A DNA stretch of 63,640 nt, filler included, from Lenisia limosa (lineage: Eukaryota; Protista; Breviatea): NCBI GenBank assembly GCA_001655205.1. It is 17 parts of 17 records of this genome, joined end to end, with 100 filler letters (N's around TTAATTAATTAA, not from the genome) between each part and the next. Parts side by side here need not be neighbours in the genome. Positions count along the whole stretch, not along the records: positions 62,470 to 63,640 come from LPNZ01009525.1; 16 more parts are not named here. The stretch is one strand, 5' to 3'. The translations under genes were made by a program, and so were the position numbers. Below the pieces are notes generated by a model that was not told where the DNA came from, made no database searches, and was given only the letters and a program-made list of their open reading frames with translations. Shown piece by piece: positions 1-63,640 of the stretch. Position 1 is the first letter of the stretch, and every line of letters starts with the position of its first letter.

Positions 1-671
1 TGTGAAGGCTATGATGGCAACACATGTGCAGTGGGATGAGAACGTTTGTTAAGAAATAAAGTGTGTACCATCACTCCCAGGTGAAGACTGGAAGACTAAA
101 TAAATATCAAAAAAAATTACAGACTTTTTTAGAGAGAATAGAAGATCACGTGGTGTTGATGCTTCAGCCAGATACTCTCCCCCCCCCTTTTTTTTTTTTT
201 TNNNNNNNNNNNNNNNNNNNNNNNNNNNNNNNNNNNNNNNNNNNNNNNNNNNNNNNNNNNNNNNNNNNNNNNNNNNNNNNNNNNNNNNNNNNNNNNNNNN
301 NNNNNNNNNNNNNNNNNNNNNNNNNNNNNACAGGGGTGGGATTGGTTGGGGCTTTTTGCAGTAAAGTCTCTATTGAAACTAGGATCATAGAGATCCAGCG
401 GTTATCTTACACAAAGAAACATTTTGGGTTGTTGTTAGGGTTTCACTTCGGTTCCAAATATACTTGTGAAATATCGATATTTTCGAGGATTTATTGAGAA
501 ATTTTGTCTTTTTTCTAGCCTTAGTTGTCGTTCACTCTGTTGCTTTCTTCTTCGTTTTGGCTTTTTGTATTGCGGTGGCCCTTGAAACCAGCACGCAACC
601 AGATCCTTTTGTTACCGTCATCATCAAATCAAAAGCAGGCTCTCTTCTTTGATATCTCCTCTCACCCACAG

Positions 672-3480
672 GAGTGTTACAAGAGAGCACCCTTGAGTCC
701 CTGGAGGTACCCGGGTGCAGATGCGGCCAGGAAGACGAAAGCAAACTGGTGGGGAAACTTTTATTGAATTGTAAAGTAATCTTGGATTCCAGTCAAGGGA
801 AATATTATTATTTTATTTTTTTTCAATAAATAAAGACTCAATTGAAACTAGGATCATAGAGATCCAGCGGTTGACAGAAATAAGAAAGTAGGACCATATA
901 TTACTCGAGGTCTTAAAGTCTCTTCATTATAGAGGAAGCAAAGTCTAAAGGAGCCATAACAGATGATATGTTTTTGCTATTTTTTTCTGTAAATATGATG
1001 GAATGATCGTACCTCTACACGATGATGGGTTGTACCAGGGGTATAGTCGCGAAAATTTTCGCTATTTCGGAAAAAACTTGCATCGGGAGTGAAATTGGGG
1101 GATTAATTCCCGGCTACGGTCATACTCTGGGGGTCATCGCGCATCCCGTCCGCTCTGCGAACGCAAGCCCCAGCAGGCCTTGGTAGTACTGACGTCGGAG
1201 ACGAGTCGGGAAGGCAGGGTACTGTAGTTTTTTTTACTTTTTTTTTTCTTTCTTTTTTTTTTCTTCTTTCTTTCTTATTATTAGCACAATGTAATAATCC
1301 CCACGCTTTCCTTCGTATTATATGTCTACAAATGTTGCCCCTTTTAGATCTCTAATGTATATGATATGTTATTCCTCTTGCTCAAAAAAAAAACCTTATA
1401 CTGCATCAGATGTCTGAGCTTTGTAAGTTCGTTCGTGACACAACATCATTGAAGGAGCTCGCAATCACAGGCTGCGCAACTCCCATGAAGGTAGTAGGTA
1501 GCCATGTTTTGCTATTAATTTCAAGCAAAAAAAAAATTCCAAAATTCTTTTTTTTACTTTTTATTTTTAATATTTTTTTATGTAGTAGTAATTAATATGT
1601 CACATCACCCTCAGGTTGTGGACATCGTAACCCTCACTGATTCCAATATTGCACACCTCGATTTGGGCTGTTCTGCTCTCAATGAAGGTTTGCAGTGATG
1701 ACAAGAAAAGGGGAAATAAATCTTTTTGTGAAGTCATTAATCTTAACAAAGACACGAATCAACAAATCTAAGATGACTTACTGCACATTACTTAACGTGC
1801 CATAATCAAAGAATTTATCGTTAAATTCTTGGGAAGCTTTGATCATTGTTTGGTCTTTTTCGGACCATTACAAAGCCCTTATCAGAACATTTGTTTGTTT
1901 GGAGTTTCAGATTATTCGGTTCGTGATTAGTTCATCGAAATTTCCTTCTCATACCCCCCAACAGACTCTCTGGAAGCCCTGACTGCTGTTTTGGCGCGCG
2001 GCCGCATGCCGCTCCAATCCCTCGGCCTTTATGAGTGCATTTCATCCGACCGACACATGAGTGATGTAAGTGGAATGTAACTAATGTTAACTTTCAAGCT
2101 GTGAGCAGGGCTTCACTTCGATTTAAAAAAAGACTGAAATTCTCGATAAATCCTCGAAAACTGTCCATATTTCATCGGTATTTTCCGAACCGAAGTGAAG
2201 CCCTTGCTGTGAGTAATATTATGTATGCGCTGATTTTCAAGCTACTAGATCATGATAAATCTGTTTCATTATTTCACCCAGATAGTAGTACCTTTACCCC
2301 AATGTTCTTCATCGAAATTTCCTTCGTTTAACTCACCCCCCAGATTCTCTCAGCCGTACACAATCACCGCACCCTTACAACCCTCGACATAGGGGAGCAT
2401 CACCTGGGCGTTAGTGATTCCAAAGTGGGAAGGGGAGGGGGGGCTAAATACAGACATAGTATGTCATAGTTTTTTTAAAGTGCGAACACTAGGGCTCCGT
2501 GCAATTAATTGACAAATTAATTGCACAATTTGAAGTAGCAAGAACCCTATTCCAGACACTTTTTAAGTTGTCAATTAATTTCCTCAAAAAAGTAATTGCA
2601 CGGAGCTTTGGTTTACACTATTAAATAAACATTTCGTGAAAGTCAGAAATGTATGTACCTCTAAGGTTCAATTACCAACAAATGTATTAAGAGGCAGGTT
2701 ACCTACATTTCAGCTTTGGAAATTGGTCCTGATTTTCTCAGATGATCGGTGCCGTTTTGGACCTTGTTATGAGTTCTCCCCGTCTCACCACTTTGAGGTA
2801 AGACCTATTTAGCTCCAACTGTTCCCATGAGAAATCTCTGTCAGATAAGTTTGATAGTGTTTTTGCTGCATTCACACTCGTATATTCTCTACAATGATCT
2901 GTCAAGAGAGATGAAACCTCAGTAATTCAAAAGGAATTTCACGACTCCTTGCAATCAGTTACCTTATCAGAGTCTCATTGGCACTCCCCGAAGACGATAT
3001 TCTGTCCCTTGTCACTGCCTGGACCTCCCTCCCCCGGCTCTTGTCGCCCTTCGACGCTCTCGACACAAAGTCCACCCAATTCATGAAAAGCCTGAGCACC
3101 ACGCATCCTGGAATCTCAGTGTTTGCTGAGCGACTGTCTAGTGCCACTTTGTCCCATGTCAGCTCTCCAGGAATTATGGGTCCTGAGCAGTCAAAATTCC
3201 AGGTAAACATGGGGTTTGCTGGGATTTCATCAAGCCTGAATTTATGAGCTGAGTATTGGGTACATATTCCACTTTGTGCCAGAAAGTGTTTATAAAACTA
3301 AAATAATTTTGGTAAGATCTGAATAGTGATTTACTCCTACCTAATGTTAATTTTCATCTCCACAACTCACTTTCAACTTTTAATTTAACCGTTCAGAATT
3401 TTGGAACATACTCTTCAGCCACGCCCTGCAGACATCCTCCGAACCTCCTCGCTGGACTGACTATCATTAGTCCATCTGTG
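672..3480 (+). CDS. Multi-exon RNI-type leucine-rich repeat protein (partial)
   Basis: Phase-consistent AG/GT-bounded exons 1410-1490 (MSELCKFVRDTTSLKELAITGCATPMK), 1615-1687 (VVDIVTLTDSNIAHLDLGCSALNE), 1965-2065 (SLEALTAVLARGRMPLQSLGLYEC..), 2344-2409 (ILSAVHNHRTLTTLDIGEHHLG), 2742-2797 and 2971-3202, plus 672-748 and 3397-~3480. LxxLxL-type repeats occur roughly one per exon. Confidence 0.75.
2107..2204. mobile_element. MITE family C (~97 bp, TIR GGGCTTCACTTCGGTTCG)
   Basis: Terminal inverted repeats AGGGCTTCACTTCG..CGAAGTGAAGCCCT around the core AAAAGACTGAAATTCTCGATAAATCCTCGAAAACTATCGATATTTT. Copies near 436, 3546, 5868, 11862-11957, 17068, 26591, 27225, 38695-38787, 43200-43291 and 58004-58090. 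Confidence 0.85.
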
Positions 3481-4500
3481 GGTGGCGTTGTGACTTTCGT
3501 CCTTCCATCATCTTACATTCTTTTTTTTTTGACTATTGACTTGTACTTCACTTCGGTTCCGACTGGCAAAATATCGATAGTTTTGGAGGATTTATCGAAA
3601 CATTCAGTCTTTTTCGAACTCTGCTATTGATTTTCTCAAAATTCTTCCAATTCACCCTGTAGTCTTCTAACATGAATCCAGAGCTTATTGAGGCCTCTTT
3701 ACAAGTTGGTGGTCTTAGTCCCTTCTTTTATAATATGACATCAATAATAATTTCTATCTTATATTTTTATAGTATATCAATCAATATATTATCCCTATTT
3801 GATAAAATTGATGATAATCTTCAAAAAAGACTTCTCAAATCCAGAAAACATATATTCTACTGACAAGGTTGGAAACACAAGTGAATCGCTTATAAAGAGT
3901 ATTGTATGTATAATATTCAGTGAACGGGATAAGTCTTGACAGCTTTTTCTTGAAATCACAGTACATATAATAGTAGTATATGATATATATATATATATTA
4001 TACATATCATATAGTAATACATTGTCACCACTTCAGGACTACACATCCCCGGTGATTCCTCCTTCTCTCTTTGCTATTGCTGCTACGAAAGTTGGTGTGG
4101 GATGAGAAGAAGGTTAATTTTCAATGTTCCTCATTTTCTCGGGACCTTTTTTTCAATTGCACCTCCTCACTCCATAGGTAGTACGCCAGTACCCTGGAAT
4201 TGATGGCTCCAACACAGGACAACAAGTGGGAGAGGGGAGTAAGACAAAGGAAATTTAAAGAATATTGGCGTATAGGTACTAATCACGAACCGAATAATCT
4301 GAAACTCCAAACTGACCTCAAACAAACAAAAATAAGCAATGACAAAAACACAAAAACAGTGGGGAGGGAGGAGGGACAAGATTAGAACTCAGATTTGTTT
4401 GTGTTTCTTCTCTTTTGAAATCGACATACAATAATAAATGTCACAATGAAATCATCAAGGATTACTTATAACACCCCATGTTCATTTTTTATACCTCCAG

Positions 4501-4947
4501 GGCCCTCGCAAGAGACAGCGTCAACCAAGCCAGTATTGGAGGGAGGTGAGGAGGATTTCGCTCAGATATGTACTGCGGGATACGCCTTCCACCTCCCACC
4601 TCCAGCTTGACTGACTTTTGTTTGTTTTGTTTTTTACGCTGAGATGCGGTGCTGCAGAAGCGACTGGTCTGGGCTTTGTTTGTTTTGTTATCAACCCTTG
4701 TGTGTTGTCAGCCAACAGAGTTAATTTTGGGCTTTTTTTTTGTTTTATAAATTTCCAACCACAGGTTCTGGACGAGCATACGACGGCCTACGTTGACACA
4801 ACGCTGACGTCATGCGGATGCTGTCGCAAGCTAGTTGTGGACGGGAGCCTTGGATGGAGTGTCCTGAGAACCGCCAACAGTCTGAATATCGGCCAGGGAC
4901 CCCGATGCCACCCGGGGCTCTGTGGCGGACTCAAGGAGGCTCAGCAG
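4501..4947 (+). CDS. Two predicted exons, unknown product (may continue the LRR gene)
   Basis: Exons 4501-4545 (GPRKRQRQPSQYWRE) and 4765-4947 (VLDEHTTAYVDTTLTSCGCC..) have canonical sites and phase 0. The second acceptor is supplied by a module B copy. Confidence 0.4.
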
Positions 4948-5714
4948 GTGGGTGATGGAGTTGTTGATTTCACCATTACCCGTTGTGTCAGGGTTTAATA
5001 ATAATGGATGGGGGTCAACACAATTTTACATTCAATTCTGCATTCCCTTCATGCAATTGAACTCTGGTGACCATCCAGGTAACCACAAGCTCCATTATAC
5101 AAAATGTTGCAGCATTGGCCAGTCTTTGATTCTCTAATTAGTTATTTAAGGTGTACAGTATGGGTGTAGGTTGTAAAATAGAATGTATCAGAGAAAATCA
5201 AGATATGAANNNNNNNNNNNNNNNNNNNNNNNNNNNNNNNNNNNNNNNNNNNNNNNNNNNNNNNNNNNNNNNNNNNNNNNNNNNNNNNNNNNNNNNNNNN
5301 NNNNNNNTTTTTTGTGTGTGTGTGTATTTGTGTGTTGTCATTTGTTAACAGAACACAGAAAAAGAAAGCAATGATCGTTAGCCGTCCGTCCACACCATCA
5401 CCCTTTACGAGGTGAATTATAGTATCTCAGGAGACTTTTGCCCAAAAACATGACTTGGGTTTGTTTATGGTTGATAAGAAGACTTTCGATAAATCCTCAT
5501 GCATATCGAAAAATAGTGAACGGGATTGAAAGATTGTGTGATTGATATCTCCGAACGGGATAAGTTCTGAAAGATTTGCTATGTGATTGATTTCCTCGTG
5601 CGGTCAAGTGAATATTCCCTCATACCTGGGGGTAGAAAGAGTCTTGATGATTGAAAACACAAAAGAGGCAATAATAAATTAATTTACAGCACAATCGAGA
5701 GAAGTTGTAGACAT

Positions 5715-6463
5715 TCAGAGGGTGTTAGGGTCAGTATTGGGGCCAGTCTCAGTGTCAGCGAGGGGTACTGAGGTCTTCTTCTTGAAGATTTGGAAGTACC
5801 AGAACTGAACAATGAGGGAGGAAAGGCAGAGAGCTCGCCCTAATCATTACCATTTCTTCCAACTACGACTTCACTTCGGTTAGAAAAATACCAGTAAAAT
5901 ATCGATAATTTGAGAGTTCCATGATATCAAGCATCCCCCCCCCCCCNNNNNNNNNNCCTTCTTGTCGTCCGAAATGTTGGTGCGGTATGCTGGGGAGTAA
6001 AACGAAGGAAGTTTCGACGAAGAATATTGGCGTAAAGGTACTAATTACGAACCGAATAATCTGAAACTCCAAACAAACAAAAAAACAAAAAAAAAAAACA
6101 AACAAAAAAAANNNNNNNNNNNNNNNNNNNNNNNNNNNNNNNNNNNNNNNNNNNNNNNNNNNNNNNNNNNNNNNNNNNNNNNNNNNNNNNNNNNNNNNNN
6201 NNNNNNNNNNNNNNNNNNNNNNNNNNNNNNNNNNNNNNNNNNNNNNNNNNNNNNNNNNNNNNNNNNNNNNNNNNNNNNNNNNNNNNACATCTTGCTGGGA
6301 CAATAGAAATGCATTATGAGAAAGCCGTGTGAGTAGACGGCTTTGGTCAGACATTCTATCTGTCAACCCCAGGCCGATATCCTTGCCACACACCTTGATG
6401 GGGGGACTGAGCCTTGTTGCTCTTAGCCTTATCCTCACGACGTCCGTCACCAGCCGTGCCTTT
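5715..6463 (-). CDS. 3' end of a multi-exon gene, unknown product
   Basis: Exons 6463-6394, 5989-5958 and 5804-5715 splice in phase to KGTAGDGRREDKAKSNKAQSPHQAYRTNISDDKKFWYFQIFKKKTSVPLADTETGPNTDPNTL* (TGA). Confidence 0.6.
5990..6111 (-). repeat. Module A copy forming the acceptor of a minus-strand exon
   Basis: The reverse complement ends ..CTTCCTTCGTTTTACTCCCCAG directly before exon 5989-5958. Confidence 0.9.
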
Positions 6464-6628
6464 CTGAATGCGTCAAATCAACTATGACTACGTGTTTAAC
6501 AAGAAATGATAAAAATAGCATATCATACATATCATAATCTACTCAAACTAGAATATGTATGCAGTAAAGGCGGAAATGACGCAAATGGATCTCCTTATCT
6601 TTTACTATCTATCGCCAATGTTGGGGTG

Positions 6629-6728
6629 NNNNNNNNNNNNNNNNNNNNNNNNNNNNNNNNNNNNNNNNNNNNTTAATTAATTAANNNNNNNNNNNNNNNN
6701 NNNNNNNNNNNNNNNNNNNNNNNNNNNN
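6629..6728. other. Artificial contig-joining spacer (44 N + TTAATTAATTAA + 44 N); first of 16
   Basis: Identical 100-bp unit at 6629, 10330, 17616, 22467, 25420, 26999, 30434, 31752, 35575, 38236, 40474, 44195, 47441, 49992, 54917 and 62370 (start positions). TTAATTAATTAA puts stops in all six frames, as in pseudomolecule linkers. Confidence 0.97.
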
Positions 6729-7119
6729 AAACAAGTAAAACGAAAGAAATATCAACGAAAAATATTTGCGTAAAGGTGTTATTCACGAAGGGTGAAGAAG
6801 TATGCCTAGGAGAGGGGGGGGGGTGAACCTTGAATTGCGCGGAAATAGGGGGAGTACAACTGGAGTGATGAAAACGTTAGTCTCGGAGAAGCAAATGCGC
6901 TGGTTTGATAGGAGCGTGCTCTACCGTTGGATTGATGCCGAGTTTATTTGGGATTTTGGGTCGGTGAACAACTATATCCCGCGGCAACATTCTGGCTAAC
7001 GAAACGGGAGTATCAAATCTATTTATACTCCAAATGGTCAAATGATGTAAGTTAATACACATGATATAATATACTAGTATATATATATCTGTACATATAA
7101 TATGTAAGTACATGCTTCG

Positions 7120-8770
7120 TGTCATCAGCTTGAGAGAGAAGAGAGGCAAGATGCGATTGAAGAACTGCTCGGGCAAAAAGAATACCATGTAAACGTAGTC
7201 TATCAGGAATTCTTCTGTTACTTGAGTGTAAGGAGTAAAACAAGTATATGGGGCGTGGAGAGAGAACACTCGTGAGAAACCGGTGACCGCTTTGGATCTT
7301 TTACAAACATTCGTACTGACAGAAGCACAACTAACATGGTCCAGCCTGGTACTTGAAGATGATATCCCAGATATCGGCTTACAAAAAGATAGAGTTGACA
7401 TTAGACTTGACCAAAGCTATTTGAAAAGTGTACGTGATTCGTTGACAAGGCTAAAGTGCAAATCTACTTTAGAACAAAGGACATTGTCGTACATCCTCAT
7501 TCCGGTGAGACTAACATTGAAGACATGATTTCGTGGTAGGAGACCTGAGTGAAGCAGTACTCGGTGAATTGGCAAGAAATGCCGTTTCTAACGCTATAAG
7601 CGATAAACACTGTCAAATACCTCTACGGATTGAGGTGAAGGGTGTCACTTTGCAAGATGGTTTTTTGGAAGTACTGCAGGGATTATATGATGATGTGGTA
7701 GAGACAGTACGGCTTGTACCAAGGATCGACATCAAAAGTGAGCATCAATGCATGACTTATGGGAATGGGCTTACCAGTCGCCCAGCCCAGTGACAGACAA
7801 AAAAACTTGAAGCCTATACTCCCAGACCCTACTTGGGATTGCATGGTGCAGGGAGTGTTTTTTTGATTACTGAGCAGCTGGTTGTTCTGTTACTTAGGTT
7901 GGAGCAGAAACTGTTCATCAGCCAAAACGTTTTAAATAATGAAGAAGTTGGCACACAGGAGAATAATATTCTGCAGCAGGACGCTTCAAGGCGTATGTTA
8001 TTGATCATACATCGGGCCAGCCATGGCACTTTGAGACAGATTCCGCTGTCGCAGTGATGCAGTTCTTTGATACCTTCAAACTCAGGGGGAAGAAGACCCC
8101 CGGGAGATTGACCTAGCATTTAGGCCTACGGTTGATGATGACCTTATGGTCAGTGCCACCCCGCACTGGCTGTTATGCAAGTATCATAAAACCCAAGGGG
8201 TTGCAAAGGAAGGAGAAGAGATCTTGGATCCTTCTAAGATAATGCTCAAGTCAAAGCCCAGTCGGAGAATGAATAAGTTTGGAGACGAGACTTTGAAAGA
8301 ATCAAAAAAAAACAGAAACGATTGGTAAAGCCCCCAAACTCATCCCCTAAAGATTCTCTTGAGGTTCCCAATCATCACAGAAATAATACGGTTATTGAAT
8401 TAAAAGTTGTATTTTGTGTTGATTCGACCCAGAGCAAGCCACACTTAGAACCTCTTTTTCGCTTTCTATTCCCGACTCACAGTATCACCTTGCATAAAAG
8501 GCACCATCAGCGACGTCAGTTCTATCATGTATCTGCGAGGTATTAAAACTCAGACATTTCTGTCATCTATTTGACAGATTAGAACATCAGCAAGTTCTAG
8601 TTGGAAATATAAGATCATTTTAATACCCCCCTACTGAAAGATATAACTACCCCCTTTGACATCAAGGTATTATTCATGATTGACGGTCGAACACTCGGCA
8701 TTTCGGCCATTTCCAAAGAATCAAGACTACCCTCTCTCTCTACATCAATGCTGTTCGAAAAATTCTATAA
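7120..8770 (+). pseudogene. Decayed intronless coding remnant, possibly a tyrosine-recombinase-type mobile element gene
   Basis: Consecutive protein-like segments 7283-7528, 7533-8111 (one frame with two in-frame TGA), 8101-8328 and 8322-8546, linked by frameshifts, with no host-type introns. Motif-like strings in order: GGRRP/REI (~8085-8110), YHKT (8182-8193), FLFP, TPFDIK, FGH..IKTT..LY (~8700-8745). Family identity is inference. Confidence 0.35.
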
Positions 8771-8821
8771 ATCCTCGATATCTATTAATAACCGCCCCCG
8801 CCCCGCCCCCCTCCCGCTTAC

Positions 8822-10053
8822 ATTAAGGTAGTCATGATGGACGGTTGGACACACGGCATTTCGAGCACTTTTTTCATTGAAGTTGCTTGTAGAATGAAGC
8901 CTTCTTGGAGAAGCGTACGAGCGGTGAGGGGGGTAGAAACTGCCACTGAGATTACCTGCGAGGGTTATGATAAAAGGGTAATAGAATAATATATAGTTAT
9001 ATATATGTGTGTGTGGGGGGGGGGGCAACACGACGGAAGCTTTGATGAATACTGACAGAAGGTNNNNNNNNNNNNNNNNNNNNNNNNNNNNNNNNNNNNN
9101 NNNNNNNNNNNNNNNNNNNNNNNNNNNNNNNNNNNNNNNNNNTTGCCAAATCGGACAAAATTATGATGATTGAATCTTGTTACTCTGATGATATGATGTA
9201 CACAACTTTCTGCGTGCTTCCATATGAAGACATACAATTTTCAAAAATAAACTAGCAAGTTATAGAACTTCCCACAAAACCTGCCAAATTAGCCTCAGAA
9301 AAGGGGGACATAATGGGGCGGCGTCCAAGGCGGCTATACATGACGAAACAACGGAGAATGGAATTTCCTTTTTTCGCTGCATGTCTGACAGCGATAGATT
9401 GATCACACACTAAATCGTTTAATAGATTGATGGTGATGATGATGATAAAGATGATGCGATGATGATAATGTGATGAGGATGATTATTGCCAGAATTGTTT
9501 AACAGGTTGTTGCTGTTGATGATGCTACTGATGATGACGCTGATGATGATGAGGATAAAGCTGTTAAAATATGTATCCTCACCTCCAGAGTAAGAGAAAC
9601 CTCGAGGCTTGTTAAGACTCGGTCATTCGGCTCGCCTTCCTGGGGATATGACAAATAAAAATAGTATTGGGGTTACTTCCGTTTGAAAAAGACTGGTAAT
9701 TATCAGTTTTCGAGGATTTATCGTGTTGGGATATGACAAGGGCTTCCCTATTTTTTTTTCGATAAATTCTCGAATAATATCGATATTTTACCGGTCTTTT
9801 TTTTGTCATATGACAAATAAAAAGAGAACTGGGAATTTTGAAATTGTATTAGGATCTCATATGTATGATGGAAAATAAAAATAATAGTAATAAAAAATAT
9901 AACCGCGATGTGTGAAAGCAGACAAGAAGTTCACCCCTTACCCCATTCTCAAATAATTGCCACCACCCACAAAAGGCGCAGTATGGTCCAATTCGTCTTC
10001 CTTATATTCGGCAACTGAATGCAAAAGTCGCGTCACACGTGGACAGAGAATGT
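8822..10053 (-). CDS. Predicted exons of a host gene, unknown product
   Basis: AG/GT-bounded exons 10053-9967 (ILCPRVTRLLHSVAEYKEDELDHTAPFV) and 8955-8822 (NLSGSFYPPHRSYASPRR..HHDYLN), followed by the donor GTAAGC and a G-rich run. Confidence 0.4.
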
Positions 10054-10099
10054 CTGGAAATGTCATAGATTGTTCACATGTAGTATAGATGATATATAG

Positions 10100-10237
10100 C
10101 AATGAGAAATAAAAAATAAGGTTGTATCTGACCGAAGCCATCAACACCATCACGCTTATAAGATATATTGGATTATAGTATAATAGTAATTCACCCAATC
10201 ATTTTCCTTACAACTCTGTGCACATAACTTCCTGCAC
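10100..10237 (-). repeat. Intronic module E (reference copy)
   Basis: GCACGCAGAAAGCTGTGTGCACAGAGTTGTAAGGAAAATGATTG.GTGAATT-[AT-rich]-TATCTCTTATAAGCGTGATGGTGTGGACGGCTTCGGCCAGATACAACCTT.TTTTATTTCTCATT. Whole or half copies near 12585(+), 14405(-), 18385(-), 27700(+), 28310(+), 28998(+), 35675(-), 36838(+), 37812(+), 43003(-), 44150(-), 47960(+), 48095(-), 53665(+), 61865(+), 63405(+). Confidence 0.88.
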
Positions 10238-13200
10238 TATTACATGTACAGGTACATATAATAGTATAAGATATATATATATGATTATCATTTCAATTAA
10301 AAATTTTTTTTGTAAACCCCCCCCCCCCCNNNNNNNNNNNNNNNNNNNNNNNNNNNNNNNNNNNNNNNNNNNNTTAATTAATTAANNNNNNNNNNNNNNN
10401 NNNNNNNNNNNNNNNNNNNNNNNNNNNNNATACTATATATCTATATATACATGTTGGATGACTATGTAATTTCCCAAGGAAAACCGGTCAAGTCCGAAAC
10501 ATCAGTAAATATCAATAATTGTCGAGGAATAATCAATAAAATCGCCCAACCTCTCCCTTGCCCCTCACCCCAGGTCAAACGACAGCGGCCGAGCCTCAAG
10601 GGCGGCCACTACGGAGATGNNNNNNNNNNNNNNNNNNNNNNNNNNNNNNNNNNNNNNNNNNNNNNNNNNNNNNNNNNNNNGAAGGAGCCGCGGCACTGCC
10701 GGGACTCTTTTTGGTCCGAGTCCAGTGTTTCATCTAGGAGTCAATACTATTTCGGAATTAGAAACAACACAGAGAGACAAAACCATAAAAGGTACTAAAC
10801 AGTTACCAAACAATGAAGTTAATGAACATTTATAAAACAAAACTTACACAAATTCAACTCTGGCTATACATTTGAGAAATACAGGAGAATTAGAAGACAA
10901 CAAAACATAGTACAGGCCTTCACTTCTTCAGCACCGCATCCCATTGTGATAAGGGAAAATGATCTCAATAAAAATCAGCTTTATTAGCAGGCACCTCATA
11001 CTCTCACGCTCTTCTTTGGATTTGAAGGAGGTTTCCATTTGCTTATGGATGACATGTTGAACATCTACTATCTACATAAATAAGAAAATATCTGCATAAA
11101 TAAAACTATTATCTATGTACAGTTACAAGGTTCGATACTAAATATCTGAAGACTCTGAATCACATCAAATATCGCGAAATATTATCTATGCCATCAAATA
11201 GATACTACCCATCTGAGTGTATGGAGGGAAACATTGAACCATTGGGAAGCCTTGAAACAACAATAACTTGTTTTGAATATCTCACTCAAAAACTCATACT
11301 CCAACAAAACTGCATATATTATATATAGTATAATATATATTCATATGACCTACAAATCAAAATGAAAACAAGAATAATGTTTATCGAGAAATAGTATTTC
11401 TTTTTGTTTTCGCGGAGAGCCAGCAGTAACGCTCACGTCTTCGATTTGTAAAAGAAACTTGCCTGACAGCTCTTGTAGGCCGTGGAGGGAGTGGGGGAGC
11501 TGTGGCAACCCGCATTCCCACAAGTCGGAGACTAAGAGAAGGTCTGGAAAGGGTTCAGTTGGAATGTCTGGAACACTATAAGGAAGCTTNNNNNNNNNNN
11601 NNNNNNNNNNNNNNNNNNNNNNNNNNNNNNNNNNNNNNNNNNNNNNNNNNNNNNNNNNNNNNNNNNNNNNNNNNNNNNNNNNNNNNNNNNNNNNNNNNNN
11701 NNNNNNNNNNNNNNNNATAACAAAAGTGAGTAGTATCATTCTAAGATCACTAATATGTATAATATAGAAGATGATATAATATAGCAAGGCGTCGGCGCAT
11801 TTTCCAAGAGAATATTGTTGATTAAAATTAGTTAAATAGCTTTCTCATTACAAAATGCCTAAAGCTTCACTTCGGTTCGAAAAAAGCCTGAATATCTCGA
11901 TAAATCTTCGAAAACTATCGATATTTTTCCGGATTTTTCGAACCGAAGTGAAACCCTAATATGGCCACTTCGAATGTCAAAAATAATTCAAAATTAGTTG
12001 CACACCTTATAATGACGCTTACCCTCAGTCGCACAAAAACAGAGCAGAGATTACAAAGGCATTTCAATTACCCAATTGTAAGGAGGGGTGACAAAACACA
12101 GATTAGTCGCTGTATATTATCTACAAATGATGTTTGTACTAGACGACACCGTGTCTACAAATGNNNNNNNNNNNNNNNNNNNNNNNNNNNNNNNNNNNNN
12201 NNNNNNNNNNNNNNNNNNNNNNNNNNNNNNNCAAATGATGTTTGTACTAGACAACACCGTATGGTATGATATTACTACACAACACCGTATGGTATGATAT
12301 TACTATACAAATTATCTGAAAATTCCTCCATCGAAACACCAGAAATGCCCTTATATCCAAATCACCTGAAATTGCATGGGCTGCAGTCGTCCATTCCGGC
12401 GTCACTGGCAGAGCCATCTTCTGGTGGTGAGTAAAATGGGCCCAAATCAACTATGTTCGCTGAAAACAAAATGAAATAAGCTCCTAAGCTCAAGCTAACC
12501 ATCATCCTGTATCAGACTTCGCAATCAAAAACATTTCTCTTATGGCACCTGGTTTAGGACGAAATTTATCTTATAATAGGAGGCACGCAGAAAGCTGTGT
12601 GCACAGAGTTGTTAGGCAAATGATTGGTGAATCAATATATATATATATACTATATATATATATATATATCTTTTCAGCGTGATGTAAGCATAAGCAAACC
12701 TGATGAATACAGCACTAAGTCTTTCGAAGCTCACAACTGGTTAACATTTGGTGACCAAGGCAATAGGGGAGTGTGTATTCTTTCCTCCTGTCTCCACTGA
12801 TCCTGTCTTCTGTGTGACACTAATTTCTGCTGATACTATTATGGAAAGAGAGGATGAGAAGAGGCTTGGGCTTGACTGAAGCAAGCAAAATGACAAGTGT
12901 GGGACTAGTGTTTATACTCTTTTTACCGCCAAATTTCCTACTAACACACTCTCTCAGTTCCTATCTAATTTGCCAATGAATATATTAATAATAATAGTAT
13001 ATTAGTAGTTAATGATTAATTAAGTTGTTAAAAGAAGATTTCATTGTCATAAAACTCGAACCCTTTGGTCTGACATATGCCATATGCTGGCCATATTGGG
13101 AAATATTGAAGAACAGTCTCTTTTGAGTTCTTAGAAAGAATTGAAGAAGAAAACATCATGGATGATTTGCCCTTTGTGAGAAGGCTCTTTGTTTGTTTGT

Positions 13201-13503
13201 TTCTTGTTTTATTTTTGTATGTCCATTTTTAACAGTTTCTCCCTCACTGTACCGACATACAATATCTATGCTTGCTGATTATTTTTTTTTTTTGTAAATG
13301 TAGAAAGTTTATTTATTGAAGAAAAGGGAGGACTCTAAGTTATCAAATTGACAAGGGGGGGGGGGTGGAGAACAAGATAATACGAAATAATAATAAAAAG
13401 ACTACAGGTCACTCCGTAATCCTACATATCATATCCACTAATGCAGAGCTAATTATGGAACATCAGAACCACTAAAACTGTCCCTCATTGCGTGATTACC
13501 CAG

Positions 13504-15132
13504 ATTCTCGCCACTCTCATCACCAATGGAGATGAAGAGAGCTTCAGAGCCATCCTTACTAATTACCCACACCTTCAAAACATTCCTGATGAAAAGGTTG
13601 GCTGGAAATGTTCTTTGATACCCTCTCAAATCCTGCACCTCATGTGTCTGATTGCTTTTGACACCAAATCAAACGAGCGTTGTTCATCATTTCAACTCGA
13701 TGATCGTAGAACAAGGGACAATATCACATAACAAAGGCGATCTAAGTTATTTTCTCAAACTTTTCCTCCCAAGGGTAGACTCCCGGTGCATTACTACTGT
13801 CAATATGGTCATGATGGGCACTTTCTGTCCTTCCTCGCTCAGAACTCTCTGACCCAAACCGACAAAATGGTTGGTGGTACCTAATATGGGGGGTTCATAC
13901 CTTGGTTGTGGTATTTCCTAACGGGTGGTGGTTCAGATCTAATATGGTTGGTTATTTTTGGCCGATATTGTATGACATGACTTCACAAAAAGCAACATCA
14001 GAGCGATGTATCAGTTTTGTTGGATATTACATACAACTGAGATTGCGCAGTAATGCAACCCCAGAAAATGACCCTTGCGCATTACGCCGCTGCAAACAGT
14101 GACCCAATCATGCTTGCAATGCTGATTAAAGTAAAGTTCGTAATGACCACCGTGTCACTCGTTGGGGGGTAGTGTTTCAATAACTGAAGGCGGGAGGGGG
14201 GTACTTTGTCAGGTGTGTGAGAGGTAGATGGTATCACTTACCTCTTTGGGAAGGTAGATAACATTCGCTTACCTCTTTAGGAAGGTGTCACTCCATTGAT
14301 GATGGCAATAATCCACCGAAGCTGTTTAAACTGCAAAACCCTTTTAGCCATCCCTGAAGTGGCTGAGCAAGTGACCCCTTCGGTTTGAAGGACTGTGTTA
14401 AATTTGGCAATAAAAAATAAGGTTGTATCAGGCCGACGCTTATAAGAGATATTGTTAGATAATAGTATAATAATTCAACCAATCATTTGCCTTACAATTC
14501 TGTGCACATAGCTTTTTACGTGCCTCTTTACATTTTATATCCCCCCCCCCCCTTATTCTCCAGGGTATCACNNNNNNNNNNNNNNNNNNNNNNNNNNNNN
14601 NNNNNNNNNNNNNNNNNNNNNNNNNNNNNNNNNNNNNNNNNNNNNNNNNNNNNNNGAATGGTACCCCTCTTCTATAAAAGCAAAATGGATCTGAACGTTC
14701 CAGATGATAATGTTGGCTTTGCTTTTTGCCGTTTCTTACAATGAGCAGGGCAATACCCCCCTTCACTACGCTGGATCTTGGGAAGACGAAGCATCGGTGT
14801 CTACACTGCTTCAACTAGGGGCGGATAGGGACGTTTATAACAACGAGGTGGTGGGGGGGTGAGTCTGAATGATTGAGTACCTTGGGGGTTGGACATAAGT
14901 CACGCTTGTTTACTGCTCTTGTTCCCCTTTAACGCTTGCTTACTGCTCTTGTTGCCCTTTAACGCTTGCTTACTGTTCTTGTGCCCTTTAACGCTTGCTT
15001 ACTGCTCTTGTTACCTTAAATTGAGCCAAAATTATGGAATTACATGTATATAACTTGCTCTCCAGGGCCTACAACCCGAATTGGGTGCTGTCGAAGCAGA
15101 CGAGATCTTCCACTTCAGCTTCACCCCAATAG
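13504..15132 (+). CDS. Ankyrin-repeat protein (multi-exon)
   Basis: Exons 13504-13596 (ILATLITNGDEESFRAILTNYPHLQNIPDEK), 14564-14711 (partly N; GIT...MVPLFYKSKMDLNVPDDN), 14749-14847 (GNTPLHYAGSWEDEASVSTLLQLGADRDVYNNE, one 33-aa ankyrin repeat) and 15066-15132. Confidence 0.8.
14902..15015. repeat. Intronic minisatellite, ~30-bp unit x ~4
   Basis: Unit ACGCTTGCTTACTGCTCTTGTTGCCCTTTA repeated head-to-tail. Confidence 0.9.
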
Positions 15133-16099
15133 GTAGGCAATCTGACACTCTCCTTTTGGGGCTTCTTTACGCTTGAAAAGGAGTACTGTTTATATTATCT
15201 TTGTTTCTGTGTGGGAATAGTTACAGGGTCAGTTGCCTTTAAACTCTGGGTACAGGTTTCTTGCATTAGATGAATACGGCAATAATATGCCTCACTCCAA
15301 GCCCAAATCTTACCTCCAAGGTTTGCCCAGCAAAATCGACATAGTTGTCCAAGGGATTTTCATCCAAAACAACGTATTTATCAATGTCAAAAGTGCCGTG
15401 GTACGCCGTGGTAAAAGGTGCACAACTCAACCGACTGTGCTCGGTTTAATTGATATTCGGACACTTAGCGTGATGTGATTTACAATCTACCACTTTATTC
15501 TCATTCCAGCTTTACTCACCTTATAGTTAAATTTCGAGGGGAAGAAAATGAAATTCAAAACCCAGTTGAAAAAAGTACGTTTTCAAGTCCAGAAAAACAA
15601 TTTCATATTTGGTGACTCAAATAATAATCATGTATTTATATTTCAGTCAAGACTTATCATTTCAGTTCATTCCCTCACAGTTTAGATCGGTAACAAGACT
15701 CATATTTCAAAAAGTCGAGCATCACCAATGTAAGGAGGGTAATCACTCGAACAACTTTTTTTTTATCTTTGAATGCCTCATAGTACCAACCTTTCCCCCC
15801 ATTTCTATTCAGCGTGTAATTAACAATTAAGTGGCAAGGAGGTAACCCCCCTGGTGCAAGCGGTCCACATGCTTTCCGAGTGTGTGCTTAATTGTCTGGA
15901 GTAATAGTGGTCATTGTATAGTAGTGCGTATCTTGTGATGTAGATGTAGATGTATTGATGGGGATGGTGAACACCGATTTCTGTGACCATTTTTAACTCA
16001 ATTTCCAATATTGTATGAGAAGAAAAGTCGGATATAATTCCTTACAACCTCGGGGTGCGGGTGAATAATCTATTAAATACCGGACCTAATCAAGCGGAT

Positions 16100-17527
16100 C
16101 TAATCAAGGTCGTCCTCCATGCGGTTTTTCCTCCTCTTCTCAAAGTTTGTGGGGCACCATAGCGACCAAAAGAATGACAGAATTGAGAATCCGAAGAAGG
16201 CGTAGAGGTAATATTGCCAGAAGTAGTCAAATCCCTGCGTGTGTGAGATCAATAACTTGGGAAACAATGATCACTGAGATGAACAATCATGTATTTGAGA
16301 AAAAAGAAANNNNNNNNNNNNNNNNNNNNNNNNNNNNNNNNNNNNNNNNNNNNNNNNNNNNNNNNNNNNNNNNNNNNNNNNNNNNNNNNNNNNNNNNNNN
16401 NNNNNNNNNNNNNNNNNNNNNNNNNNNNNNNNNNNNNNNNNNNNNNNNNNNNNNNNNNNNNNNNNNNAAAAAAAGTGTTATTGATTTTGAAGGAAGTAAT
16501 TGGGATGTTGAAGGATGTTGAAGGAAGTAATTGGGATGTTGAAGGAAGTAATTGGGATTGGGTGGGTCGTATATAGTCATCCCACCTTCAAATTGCCGAT
16601 TTGGACAGTGAATATCAACTCAGCTGCTGTCAGACGAGCAAATATCGAAAAAGCCTGGGGGGGGGGGGNNNNNNNNNNNNNNNNNNNNNNNNNNNNNNNN
16701 NNNNNNNNNNNNNNNNNNNNNNNNNNNNNNNNNNNNNNNNNNNNNNNNNNNNNNNNNNNNNNNNNNNNNNNNNNNNNNNNNNNNNNNNNNNNNNNNNNNN
16801 NNNNNNNNNNNNNNNNNNNNNNNNNNNNNNNNNNNNNNNNNNNNNNNNNNNNNNNNNNNNNNNNNNNNNNNNNNNNNNNNNNNNNNNNNNNNNNNNNNNN
16901 NNNNNNNNNNNNNNATACACACAACTACCAAACGACTACGGACCGGGGGGAGGGGGGATTTTGATGAAGAATATTCTCGTAAAGGTATTACTCACGAACC
17001 GAATAATCTGAAACTCCAAACAAACAAACAAAAACAACAAGCAAAAATAGAATGAGCCAACAACTAGGCGGTTCGAAAAAAGACTTAAATTCTCAATAAA
17101 TCCTCGATATTATACTGGAGTGAAACCCTAGCAACACCCTTTCAAACTAGACAATTAGATGTAACAAATACAAACATAACCCAAGCCAAGCAGCTTTTAC
17201 AATGCCAATTTATGAGGTAAGAAATACAATATCAAATACAAACGGCTTTGAAATTGAAGGATGCTCACCTTGACGCAGAATTGAGTGACCGCGATTGAGC
17301 TCAGTAGAATGAGGAAAAGGTTGAAGAGGAATGCAGACATCATCGTGTCTACCAAGGGTCAGATATTACGTATTCGGTTTCAATGATTGCAAAAAGTTGA
17401 ACTTGTATATGATATGATAAACTACTACTATGTCAACGAAAGATTAACATTATATTCCACACTATACCTCCGAGTCTCATGGGGTGGACAGCGAATATGA
17501 GGAAGTTCAGACCAAATTTGGTATTAC
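16100..17527 (-). CDS. LIMR/LMBR1-domain membrane protein, C-terminal part
   Basis: Exons 17527-17468, 17348-17269, 16654-16586 and 16234-16100 splice in phase to GNTKFGLNFLIFAVHPMRLGDTMMSAFLFNLFLILLSSIAVTQFCVKAFSIFARLTAAELIFTVQIGNLKGFDYFWQYYLYAFFGFSILSFFWSLWCP..*. This matches the recalled LIMR C-terminal pattern HPM..G.T.MNSFLFN..LILL.S..V.QFC..AF..YA..TAA..IF. Confidence 0.82.
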
Positions 17528-18734
17528 CTAAAGTGTCAACAATTCTCCTGTCGAATGTGATAATAAAAGGATAAATACTGGGGGAAGGTATGGGGCTGAA
17601 GGCATCCACCAGCAGNNNNNNNNNNNNNNNNNNNNNNNNNNNNNNNNNNNNNNNNNNNNTTAATTAATTAANNNNNNNNNNNNNNNNNNNNNNNNNNNNN
17701 NNNNNNNNNNNNNNNGAGAGAGAGAGAGAGAGAGAGAGAGGAAGAGGGGTGTATAAAAGAACCAAAAACTCAACAGTTACATTTTTGTTTGTGAGTAAAC
17801 AAGTCAAAACTAACCCTTGGTGGTGGGCTGATGTCAAGGGATGGAGCAGATAGCGGGGTATCTGGAATATTCGGCGAACCAAAAGCAACCGGAGCGGAAA
17901 TAGGCCTGATGCGTAAAGAGGAAATGCTTCCTTGTGAGGTTTCACGTGCACGTGAAACCGCAAAAAAAAAAAGAGGTTATACATAGTACATAGTAGTATA
18001 TCATATTTTTATTTGATATAGCTATATGATATATAGTATACTATATGATAGACTTCAAACCTTGATGTCGGAGGAGTGAGAGGCTCCAATGAACATTCAA
18101 GGGTGCTACTCATTTGGGATGTTGAACTGTTGAAATGAGATACAATGCCCTATGCCATGATGAAAGATACAAATTCCTTTAGTATTTCACCACACTGCTT
18201 ATCGTGTCCAAAAGCAATGACCAAGCACTCTAAAAGTAAATGCTGATTCCAAACCCAGCCCACTCCGCCACCACAAAACTCAAAGTGTGAGAAGAAATGT
18301 TCAACATGGGCGGCACAATCACTCCGCAGACTCGCAAAGACTAAATCAGTGAACTGATGGTAAAGTCCATATCTGGTGAAGCTGTTAACACCATCACGCT
18401 TATATGAGAGATTGGATAAGAGAATAATATAAATTCACTCAATCATTTGCATTACAACTCTGTGCACAAAACATTTTGCGTGCCTCCCCAGCATACATTA
18501 TATGTACTTTTAGTATGGCGTATCCAACTGAAATTGATACCAAAAAGAATTGGTTGGAATAACCCAAGTGAAGTATTGTGTCTGCCTTCCAAAAGAATTT
18601 ACCACAATATGATATATAGTATAGTATGGATATACTATTATATTATATCATTTGATCAGATGGTCTATCGAGAATTACATCATTTGATCAGATGGACTAT
18701 CGAAAATTTTTCTTGCATGCCATAGTTTGCTCAC

Positions 18735-21700
18735 CTGTTGAAATGACGACACCAGACGACAGCGGATGGAAAGTGTAACCTCAAAGCTCTGAGGGTGCTG
18801 TATCGAGACCTGCCAAGGTCATGATATGCAAATTGAAAGGGGTTGGCAGATTAACATACTGGGGGCACAACGTGGATGAAAACGGGAAGTTTCGAGTCCG
18901 GGGCCACTCCAAAGGCCGACTCCACAACGGAGTGTGTCAGAACGTCTCGTGATAGATACACCCGCGGGGCTGGGGGGGGGGGGNNNNNNNNNNNNNNNNN
19001 NNNNNNNNNNNNNNNNNNNNNNNNNNNNNNNNNNNNNNNNNCTATATCGCACACCTAATTCGCCCTGTTCGTCTGCCTCAGTCAAGACTATGAATTCGAG
19101 CGGACCTGGGTGGGCCTTGTTCTCCAGGACCAGGGCTGGCGGCGTGTTGATGGGCACCCCGGCCGCCACCGCACCAATATCAATGGTGGCACCTGGGGAG
19201 GGGGGGGGGTGAAAANNNNNNNNNNNNNNNNNNNNNNNNNNNNNNNNNNNNNNNNNNNNNNNNNNNNNNNNNNNNNNNNNNNNNNNNNNNNNNNNNNNNN
19301 NNNNNNGTCTCAACACTCCAAAGCCCACATTTCTCATTCAGTTTTCGGGTGCCCAGGTAAATGCTGAAGAGATCTTTGACACTCTAAAGCAATCAAAGGC
19401 AAACAGATAGGCGTGTGCACAATATTTACTCTTTTTTGCATTAGCCGAATTTCAAATATGATGCGATATATAATATATGATATCATATCATATGCTATAT
19501 CCATATAATATAGTAGCAATATAATACATAGGCTCGAGGTCCTAAACTATGTCGTTAATTCAATTTTCTGTGACTGTCTCTTTTTCATGTTNNNNNNNNN
19601 NNNNNNNNNNNNNNNNNNNNNNNNNNNNNNNNNNNNNNNNNNNNNNNNNNNNNNNNNNNNNNNNNNNNNNNNNNNNNNNNNNNNNNNNNNNNNNNNNNNN
19701 NNNNNNNNNNNNNNNNNNNNNNNNNNNNNNNNNNNNNNNNNTAAAAAAAAAAAAAAAAAAATTTGAAAGGTTACATTTTTCTTTGTTTTCCTTCATAAAC
19801 AAATTAAGTATGTACATCTCAGTAATATTATTACTGTTTTGAAGGGGAATAGCTGATTTGGCGACCGTAAATAATTAACGACATGAATTCGAAATAACGA
19901 CATAATTTTGGACCTTGAGATAGTATATATTATCGCATATTATATATTATATACTACTAGTATATCATATATTTATATGCTGTATTTAGTATAGAAAATA
20001 TATACTTTAACACAATACAACACACTTATCAATTAGGAGTTTATGGATAATAAGTTTATATAATAGAATGAAGTTCCTACTTAATGGAGCCTCCGTACCT
20101 TGGCAGCCGTGACCTCCGCGTTGACATGAACAAGACTGACATGCGGCAGTGGAATAGGACCGAAGAGGGCAGACAGTGTTCTCGTCGGAAGATTCGGCCG
20201 GACACAAGCGGAGGAGATGATGACGGTACCAGCTTTGCCTCCGACGGTGGTGCATGAGAGAAGAATTTGCAACTGGGGGGAGGGAGTGAGATAGTTCAAC
20301 TAAACTGACTGCGCATATGTTGGACTGTGAAGTGACAAAATCCCGGGTACCTTGGCTCTTTCGCCCCTGGACTTGAAGAAGCCATCCATGGGGTGGACAC
20401 GCAGAGACGAGTTCGGTGAGTTACCAACTACACGCGCGCGCCAAACTAAATACGTGAAGTGAAAATAAGGTGTTTTAAACGCATCCGCAAATCTATGGTG
20501 TAAATACAAGAATACTGTAGTTCCGTCTTCATACCGACACAGTCACTCAGAGCCTCTAGTTGTATGACGTGTTTTTGCCATGACGACTGGAGCTGTGTAC
20601 GGCCAATATCAAGTTCATGTTGTCCACGGGACTATTTAATGAGAATGGCCAAAGGCTTGAGATATAATATTACGATATTAGACAAATCACTCTGTGTTCA
20701 GTTCCCACTCCCCCACAATGGTTCTACAGCCCATGATAGAGACCGAAGACACAGAGGGCAAAATGACGTCAGCAGTTGCGGGGGACAGGTCGGTCGGCCC
20801 GGGCGAGGCCAATCGCGAGGGGATCGCTATCGGCGAACTGCGGCAATTAGTGGAGGGATCATTATTATACTGAACATATTAGCAGCAGTAACAATAAATG
20901 GGACAACAACAAGCACTCCTACTGCGGCTCATTGGAATCGACACTGTTAGTGGAGAGCAGAGACAGAGAACGCCGTCTTGCAACCGGGCTTTCTGCATCC
21001 GTCTAGAGAGGGCGTGAGGATATGGAAGACAACAGACAAATGAATCTAGAACATTCAACCATAGAATGATAAGCAGCTAGCAAAACCGCAGATGACCATA
21101 TCATATGGGAGGGGAGGATTTTTGACCCCCTCACCCAAATCAACTCTGACAAACATTAGCAAAACACACGAAAGTGGACACCAACAAAACAAACAAAGAC
21201 TAGGCCAATCGCTTCTGCAGCACCCCACCCCAACACAAAATTCTGAGCTAAAACCAAGACAGCTATACTTCACGGGGAAAATCAAAGAATTTCAAAAAGT
21301 AATCGCAAAATTCATGTTTTTTTTTAATTCTCCAGATACACATTGTTCTGAATTCAGATTTACCAAAAGTAACACTCACATTCGGAGTTGTCATCGGAAG
21401 GTCAAACTGCGGGGACTCCGGAGGTGCGGCCGGGGACGCCATGCTTTCAAGAATGCTCGCAAGGTTCACAACGCTAGTTAGATTATGTGTAAGCTCAGGT
21501 TGCTGAGATGATAAGGCCAACCTGGGAGCAAAGCTCGACACCGGAGCCAAAGTGCTATTAATGGGTGAATAGTGGCTGCTGCTACTTGCTCTGTATGGAC
21601 TTTCCAATTCAGGCGGCTGGAGGGGTGGGTGGTAAATGCCTCTGAGAAAATATTCAGGGGACTTTCATCCAAGAGGTTTTCAACTTGTGTCTACTTTATA

Positions 21701-22330
21701 CTTCTTTTCAAGTCCCGTCTGTCATCATTCACTCTTAACAATAAGGGACAACTTTTTGGAGCGGTTAGAGAAAATATTGAACACTGTAAACTAATGGTCT
21801 CGCTTTAATATCAAGTAATATCAACATGAAGCAGGTCTTACACCGAAAGACTATATCAAATGATATATCATTTCGTGCCTACAGTGGATGGTTCTTCAAC
21901 TTCTATAAGTGTGTCAATAAGGGGGCTATCTTCTGTGTACGCTGAACGTACAACTAACGGCACCTGAAAGGCAAGTTAAAAGGTAGAGCCTTCCCATATT
22001 GGAACTGGCAGAAGAAAACAACTTAGCTCACCTCTATTTTGGCAAGTGGCCAATTGGTGTCTGTGATCACCAGTTTGCACTCGCCCATCTGTCAGCGTAA
22101 ATAGTGCCAACTGTTATGTCGTATATCAATAATTATAGTGTATCATTTGAAAGTTCAAGGAGAATATTCCTCCTTGAACATTGCTCCAACCTGCAGAGCC
22201 GAGGCCTGGGCAGTGACAACCAAAGTCTGTTGTCCGCCAGGAGGCAAGCTTGCTTGGCCAGGCTGCGAGGGTAGGTTAAAACTCGACACTGCATATTCAA
22301 GAAAGGAATTTTGTCCCGTTTCTATAGTAC
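18735..22330 (-). CDS. Large multi-exon protein with possible ASH/PapD-like Ig domains
   Basis: In-phase exons 19192-19055 (ATIDIGAVAAGVPINTPPALVLENKAHPGPLEFIV..), 18969-18860 and 18809-18735, with further AG/GT-bounded minus-strand exons at ~20100-20270, 20350-20430, 20725-20845, 21380-21475 and 22190-22330 (SLPPGGQQTLVVT). The pattern resembles an ASH-domain start, ldFG.v..G....l.L.N....pl.F (inference). All exons belonging to one gene is unproven. Confidence 0.45.
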
Positions 22331-22781
22331 AAGATATTCTACAGGCCCACTCACCGAGCATCGAACGACCTCGTCAGCAAAGTGTCTGGGGAATTTGCAC
22401 ACAGCAGATAGTGTGATCCCACTGGAGTGTATGTTCGTAACCCTCAGTCCAGCATTCAGCGACTGANNNNNNNNNNNNNNNNNNNNNNNNNNNNNNNNNN
22501 NNNNNNNNNNTTAATTAATTAANNNNNNNNNNNNNNNNNNNNNNNNNNNNNNNNNNNNNNNNNNNNGAGAAAAATTATTGCATTTGATACATTACCAAAT
22601 TATATGATATGTTAACACTGACTGAGGTAAGTCCTGACGACTAAAGATAAAGCTCAATATACGTGTCAGGACTTATCGCGGTCAGTGATTTTAAGCTCAC
22701 ACGCGTTTAATTTTATTCTATCTTTTATGTGAATCGACTTCACGATTCTTACTGAGAACCTCTACTCACCAAGCCTCGTAG

Positions 22782-25061
22782 GAACAGCCCCAGAAATTCG
22801 AAGCCCTGCAAGGGGAAGAGCAACAGCGGGAAGTCAGGTTTGTTTCCATTTGATGATATACTATTATGTGACAGGATGCTTCTGGGCAAAACAATCATGC
22901 ATCTTTTTGAATTTTTAAGCCTGTGCAAGATTTTGGAATTATTTTGATCAGCCTTATTTTTATTCTTATAATGCAGCCTCCACAGTTCACTCCAACACCC
23001 CCATCCGGACAGCGGACAGACAAATCCCCATACAGGTGTGTGTTAGATACTAATAATATTAATATGGGACCTTAGTTTGACTTGAAAGCAACGTAGTATG
23101 TATGTATTCATCATTGTAATCCTTGATGTTCCAGGTCTCAAGAACCGCCAAGAGTGCAACGAAGGAATTCCGTGGTCTTGGATCCCTCCAATCAGGTGAG
23201 GCTTTCCCCATCATATCCGTTCTGCTACCTATGATCAGTAGTTTACCAAAAGTGTTTGATTAAAGGAGCTCTTGATACGGGGACTCGTATCATCTGGAAT
23301 GTCTTATGACAACTTAGGATCAGCCGGCGCCAACGCGCATTGTTCGCGTGCAGCCCGCTGATTCAAGACGACGAATGAGCATCATTGAGAATAAGGTCGG
23401 TTATTGACCGGGGAATCTGTTTCCTTTATTCGCAAGAGTTTTTCATGAACATCCTTCATTTGTATTCTTCTTAGTGACATGATATATGATAATTCTTCAC
23501 CCTTCAATGGCTATACTCACAAGATAGATTGCGGCTAAGTCTGATGACGTTGTACCGGTTCTAACCCGGAGAGGTAGCATCAGCCGCCAGGACTCTGTAG
23601 GTTATGGACTTTGTTCTTGTGTGTTTTAGTCAAAGAGCAGCAGATATCTATATGATATGCTATATACATGTATAGTATAGCATATCACACCGTCCATATA
23701 TCTGTGAATTTTCCTTTATCTGTGATATTTTTGAAATTTACGGAAAAATTTGCTAAAAATATGGCAAATAACTAAGAGAATTGTCATNNNNNNNNNNNNN
23801 NNNNNNNNNNNNNNNNNNNNNNNNNNNNNNNNNNNNNNNNNNNNNNNNNNNNNNNNNNNNNNNNNNNNNNNNNNNNNNNNNNNNNNNNNNNNNNNNNNNN
23901 NNNNNNNNNNNNNNNNNNNNNNNNNNNNNNNNNNNNNNNNNNNNNNNNNNNNNNNNNNNNNNNNNNNNNNNNNNNNNNNNNNNNNNNNNNNNNNNNNNNN
24001 NNNNNNATTAGCTAAATGATATTTTATAGTATATCATAAATTACATAGCAATATTATGGTAAATCACAAAATTATTTTACTTCATGAGAAACACTTTCAT
24101 ATATATTTAATTATATCCTCATGATTATCAGAGTGAAAGACGTCTGAGCTTCTCAAGTCGAGGGGGGTCCTCAACGGACCATCTTGCCATGACCGCATTG
24201 GCAACAAAAAATCACGAGGCTAAGAACCAGGCAGTACCATGTTAGAGGAGTTGTTGCCCTTTCCATTGTGTCTTCTTTTTCGATAACCATAACATTGATC
24301 TGCACGTGCTCTGTGTTTTTTTTTTTTTTAGATTGCGCCTTACGTTTTCTCACATTGCAGCCCTCCGAACAAGCACCCCCAAGAAGCCTACTTTGGAACG
24401 AAGGCCTTCTGTTGTCCATGTGGGCAGACCTTTATCATATTATCGTGGATTTTTCGAGAAATTCAGTCCTTTTTGGGACCGTAGGCAAGCCCTATATACC
24501 AGTCAATCAAAGCTTTCCAAGTTTCCTAACCCGTTCTCCCATTCAACATACAACTTATTATCACAGAGGCAAAAAACGGTACAGGAAATTGACGATTTTC
24601 TTGCCAATCTCTCTGAAGGTTTGAGGTTTTGAGATGGAATAATGTCGAAATTATTCAAGGCTGAGACTCGGTATAGAAAGGATACCATTTTTGTCAGTTG
24701 TAATTCATTTCCCCACTCCTTGATTAAACAGAAGAAGACGAGGAGTTTGACAAGATCTTGTTGACACCCACAGTCGATGTTGGAGAAACCTACTCAGCTG
24801 AGGGAGAAACTGAGGTAAGGAAGACTTCATTCTTTTCATATTGTTACCTCTTTCACTTATTTGTTTCCGTCGTCTGACAAGACAGGTGAACGGAATGACC
24901 CTACCCAAATGGATTGTTCAGGTTTGTGGCAGTTATAAACATCATGAATGGCTTTTATTTCTCATTTCTACATAAGCTCAGATTATTTCTCTCTCTAACG
25001 ATTCCAGGCACTTGAGAAACATAACTCCCAATCTGTACTTGAGACTCCTAAGGCCCCTTAA
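22782..25061 (+). CDS. Multi-exon low-complexity protein rich in R-R-x-S motifs
   Basis: About 10 short AG/GT exons (..PPRVQRRNSVVLDPSNQ; PAPTRIVRVQPADSRRRMSIIENK; IAAKSDDVVPVLTRRGSISRQDSV; ..KPTLERRPSVVH; RQKTVQEIDDFLANLSE; EEDEEFDKILL..). Last exon 25008-25061 ends in TAA. Confidence 0.6.
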
Positions 25062-27100
25062 CCACCACCTGTAATTATTTAATGAGTGCGATACAGTTTT
25101 CCGCAAGTCCGTCTTCGTACATGGTGTCATGAGCCATTGTATCTGTACAGCAACGAACCAAAGTATTATGAAATCACAATCTGATTAGTTCTTAAAGATC
25201 GCGATTATCTATTATCTGCAGCCCCACTCCCTCTCCCAAGAATAGAATTACATCAGAACAATCCCACAACCAGTCATCTGAGGTGAGCAGGGCGGTCCTC
25301 TCCTGTCGGGTCGCCCGCAAGCTTCTCAAACACCACACGCTCGGGGGCCTAATGGTGAAGTAAAAAGGACGTCACGGGAATTTAAAACAAATGCAGGAAA
25401 TCGGTCCAATGAAACATGANNNNNNNNNNNNNNNNNNNNNNNNNNNNNNNNNNNNNNNNNNNNTTAATTAATTAANNNNNNNNNNNNNNNNNNNNNNNNN
25501 NNNNNNNNNNNNNNNNNNNCCTGAGGTGTGAAGGGCAGCAAACAGTGAGTGTATAGCAAACACTGTGTGTATACAGTGACAGGGATAAGTCTTGACCGAT
25601 TTTCTCTGGGAATTCAAAAAGCAAATCGGTCAAGACTTATCCGGTCTCTGAAAATGTAAATTGATCTATTGTTGAATACCCACCTACTCCACATAAATAT
25701 GTACTTGCATATCCTCCCCACCACACACGTTGGATATCATCCCACGTAAATAACTGGATACCCCCCCCCCCCNNNNNNNNNNNNNNNNNNNNNNNNNNNN
25801 NNNNNNNNNNNNNNNNNNNNNNNNNNNNNNNNNNNNNNNNNNNNNNNNNNNNNNNNNNNNNNNNNNNNNNNNNNNNNNNNNNNNNNNNNNNNNNNNNNNN
25901 NTTTTCCTGTGACAGTAATTACAATTAAAGGCATCTTGCTGATGGAAATGTATCATTAGGAATTCCCCCTATGGTCTGAAAACCTCCGGTAAAATATCGA
26001 TACTTATCTATAGTTATTAAAAAAATCAGTCTTTTTGGGACTGACGGGCATCCCTTTGTATTACGCAACGTCAATTAAAAAAAAAAAAAGCAGATTCAAA
26101 AATGAAGCTGTAATGCCTCAAGTTAACCAACCATATTTTCAGAGAGCAGCTTTCTAAAGTCCTCAACCAGGGTGATTCGGGACACCCGCATGACTTTGTG
26201 CCCCCATTGTGAGAACCTAGGGGATTTGTCAATTATGTTTGATGAAGGCAAATAGCTCTCTTAAGAAATATCATGTTGAACCATTGGGCGGTTGAGGGTA
26301 GTTTTAATAAAAGTTCAATAAGACTCTTTCTGGTATTCCTCACATTAACTGACTATTGGTTTGAAAACAGTATCAACAATAAAAAAAGACACACACACAA
26401 AAAAGACATAACAAAAAAAGCGTTTCCACCAACTGTTTGCAAGTGGAACTGAATTTGACAGATACAACGTCCGATGATTTTGCGACCGAAGCTACTGAGT
26501 AAAGGCGGGCTTNNNNNNNNNNNNNNNNNNNNNNNNNNNNNNNNNNNNNNNNNNNNNNNNNNNNNNNNNNNNNNNNNNNNNNNNNNNNNNGAATGTCTTG
26601 ATAAATCCCCGAAAACTATCGATATTTTCCCGAGTGTTTTCGAACCAAACTGAAGCCCTAAGTGTGATAGTCAAAGACAAATCAAAAGAATGTGAAACAG
26701 CTTTGGTCAGTGTTTTGATTTGAGTGTTATTATCCCTCAACAGAAAAACCCAAGTAAAGAATCATGTAGCAAAAAATATTCGATAAAACTTAATACCCAC
26801 CCACCGCCTTGATTCCCAGAGAGTTTCGACGCGTTTAGCATGATACCCTTTAGGATGTCACTAATGTCGCTACCATGGTCCCACACCCCTTGGACCAGGG
26901 CGGATTCGTCATAACCCTCGCTGATCAATCGATCTAAAATGGGCTGGATTTGTGTGCGCTGAATCGGGTGAGGAGGAAGAGGTTAACATGGCTATGGTNN
27001 NNNNNNNNNNNNNNNNNNNNNNNNNNNNNNNNNNNNNNNNNNTTAATTAATTAANNNNNNNNNNNNNNNNNNNNNNNNNNNNNNNNNNNNNNNNNNNNCT

Positions 27101-29871
27101 GACGGCACTGTATGGCCAGCGTCCTCTGGAAATTTCGAGTTTAGCTCTCCTGCTTCCACAACACAGGGCACATTCACATTCAAAATCACGGTTTATGACA
27201 AACTGGTACGAATTCATAGATTTTACAGGTGTTTTTTCAGATTGAAGTGAAACCCTAGCCAAAATCCTACTTTATTTCACTTCAATCAAACCCCCCTATA
27301 AAATCTCGGTATTTATGGAGGATATATCGAGATGAAACCCTGGTAGTGAGATGCACGAATTTGTAATATGATATTTCTTATCATATCACTACTCTTTTAA
27401 ATATATGTGTTCGATATACTGCTCTATAATACTCTGTGTGTATACTCTTCGCTCTCTTTGCTCACCCCCAAGGATCCCGGGTTCACCACCAGCTACGCTG
27501 TAAATCCAAATGGAGGGACTCCTTATTCGGTTTGTTAGTTAAGGAGAAACACCGTTTAGGTATTATTTGCAGGACATTTATTGAATAATATAGAAATGAA
27601 AGTGTCTGAAATTGTACTAAAAAACATTCGTGTCAGGACTTATCGGTCAGTGTATAAGATGATATGTTCATTGCTGTGTGGATGGGTTAATAATATGTAT
27701 TGTACACAGAGTTGTAAGGAAAATGATTGCGTGAATTAACATTTTACTATCATTCAATATCTCTGATAAGCGTGATGGTGTTGAAGGCTTCGTCTGTTGT
27801 CACCCAANNNNNNNNNNNNNNNNNNNNNNNNNNNNNNNNNNNNNNNNNNNNNNNNNNNNNNNNNNNNNNNNNNNNNNNNNNNNNNNNNNNNNNNNNNNNN
27901 NNNNNNNNNNNNNNNNNNNNNNNNNNNNNNNNNNNNNNNNNNNNNNNNNNNNNNNNNNNNNNNNNNNNNNNNNNNNNNNNNNNNNNNNNNNNNNNNNNNN
28001 NNNNNNNNNNNNNNNNNNNNNNNNNNNNNNNNNNNNNNNNNTTGGGCTTTTTTATTTCATAAATTTTCCAATTTTACCCCTCGCCCCCAGTCACAGTTGG
28101 AGGAGAAATTACAGTTGAGCTTGTTGCCAGGGATTTCACTGAGACAATTCGAGACTTCTCTCCGCTGCTCAGTGACCTTTCTGTTGTTTTAAAGAATGTT
28201 CGGGGAGAGGGGGAGACAATAAGAATGTTCGGGGAGAGGGGGAGACATGACCTTGAACTTGTTTTGAAGAAATTGTTAAGGAGGTCTATTTATTATCACA
28301 TGATATTATAATTCAATATCTCTTATAAGCGTGAGGCTTCGGCCAGATACATCTTTATTTTTATTTTCATTATCACATGACACGATCCGGTATATTTTCA
28401 GTTTATTAAATATTAGGGTAATCACTGGGGCTACGTGCAATTAATTATTTGAGGAAATTTTGACAAAATTTGAAAATAAAGTGTCTGAAATGGGTTCTCG
28501 TTATAATATGTCCAACTTCAAATATTGAAATTAAATATCAATTAACTGCCAGAGCCCGAGTAATCACCATAAAACGTCTTTTGTAGCCTCCATTTTAACC
28601 TATTGATTTAACAAGGCTTCCCAATGGTCTCAAAAAAGTCCGAATTTCTTGATAAATCCTCGATAAATATCGTATTTAATCGCCTTTTAGGACCGTAGGG
28701 AAGCCATACTCACTATACTTAAAATCTGTCCGCATTTCAACCTATTCACTCAAAACCGTTGTATATTCACATTTTGACCATAAGTTAAGACATCCATTAG
28801 AAACCGTCTTATTCACCAATTTGACCTGTTTAGACGGTATCCGACCTTGTCGTTTTCCCAGCAGTTAGTATTCCCCAGACGTTTACTCAGCTCTCTGCCA
28901 CTACGTTACAAGTGGTTGCTACTATACCTGCTGTGGGGGAGGGGTATCGATATTGTGAATTAATTATTTATACATACTATATCAAATAACTCTTATGCTG
29001 GGGAAGCACGCAGAAAGCTGTGTACACAGAGTTGTAACGCGTATTATAATATAATGCAATTACTCTTTTAAACGTGATGGTGCGGACAGCTTCGACCAGA
29101 TATACATGGTTGTTTTTTTCTCATTATCTACTATATATAGACATATCATATGATATATAAAACATGTTATTTGACTTTTTTTGTGTTAATGGTATCCCTC
29201 TGTTCCCATATTTATTTATATAACGTATTGTTCTCAAACGTCACCTTACACTGAAGGCGGCTTCGGGCAATTATCATTTGACCGTCCTCTATCAAACCGA
29301 ACAATGGTACCAATTGTAGGGGGATTAAAATGCTTGAAGTGGTTTAGACTCTACTCACCCCCTCCCCCNNNNNNNNNNNNNNNNNNNNNNNNNNNNNNNN
29401 NNNNNNNNNNNNNNNNNNNNNNNNNNNNNNNNNNNNNNNNNNNNNNNNNNNNNNNNNNNNNNNNNNNNNNNNNNNNNNNNNNNNNNNNNNNNNNNNNNNN
29501 NNNNNNNNNNNNNNNNNNNNNNNNNNNNNNNNNNNNNNNNNNNNNNNNNNNNNNNNNNNNNNNNNNNNNNNNNNNNNNNNGTGTTGTGCCAACTGAGTTG
29601 ATTTGGTCTTTTTGTTTCCTAAATTTTCCAATTTTTCTAACCCCCCACCATATCAAACAGCTTTCTCAGCTCACTTTTTTTAGTCCGGTAGAAACATTCG
29701 AGACATGTCCCCCCGGAAAACCCGGATACTACCTGATGGATGGTGTTGGCCCCTGTGTAGCTTGTCCCGGCGGCACGGTAAATCCCCCCGATGCTGTTGG
29801 CGACTGTACGCCTTGTGCGGAGGGAACTGTTCCGAAGAGTGATGCTTCGGAATGCCTGCCTTGTGAACCTG
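27101..29871 (+). CDS. Putative cell-surface protein with Ig/filamin-like segments and Cys-rich (ephrin-receptor-like/GCC2_GCC3-type) repeats
   Basis: Exons ~27101-27205 (DGTVWPASSGNFEFSSPASTTQGTFTFKITVYDKL), 28091-~28198 (TVGGEITVELVARDF..) and ~29684-29871 (CPPGKPGYYLMDGVGPCVACPGGTVNPPDAVGDCTPCAEGTVPKSDASECLPCEPG, with CxxCxxG repeats). Confidence 0.65.
28614..28705. mobile_element. MITE subfamily C' (TIR GGCTTCCCTACGGTCC)
   Basis: Same core as family C with a different matched TIR pair. Copies near 9740, 24445, 25957, 34097-34155, 38556-38650, 49786-49885 and 61927. Confidence 0.8.
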
Positions 29872-31340
29872 GTATGATGATATACATTTTACTTTTTTTT
29901 TTGTCAAATTACTTTATTTTTGAAACAAAGTGCATTTCAATTACTTGAAAAGTCAATACCACGAGGGTGGCTGGGGTTAAGAGCTGTTGTCTAACTATGA
30001 GGTCCCCTTGTTTTTATAGTCGTGGATGACCCCTCTATTTACTTTAAGCTTTTTTTTTTTTTTTTTTTTTTAANNNNNNNNNNNNNNNNNNNNNNNNNNN
30101 NNNNNNNNNNNNNNNNNNNNNNNNNNNNNNNNNNNNNNNNNNNNNTTGAGCCGAGCATACTGTGTCTGACAATTCCGTTCTGTATATTTTTATCAACAAA
30201 ATAATGTTTTTTTAAAAAGAAACCAGTATCACACCTCAAGTGTGGTATTCCATGTTAAAAATTACCAAGTATACAAGTAATTCTTGGCATTCTTTCAAAT
30301 AAGGAAAGTTCTTCGAAGCAAACTTCCAAGTTAGGAAAGATGTTCCTGTACTACTTACCATATAGGGACGGCTTCGTATGGCTCTTCAGTCTCCTGCTCC
30401 CTTTGTCCAATAGGAACCTTTTCGGAGTCACCANNNNNNNNNNNNNNNNNNNNNNNNNNNNNNNNNNNNNNNNNNNNTTAATTAATTAANNNNNNNNNNN
30501 NNNNNNNNNNNNNNNNNNNNNNNNNNNNNNNNNATCCACGAAGTCAGGCCTCAATCGGGCCGGAAGAGCCGCGAAGCACATGAGCATACCGAGGATGAAC
30601 GAGTGCGACATCTTGAAACAAAAATTAAAGTGTGAGACAACTATGAAACAATAAAGACATAACTCTTTTGGCTAAGCTTTTGAAAACACACGAGGGTTTA
30701 AAACAGGATACTCCATTTCAACAATTCCCCATTACCCCAAAAAATGAAAAAGAGAAACTGGTCCACGAGTATACCCCAAACACCTTGGCAAAGAGGAGAG
30801 GGAGTTGGCGGAGCTCGGGGTTTAAGGTCGAGAGATGCCCTAAATATTACTCATTGAACCAGTATTATTGACAATATTTAAGGTTATTCCCACATTTCTG
30901 TGTCTTATCAATCTAATTTGTTGACCTAATACATGTCATTTTTATAATAAAAAAAAAGATGTTCGAAAGCCTCTCTCACCAGCAGCAAAAATAACAGAGT
31001 TGATAACACACGAGGTTTGGACTGATAGCTTCCTGATGGGTTGATAAATAGGGAAGGCGAATATCTCTAAAAAAATGGTCTGAACACTTGAACCACCCAG
31101 GTTTTTAATTACCTTTANNNNNNNNNNNNNNNNNNNNNNNNNNNNNNNNNNNNNNNNNNNNNNNNNNNNNNNNNNNNNNNNNNNNNNNNNNNNNNNNNNN
31201 NNNNNNNNNNNNNNNNNNNNNNTCCACAATAGGGGCCACGAAAACCGTTGACAGGAACATGTGACTGTCGGACCTGAAGCGTTAATAAGTCTTGAATAAG
31301 TCCATTTGACCCATGTCCATTGGTGATATGATCATACATA

Positions 31341-31426
31341 TACAGTGCCCAGGATAAGTCTTGACCGATTTCCAATGAGATAGATATCCCAAGGAAAATA
31401 TGTCAAAACTTATCCCGGTCACTGTA
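31341..31426. mobile_element. MITE family D, Tc1/mariner-like (TA-CAGTG...CACTG-TA)
   Basis: TACAGTG.CC.GGATAAGTCTTGAC..GTCAA.ACTTATCCCGGTCACTGTA palindrome. Copies at 3920, 5515, 25572-25650, 37689-37764, 42038-42100 and 60083-60132; fragments at 22664, 27630 and 37870. Confidence 0.85.
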
Positions 31427-34400
31427 TTTTAATGACAAAACTGGCTTAGGCTTACATGTAGGTTATAGTTGCGTCACCAGTGTAATAATTGAATGCTCCG
31501 ATCTAAAATCCATAAAAGAATAATTGCCAATATCACAAGTGTCCCAAAGTGACTGAGTCAGAGCGCGACAAATTATCATGAAGGAATCTTCGATTTTGTA
31601 GGTCAAGACTACCACAATAATATCCTATGAAATGTATGATATACTATTATGATATATTGCCGCAACAATTTGCCAAAAAAATAACTTTCGTAAAAACGAT
31701 ATATTAGGTCTTTTTCAGACAAAAGTGAAGCCATATACGACGCAATAACTTNNNNNNNNNNNNNNNNNNNNNNNNNNNNNNNNNNNNNNNNNNNNTTAAT
31801 TAATTAANNNNNNNNNNNNNNNNNNNNNNNNNNNNNNNNNNNNNNNNNNNNGAAAAAGCGTTCGCGTTCATGGGAGTGTTCGCGTTCATGTATAGTCACC
31901 TATATATATATGTATAGATATCACATAATGCGCTATTTGGGGGTATGTCAGGCCATAAATCAAATGTATTATCATATATTATAGTATATGCATATACATT
32001 GGATATGACCACCGCAGGTAAATAATATTCGATTGTGGCATCGGCAGATTTCCTAATAGGTCGAACATCGGTCATGCAAATTATCACGTGCACTCTATAA
32101 CTAATCATCATATTCCAATAAATATCCTGATCGCTATTACCGATACGAATGACTAAAGATTAAGAAATATCGGTTTCAGCAATTATCGCGGTTGAATATG
32201 TATGTGTATTACCAATATGTTGCATGGTATTGTTTAAAACACGTTTACCGGTATTGTAATAATATCACATAGCACATTTGTCCAACCTCTCCATTCAGGA
32301 AGTCTTGATATTTCTCTAGTCGAGAATGTGACGAGGAATACCTTGGTAAATGAATCCATTTCACAATAGAGTTTATAAATCACAGTACTATTATTATACT
32401 CTATAAAATATGTCAACAAAAAATGGAATAAACTGGGCTTGACTCGATTCAAGCTACATGTAAAATATCGATATTCCGTAGATTTAACGAGGATTCAGTA
32501 TTATTTTGGAACTAAAAGCAAATCACCAAAAAAAGCAAATTTGGGATATTTATAACAATGAGCAACTATCGAACCGAACATCCCTCCAACTGGTCGTAGG
32601 CTGCTTCGCCTTCTGTGAGCCGTATTAGCCTGAATCAGTGATGGGAGGATGGGGAGGATCAATGCTATTGGGAAACAGCGTTTAAAGACGAAAGAAGGAC
32701 CACGATTAGTCGCTTCTAAAAAACAAGGAACACTAAAGCCGAAAAGTCGAACAATTAATTTGAAATCACAACAGTTCACTCAACAAACTTTTTCAATGAA
32801 GTTAAGACGTTATTGGTAGCAATACCTGCACCATCCATCAGCCGAGCCCTGGAGAAGGATAAGTACAGATTAAACAACTTGTAGCATGTTCAGTACAGAT
32901 CATATAATTATGTCTGTGTGTGATTTAGAAAATATTCTGAATTTTGAAGTCGGACTTATGTTACTAGAACCACTTTTCAAACTAAACTATTTCAAATAAT
33001 TAATTGCATGGAGTTAATTTGCATGTTTTGGGGTGAGAAAAGACCAGTTCAGATCAACCAGAAAACTTTCAAACATTATGCCAGTTTCTAAAGGAAGATA
33101 CGAAAACTATAATATTTTGTTCTAAAACAGGGCTGTCTGGCCCCAACCAACGCAAGTTTGTCAGCCTGAGTGTTCATTCGTCGGGAGCCGATTTCTGACG
33201 TCACCTCTGTGAGAGAATAAGTAAGATCCAAGATTTCAAACATATGCCATAAATAAGTAGGGGTGCTAATAAGTCTCGGATATCACCAAAAAAAACATGT
33301 GTTCCATGTGGTTATATCTTGGGTGCAATAAAAGGACAGTTTTAGAAAGAAAGAGATGTACATTCCTCAAGGTTGTACCAAGAAACAAACACAAACAAAT
33401 ATCATTCATAGTTGTATCGGGAGACTAAACTATAAGATGAGATGTGGTTTTAAATGGCAGGGGGAGAGTGGTTTGATCAACCTTAAGAAGCCCCTCATAA
33501 ATTGGTATGAATAAATCCCTTCTCTTTAAGTCAACTAAAAAAAGCCCATTCGCCATGAATAACCACAACATTGCCTCCACATTAGGACCAGACCAGAATC
33601 CGACTTAAGGACCCCGGAATTCCATTTCAAAACTCCGAACTCCGACTTAAGGATTCTGAAAGGGGTCTTTTGTCACTTTCTATCATACTAACCTTCAAAA
33701 ATCCACACATTTCTTTAAAAAAATATTTTTTATTCATATTGCACATAAGAAAATGCTAACCCTCCAACACATACCCGAAGAGAATTGTCCGAGTTGAGAC
33801 CCGGCTCTGAACATGAGATACGTCATGAAGGGACTGTCTCGGTTTTCGCCAGACATTGCTGGGGGAGGGGGGAAGAGTAAAAATAGAAAAATAATATACA
33901 AATGAGACCTAGATCAACTCAATTGGCTAAATATTTTTTAAAACATACAAGGATTGAAAACAGCAAACCAAACAAAACCCAGACTAGTCGCTGTGAGGGA
34001 AATGTAAAAGGGAGTGCTGGGGTAGAAATGCGGAGGGGAATGATTAATAAGGAAATAAAAATGAACAAACATAAGAATTCACTTGGCAATATATAGCGCT
34101 TCCCTACGGTCCGGAAAAGTTGAATTCAGTCTTTTTTTGGGACCATAGGGAAGAACTAACAATATAATAAAACTACAATTCCAAATAAAGTCAAAAAAAC
34201 TATTGGAAAAATATAAATATATGAGGAAACTATGATTCCTATGTACAGAATACTATTTTAGTTCTTGTTTTCAAACAAAGATTTGGTCCCTCGGCACATG
34301 AACGCTCTGTGTTTTTAAGGTGAATTCGCCAGCTAATGCGGGTGTTTTATACAGATTATTTATTCACCAATCATTGCACAATTGTAATCAAGATAAATGT

Positions 34401-36339
34401 GTATCTCCATCATCCTACAAGGGGGACGAACAGATGATGCTAAAGTACAGCAACCTCCAATCTAGCCCAAAGAGGGTATGTTTTTTTTTGAATCATTTAC
34501 GTAATTACTTTCAGTGAATGAAGCTCTGATGGTATTACCACCTAGAAGAACAATTTATGTGTGTATGTTATAATATTTTTGTGAAGCTCACATAACTAGC
34601 ATGTCGATTTGAATGTACCACAACTGTATATGATAGCCTTGATGGACACCATTCGAGGCTGGTGTTTTTAATCTTAGCTTGATTTAACCTCCCTCTTGAT
34701 TGATTATTACAATTTTTATAATATAGTAGATATAGCTATGTTATTTAAAAATGTGCTCATAGTTTACAGGCAATACAACCAACAATCACCTTGCTTTTGC
34801 AATGAGGCAACATTATTGAGTGCCACACGTATTTTGCAACAATTCGGCAAACCTGGAGAAACATAACCCATATTTTTATTCTGTGTTATTTATAAACTAA
34901 TTTCTAATTTGGAATATAAAAGAGTCGGGAGAAGAATCACCAACACTCTATCTATCTTCTAATTATAATTACTCAGAGTCAACTCTCCCTGCAAAAATTC
35001 TGATTGTAAAACTTTTGGAAACAAAAGATTTATGAATGATGGTTCTGAGAATATTTTACTGTTCATGTTTGTTGGGCAAGATTTAAAGAACTGATTTGAC
35101 TTGATTCGATGAAATAGTAAAAACTTGTGTTTAACGAGTTCGATGTCTTTAAATTGTGTCGATAGCCGTTAAGCACTTATTGGTTTAGTTGCCAGCTGAG
35201 GAAAAGGAATATGGTGCCCAGGAACTGCTCAATAATTTCTTTCGTATGAGAAACTTGAGTCTTATTTCTGTGATCAGTAGGAATTACATTTGTTTGAAAA
35301 ATGTACTAAGTTGTGCAAGTCAACAATGAGTTCTCTCCATATTTCACAGTTTGCACCTTCTCTTGTTGTCCAGTTGAAACTGTTCGCTCCAGACGGGTAA
35401 AAGAGGGATGTATTTATAGCCCTGGGGGACTCGATTGAGGTCAAAGGACAGCAATACTACGTCCTCCCATTTTTAGCGCATTGTTCAGCTCATTTAATGT
35501 CGCCGTTCCATTCTTCTCTTAAGACTGAAGTTAGGGCAAGGATTGTTTTCTAATAATATATAGTCATCCATGCANNNNNNNNNNNNNNNNNNNNNNNNNN
35601 NNNNNNNNNNNNNNNNNNTTAATTAATTAANNNNNNNNNNNNNNNNNNNNNNNNNNNNNNNNNNNNNNNNNNNNAAAATAAAGATGTATCTGGCCGCAGC
35701 CGTCTACACCTGTAGGCAGAAAGGGCTCCTAGGTTCATCATGTTTAACATGTTTGTTCACGGAAATGAAAGATGTCACCTATTTCATTGGAGGAAAATCG
35801 GGCAAAAATAGAAAACACATAACACAACTCATTGAATGATGACAAGTAAAACCACTCAACAACAACAACAAATAAACAATACCACTATGGCGCCCACTTC
35901 CCTTTTCCCCTTCATACTGCTCTGTTGGTTTAAAGCCTGAGTTTGGCATTGAACTTCACCATAGACAGGCTGAGGAGTGTTGGGGATGTCCAGCATGAAC
36001 GGGAACGAAGACACCATATTGATGATATGTTGAGATGGGATGGTGACACTAAAACTAAAGGTTAAGGGCAGGGTGACACTTGGTAGTGTTGTTTGTGTCG
36101 GATACTGTGCTCAGTAAAGAGACTGTGTTCTTGTGTTTCTTTTGCTCTTTCTTGTGTGCAGCTGGAGTGTGCAGCTGTGTGCAGTCCGGCAGCAGTCCGC
36201 ATCGACACACAATCATGGATGGATTAACCCCCAGATTTTAATCATTTAAAGCTAAAAGCTTGTGAGCTTCGGAACAGTTTCGGAATTAGAATAGAATAGA
36301 AGCTAGCAGCAAGAGCAAAACAAAAGTAAAAGCAAAAGC

Positions 36340-38068
36340 AAGGTCCGAACTTCCCTCCCAGTTCCCAGAAATCGCAAAATCGAAAATGCCAAACCCGAGC
36401 GCAGCAGTCCCTCCAGCCCATTGAAAGCTGAACCCACGTATCCACACACACGTAGTAACTTAGTTTCAAGAAATGCCACCAACAAGAACCCCTTCCCCCG
36501 CCATCCAGGTCCCCCACCGCCAGATCAACGATGATGATGGGCCGCCAAAGTCCTTCCGAGAGCTCCATCATGGCTCCCGAACCCCTTCTCCGATCGATTT
36601 CTCGTTAACAGCACGGGACAAAGCCCGATCACGGACAGACCCCCAGGATGACCTTCGAAGAATGCAACCGTCAAGACAAACTGGTTGGTATCTTAATTCC
36701 TCCATGTGTTTTTGGAGCGAATCTCTTTTCTGGTGTTGTTTTCTGTGTTAGTTTTGACTTGTTACTAATTTTTTAATCGGGCTTGTGCTGCAATATGCCC
36801 AAAATAATGTATCAATTTGCTTCTTTGGCTATTCCTGGTATTCAATATCTCTTATAAGCGTGATGTTGATACAATCTTGTTTTATTTCTCATCTCTACAT
36901 TTTTTTTTTGTTATAATGTGAAGCTCTATGGATGGGTTTGCGATTAAAGTAATTTGGACGAATATACTGGACCCTTGTATCTAATACAAAAACCCCCTTT
37001 AAAACAATACTTCTGTATTCCCTCCAAAGCCAACAGAGTTGATATGGATTTTTTTTTTATTTCATCCACGGTGTTTCAGCAATTGTATGATTAAATATTG
37101 GAGAGTTCTGCCTGAGACTCTTATGAACGTAATGGTGTGGATGGCTATTAATAAATACTCCTTATAACCGGATGGTGTTGTCAGCCTTTACCAAATGCTG
37201 TTGAGAACTTTTGCCAGATGCTGTGAGCAATAGACGGTGTTGATCCGTATCTTTTATGAGCGTGGTAGCCTATTCTTCAATATTCACAAGGAAATCCAAG
37301 ATAACTTTTGTACATGAACCCTTCTCTGATTCCCCTAATAAAAAAATACTCAATAAATCAAGATTTTTCACCCTCGTTTTATTCAAGCCGAACCCAGCTT
37401 TACTGCATATATTAACTTGAAAGTGGCAAGACCTTCCACTGGACAGCCTTCCATACCGGTCCGCCCTACCACCGCATCCCAGCTCAGACAGACGAGTGGT
37501 GGGGGGTATTTTTCGTGTTTTTTTTTTGTTTTGTTATTTAAAGAGAAATAATATATACTACATAAGAAATTTAGGGAAACAAATAAATACAAAAGGATAC
37601 CATAAACAAATTACCACACTTGGTTTGGGGGTAAATTCGAGCTGTTTATAGGGTGGTGGTCGTGGTTAAATTCGTATTAATGTGTATGTACAGTGACCAG
37701 GATAAGTCTTGAACGATTTTCCTTGGGAAATCACACAGCCAATCGGTGAAGACTTATCCCGGTCGATACATAAATTCATATTAATGTATAATGTGTGTTA
37801 AGTACATATATTATATCTCTTATAAGCATGATGGTGTGGACGGCTTCGAAGTTATTTCTTATTGCTATTTACAGTGACCGGGAGATCGGAAAAAGCGACC
37901 TCACCATCCCTAGGCCGACAGTTTGCTACTGAAATGCAGCGTTCGGTGTCTGTTGCAGCAAACTTCGGGCGTCCGCCCCCTGCTCAGCGTATCGACATTG
38001 GAGGGTTTCGACCCTCAAAAACAGTACTTCACCCTCGCACCCCTCTTATGTCAACTTCCAAATCGAGG
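36340..38068 (+). CDS. Multi-exon Ser/Pro/Arg-rich disordered protein
   Basis: AG/GT exons 36471-36683 (MPPTRTPSPAIQ..), ~37426-37494 and 37914-38068 (RQFATEMQRSVSVAANFGRPPPAQRIDIGGFRPSK..). Confidence 0.5.
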
Positions 38069-38812
38069 GTTTGGGGGTTAATTGAAGAAAATTTGGTCAT
38101 ATGTTTTTTTTTTTCTTATTATTTTTTGGATGGGGGGGATATTTATATGGGTTTTGGAGAGTTAAACATCTTATATTTTTTTTATTTTGGTGATAAAATG
38201 AAGGAAATTTTGAGATTTTTTTTTTTTTTTTTTTTNNNNNNNNNNNNNNNNNNNNNNNNNNNNNNNNNNNNNNNNNNNNTTAATTAATTAANNNNNNNNN
38301 NNNNNNNNNNNNNNNNNNNNNNNNNNNNNNNNNNNTGGTTAAAAAGCGACAACAGAATAATACAACTTGCGAATGAGAATAGTACTCTTAATGAGCTTGT
38401 GTATGAAAGCAATATTAATTAAAGACAAAGGATGAAGGGCCCAGTACCTAGTTGAACAAAGTCGAATTTACTGAAGTGCAGCAACGCAACCTGAACAATA
38501 AAACATCTCAAGTTCAGATGGCACTTTGAACAGCCCATTCAGTTGTCATATCACATGCTTACTTACGGTCCGAAAAAGGCCGGTCAAATATCGATAGTTA
38601 TCGAAGATATATCGAGAATTTCATTCTTTTTTGGGACCGTAAGGAAGCCTTAACCATATCATATAGCTCCAAATCTAAAGTTAAGTGCACAGATAGGTCT
38701 TTACTTCGGTTCGAAAAAGTCTGCTAAAATATCGATAGTTTTCGAGGATTTATCGAGCAATTCATTTTTTGAACTGAAGTGAAGCCCAATGCACAAAGTT
38801 CAAAGGACTGCA

Positions 38813-39830
38813 TAATTTCCAAGAGCCCTAACCTTGAGTAACTCAGTGATAGCACCAATGATCTGGATCATGAGGAGGGAGTGGACACGAAGAGCCTGTC
38901 TATTGGAGGGAGCAGTGATGCCGCGAGCCTCGATCTCGAAGAACAGCACTGGCGTCAGACGTCGACCAACCTGAGTGGTGATGTATGAAAGGAATTTCGA
39001 GAGCCAGTAAGAGCAGAAACTCACAGTACTGTTGGTTTTACAAAGAGTATAATCCTGAATCAAAAGCAGACCCCTCGTACTTCGGTGATAAACTCATGGT
39101 CCACCTTCCCTGAGGTTTTCATCTGAGCGGTAAGGGGGGAAGATTTGAACCTGTTGTGACTGAATCAACTTCTTGCAAAGTCCAAGTGATAATCCAGAAA
39201 TGTGTTAAATCATTATGCGAACTTCTAGAAGATCTCGTATTTGTGTCCCCCCCTCCCCCGGCAACTCACGCAATCCTGAATGTATAGTATCACCAACATA
39301 CTTCTGTAATAATGTTGGTGGCGCTTTCATAGACGGCCTTCCTCACGGAGCCTTCAATAATCAAGAGTAGGCCCCGAAAGCGTGTTTATTACTTCAATTG
39401 CTCGAATAATTGTGATTTTACATTATCAGTCGAAAGTGAATGTAGATACTCCGCAACATCCCAGCGCCCACCAGCGGAGAGAAGAGGGTTTTGCTCGACG
39501 ATTGTCTGGGACTGGCTTGGGCCCGCTGCTCGAGGATCCAAGTGCTGCGTGGTGAGTATACAACAAGATATGAATTGTGTGTGTCTATCGAATATCAAGT
39601 TCCCGGGGGTATTTGAGTTCGATTTCACGATCCCATATCCAAATCAAGTCGTATAAAAGATAAAAGAAGATATAATGCTCCTGGCAAGTTTTGCCTCAGA
39701 TGCGGGATAAGACACACCGCACCCCATAACCGTAAGTATAGCCAGGATGGATTGTTTGTTGTAGAGTGTGGAAGTGAACGCCATTGCCTCTGGCTTGCCT
39801 CCCTCCGTACGGGCCTTTTTCTTTGCCTGG
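38813..39830 (-). CDS. Multi-exon gene, unknown product
   Basis: Several minus-strand AG/GT-bounded, protein-like exons (..LTPVLFFEIEARGITAPSNRQALRVHSLLMIQIIGAITELLK; MKTSGKVDHEFITEVR; IIEGSVRKAVYESATNIITE; HLDPRAAGPSQ..). Confidence 0.45.
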
Positions 39831-40253
39831 AGTGTGAAAATATAAATAATATTCAATTTTATTGTTTAATATTCAAGACACAAATTAGTCCTGTCCGAAG
39901 ATACCACGCAGAGTTACGCTTGCAAACCTTTGGTTTCTTGGCTGGTTTATCTTCAACAGTGGCCTAGATCCGTTACTTGGGGTCGGGAGTAAAGCCAAAA
40001 ACTTTTTGTTTAAATTAATTTCGAATTAAAAAAATTAATTAAAAAAATTTATTGCACCGACTTCTAGGAATAATATCTCACAGATCCTCAATTTTAAAAA
40101 TAAACCAATGTCATGCTTCCCCACAAACTTTGGCAGCAGCAATGATTTCTTCTTGGACTAGGTAGAGACGTTGGATGTCTGAGGGGCCACGTCCTGTACC
40201 TGGGTTAACACCATGGCGTTTAACAACATCAAAGAAACATGGATTATTATTAT

Positions 40254-40384
40254 TAGGGCTCCCTGCAATTAATTGAAAAATTATTTTTCAAATTTGAAGT
40301 TGGACATATTGTGACGAGAACCCCTTTTCAGACATGTTAATTTGTATCAATTTCCTCAAACAAATTAATTACACAGAGCCCTAG
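40254..40384. mobile_element. MITE family F (~130 bp, TIR GGGCTCCGTGCAATTAATT)
   Basis: TA-GGGCTCCCTGCAATTAATT...AATTAATTACACAGAGCCC-TA. Homologous copies at 2489-2607 and 28426-28557 (opposite orientation of the core). Confidence 0.85.
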
Positions 40385-40852
40385 TTATATACTTCTACAT
40401 TCAAAGTACCTCCCACCAGACACGCCAGCAAAGGCTATGGCGGCACCCAAGGTACTGACCACGAGAGACGCGANNNNNNNNNNNNNNNNNNNNNNNNNNN
40501 NNNNNNNNNNNNNNNNNTTAATTAATTAANNNNNNNNNNNNNNNNNNNNNNNNNNNNNNNNNNNNNNNNNNNNAGCTCGAGGCTCCCGGGGGATGGAAGA
40601 ACCTATATCGTAAATACAACTATACAGATTTATCTAAAAATGGGATGCAGTATGCGTCAGTGGAAAAAAAAATAGTAATAAACGCAGCGTTTTTCTGAAC
40701 AAACTGGGATAATTTATGTTTTGTCAAACCTGGTCACTGTTTTGATGAATGAACCTCAAAAAGAGATTCATCCCCCTTTCCTCACCATAATCATCGTTCA
40801 CCCCACATCACACCCCTCACTCCCTCCTACCAGAAACCATTTCAGGATACAC

Positions 40853-43788
40853 TCCAGCTGCCGCCGCCGCTGTAATTTCCACGCCGAACAGCGTGGAAGG
40901 CATGGCGGTGAGTGCCAGGCTGGGGATGTGGACTGACCATGACGACTGGGGAGCCTGGGGTGTNNNNNNNNNNNNNNNNNNNNNNNNNNNNNNNNNNNNN
41001 NNNNNNNNNNNNNNNNNNNNNNNNNNNNNNNNNNNNNNNNNNNNNNNNNNNNNNNNNNNNNNNNNNNNNNNNNNNNNNNNNNNNNNNNNNNNNNNNNNNN
41101 NNNNNNNNNNNNNNNNNNNNNNNNNNNNNNNNNNNNNNNNNNNNNNNNNNNNNNNNNNNNNNNNNNNNNNNNNNNNNNNNNNNNNNNNNNNNNNNNNNNN
41201 NNNNNNNNNNNNNNNNNNNNNNNNNNNCAGAAATACAGCTAGGTAGTAACATTGATATTCTATATGATATCCTACATGTTGCTCTATACTCTATACACAT
41301 ATAAAAATACCTCTGGGGGGTACAAATCGTCGGCAAGAAGCCGCGAAGTCAATTCAATTGAGAACGCAGTGTTTTCCACAAGGGGGGAGAAGAGCGAAGG
41401 GGTCAAACTAGAGGTGGTGAGTACTGGAGGCGAGTAGGAGGGAAGACGAAATGAGGCAAAGAATTGGTAATATATTGGCTTGGACTCAAAAAAAAACTCA
41501 CGTTTGCATGATATCCGGAGCAATAGGCCCAAGTCTGCCGTTGATAGTTGTGACAGAGACAGCAAGTGATCCTGAGATCTAAAAGAATCAACATTATAAG
41601 GCAATGGATGGGGTGTTTATATATGGAATTTATGACTAAAGCAAACGTATAAATATTCCGAGACAAACAGTGCTGGATGTGCTTATACATTCTTATTCAT
41701 GTCATGTGTCCAATCCTTGAAACACTACTCCAAGCCTTGGTGTCAAAAACATCTTCCAATTTGATGCGTAGGCACTCACGTACTTTTTTTGGTATCAAGT
41801 TATTCTGGATGTGCTTATAGATTCTTATTCATGTCATGTGTCCAATCCTTGAAATTTTCCTCTGTATATAAATATACTTATGTCTAATTATGGAAAGTAT
41901 CCTCTCTATACATATTGTATTTGACATCACTTGATTCAAATTATGAATTATATATGTAATATATCACCCCCCCCCCCAAAGTATGGGAATTTGTTGGTGG
42001 TATCCCTATGTATCATGTCTGTGTTGTCAGATTTATGTACAGTGGCCGGGATAAGTCTTGCCTATTTTCACACATAGCAAATCGGTCAAGACTTATCCCG
42101 ACGAATATTAATCTCCTTGCCCCCAGGCCACCTTTTGCGTGAGATAGGCGTAACAACGCGACGCAGGATCCGCGGCCGCGAGGATATAAGGCCAGTGCGG
42201 GGAGTTGGCAGTGATGGAGTGGTGCGGCAGCGTAATAGGGAGCTCTATCGTCGATAATCGTATAGATTCGCCACCTGGGGTGGGGGGGGGGGGGTAAAAT
42301 TTGAAAACTCATAAAACAAAAANNNNNNNNNNNNNNNNNNNNNNNNNNNNNNNNNNNNNNNNNNNNNNNNNNNNNNNNNNNNNNNNNNNNNNNNNNNNNN
42401 NNNNNNNNNNNAAGTAAAGTTATATTCCCATAAAAGGCAAGTTTGAAGTGATTCATGATATTTCGAGATATTGGTACATGTTACATTATGAAAAGAACAA
42501 AACGGCACAATAATTTTGCTGCGCACCGAACATAGGGGAAGGGGGTGGTGATGGTTATGATAGTGATGATGTTGGTGATGATGATGGTGATGGTGAGAGG
42601 GATTCCAAATCATGAACAGACACACAGGGAGTTATAAATTTGTCTTTAGTATCCCTTAGCTATATTCAAGACCCACTCAGTATCATGCAAGCAACAGGCA
42701 CACTAGCAGGTACGTTAGCTGCAGCTGGGATGAGAACGTCAACTTTGGAACACAGGAAATCTGGGGGGGGGGGGGNNNNNNNNNNNNNNNNNNNNNNNNN
42801 NNNNNNNNNNNNNNNNNNNNNNNNNNNNNNNNNNNNNNNNNNNNNNNNNNNNNNNNNNNNNNNNNNNNNNNNNNNNNNNNNNNNNNNNNNNNNNNNNNNN
42901 NNNNNNNNNNNNNNNNNNNNNNNNNNNNNNNNNNNNNNNNNNNNNNNNNNNNNNNNNNNNNNNNNNNNNNNNNNNNNNNNNNNNNNNNNNNNNNNNNNNN
43001 NNGTGCACAGCTTTCTGCGTGTATCCTACTTCCATCCCCCCACCCAGGACCGGCGGCGGGGTGTGGGACCACAATGTTCGGGCGTCATTTGGCCGAACTG
43101 CCGGCCCGTCACTTTCCCATTCCGCCGGGACCTGGAGTATAAGGGGGGGTGTTGGGATAATTATACGGGTCTCCAATTTTGCCAATTGGTGTACACCCAG
43201 GGTCCCACCCCGTTCGAAAAAATCCTGTAAATTATCGATATTTTTCGAGGATTTATCAGAAATTCAGTCATTTTTTCGAACCGAAGTGAAGTACAAGATA
43301 TAACGGTCTGTTGCCGGGACGTAAGCAATGGCCTTCCCAATCCCGCTCACCACGTCGATACTGCTTTTGATAGGGCCTTTGGAGACCTTCCAGCGCTCGG
43401 CAGTCGAATCCGCCGCCACTGCTGCAAGAAGGTCCAGAACCGAGTTGAGGGCTGGGGGGGGGGGTGAATAAAAGCCCAAAATGGGGGATTTACTTTCGAG
43501 AAAATATTTTGAATTATCTATGAGGGAAAGATGACGGAAAGATGGTGAAATGGTCCTCTTTTCATGAATTTCAGACCAGAATATCCCACTTAAATCTATT
43601 GGATCACCCCTTACACAATAATCAAACACCCCTGTTATATCGCCCCACCTATTGGGTCAAAAACGGCTGTAATCGGGCCAAATTTTGCTTTGGTTCTTTG
43701 GGTGCCGAACGGGGAGGACGCTCCCATGCCGGCTCCGAGGGCAAAGGTCATGGAAGACCCGCTGAACTTCGATTTTGCTGAGGGGGTT

Positions 43789-43830
<42 letters not shown>

Positions 43831-44019
43831 TTGATGATGATGATTATTATTATTATTATGTTGAGTATAAAAAAAATAATGTTTGGAGATGTTACGGTTT
43901 TTTAAAAAGTGTTCATATCCCACCCTTATCCGCTTCAGTGTTATCTTCGTCGTTGTTGAAGAGATGAACTGAGTCGATGATCATAAACAGGGCTGCATCC
44001 AAGCCCGCCGCTGACCATT
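40853..44019 (-). CDS. Multi-exon gene, unknown product
   Basis: Minus-strand exons follow poly-C+AG acceptors at 44020, ~43456 and 42275 (EWSAAGLDAALFMIIDSVHLFNNDED..; LNSVLDLLAAVAADSTAERWKVSKG..; GESIRLSTIELPITLPHH..), with further exons near 41310-41410 and 40853-40960. Confidence 0.55.
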
Positions 44020-44648
44020 CTGGGGGGGGGGGGATTAAAATTGGAGAATTCGTGAAACAAAAAAAGCCGAAAACAACTCTGTTGGCTGACAACACACGGT
44101 AAACTAATAGGTTTAGACGGTATTGTCATATTTATCATAAACCTATGAAAGCAATGAGGGATACAAAAGAGCTGTATCTGGCCGAAGCCGTCCANNNNNN
44201 NNNNNNNNNNNNNNNNNNNNNNNNNNNNNNNNNNNNNNTTAATTAATTAANNNNNNNNNNNNNNNNNNNNNNNNNNNNNNNNNNNNNNNNNNNNGCTGTA
44301 TGGAGCCCGACTACTCCCAACTGCACGTGGCGAAACCGGCGACACCATCCTCAGTATTTTAACCGGTCTGTCAAATTGATTGGTTTCATGCTTCTTTGGG
44401 GGACATTTTGTTTCATTCTCCTTATGAATATATCTTTCATTTCTTGCTGTGTCCTCTTGAGTGCTTTGACGTAATAGCAAATGGGCGTGAGTATATCCTT
44501 CGAGCCCCTCATGTTTCTGTCAAATGGGAGTGGATCAAGGCTCTTGCAGCACGCAATCGAGGACTCAATCTTATAGGTCTGGGGGGAGGGGGGAGGGTAC
44601 AAGGTGTTTATGTGTGAGTCGAGTTCAAATGCATGGCGGATGGATGAC

Positions 44649-47440
44649 TGAGATAACCTTCCAGACATCGAGATGTCAAATGCTGGTGCCGTGCTCGTAC
44701 CAGCTGTCTGTGAAAACGTGGGTTAACGTTGTTTTTGTTCTCCTTGGGATTTTATTTTTATATTGTAGACCCCAGAGGATGTTTCTGTTACAGACCTTGG
44801 ACGAAATAGCACATTTGCAACTGCCTTTTCTTCGTTTTCAGGGACGCTTCAGGTTGGTGACAATGATAACGTCTTTAGTATAAGTTATGCACACATTCAC
44901 AATAAGCTTTGATTTTGTTTACGCCATAGGCCAATGGTCCCAATGAATTTGACTGGGAGAACACGCCGACACCCAAAGCAAATACACGCAGACGAAGGAG
45001 GAAGAATCGTAAGTGGCGTGTTTTGCTAAACACTATGAATTAGAATTTGCAACAATCAACATCCCTTTTGATATCTGACTTTGTAGCAAATGCGTCTCTG
45101 GCGACTGGTAACTACGACTCAATGCAAGGCGACTATTGTAGGTCTTGCGTCAGTGTGATTTCGTTGACTTCTCAGCTTCCAAAGGCAGCGGGGACGAAAG
45201 CAGCATGGGATGTGGAGATCTGGTAAGTTTCTGACTTGGTGTTGTTTCTTTTCAGATGGGTTTGACTTGGCAGACTTCTGGGCTTAATACACGAACACGC
45301 AAAGAGAGGCACACAATTCTGTCAACGTACCATCAGGTATGGCGTGTTTGTTAAGCATCCTCAAGACAGTGCCCAATAACATGTTTAGGGAAGGGTTTCA
45401 CCAGCAGTAATCCATAGTAACTCCAACGTCGGCACTATCATTCAGTCCAACCACTATCAACCGCATCCATCCGATGCCAAACCCGGTAGATGGCTTCTTG
45501 AGGCACGGGTCTTGGATGGCCAAGGGAATGAGGTTTGTTTGGTGATCATCTTCATTGTTATGCTTCAGGTTTTCTTAGCCCTCACCCTCGACCCTAATAC
45601 GGATGAAAACGAATTTGAGAACCAATTACCGAAGCCTTCACCAGGGGGAAAGTCAGAAAACTATGTTTGAGGGTGTTTGACAAGCTTGCTTTGCTATACA
45701 GTCCTCTGATGATCCAGCAATCTGCGTGGGAGGACAACTTCGGAACTGTTAATTGGCCGAAGGTTTGTACATCCCTGGTGTTTGCATTTTTTTTTTTCAT
45801 CTGGACTAAACTCTCTCCATGCATGCTTCACACTCCGCAGAATTCGCCGCCCACCAGGGGCGATAGTAGTGACGGAAAGGAAATGGCCACGTCGCCGACG
45901 GACCTTCCGATGCCGTCGGCTCCCGCACATCTCAGGGGTACTAGCTCGCCCGCGTCCGGTACGCTGGCTGATCTTATGGATCTTGAGCAGTGTTCACTTT
46001 GCAGATGACTCGCGAAACTCTTCCGCCGCCGTGGTCAGTGATAGCGACCTTGCCCCTCCTGGTGAGTCATCTCCGATCTCGATCTTCCCTCACCCTCCAG
46101 TTGCGCCAGCATATCTGAGCCAGCAGCCTGAATCTCCAGGACCCGTCCAAAGCCCCCCCACTCCTTCATACCCCATGCCCTCTCCCAACGCTGAATCTCC
46201 CCAAAGTCCCATACAACCAGGTGGGGGTTCCTTCTAGTGCTGGTGTTCAGTTTATGAACTAATGATCCTATTCTCTTTAACCATTGCTCAGCTGAACCCC
46301 CAAAACCTCAACCCCCGAAGCCAAAGTTCAAATTTGCGCCACCCCCTGTACGGTCCGGTGTGGCAAGAACCAAGGTTGCCGGACCCCTCTCAAAGCCCCC
46401 CCAAGTTGGAAGGATTATGGTATTAGTGCTGATGTGAAATAACCGTTTAATTATCATCCCGTCTAATTATTTAGTCCCACATTCTCCCATTGTCTCCAAC
46501 CCCCCAAAAGTCCACCGAAGGCCTTGAGTCTGAAAAATCTGAAGGAAAATCTGAAGGAAAATCTGAAGGAAAATCTGAAGATCAAGCTAAATCTCCTGAA
46601 CTGGCTGAAACTCAACCGAGCGACCTAGTATCCCCTCAAAAAGTTTGAATAGCCATATTTGATAATGTGCCTCCCTTATGTAAAGTGTTCCCTGACAATA
46701 CAGGACTCTGAAGAAGCCATTGTCCCCTCCAGTCCTATCGCCCTCGAAACACCCTCCCCCCTTCAATTGGCCCATTCCCCCGAGTCCAATGATGACGACC
46801 TCTTTGTGGTGGGTGGCAAAGCCGTGTGTAAAGCTATCAGACAGATTGTTTTTTCAATATTATAATTGAAACAGAGAATGGACGGTTTCAACCTGATACC
46901 TTCTTTTTTTTTTTTTTTTGATCCCATTTCCACCTGGTTAATTGTTGTCCTCACAAAGCAGCGCGAGGATGTTGAAGGCTCGGTTGTGCCGAGGTTCCGA
47001 CGGAAGACAGAAGTTGAGATCATTGCCGATGACGTGGCTTCCGAAACTGAGAGCCTTTTGGCTAACAACCCTGCCGGACCAGGTTAGTTGGTCTTGATCT
47101 CGAAAACAAGATGACTGTGTAAGCCGGTTGACACCACAGGAGAGGAGTTGGCGGTGGGTGATGAGCTTCCCATGAACCTAGATGACGACCCTGCCCTCAC
47201 TGCCCTCGCACCCAAAATGGTGGGAAGATACGATTGTTGATTATGAAAAAACAAATGTGTAAGTGTCAAGAAAGGGGGATTGAAATGGACATTTGGTGTC
47301 TTCCTCTGACCAACAGGCGGTTACTACCACGCCTAAGGCCGAACGAGTCGCAATGGCTCGGTCGCCTTGCGAATGTGAGGAGCCCAGCTCCAAGGCCGAC
47401 TGGTTCGACAACGACAAGGTCTGCGGCCTATATCGCAATG
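44649..47440 (+). CDS. Multi-exon Pro/Ser-rich protein, unknown function
   Basis: Numerous AG/GT exons (NSPPTRGDSSDGKEM..; ..PESPGPVQSPPTPSYPMPSP..; EPPKPQPPKPKFKFAPPPVR..; STEGLESEKSEGKSEGKSEGKSED, a 12-bp coding repeat at ~46532-46580; ..SPCECEEPSSKADWFDNDKVCG). Confidence 0.5.
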
Positions 47441-48707
47441 NNNNNNNNNNNNNNNNNNNNNNNNNNNNNNNNNNNNNNNNNNNNTTAATTAATTAANNNN
47501 NNNNNNNNNNNNNNNNNNNNNNNNNNNNNNNNNNNNNNNNTATATCATCATATCAAATATCATTTTCCAACACGTTAACTCATATCCTCTAGATAAATGA
47601 ACATATAGGTTACTTTCAAGGTGAAATAATGAACGAAGATAAAACGATTGTTCAAGATAAAACGATTGTTCTACCCGAGTAATCAGTGTATCATTGAGAC
47701 TTGTAAGTCAATTATCCCATGAGTGAATATGGCATTGCATGGAAATGAAAATTCACACTTGATGTTGAGGGATATATTTAATAAACGATAACACCATTTT
47801 GAAGGGGGAAAGTGCAACTGGTACCTATACAACATTTCAATATCTCTAAAAATTGTAGTGTGATTCTATCTGAATATAAAACAGGTATATCCAAGGTATA
47901 TTACTATCTTCATTGTGGAATGTAAATGCTTGCATTTGGATATTGGGGAATAAAGTATACCACGAGCTGTGTACGCAGAGTTGTAAGGAAAATGATTGTG
48001 TGAATTAGTGTTATTTTCGACCAGGTACAACCTTGTTTTATTTCTCATCTCTAGATATTACATCCACATTACCTATGGTTTGATATGCATAATAGGGGTC
48101 TGGCCGAAGGGCCAAAGCTGTCCACACCATCGCGCTTATAAAAGAGATACACTATGATATTATTCCTTCCAAATACCTTGCGCTGACTCTCTGATGGGTA
48201 GGTCTTTGACTAAACTCCTGAAAGACTGTCTTGATGCTTCTGATTATTTATGAGTTAATTAAACAAGTAGACCAAGATTAGGTAAAGAGGGGAACCTTGA
48301 ATACTCGGGTGATAGAGGAGAGAGGTGGGGGTACTGGGTAATGAGTCTAATTGTTGTAATATTGTTGGTTGGTGGTTTTTATGTTGTTTTTAAGAGAGGA
48401 GAGAATGGGCGGAGGGCGAGTAAATTAATTGTCAAAGGGAAGGGATCGAGAGATCGACACTTGTTCGGGTCGGAACAAAAACAAAAAAATGAAAAAAGCC
48501 AAGGAAGTAAGGTGGAAATGCTATAAGCTTTATTACTAAGCCGATAATTTCAGCGTTAGACGATGTCACCCTCTTCGAAGGGTAATCTGATTTTCAGGGT
48601 AAGCGTGCACTGCTTCTGCTATTGCTGAAATGGTGATATTATTGATAATAAAGGCTTTAAACTTGGGTTATTTATGCAACCAGCTCTTTCCCTTTTTCAT
48701 AATCTAG

Positions 48708-49991
48708 TATGCTTATGAAGGTGATGTACAGGGTACTCTGAAGTGTCTTCTTGAGGTATTTGGGGTGAATTTCCCATAGTCGTTTAATTTCGGGATATTT
48801 GTCCTGAAGTCTTCTGAGATGAAAAGAGCATTTAGTTGATTTAATTGGTTATTGGAATTGCAGTTCAGTGTTCTTTTGTTCCGAGTTTTCACAATTCATC
48901 AGAGTTATCTCCCTTCTAACTTTGAATAAGATTTCTCTTTTATTTTGCAAAAAATCCGAATTTTTGCATTCCCAAAATTGATTTTACGTGCCTAATAAAC
49001 CATGTCTTGTGTGTGTTATCTATAGGACTAGGGTTTACCTACGGTTTCGAATAATACAAAACAATTACACTTTCTATTTGTGCTTCGTTTTTACCCCTTG
49101 TTTTTTCGAATGACCAACAGAGTTGATTTTTGGTTTATTTGTGAAATAAACTGTTTATTTTAAAGGAAGGAAATAATACCCCTCCTGTTTCCCCTTAAGA
49201 CCATTTAAAATTCCTGTTAGTGCACTATTCCGAGCAATAAAAATAGTCTAAAACCTCCCGGATGGTGGTTTTGTTTGTTTCATGAATTTTAAATGTTACG
49301 TCCATCGTTTGGCGGAGTAATGTCATGTAATGTAGTGCAACAACTGACCGGGGCTTTGTTTGTTTTGGTGTTTTTCAATCCTCGCGAGTTTTTAGCCAAC
49401 AGAGTTGTTTTTGAGCTTTGTTTTGTTTCAAGCATTTTCCAATCCCCCCTCCCCCCGCTGGAGTGATGGGATGCGGTGCTGCAGAAGCGACGTCTGGGCT
49501 TTTGTTTGTTTTGTTGTTCTCAACCCTTGTGTGCTGTCAGCCAACAGAGTTAATTTGGGTTTTTGTTTTGTTTTGCTTATAAATTTTCCAATTTTACCCC
49601 CCCCCCCAGGGCATGGAGGCCGGCGTGGCAGACGTGGATATGGCGGATCCGATCCTGGGCTCTTCCCTTCTCCTATGGGCCGCGGCCGGAGGCACCTTGA
49701 AAGTGGGGGGGTTATCCTCATTATCCATTTTAATTATACAAGAGAATCACACAAATATATCCCTTGCTTGTGTGTTATTTATAGGACTAGGGTTTCCCTA
49801 TGGTCCCAAAAAGACTGAAATTCACGTTAAATTATCGAGAAATGTCGATATTTTACCAGTCTTTTTCAGACCGTTCAGAAGCCTATAGATTTCCGAAATA
49901 ATTTCGTAGCTTGTGGAGAGCCTTATCCAATTGGGAGCCCAGGTCAACTTTCAGAACAAAGAAGGCAACTCCGCGCTTCACTTGTGGGGAG
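48708..49991 (+). CDS. Ankyrin-repeat protein (multi-exon, truncated by contig end)
   Basis: In-phase exons 48708-48755 (YAYEGDVQGTLKCLLE), 49610-49702 (GMEAGVADVDMADPILGSSLLLWAAAGGTLK) and 49910-~49983 (LVESLIQLGAQVNFQNKEGNSALH). Confidence 0.8.
49456..49609 (+). repeat. Intron 3'-end module B (reference copy)
   Basis: GGAGTGATGGGATGCGGTGCTGCAGAAGCGAC..CTGGGCTTTGTTTGTTTTGTT..TCAACCCTTGTGTG.TGTCAGCCAACAGAGTTAATTT..AAATTTTCCAATTTTA(C)nAG. Other copies: 4640-4764(+), 21112-21240(-), 28042-28090(+), 29581-29650(+), 37030-37060(+), 42275-42322(-), 44020-44100(-), 49340-49455(+), 58250-58281(-), 62545-62651(+), 63495-63634(+). Confidence 0.92.
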
Positions 49992-50462
49992 NNNNNNNNN
50001 NNNNNNNNNNNNNNNNNNNNNNNNNNNNNNNNNNNTTAATTAATTAANNNNNNNNNNNNNNNNNNNNNNNNNNNNNNNNNNNNNNNNNNNNAGTGTGTTT
50101 AATGATAGTTTTATTTCAGTAAAAGAGGAACGTAAACAACGATAGCAAAAATGAGTATTCAATTGTACACGATAGACGATACTCACACTTACCTCAAATA
50201 TTAGAGAAATACGAGAAATTCAAAATAGGTTATATGTACATATTTTGAGAAAGTAACATGTTATCATTATATACATAACCTCGAACAACTGTGAATAAAA
50301 TTCAGTACATTTTGTGAACTAAAGTGAAGTTTAAGGAAGAAGTAAAAACAATAACCGAAAGATAGCCTAATTCGCTGTTGATGGACTGCTGGGGACTGGT
50401 GATTTTTTTAAAAAAATGAGGAGAATTTTATGATGACAAAAGAGTGATGTAAGGTTTCTCAC

Positions 50463-52256
50463 CTTCATTTGAGCGTATCTGAATTGGGCTAAAGACTGAA
50501 CCGCATTGTCACCTTCACAGTCAATACACTGTAACATGGTGGTATATTATAGCTTACTGTAGTATTAGAATATGATATAATTCATGTACAAGTAATTTTT
50601 ATTTGAAAAATATCTATATAATGTGTCAAGTCATGCATAGAAGCCCGTTCATTACAGTGACCCAGCCTCCTCATACTAGCACAATGCATTGCGAGTGAGA
50701 GAAGCTCAAGGAACTTGAACCCAGCGTTTTGCCTGGGATGTGAGCAAAATCAAATAGACATATTATACAATTGAGGTGGGGTACTGTGGCAATTATTAAT
50801 GTCAAGAATTATTTCCGATAATTTTTAAAACTATTATCACAAAGGAATCACAGAAAAGCCTCCAAATAATAATAAGACCCCCACAAGAACTCAAGTTTGC
50901 CATTGATGCCGCAATGGAAAACTGCTACATTCCTAAAAAAAAGTAAAGCAAAATTATGACGTCCATGATGGACTGTTAAAAAATACATTGAACTGTGTTC
51001 AGGCTAAGACTTTGTGAGAGTTGAAAGGCTATATCTGTATCCAGAAGTGAAACGCTTTTGGTTGCGCTACAATAAACTACCTTGTAGAAATGTTCAAAAT
51101 AATAAAAAACAATCAAAAGGAGTAAAAAGGTAGCAATTAAATTAAGACTTACTTTTCAGATTCTTCAATGCAGTTAGTCAGCATGTGGACGAGAACCTTT
51201 ATAGGTAAAAATGGAAGGGTATTGGCAGAAAATATATTAGTTGACCCCCTCCCTCATACCTTTTGAAGATAAAGCCAATTGNNNNNNNNNNNNNNNNNNN
51301 NNNNNNNNNNNNNNNNNNNNNNNNNNNNNNNNNNNNNNNNNNNNNNNNNGTCGATTTCACAAAGTCAGCCCCCTACATTGGGGAAGTCCTCGAACTTCAC
51401 ACAGAGCTGCTGGCTCTGTTGCAACTCTGTGAAAGACTGGGGGTTTACTAAATCGTGAAAAAGAGCCCAGATGTCAGGATAATGCGAAAAGTACCAAAAA
51501 AGAGTTGGAATGGGGGGGAAATGAAAGGAAAACCGAAAACCATTGAACAAAGCAGTAGAATTGGCTTGATTGAAATGAGTATGGAAGTAATCCCTCTTAC
51601 ACTCTGTGACATAATGAAAGAAAATATCTTCTTCAGAGGTCAGTACCACCTTCACCCTTGTCAGGACATTGTCCTCATTCTTAAGAGTAAATGAAGACAA
51701 ACGTTAATCAAGAGATGTATGTCCTATCTCATGATGCATAAATATACTATGAAAAATTCACCAAAGAATCCAAACAGGTAGGTTTATGCGTGTGGAATGA
51801 GGAATATAAAGGGAGTGTCATCAGGTTTCCCATTAGCTCAAAGCNNNNNNNNNNNNNNNNNNNNNNNNNNNNNNNNNNNNNNNNNNNNNNNNNNNNNNNN
51901 NNNNNNNNNNNNNNNNNNNNNNNNNNNNNNNNNNCCGTCAGCTCTCTCTCAAACAGAACAGAGTACCCGTCAACTGGTTTCATTGTTAAGGCAAACTGAG
52001 GTTGATGGTGTGGCGTGGGGGTAATAGTGGTTGGCTTCTTCAGTACAAAAATATGAAGTACATATGATATATAAATTTTAAATGAAGGCTGCTTGTATAC
52101 AAGCCGCAACGTTATCAGAATAAAAACGAAAAAGATGTGAAGAGAGTCCCTACTTGCTGAAGGGTCCTCGATTTGGAGACTTGAAAAGTTGACATAATCT
52201 GTAACAGAGAAGGAGGAGTCTACGTGCGTAAGTATGATGAGGACATGACCTGACAT
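50463..52256 (-). CDS. SAS6L: SAS-6-like protein (SAS6L family, SAS-6 N-terminal-type domain)
   Basis: ATG at 52256. Exons 52256-52250, 52198-52154, 51973-(N), 51679-51601, 51447-51377, 51196-51153, 50932-50885, 50732-50677 and 50512-50463 give MSDYVNFSSLQIEDPSAIDGYSVLFERELT...NEDNVLTRVKVVLTSEEDIFFHYVTELNPQSFTELQQSQQLCVKFEDFPNVLVHMLTNCIEESEKNVAVFHCGINGKLEFLQNAGFKFLELLSL..FRYAQMK, collinear with the recalled SAS6L consensus (ELTSE.DLFFHY..; LMV.F.DYP.VLI.ML..CI.E; L.FIQN.EYKF.ELLS). The 3' end is not resolved. Confidence 0.85.
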
Positions 52257-52936
52257 GGCAATCCTTGTCTTGGAAAGCTTGATATTGACGGGATATGGGA
52301 TTTCAGCGCGGGTTCATTTCGTATCCCCAGAAAATGCACCATTTTCGCCTACATGTGTCATTTCGTTTGGAGGACATCATTGACTGTCGGTTGGGGGATG
52401 CCGGAGACTCTAATTGAGAGGATGTCATTCTGCTTCTGTTCATCTGCGGAATAATCCAAAGGACTCTTGTTCATATTCATATCATATTTATATTCCTTTT
52501 AAAATTATATTTAAAAGGACCTTCATTAAACTTTATCGGTCCAAGACCTTTAGTATACTGAATATTATAGCAGAATTAACTCAACACATTGCCAATGTTG
52601 GATGATCAAACACTCTCTTCTTCTCTTATGAATCTCCATGTTATAACTTAAAACCCGATTTTATGAAAGATGAATAGTAGCCTTGGCTGAACCCTCACCT
52701 TGACTGGACGGGAAGGGATAGTTACAACACGTCAGCTCCAAGATAAATATCCCAGAGTTTCCTTTTTAAAAACGGTTTTCTACGTAAACTCTACTAAATT
52801 CCAAAGTGAATGAAGGGGAAGAGGCTGTTTTTGGGCTGTTTTCGGCTTCAAAAGGAAATTTCGGCGGCGCAGAGCTTCTCTTTTTGTCATTTTTTCGTTT
52901 TTAACCCCTCTTAATTATCCTTGATAAATATATACA

Positions 52937-54832
52937 ATGGGAGCTCTTGAAGAAGCGCAAAAGCGCCTCAAAGCAGGAGAAAAAGCGTAAGCCCTGCCAC
53001 AGTGTCATCGATCATTTGAATAGTTTGGTTTGCTGTCACAATCTAGTGCCTCCAAGGGATTTTTCAAGAAGCCAGATTGGGATGTTGCCTCTGTTGAATT
53101 CAGCAAAGCTGGTGAGAGACCCCCCCTCTTTCTTTCTTTCTCTCTTTCCTTTCTCTCTTCAATTACATATTCCTCCTCACTTGTTAAGTAACAAAAAAGC
53201 ATTATCTAAATAGTCCAGTCTTCTTTTTGTTTTTTCTTGAACATGTGATGGGTTGTATCTTCTTCTTGGGTATATCAAACGATCTTTTCTTGGTAAAGAA
53301 AAAGACTGAAATATCAGGGACATGGTTGTCTGTACAATATTTGATATGTTTTTTTTCGTTGGCTTTCTGTTGCCTTGGGTCGTTTTTTTTTATTCTGTCA
53401 CTGGGATTTAATTTATTCCTATTAACATTATTTCTTGCTCTCGAACAAACAAAGAAGTCCTTTCACCCACTAGCCCAAATGTTCAGGAGCCAAAAGCAGT
53501 TTGAAGAAGCAAAGAAGGTGGGGGATTAGATCAAGTGTATTGGATACCCTCACGTATAATTCATACTTTAAAGGTTTCGGAGAAATACAAATATTTTAGA
53601 ATATAGGATTCGAGGACATTGGGTTTTCTGTGTGGGTGTTTGAAATTGAAAAGGAATATCCTTCTCAATATCTTTATAAACGTGCTAGTTTAATGATATA
53701 TGTATTGGTGGCTTCTGCCTGATTGGGTTCATTACCAGGATTGTGACACTTGACGTAATTACATTCAGAGATTCACAATAACCGTTCAGGCATATTTGCG
53801 TGCTGCTGATTGTGACAAAAACAACATGGCGTGAGCATGGGTGCAATCTGAGGGTACAAATCGGTTTCTTAAAGTATCTAATGTCCGAAAGAATCTTGGA
53901 TAATATCGATATTTTACTTTTCATTGGAAAATATGGAGAAAACATTATTGTTGTGACTGTTGGGAAGTACTGGTCATGTTTGACAATTTATTGCACTTTT
54001 ATTGGGAAAAGTATTTTTGGTTGTCTCCACCTTGTTATTTTATGGATAACAACTGGCATCGTATGTGGATGATAAATATCTTTTCCCCTTGGCCATTTGT
54101 TTCATTTCCACGCACATCTCACCAAGATAGCGACTATGCGGTTGGGAAGGCCACGGAAGATGCTGCCAACATGTGCACTGAAATGAAGAAAAAAGATGAA
54201 GCCGTTCGAGGGGCTTGTGCCTTCTTGTGGAATTAAACCCTTTTTGTTCAAAGACTAGGGGTAGAGGAATACAGATTCGGGTTGGTACAATCTCTCGCGT
54301 TTCTTCATGTTCAGGTTTCTCCCCATATCTTTTCTCGTTCGTTATTGTGCAACATATCTGTAGGATTTTGTTTTCCATTGTATGTCTTAACTATTTCACA
54401 ATTAAAAAACATTGTCGATCTCTTTGATCCACCGTATTATCTCTTTCTCACCCCCCCCCCCTAGCTTGTTCTCNNNNNNNNNNNNNNNNNNNNNNNNNNN
54501 NNNNNNNNNNNNNNNNNNNNNNNNNNNNNNNNNNNNNNNNNNNNNNNNNNNNNNNNNNNNNNNNNNNNNNNNNNNNNNNNNATTGTGATCGGACAGGAAG
54601 GTTAAAATATCGTATGTGTTGAGAAACATGGCCATTTTTGGGATCGAGATAAAGGCCTACCTGAATCTTATGTTGGATACTATAATCCAGTTAACTTCCA
54701 TAACTTTTTAACTAGGTACTATGTGTTCTTGTTCACTTCCTTTTTCTTAACTTCATATCTCTGTTTGATATATAGCACTTGACTGTTTTAGACTCTCAGA
54801 AAACCCCGAAAAAGCGGCGGACTTGTTCCTCA
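52937..54832 (+). CDS. NAPG: Gamma-soluble NSF attachment protein (gamma-SNAP), N-terminal part
   Basis: Exons 52937-52986, 53047-53111, 53474-53517, ~53790-53830, 54131-54203 and 54792-54832 give MGALEEAQKRLKAGEKAASKGFFKKPDWDVASVEFSKAAQMFRSQKQFEEAKKAYLRAADC...YAVGKATEDAANMCTEMKKKDEA...LSENPEKAADLF, matching the gamma-SNAP pattern K..FFKWKPD.D.A..E..KAA..F+..K..E.A. Confidence 0.8.
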
Positions 54833-55289
54833 GTGGGTGGCTTTGTGGTGTACGTTAGTCATGGGAATGATATGATATGTTGATAGTCTTTTTTGGACGG
54901 TTGGGACACCCTCACTNNNNNNNNNNNNNNNNNNNNNNNNNNNNNNNNNNNNNNNNNNNNTTAATTAATTAANNNNNNNNNNNNNNNNNNNNNNNNNNNN
55001 NNNNNNNNNNNNNNNNCTTTTCTCTTCCATTGCAATCAACTGCCTCTTTGCTTTTCTCTTCCGTTGCAATCAACTGACCCCTCCTTCAGTTATCTTGTCA
55101 GACTATTTGTGTTGGGTCAAGAAGCTGGGTGGACTTGACGCTGGAATGGTTGGGGGATTTTTGTGATTGGATGGTAGTGAGAGTTCTCTGTGGTTATTTG
55201 GAACATTTTCAGCCTTTGACCAGTCTAGGAGTTGGAACTGCAGTCAGGGGACCGTCCGTCTAAACTCGTCTAACTTTAGTCTTCAACCG

Positions 55290-58200
55290 ACGTAGCTAGC
55301 GAGGACAAGGAAAATCACCAGGACGCCTTGTGCTATTTACTGTTTAATTGTGTCATCAACAAGACACTACCTTGTTTCTCACCAAAATCGAAAAATTGGA
55401 ATGTTTTTTGATGAGCAAATTGACAACTAGTCAGAAATTGTCATAAATACCATATGATATGCATTATTATTCTGGATATGAGAGGGAAAACGAAAGACAT
55501 GAATCTTGGTGATAATTAGTTACACTCAGGTTACACTGTGCTCATAATGATCTGGTAAACCAGACGAGCAACTGAAGATATGATCCCCACTACCCAACTG
55601 CGATCCTCAGAAAGATTCATTAACGGTTTCAAAAAAACATATAAATACCTGCGAACACTTCAGTTATACCCATTTAACAGCCTCCAGAATCTTTTCAAAA
55701 TTCAAATTACAGGGGATGGGGGGCTTCTCTACCTCGGGGATGGACAAAACTTCCAAAATCTGGGGAGTTGGTTATCTGATTGCCTTCAAATGATATGGAA
55801 ATGTCAAGGGAATGACATAGTAATACAGGCGATACTACGGAAATGAGAAAATTTTTGTTTGAAGACATCTACACTATCACGCGCGTTTGTCTAATAATAT
55901 TCATCCTCATAAATGCTTCATGATATTGGAGTAATATCATTGTTATCACCCCCAACCTTGGCAACCCCGGTATAATGATGGGCCAAAATGAGGCCCAAGA
56001 GGCTGAACAAGGGGTCCGATGTGATTGACACGGAGTTACCAGGGTCTGACACCAGGTACCCGGATTCCTGCGTGAAGACTGTGAAGAGCTCAGCACAGGC
56101 CTGCGTTTTATAAGAGAGGAATGTTAAGCGCTTATTTCCTTATACGGCAATCTTTCTATATAGGGAACAAAATAAAATATCTCACACATTCAATAATGAT
56201 AACAATCCACCCCCCCCCCTCCCAGGGCCGACCGCATTGAGGTCAACTGCGTTCTCGTCCACCGGAGCGCTAAGCAGGTGCGGCAGCGTAGGTAGGAGAA
56301 TGGGGGCGACTACAGACAAAAAGGACGTAAATGCGGCTGCGGGGGAGGGGGTTAGGTTTTAATTAATAGGGGATTGATTCTGGGTCCCCCCAATCCAATT
56401 TTCCCACCAATCCATTTACTCCCATCCCTCTCATACCGTCACATTCCGGGGGAATATAGTGTGACGCTCCATCCACATGTGCTACAGAGTCACTCTTGAT
56501 AAACAAAAAAAAATAACCAAATAACAATTGAAACAAGAAAAAGCAAAATAATAATAAAACTAATAAATAAACAATCAATCGTAATAATAAAAAGAAGATA
56601 ATACAAACAGAAAAAAAGGTATGAGCTATGACGACCCTCTTACTGTCTTCTTGGGAGAGGGCATTTTGCCATGGTGATAACGGGCCTGCATGAATGAAGG
56701 CCATAATGTGAAGAAATGAATAATAATACAACTGAGGCGTCCACTCCATCACGGTTTTAAGAGTATAATATATTATATTATCCCGATATATTCGTATTCG
56801 CATTGCACTTCCACTAATCCCGATATATTGCGTATTCGCATGGCACTTCCACCTATGATTCACATTGACCGACCTTCAACCACTGTCGAGATTCTAGCAA
56901 TAAAACGCTGGACTGAGAGGTGCAAACTTCGAATACTCTCCAATGGCAATCCAGCCTGACGGAGAGCCAACTAGATACTTTGAGAGGGATGATTCAAACG
57001 TATAAACTATTGATATTTTGAATAAATAGCCCATTTCCGTATTCTTTAGGACCGAAAGTGAAACTCATCAGTTCAGCATTTCCAAAGGCAAATCCGCCAA
57101 CCTTGAACCTTCGTAACGAGCAACCGCCTTCTTGTAGCATTTCCTGAGGAGTGAGCAGAGTCAGAGGTGGGTGGAAGGGGTTTGAACTCTGTGACATGCC
57201 ACAAGTAGGACTGAAGCACTCCACACCATCATATTGGTAAAGTAATATTACAATTCAGATAATCAGGAGAAATGTTCCTGTACACCTTAAAGCCAAACCA
57301 GTATCATTAAAATTCCCCAAGTTAATCGTTTCTCCGAGGTTTCTTGTTTTTAGCAGCCTACCTTCACCATGCTGCGGAACACTAGCGCAAGGGGTGACGC
57401 GGACGCAATCGTGTCGGGTTGGCAGTAGAACTGGGCCGGTGTGAGGCATACGGAGAGCCCGGACGGGGTGCTGAGGACCAGGAGGAAGAGCGCCAAATCT
57501 GGGNNNNNNNNNNNNNNNNNNNNNNNNNNNNNNNNNNNNNNNNNNNNNNNNNNNNNNNNNNNNNNNNNNNNNNNNNNNNNNNNNNNNNNNNNNNNNNNNN
57601 NNNNNNNNNNNNNNNNNNNCAAGTAACAGAGTATCAAAAGCTCTACTCAAAAATGACAAAAATAAGTCTCTTTGACACGTCTTGCGTTAGGCCTACCATC
57701 CGGGAATAGAAATCCGGTGTCTGTTGGGCACAAAGACGCAAATAAGGCCTCGGCCATCTGAAACCGTCAAAGGTGGATGGGATATATAAGTAAAATATGA
57801 TATGTGTACATATCTATGTGTACTGGTGTATCCTGTTCAAGTAAGACTTGCCCGATATAATCAGATTTGGTGCCGGAAAATCGACAGTACGTGCCATCAA
57901 TGCTCTGTGTTACATTATTGTACTGTTAATACTTTCCACGGTCTAGAATATGAAGTCAATGATTGTATTTGTGGAAGCCAACTCCAAGGATTCGCTTCAT
58001 AAGTAGGGCTTCACTTCGGTTCAAAAAAGACTCAATTTCTCGATAAATCCTAAAACTATCGATGTTATAGCGGTGTTGCTCGCCGAAGTGTTATGAATAA
58101 GGACATATGCTTCCCTCCATAACATCACATGGATCGCCACCCACCTGCAACCAAGCCAGAATATCGGCCTCGTACACTGTCGGATCCTCGTCGCTCTCGT

Positions 58201-59455
58201 CCCGCGATGCTGCTGTCAATGCCCACTCCTTCGGGGTCAGAATAATACGGGGAACAAAAAAGAAGCCCAAATCAACTCTGTNNNNNNNNNNNNNNNNNNN
58301 NNNNNNNNNNNNNNNNNNNNNNNNNNNNNNNNNNNNNNNNNNNNNNNNNNNNNNNNNNNNNNNNNNNNNNNNNNNNNNNNNNNNNNNNNNNNNNNNNNNN
58401 NNNNNNNAATGCGTATTCTGCGGGTCTGAAGCAAAACAATTGTCCATCCCAACCTTTTTGGCAAGTTGATTAAACGTTGACACACATGCCGCGAGACATG
58501 AGTGGAGAAGGTGGGGCGAATGGTTGGCAACTATCCGAGAGAAGTCTGAAGGGGAGACGGATAGCTGGCTATTAGCCTGTAGGGTCAATCAGAGAGGCGC
58601 CAGTGTCGTGTCATATGCCGGATAACACTTCTCCCAATTCCATTATCAATCCCAAACTATATTCAATAATACATAAACATGATAGTGTCAACAAACAAAA
58701 GATAAACATGATAGTGTCAACAAACAAAAAAGATAAATATGATGGTGTCAACAAACAAAGATAAATATGATGCAAACAAAAGATAAATATGATGGTGTCA
58801 ACAAACAAAAGATAAATATGATGGTGTCAACAAACAAAAGAAAAATATGATGGTGTCAACAAACAAAAGATAAATATGATGGTGTCAACAAACAAAAGAT
58901 AAAGATGATGGTGTCAACAAAAAAAAAGATAAATATGGTGGTGTCAACAAACAAATAATAAACATGATAGTGTCAACAAACAAATGCCCCTCCCCACAGC
59001 TGTGTTTTGCTGCCACACGCGGTATAACGCAGTAAACTCCTCTGACGTCACGGCCTCCACCGCCACCCAGTTCAGTACATTCAGGAAGTTATTGACTTCT
59101 ACATATGTTGAGTACAAGGCTATTATGGCAAGTATAAAGACAATTAAGCGGTTTCCAAAAAAACGAGTAAATTGGTCGAAGATTCTATTGTCACATAGCA
59201 GCTAATCCATTTTTCAATCAAAATAATAATAGGCTCCTTAGTGGCTCTGAAAACCCATCATCTCACAGTGAGACGATGGGCCCCAAGGGGATAATATAAA
59301 CCCATATCGTGTGAAAATGATCCAAAAAGTGATATGATATGGTAAGGGAAGTTGAGACAGTTCTTGAGAGTAAATGTGCATTGTCATGTCAGGACTGGAA
59401 AACGTTCTTACCCCCCTCCCCACCTTCAATCGGGGTGTCGCCGCGACCGGCGTCA
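55290..59455 (-). CDS. Multi-exon gene, probable membrane protein, unknown family
   Basis: Many minus-strand AG/GT exons (EVNNFLNVLNWVAVEAV..; EWALTAASRDESDEDPTVYEADILAWLQ; DLALFLLVLSTPSG..; APILLPTLPHLLSAPVDENAVDLNA|ACAELFTVFTQESGYLVSDP; terminal QGVLVIFLVLASYVG*). Unity as a single gene is not proven. Confidence 0.45.
58674..58984. repeat. Intronic minisatellite, ~29-bp unit x ~11
   Basis: Unit AAATATGATGGTGTCAACAAACAAAAGAT repeated head-to-tail with minor variants and no spacers. Confidence 0.93.
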
Positions 59456-60994
59456 ACTATTACTTCGTAGTACAATCTGTGTACTAATAAAGTCCGCGCT
59501 GATTCCATTCTCTGGTAGAGGTAAGAAGACAATTTATTATAAACCAACAATACTCCTATCGTAAAATGAAGGAAATTTCAACGAAGAATATTGGTCTCAA
59601 GGTACTAATCATGAACAAGGGTGGGGGTAAAAAGGTACTAATCACGAACAAGGGTGGGGGTAAAAAGGTGTCTGAAAAAATTAAAATCAAATCTGTTGAC
59701 TGAACGAGAAAGCACACAAGCGTTTCAAAAAAAGTCTTTTCTCTAGCACCACATCCTATCATTCCTAGTAAATGAAGATAATTTCGATGCAAATTGGCCT
59801 TAAGGTCACTAAAATTAAAACAATGAAAAAGCCTAACAAAAAGCAACAAATGTGTGCCTGAAATATAAGCATGAACCAAAAACATCAGTATCATAAACGG
59901 GGAAATGTGAGTACCTTCTTAAAAATTTTACTGCAAATCGTTTCCCCGAATTTAGGATAATTGAGGGTATGGTCGGGAGTGGGCTCGTTTGATAGTGCTG
60001 GATGCCCCCCATCACTATGTGCAACAACCTTCCTACCCCACCACCAAATTCTCTCAAATTGCGTACGTGGATATATGACATACACAGTCCGTGATAACTT
60101 GATTCTTTCGGTCAAGACTTATCTCGGGCACTTTACATTATCACTCTGTGTTTTTAAACAATCCGGTGTGACACAGACCAATAAAAAACAATCTGGTGTG
60201 ACACAGACCAATATAACAAACAATAGAACGGTGCCGTTAAAGGCGTCTCTCTTCAACTGTTTGTACTTAATACGACTTTCAATTACAAAGTAAGTCATTA
60301 GCTTTTTTTTTTTTGGCCATATTAACACTTAAATTGTCATACAAAATTGAAGCATCCCCCAATTAACTGAAATACTGTTCTTCCTTCTGGAAGAAACACA
60401 TCACAAAATGGTATGTTCCATATATTATGACCATTCAAAACTGAGAGCAAAGAGTTTTAGAGTCCCAAACAGTTAGCCGTTATCACCCCCCCCCCCCNNN
60501 NNNNNNNNNNNNNNNNNNNNNNNNNNNNNNNNNNNNNNNNNNNNNNNNNNNNNNNNNNNNNNNTTTCCCCCAAACATTTACTGAGGCACCTGTTGCGTAG
60601 AGGGGAGCGGAAGTAATGACCACTGATCGGGGTGCTGGATGGAGCTCAGGAATAAGTTCTTATTGATAATAATAATACTTTAGAAGATACTTAATTTTGC
60701 CAGAAGAGGGCTGGAAAGGGGCTTCTCTGTTTTTTGGAGTTAGTATCGAGATTTTGCGAAAGCTGTCGATAAATATACGTAATTCCTAAATTTAAAATAC
60801 ATGGAAGGTCTGATTGACAGAGAGAACTGCACAATAAAAAGCGAATTACGAACAGATATATGAAATGAAATCAGGTAAGAAAATTATGACTTCACCAAAT
60901 TACGGATGAGCCTTCTCTCACCATATTAGGCCTGTTCCTGACCATTTGTGTATGGGCTCTACTCTTCTGGGTAGCATCTTGCCATAACGCTCAG

Positions 60995-62238
60995 GTCGAG
61001 GACGATCAGTCCTCCTCTGCTGATAATGAAGAGGATATTGTTTTCGAGCTCACCTTTGATGGTGAGGGTGAAGAGCTTGAGAAGCAGGTTGAGAAGCTGC
61101 TAAAGTCGATTGAGCATCTATCACAAGATAATGCACCGGAATTGTCTCATGAAGAAAGGCGAGAGGCTCTTCAAGAGCAAATTGCAGTCTTTCGGACTAA
61201 GGTGTTCAGGGGGGGGGGGGGNNNNNNNNNNNNNNNNNNNNNNNNNNNNNNNNNNNNNNNNNNNNNNNNNNNNNNNNNNNNNNNNNNNNNNNNNNNNNNN
61301 NNNNNNNNNNNNNNNAACAGGACATCTCTGGCTTAAAACCTCTTGACGTTTTCAGCGCAACTTTCCGAAGTCAGAGACTGAAGCTAAGCACAACATGAAG
61401 GAGCTGACTCTTGAGGTTCGGACGCATGGGTGTTGGGGATATTCACGCTCTTTAGGAAAGATACATTTTTATCTATTATGTTTAGTGAAGTCCTTATTAT
61501 GATGCTAATATAACAATAAAATTATTGTGATGTCAGAACCAGACTTTAGGAACACTGTCAACTGATGATAAAGGCAATGAAGCTTCTTCCAAACGACGAA
61601 CGCATGGTGGTTCATGTTAAAGACTTCGATTTCGTGGTGGGTGGTGATGAGTCCGTTGAATCATAATGTGTCAAAAGATATCCAAATGGGGTATCTGAGG
61701 GGACATTGCTTAGTACTTAGTTAAACGACTTGGATGATGGGGCGTATCAGCTGCAGATCCAGGAGGGAAAGGTCAACTTAGTCAAAGTTGTCGAGGTTTG
61801 CTTAACTTTCTCGTGAACTGCTTTTGATAAGTTGTCTGATCCTATTGTTTCATGAGCATCTGTAATCCACTATCCCTTAAACGTGATGGTATGGACAGCT
61901 TCTTATTTCCCATTTCCACATTGGTACTTACCTGTGGTCCCAAAAGACTAAATTTCTCGATAAAAACTCAATTATAGTCTCGTGTTCTTCACGACTGTAG
62001 ACAAGGCTAAAAAATACTATTCTTCCTGAAGAGATGTCTTCAATTTTTGATTAGAGTTATTATTGGATATTCAAGTGTGCGATATCCCCCCCCCCTCCTC
62101 CCATTGTACTTTTGACCTTCAAGGATGATGGAGATGACATCAACGATCACAACACTGATTTTGAGACTGTGAAAAAGACTCTGTTATACGACACCAAAGA
62201 ATTCTTGGAGGAAGGCAATAGACTCTTTAATGGATATT
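60995..62238 (+). CDS. Multi-exon acidic/helical protein, unknown function
   Basis: Exon 60995-61201 (VEDDQSSSADNEEDIVFELTFDGEGEELEKQVEKLL..QIAVFRTK), with further exons at ~61356-61430, ~61575-61632, ~61721-61771 and 62124-62238. Confidence 0.55.
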
Positions 62239-62651
62239 GTTCGTGGGGGTCGACCTGATACTTCTTTGCATTTCATCCCTCCCACCACTAAACTTCGTGT
62301 GTTTCTCAAATATTTAGCCGACAAAGTCGATTCTTGTTTTGTTTTTTTGTTTATTAAATTGTCCTCGTTNNNNNNNNNNNNNNNNNNNNNNNNNNNNNNN
62401 NNNNNNNNNNNNNTTAATTAATTAANNNNNNNNNNNNNNNNNNNNNNNNNNNNNNNNNNNNNNNNNNNNACCTTGTGTTGTCTCAGGGTTTTGTTTCTCT
62501 CTTTTTACTCCGCATTCAAAAAACAGTATTTTACCAAAGCGACTGACCTGACCTGGGCTTGGTTTTGTTGTTCTCAAACCTTGTGTGTTATCAGCCAACA
62601 GATTTGGCTTTTTTTTGTTTCATAAATTTTCAAATTTACCCCCCCTCCCAG

Positions 62652-63350
62652 GAGCTAGGCCGTACCAAGAAGCAGCTGACTGAGACCAACGCCCGTCTTC
62701 GCGAGGTCAAAACCACCAACCAAATGACCATGAGAGAGGTGAGCGGTGCATTTCACTACTAAACATACCACCCCCACTCTCCTTTGACCCTAAGTTTCCC
62801 AGAATTACTCTCTCCCCGTTGGTTGCTCATATTTGTTATTGCTTGTTTTTTTTTGTTTGTTTGGAGTTTCAGATTATTCGGTTCGTGATTAGTACCAATC
62901 TCATCGAAATTTCCTTCGTTTTACTCCCCTCCCCAGGCCTCCGATAAGCTATCTTCTGAGCTCAATGAGAAACAGTCTCTCCAAGCTGCTCTCCAGGACT
63001 CTAAGCAGGAGTGGGGGGGGGGGGTATNNNNNNNNNNNNNNNNNNNNNNNNNNNNNNNNNNNNNNNNNNNNNNNNNNNNNNNNNNNNNNNNNNNNAGATC
63101 AAGAGCATCTTTATACTGCAATCACACTCCTAATTTAGTAGTTACCAAATCTGGATCAACAGCTTTTTATCTCAGATCTAGATCATCTTTATGCTGTTTT
63201 CAACAATAATAATGAAAACAACCACATTCCTAATTTGGCAGTTACCAAATCCGGATAAAAAAGATGCGACTCCAGCTCCAGAGTGCCGAAAAGTCCCTGT
63301 GGAACCTTCAGTCGGAGGCCCAGGAAATGGAAGAGTTGCACCGCAAGAGG
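62652..63350 (+). CDS. Coiled-coil protein exons
   Basis: Exons 62652-62738 (ELGRTKKQLTETNARLREVKTTNQMTMRE), 62937-63010 (ASDKLSSELNEKQSLQAALQDSKQ) and ~63276-63350 (LQSAEKSLWNLQSEAQEMEELHRKR). Confidence 0.65.
62845..62936 (+). repeat. Intron 3'-end module A (reference copy)
   Basis: TTGTTTGTTTGGAGTTTCAGATTATTCGGTTCGTGATTAGTACC..TCGAAATTTCCTTCGTTTTACTCCCC..AG. Other copies: 1891-1964(+), 2285-2343(+, partial), 4228-4335(-), 5990-6111(-), 6729-6790(-), 16940-17045(-), 59560-59665(-). Confidence 0.92.
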
Positions 63351-63640
63351 GTGGGCACCTACCATGTATTATTTATATTAGTATTGTGATAATACTACAT
63401 TGCAGTATTTCTTATAAGCGATGGGGCGGACGGCTTCGGCCAGATATAACCTTGTGTGTGTCTTTACGCTTCTGCATATTTCTATTCGTTGTATGCTGGA
63501 GTGATGGGATGTACTGCAGAAACGACTGGCCTGGGCTTTCTTTTGTTGAACCTCTCTTGTGTTGCTCCAACAGAGTTGATTTTGGACTTTTTTTTTGTTT
63601 CACAAATTTGCCCATCTTACTCCCCACCCCCTAGGCTGAC

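Follow-up and report, generated by a model that had tools for sequence, protein, structure and literature searches.

Introners are recognised by similarity between introns that reaches the intron boundaries but not the exons, and 1,093 introner families in 201 species have been reported (Gozashti et al. 2025, PMC12130899). Assignment to such a family was based on all-versus-all BLAST matches with E < 1e-5, on similarity reaching both boundaries, 5′ with 5′ and 3′ with 3′, and on at least four copies in different paralogy groups (PMC12130899). Some introners carry the 3′ splice site themselves and have the 5′ site provided by the sequence at the point of insertion, as in Symbiodinium microadriaticum (Gozashti et al. 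2022, PMC9860276), and the introner elements of Amoebophrya possess inverted repeats of 8–20 nt joining the 5′ and 3′ ends as well as direct repeats of 3–5 nt at their borders (Farhat et al. 2021, PMC7789003).

In the present study introns of Lenisia limosa were compared with these systems. The window, i.e., the whole stretch of DNA analysed, comprises 63,640 nt of assembly GCA_001655205.1, filler included, and our interest lay in positions 62470–63640 (LPNZ01009525.1), which consist of two contigs (62470–63027 and 63096–63640) with Ns between them. A preliminary description had marked positions 63400–63634, which correspond to the 3′ four-fifths of intron D below, and had proposed that long introns are assembled from ordered modules: GT with a G-rich run, then a module E, then a module B with a C-run and AG. 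The features of this piece are as follows.

62470–62651, plus strand: intron A, 3′ part, with its 5′ end beyond the piece edge; GC 0.40; the AG at 62650–62651 stands after a C-rich tract and is followed by the in-frame exon 1.
62548–62651, plus strand: module B, copy 1, 104 nt, the end of which is the acceptor AG of intron A.
62652–62738, plus strand: exon 1, 87 nt, 29 codons, phase 0-0; an open frame between the acceptor with C-run and AG and the donor GAG/GTGAGC.
62739–62936, plus strand: intron B, complete, 198 nt, starting with GTGAGC and lacking the main body of module B.
62937–63023, plus strand: exon 2, firm up to 63010–63011; 87 nt and phase 0 if the GT at 63024–63025 is the donor.
63013–63024, plus strand: run of twelve Gs (G12 run) adjoining the N gap, followed by TAT up to 63027.
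63028–63095, no strand: N gap between the two contigs, the real length and content of which are not given by the Ns.
63096–63263, plus strand: intron C, 3′ part, interrupted by the N gap, with an A-rich end and without module B.
63264–63350, plus strand: exon 3, 87 nt, 29 codons, phase 0-0.
63351–63634, plus strand: intron D, complete, 284 nt, from GTGGGC to CCCCCTAG, with its acceptor AG at 63633–63634.
About 63403–63447, plus strand: module E, a G+C-rich patch in intron D.
63526–63634, plus strand: module B, copy 2, 109 nt, the end of which is the acceptor AG of intron D.
63635–63640, plus strand: first 6 nt of exon 4, the rest of which lies beyond the piece edge.

Taken together, the piece reads as part of one gene for a coiled-coil protein on the plus strand, with GT–AG introns and phase-0 exons of 87 nt. 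G+C content amounts to 51–57% in the exons and 33–42% in the introns, and the exon peptides are heptad-patterned and coiled-coil-like. In protein searches the exons were used singly; no Pfam family was found on exons 1–3, and exon 3 (30 aa) had no true relative among 1.84 billion representative proteins. Its sole ‘significant’ match, P0002 (2109 aa; E 5.5e-9, 39% identity), is a translated tandem repeat, the E-value of which is inflated because of repetition and does not indicate homology. An ORF of 147 aa (63191–63631, plus strand) crosses exon 3 and intron D in a frame other than that of the exon; it is listed as a public ‘protein’ from one ENA contig of 1373 nt and reflects a prokaryote-type gene prediction wrongly applied to eukaryotic DNA. 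Exons 1, 2 and 3 are consecutive and each measure 87 nt (29 codons) in phase 0-0, exon 2 only with the donor at 63024. Three such exons in a row are unlikely to occur by chance, and their equal length and phase suggest a periodically built coiled-coil gene. A cluster of mutually exclusive exons was ruled out, because the equal-sized exons bear no similarity to each other (32–36% ungapped DNA identity, 1–5 identical residues).

The similarity between introns is centred on module B, the description of which as ending with a C-run and AG proved to be real. Local alignment of introns A and D scored 58 versus 19 ± 2.6 in dinucleotide-preserving shuffles (z = 15), and in the same comparison the remaining intron pairs, aligned on both strands, all stayed at or below z = 2.1. 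Global alignment of 62548–62651 with 63526–63634 gave 78 matches, 20 mismatches and 17 gap columns, colinear up to the acceptor AG (z = 13.4; 0 of 500 shuffles as good), which corresponds to 80% identity over aligned bases (78/98) and 68% with indels counted. With blastn, 73 of 106 positions were identical at E = 2e-7 in a search space of two sequences, a match of 39 bits that would fail genome-wide. Conserved blocks, including a 9-mer and an 8-mer, are situated 60–105 nt upstream of the AG and are separated by variable spacers. Upstream of module B a weak colinear similarity of the two introns, maybe from 63449, reaches the piece edge (z = 2.4–2.9; 10/500 and 8/500 shuffles as good; one 9-mer common on the same diagonal); the length shared by A and D is at least 105 nt and perhaps at least 182 nt. 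Module B is a genuine repeat, well beyond chance, sense-polarised and with the acceptor included. As it extends up to the AG, it includes that dinucleotide as well as the C-rich tract and the presumed branch site (TTAC, at ~14–16 nt from it).

Two further observations concern the same introns. When 63416–63525 is set beside 62537–62547, a segment of 104 nt in intron D (63422–63525), which folds into a hairpin (z = -2.05), lies between AAGCGA and AAACGA, and in intron A AAGCGA directly adjoins module B; sequence flanked by short direct repeats may have been inserted or lost here, the signal being too weak to interpret. An internal duplication of intron A (62470–62526 versus 62577–62651) was considered and dropped as not significant (z = 1.6).

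Module B also includes a small hairpin (62594–62608 and 63566–63586), with GCCAA...TTGGC in A and TCCAA...TTGGA in D. Conserved blocks with variable spacers and a hairpin altered on both sides between the copies would suit a functional intronic element under selection, for instance one that regulates splicing or forms a small structured RNA. However, the two-sided change (G-C in A, T-A in D) is a single covarying pair and possibly due to chance, folding energy was no better than that of shuffles for A (z = +1.8) and marginal for D (-1.6 to -2.0; whole intron D -1.6, unexceptional), and the best score in Rfam 15, 16.4 bits with E = 9.7 versus a gathering score of 50, indicated no credible family, so that we consider selection for such a function highly improbable. 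A host of structured RNA or snoRNA was likewise discarded after Rfam and folding gave nothing, and a tRNA-derived SINE after ARAGORN found 0 tRNA genes. A SINE or MITE inserted into existing introns would resemble the present case in being a short non-coding repeat common to introns, but here the repeat ends with the acceptor in both copies instead of at an arbitrary internal position, and a tRNA-like head, terminal poly(A) and inverted repeats are lacking.

At their very ends three introns are alike, the last 35–40 nt being common to A, B and D (B-D with 29 identities, z = 3.8; A-B with z = 2.8). A C-rich tract precedes three of the four acceptors, intron C being A-rich there instead. A motif of TAC with a C-rich decamer behind it was counted five times along the sense strand, versus 0.22 expected, and none of 1000 shuffles reached five; three of these motifs belong to acceptors, and the other two lie within intron B. 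The latter, at 62766–62778 and 62806–62818, are located upstream of the real one and may be decoy branch/acceptor regions or relics of duplicated tails.

Such tails could be conceived of without any common descent, as an extended 3′ splice signal of the organism (TTAC, C-rich tract and AG) combined with T-rich low complexity. Some protists, such as Trichomonas and Giardia, have fused branch-site/acceptor motifs, and in the piece TTAC, C-run and AG are found at three of four acceptors, including that of intron B without the body of module B. A signal of this kind explains the last ~20 nt, but neither the colinear, non-repetitive blocks 60–105 nt upstream nor an A-D similarity of z = 13–15 against composition-preserving shuffles, and intron C splices without the motif; an origin of the tails without shared ancestry is hence judged decidedly unlikely. 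The ~105-nt 3′ end common to A and D probably goes back either to an ancient repeat carried by introns or to a duplication within the gene of which it is a remnant.

That the locus duplicates in tandem is evident from intron C, which contains its own 3′ segment twice, at 63096–63173 (78 nt) and 63174–63263 (90 nt), with ~80% column identity, one 22-nt indel, and TTAC and AG in each copy. This is direct evidence that intron C was lengthened by ordinary local tandem duplication. Growth or gain of introns through tandem duplication in the genome is a described process (e.g. PMC4974935), to which the 3′-terminal duplicate with its branch-site-like TTAC and AG corresponds, as do the equal-sized phase-0 exons, which suggest duplicated gene units; unlike in that process, however, the similar introns A and D lie three exons apart and not adjacent, and the intervening exons are unrelated.

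Since all visible copies are found in one gene with 87-nt phase-0 exons, internal gene duplication has to be regarded as a serious alternative. The gene would have been built by tandem duplication of a unit of exon plus intron or of several exons, and A, B and D would derive from one ancestral intron, their 3′ parts kept to different degrees. Equal exon length and phase (exons 1 and 3, and exon 2 with the donor at 63024), the same orientation of the copies within the same gene, the tandem duplication in intron C and the distance of three exons between A and D, which fits a three-exon super-repeat, all agree with paralogous introns. Introns normally decay faster than exons, yet here exons 1–3 are dissimilar while 100 nt of intron are similar. 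This objection is weaker than it looks, as the relevant exons lie beyond the piece: flanks comparable across A and D are limited to the 6 nt of exon 4, which differ from the first bases of exon 1 (very weak evidence), and the exon before A lies beyond the edge. A further point against paralogous introns is that intron C, situated between A and D, is without module B. Overall, paralogy is the main rival to the reading proposed next, and we hold it to be somewhat unlikely.

From the sequence it appears plausible, and is tentatively proposed here, that the tails of A, B and D are old, diverged and differently truncated copies of one intron-borne, introner-like element with its own 3′ splice signals. 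A single element, introner-like or a transposon-derived intron end, would supply the branch site, the C-rich tract and the AG, and its copies would have been kept or truncated to different extents on the 5′ side, whereby the order ‘E before B’ would represent the internal order of one longer element and not parts gained singly. On this view the element would be mobile or would once have been so, would occur outside this gene as well, and would have given rise to these introns instead of inserting into existing ones. The A-D homology, the shared tails of A, B and D, the excess of the motif, the sense polarity and the stop at the acceptor speak for an introner-like element. So does the graded sharing (at least 105 nt in A-D, ~35–40 nt in B), which fits a common 3′ terminus with varying 5′ extent, and so do exons 1–3, which are dissimilar while the introns are similar. 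Against it stand the facts that every copy was seen in one gene, in which equal 87-nt exons point to internal duplication, that the 5′ parts of introns B and D are unrelated, and that no more copies were retrieved from JGI, GTDB and IMG/VR.

Compared with known introners, above all those that bring the 3′ splice site with them, the introns of this piece are similar in showing sense-oriented intron-intron similarity up to the exon boundary, acceptor included, in being non-coding and in measuring ~200–300 nt. They differ in that only two to three copies, 20–30% diverged, are present in one gene, with no evident target-site duplication or terminal inverted repeat; no target-site duplication stood out beyond a generic AG/G. 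Similarity reaches the 3′ boundary in A-D and B-D, and is absent from the 5′ boundary in B versus D, the 5′ end of A being beyond the piece. Any mobility must be old, because the copies have diverged to 68% identity with indels.

The stop at the acceptor and the occurrence of both copies in sense within the same gene could also result from copying between introns of this gene, by reverse splicing into the same transcript or by gene conversion. In Oikopleura, near-identical introns within one gene have reportedly been found and explained by intron-to-intron copying. The copies here, however, are only ~70–80% alike, and reverse splicing should copy the whole intron, whereas B and D share the tail only; such copying is quite improbable here.

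Searches for copies in other collections bear on the introner-like reading as follows. The two-block pattern of module B gave one chance match among JGI metagenome contigs, in an unrelated sequence of 50–55% G+C to which the similarity did not extend further. GTDB genome contigs yielded zero matches, and three patterns gave matches of seed length only in IMG/VR; all of these collections may lack this organism. A word search with the 147-aa ORF, a method very insensitive for non-coding repeats, found only the ORF itself.

The remaining parts of the proposed kit are module E and the G-rich run. E is a single copy in 62470–63640, the only other match being 19 nt at 74% (62524–62542), and it had no Rfam match, contained no tRNA and was absent from the viral contigs of IMG/VR. 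As E occurs once there, the order E before B in this piece has n = 1. The ‘GT + G-rich run’ module comes down to the single G12 run at the contig end, introns D and B starting with GTGGGC and GTGAGC, respectively. Exon 2 has two candidate donors, GT 63011 and GT 63024. The former resembles the GTGGGC of intron D but makes exon 2 end in phase 2, which does not fit exon 3 if the gap contains no further exon; the latter is the sole in-phase GT donor, with an exon 2 of 87 nt in which the G-run codes for Trp-Gly-Gly-Gly. The G12 run may be exonic, intronic, or a homopolymer/poly-G assembly artefact at the contig end.

Read on the minus strand, the G12 run gives the TAC and C-run motif, and it could form a strong duplex (about -30 kcal/mol) with the C-rich tails of A, B and D, the value for the tail of its own intron C being only -8.5. 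A more elaborate model would make the long introns one composite non-coding mobile element, the ends of which are inverted copies (GT + G-run + GTA and TAC + C-run + AG) supplying both splice sites and the branch site, with E and B in the interior, all stages of 5′ truncation and internal duplication, and the G12 run (63013–63026) as the visible left end; we consider this unlikely. The claimed 5′ G-run and 3′ C-run would form an end-to-end inverted repeat like that of the Amoebophrya elements. In contrast to these, the ends of introns B and D pair at the level of shuffles, intron D shows no terminal inverted repeat, the intron with the G-run has an A-rich visible 3′ end, and all splice sites here are canonical GT-AG. 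Pairing of 5′ and 3′ ends yielded a best duplex of -15.5 kcal/mol in intron D, with 82/500 shuffles as good, and in intron B 461/500 shuffles were as good; pairing of a G-run with a C-run across the intron was discarded for both complete introns. Because of this and because intron D is without a terminal inverted repeat, an architecture of ends that pair is unsupported and survives only as a lead.

Of the initial proposal, the statement that long introns share polarised sequence holds for the 3′ ends (at least 105 nt in A-D, the last 35–40 nt in B), and the alignments are fairly described by the words ‘fragments of one composite element’. The piecemeal gain of a polarised kit was not borne out by this piece, with E-B at n = 1, an ambiguous G-run and an intron C that grew by tandem duplication. 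The piece likewise lends no support to a bimodal distribution of intron lengths or to the G-run as a part of the kit. Nor is an ‘undescribed system’ at hand, because intron families similar up to the splice sites are already known as introners.

At best, the introns of this piece belong to an old, degraded introner-like family; at worst, the gene is an ordinary periodic one. If paralogy is true, the piece amounts to no more than an unremarkable coiled-coil gene of periodic build. If copies of module B turn out to be scattered among unrelated genes, they would represent a further introner-like family that brings along its branch site, C-rich tract and acceptor and whose age would allow the decay and lengthening of such introns to be followed; this would extend a phenomenon known from ~200 species rather than open a new one.
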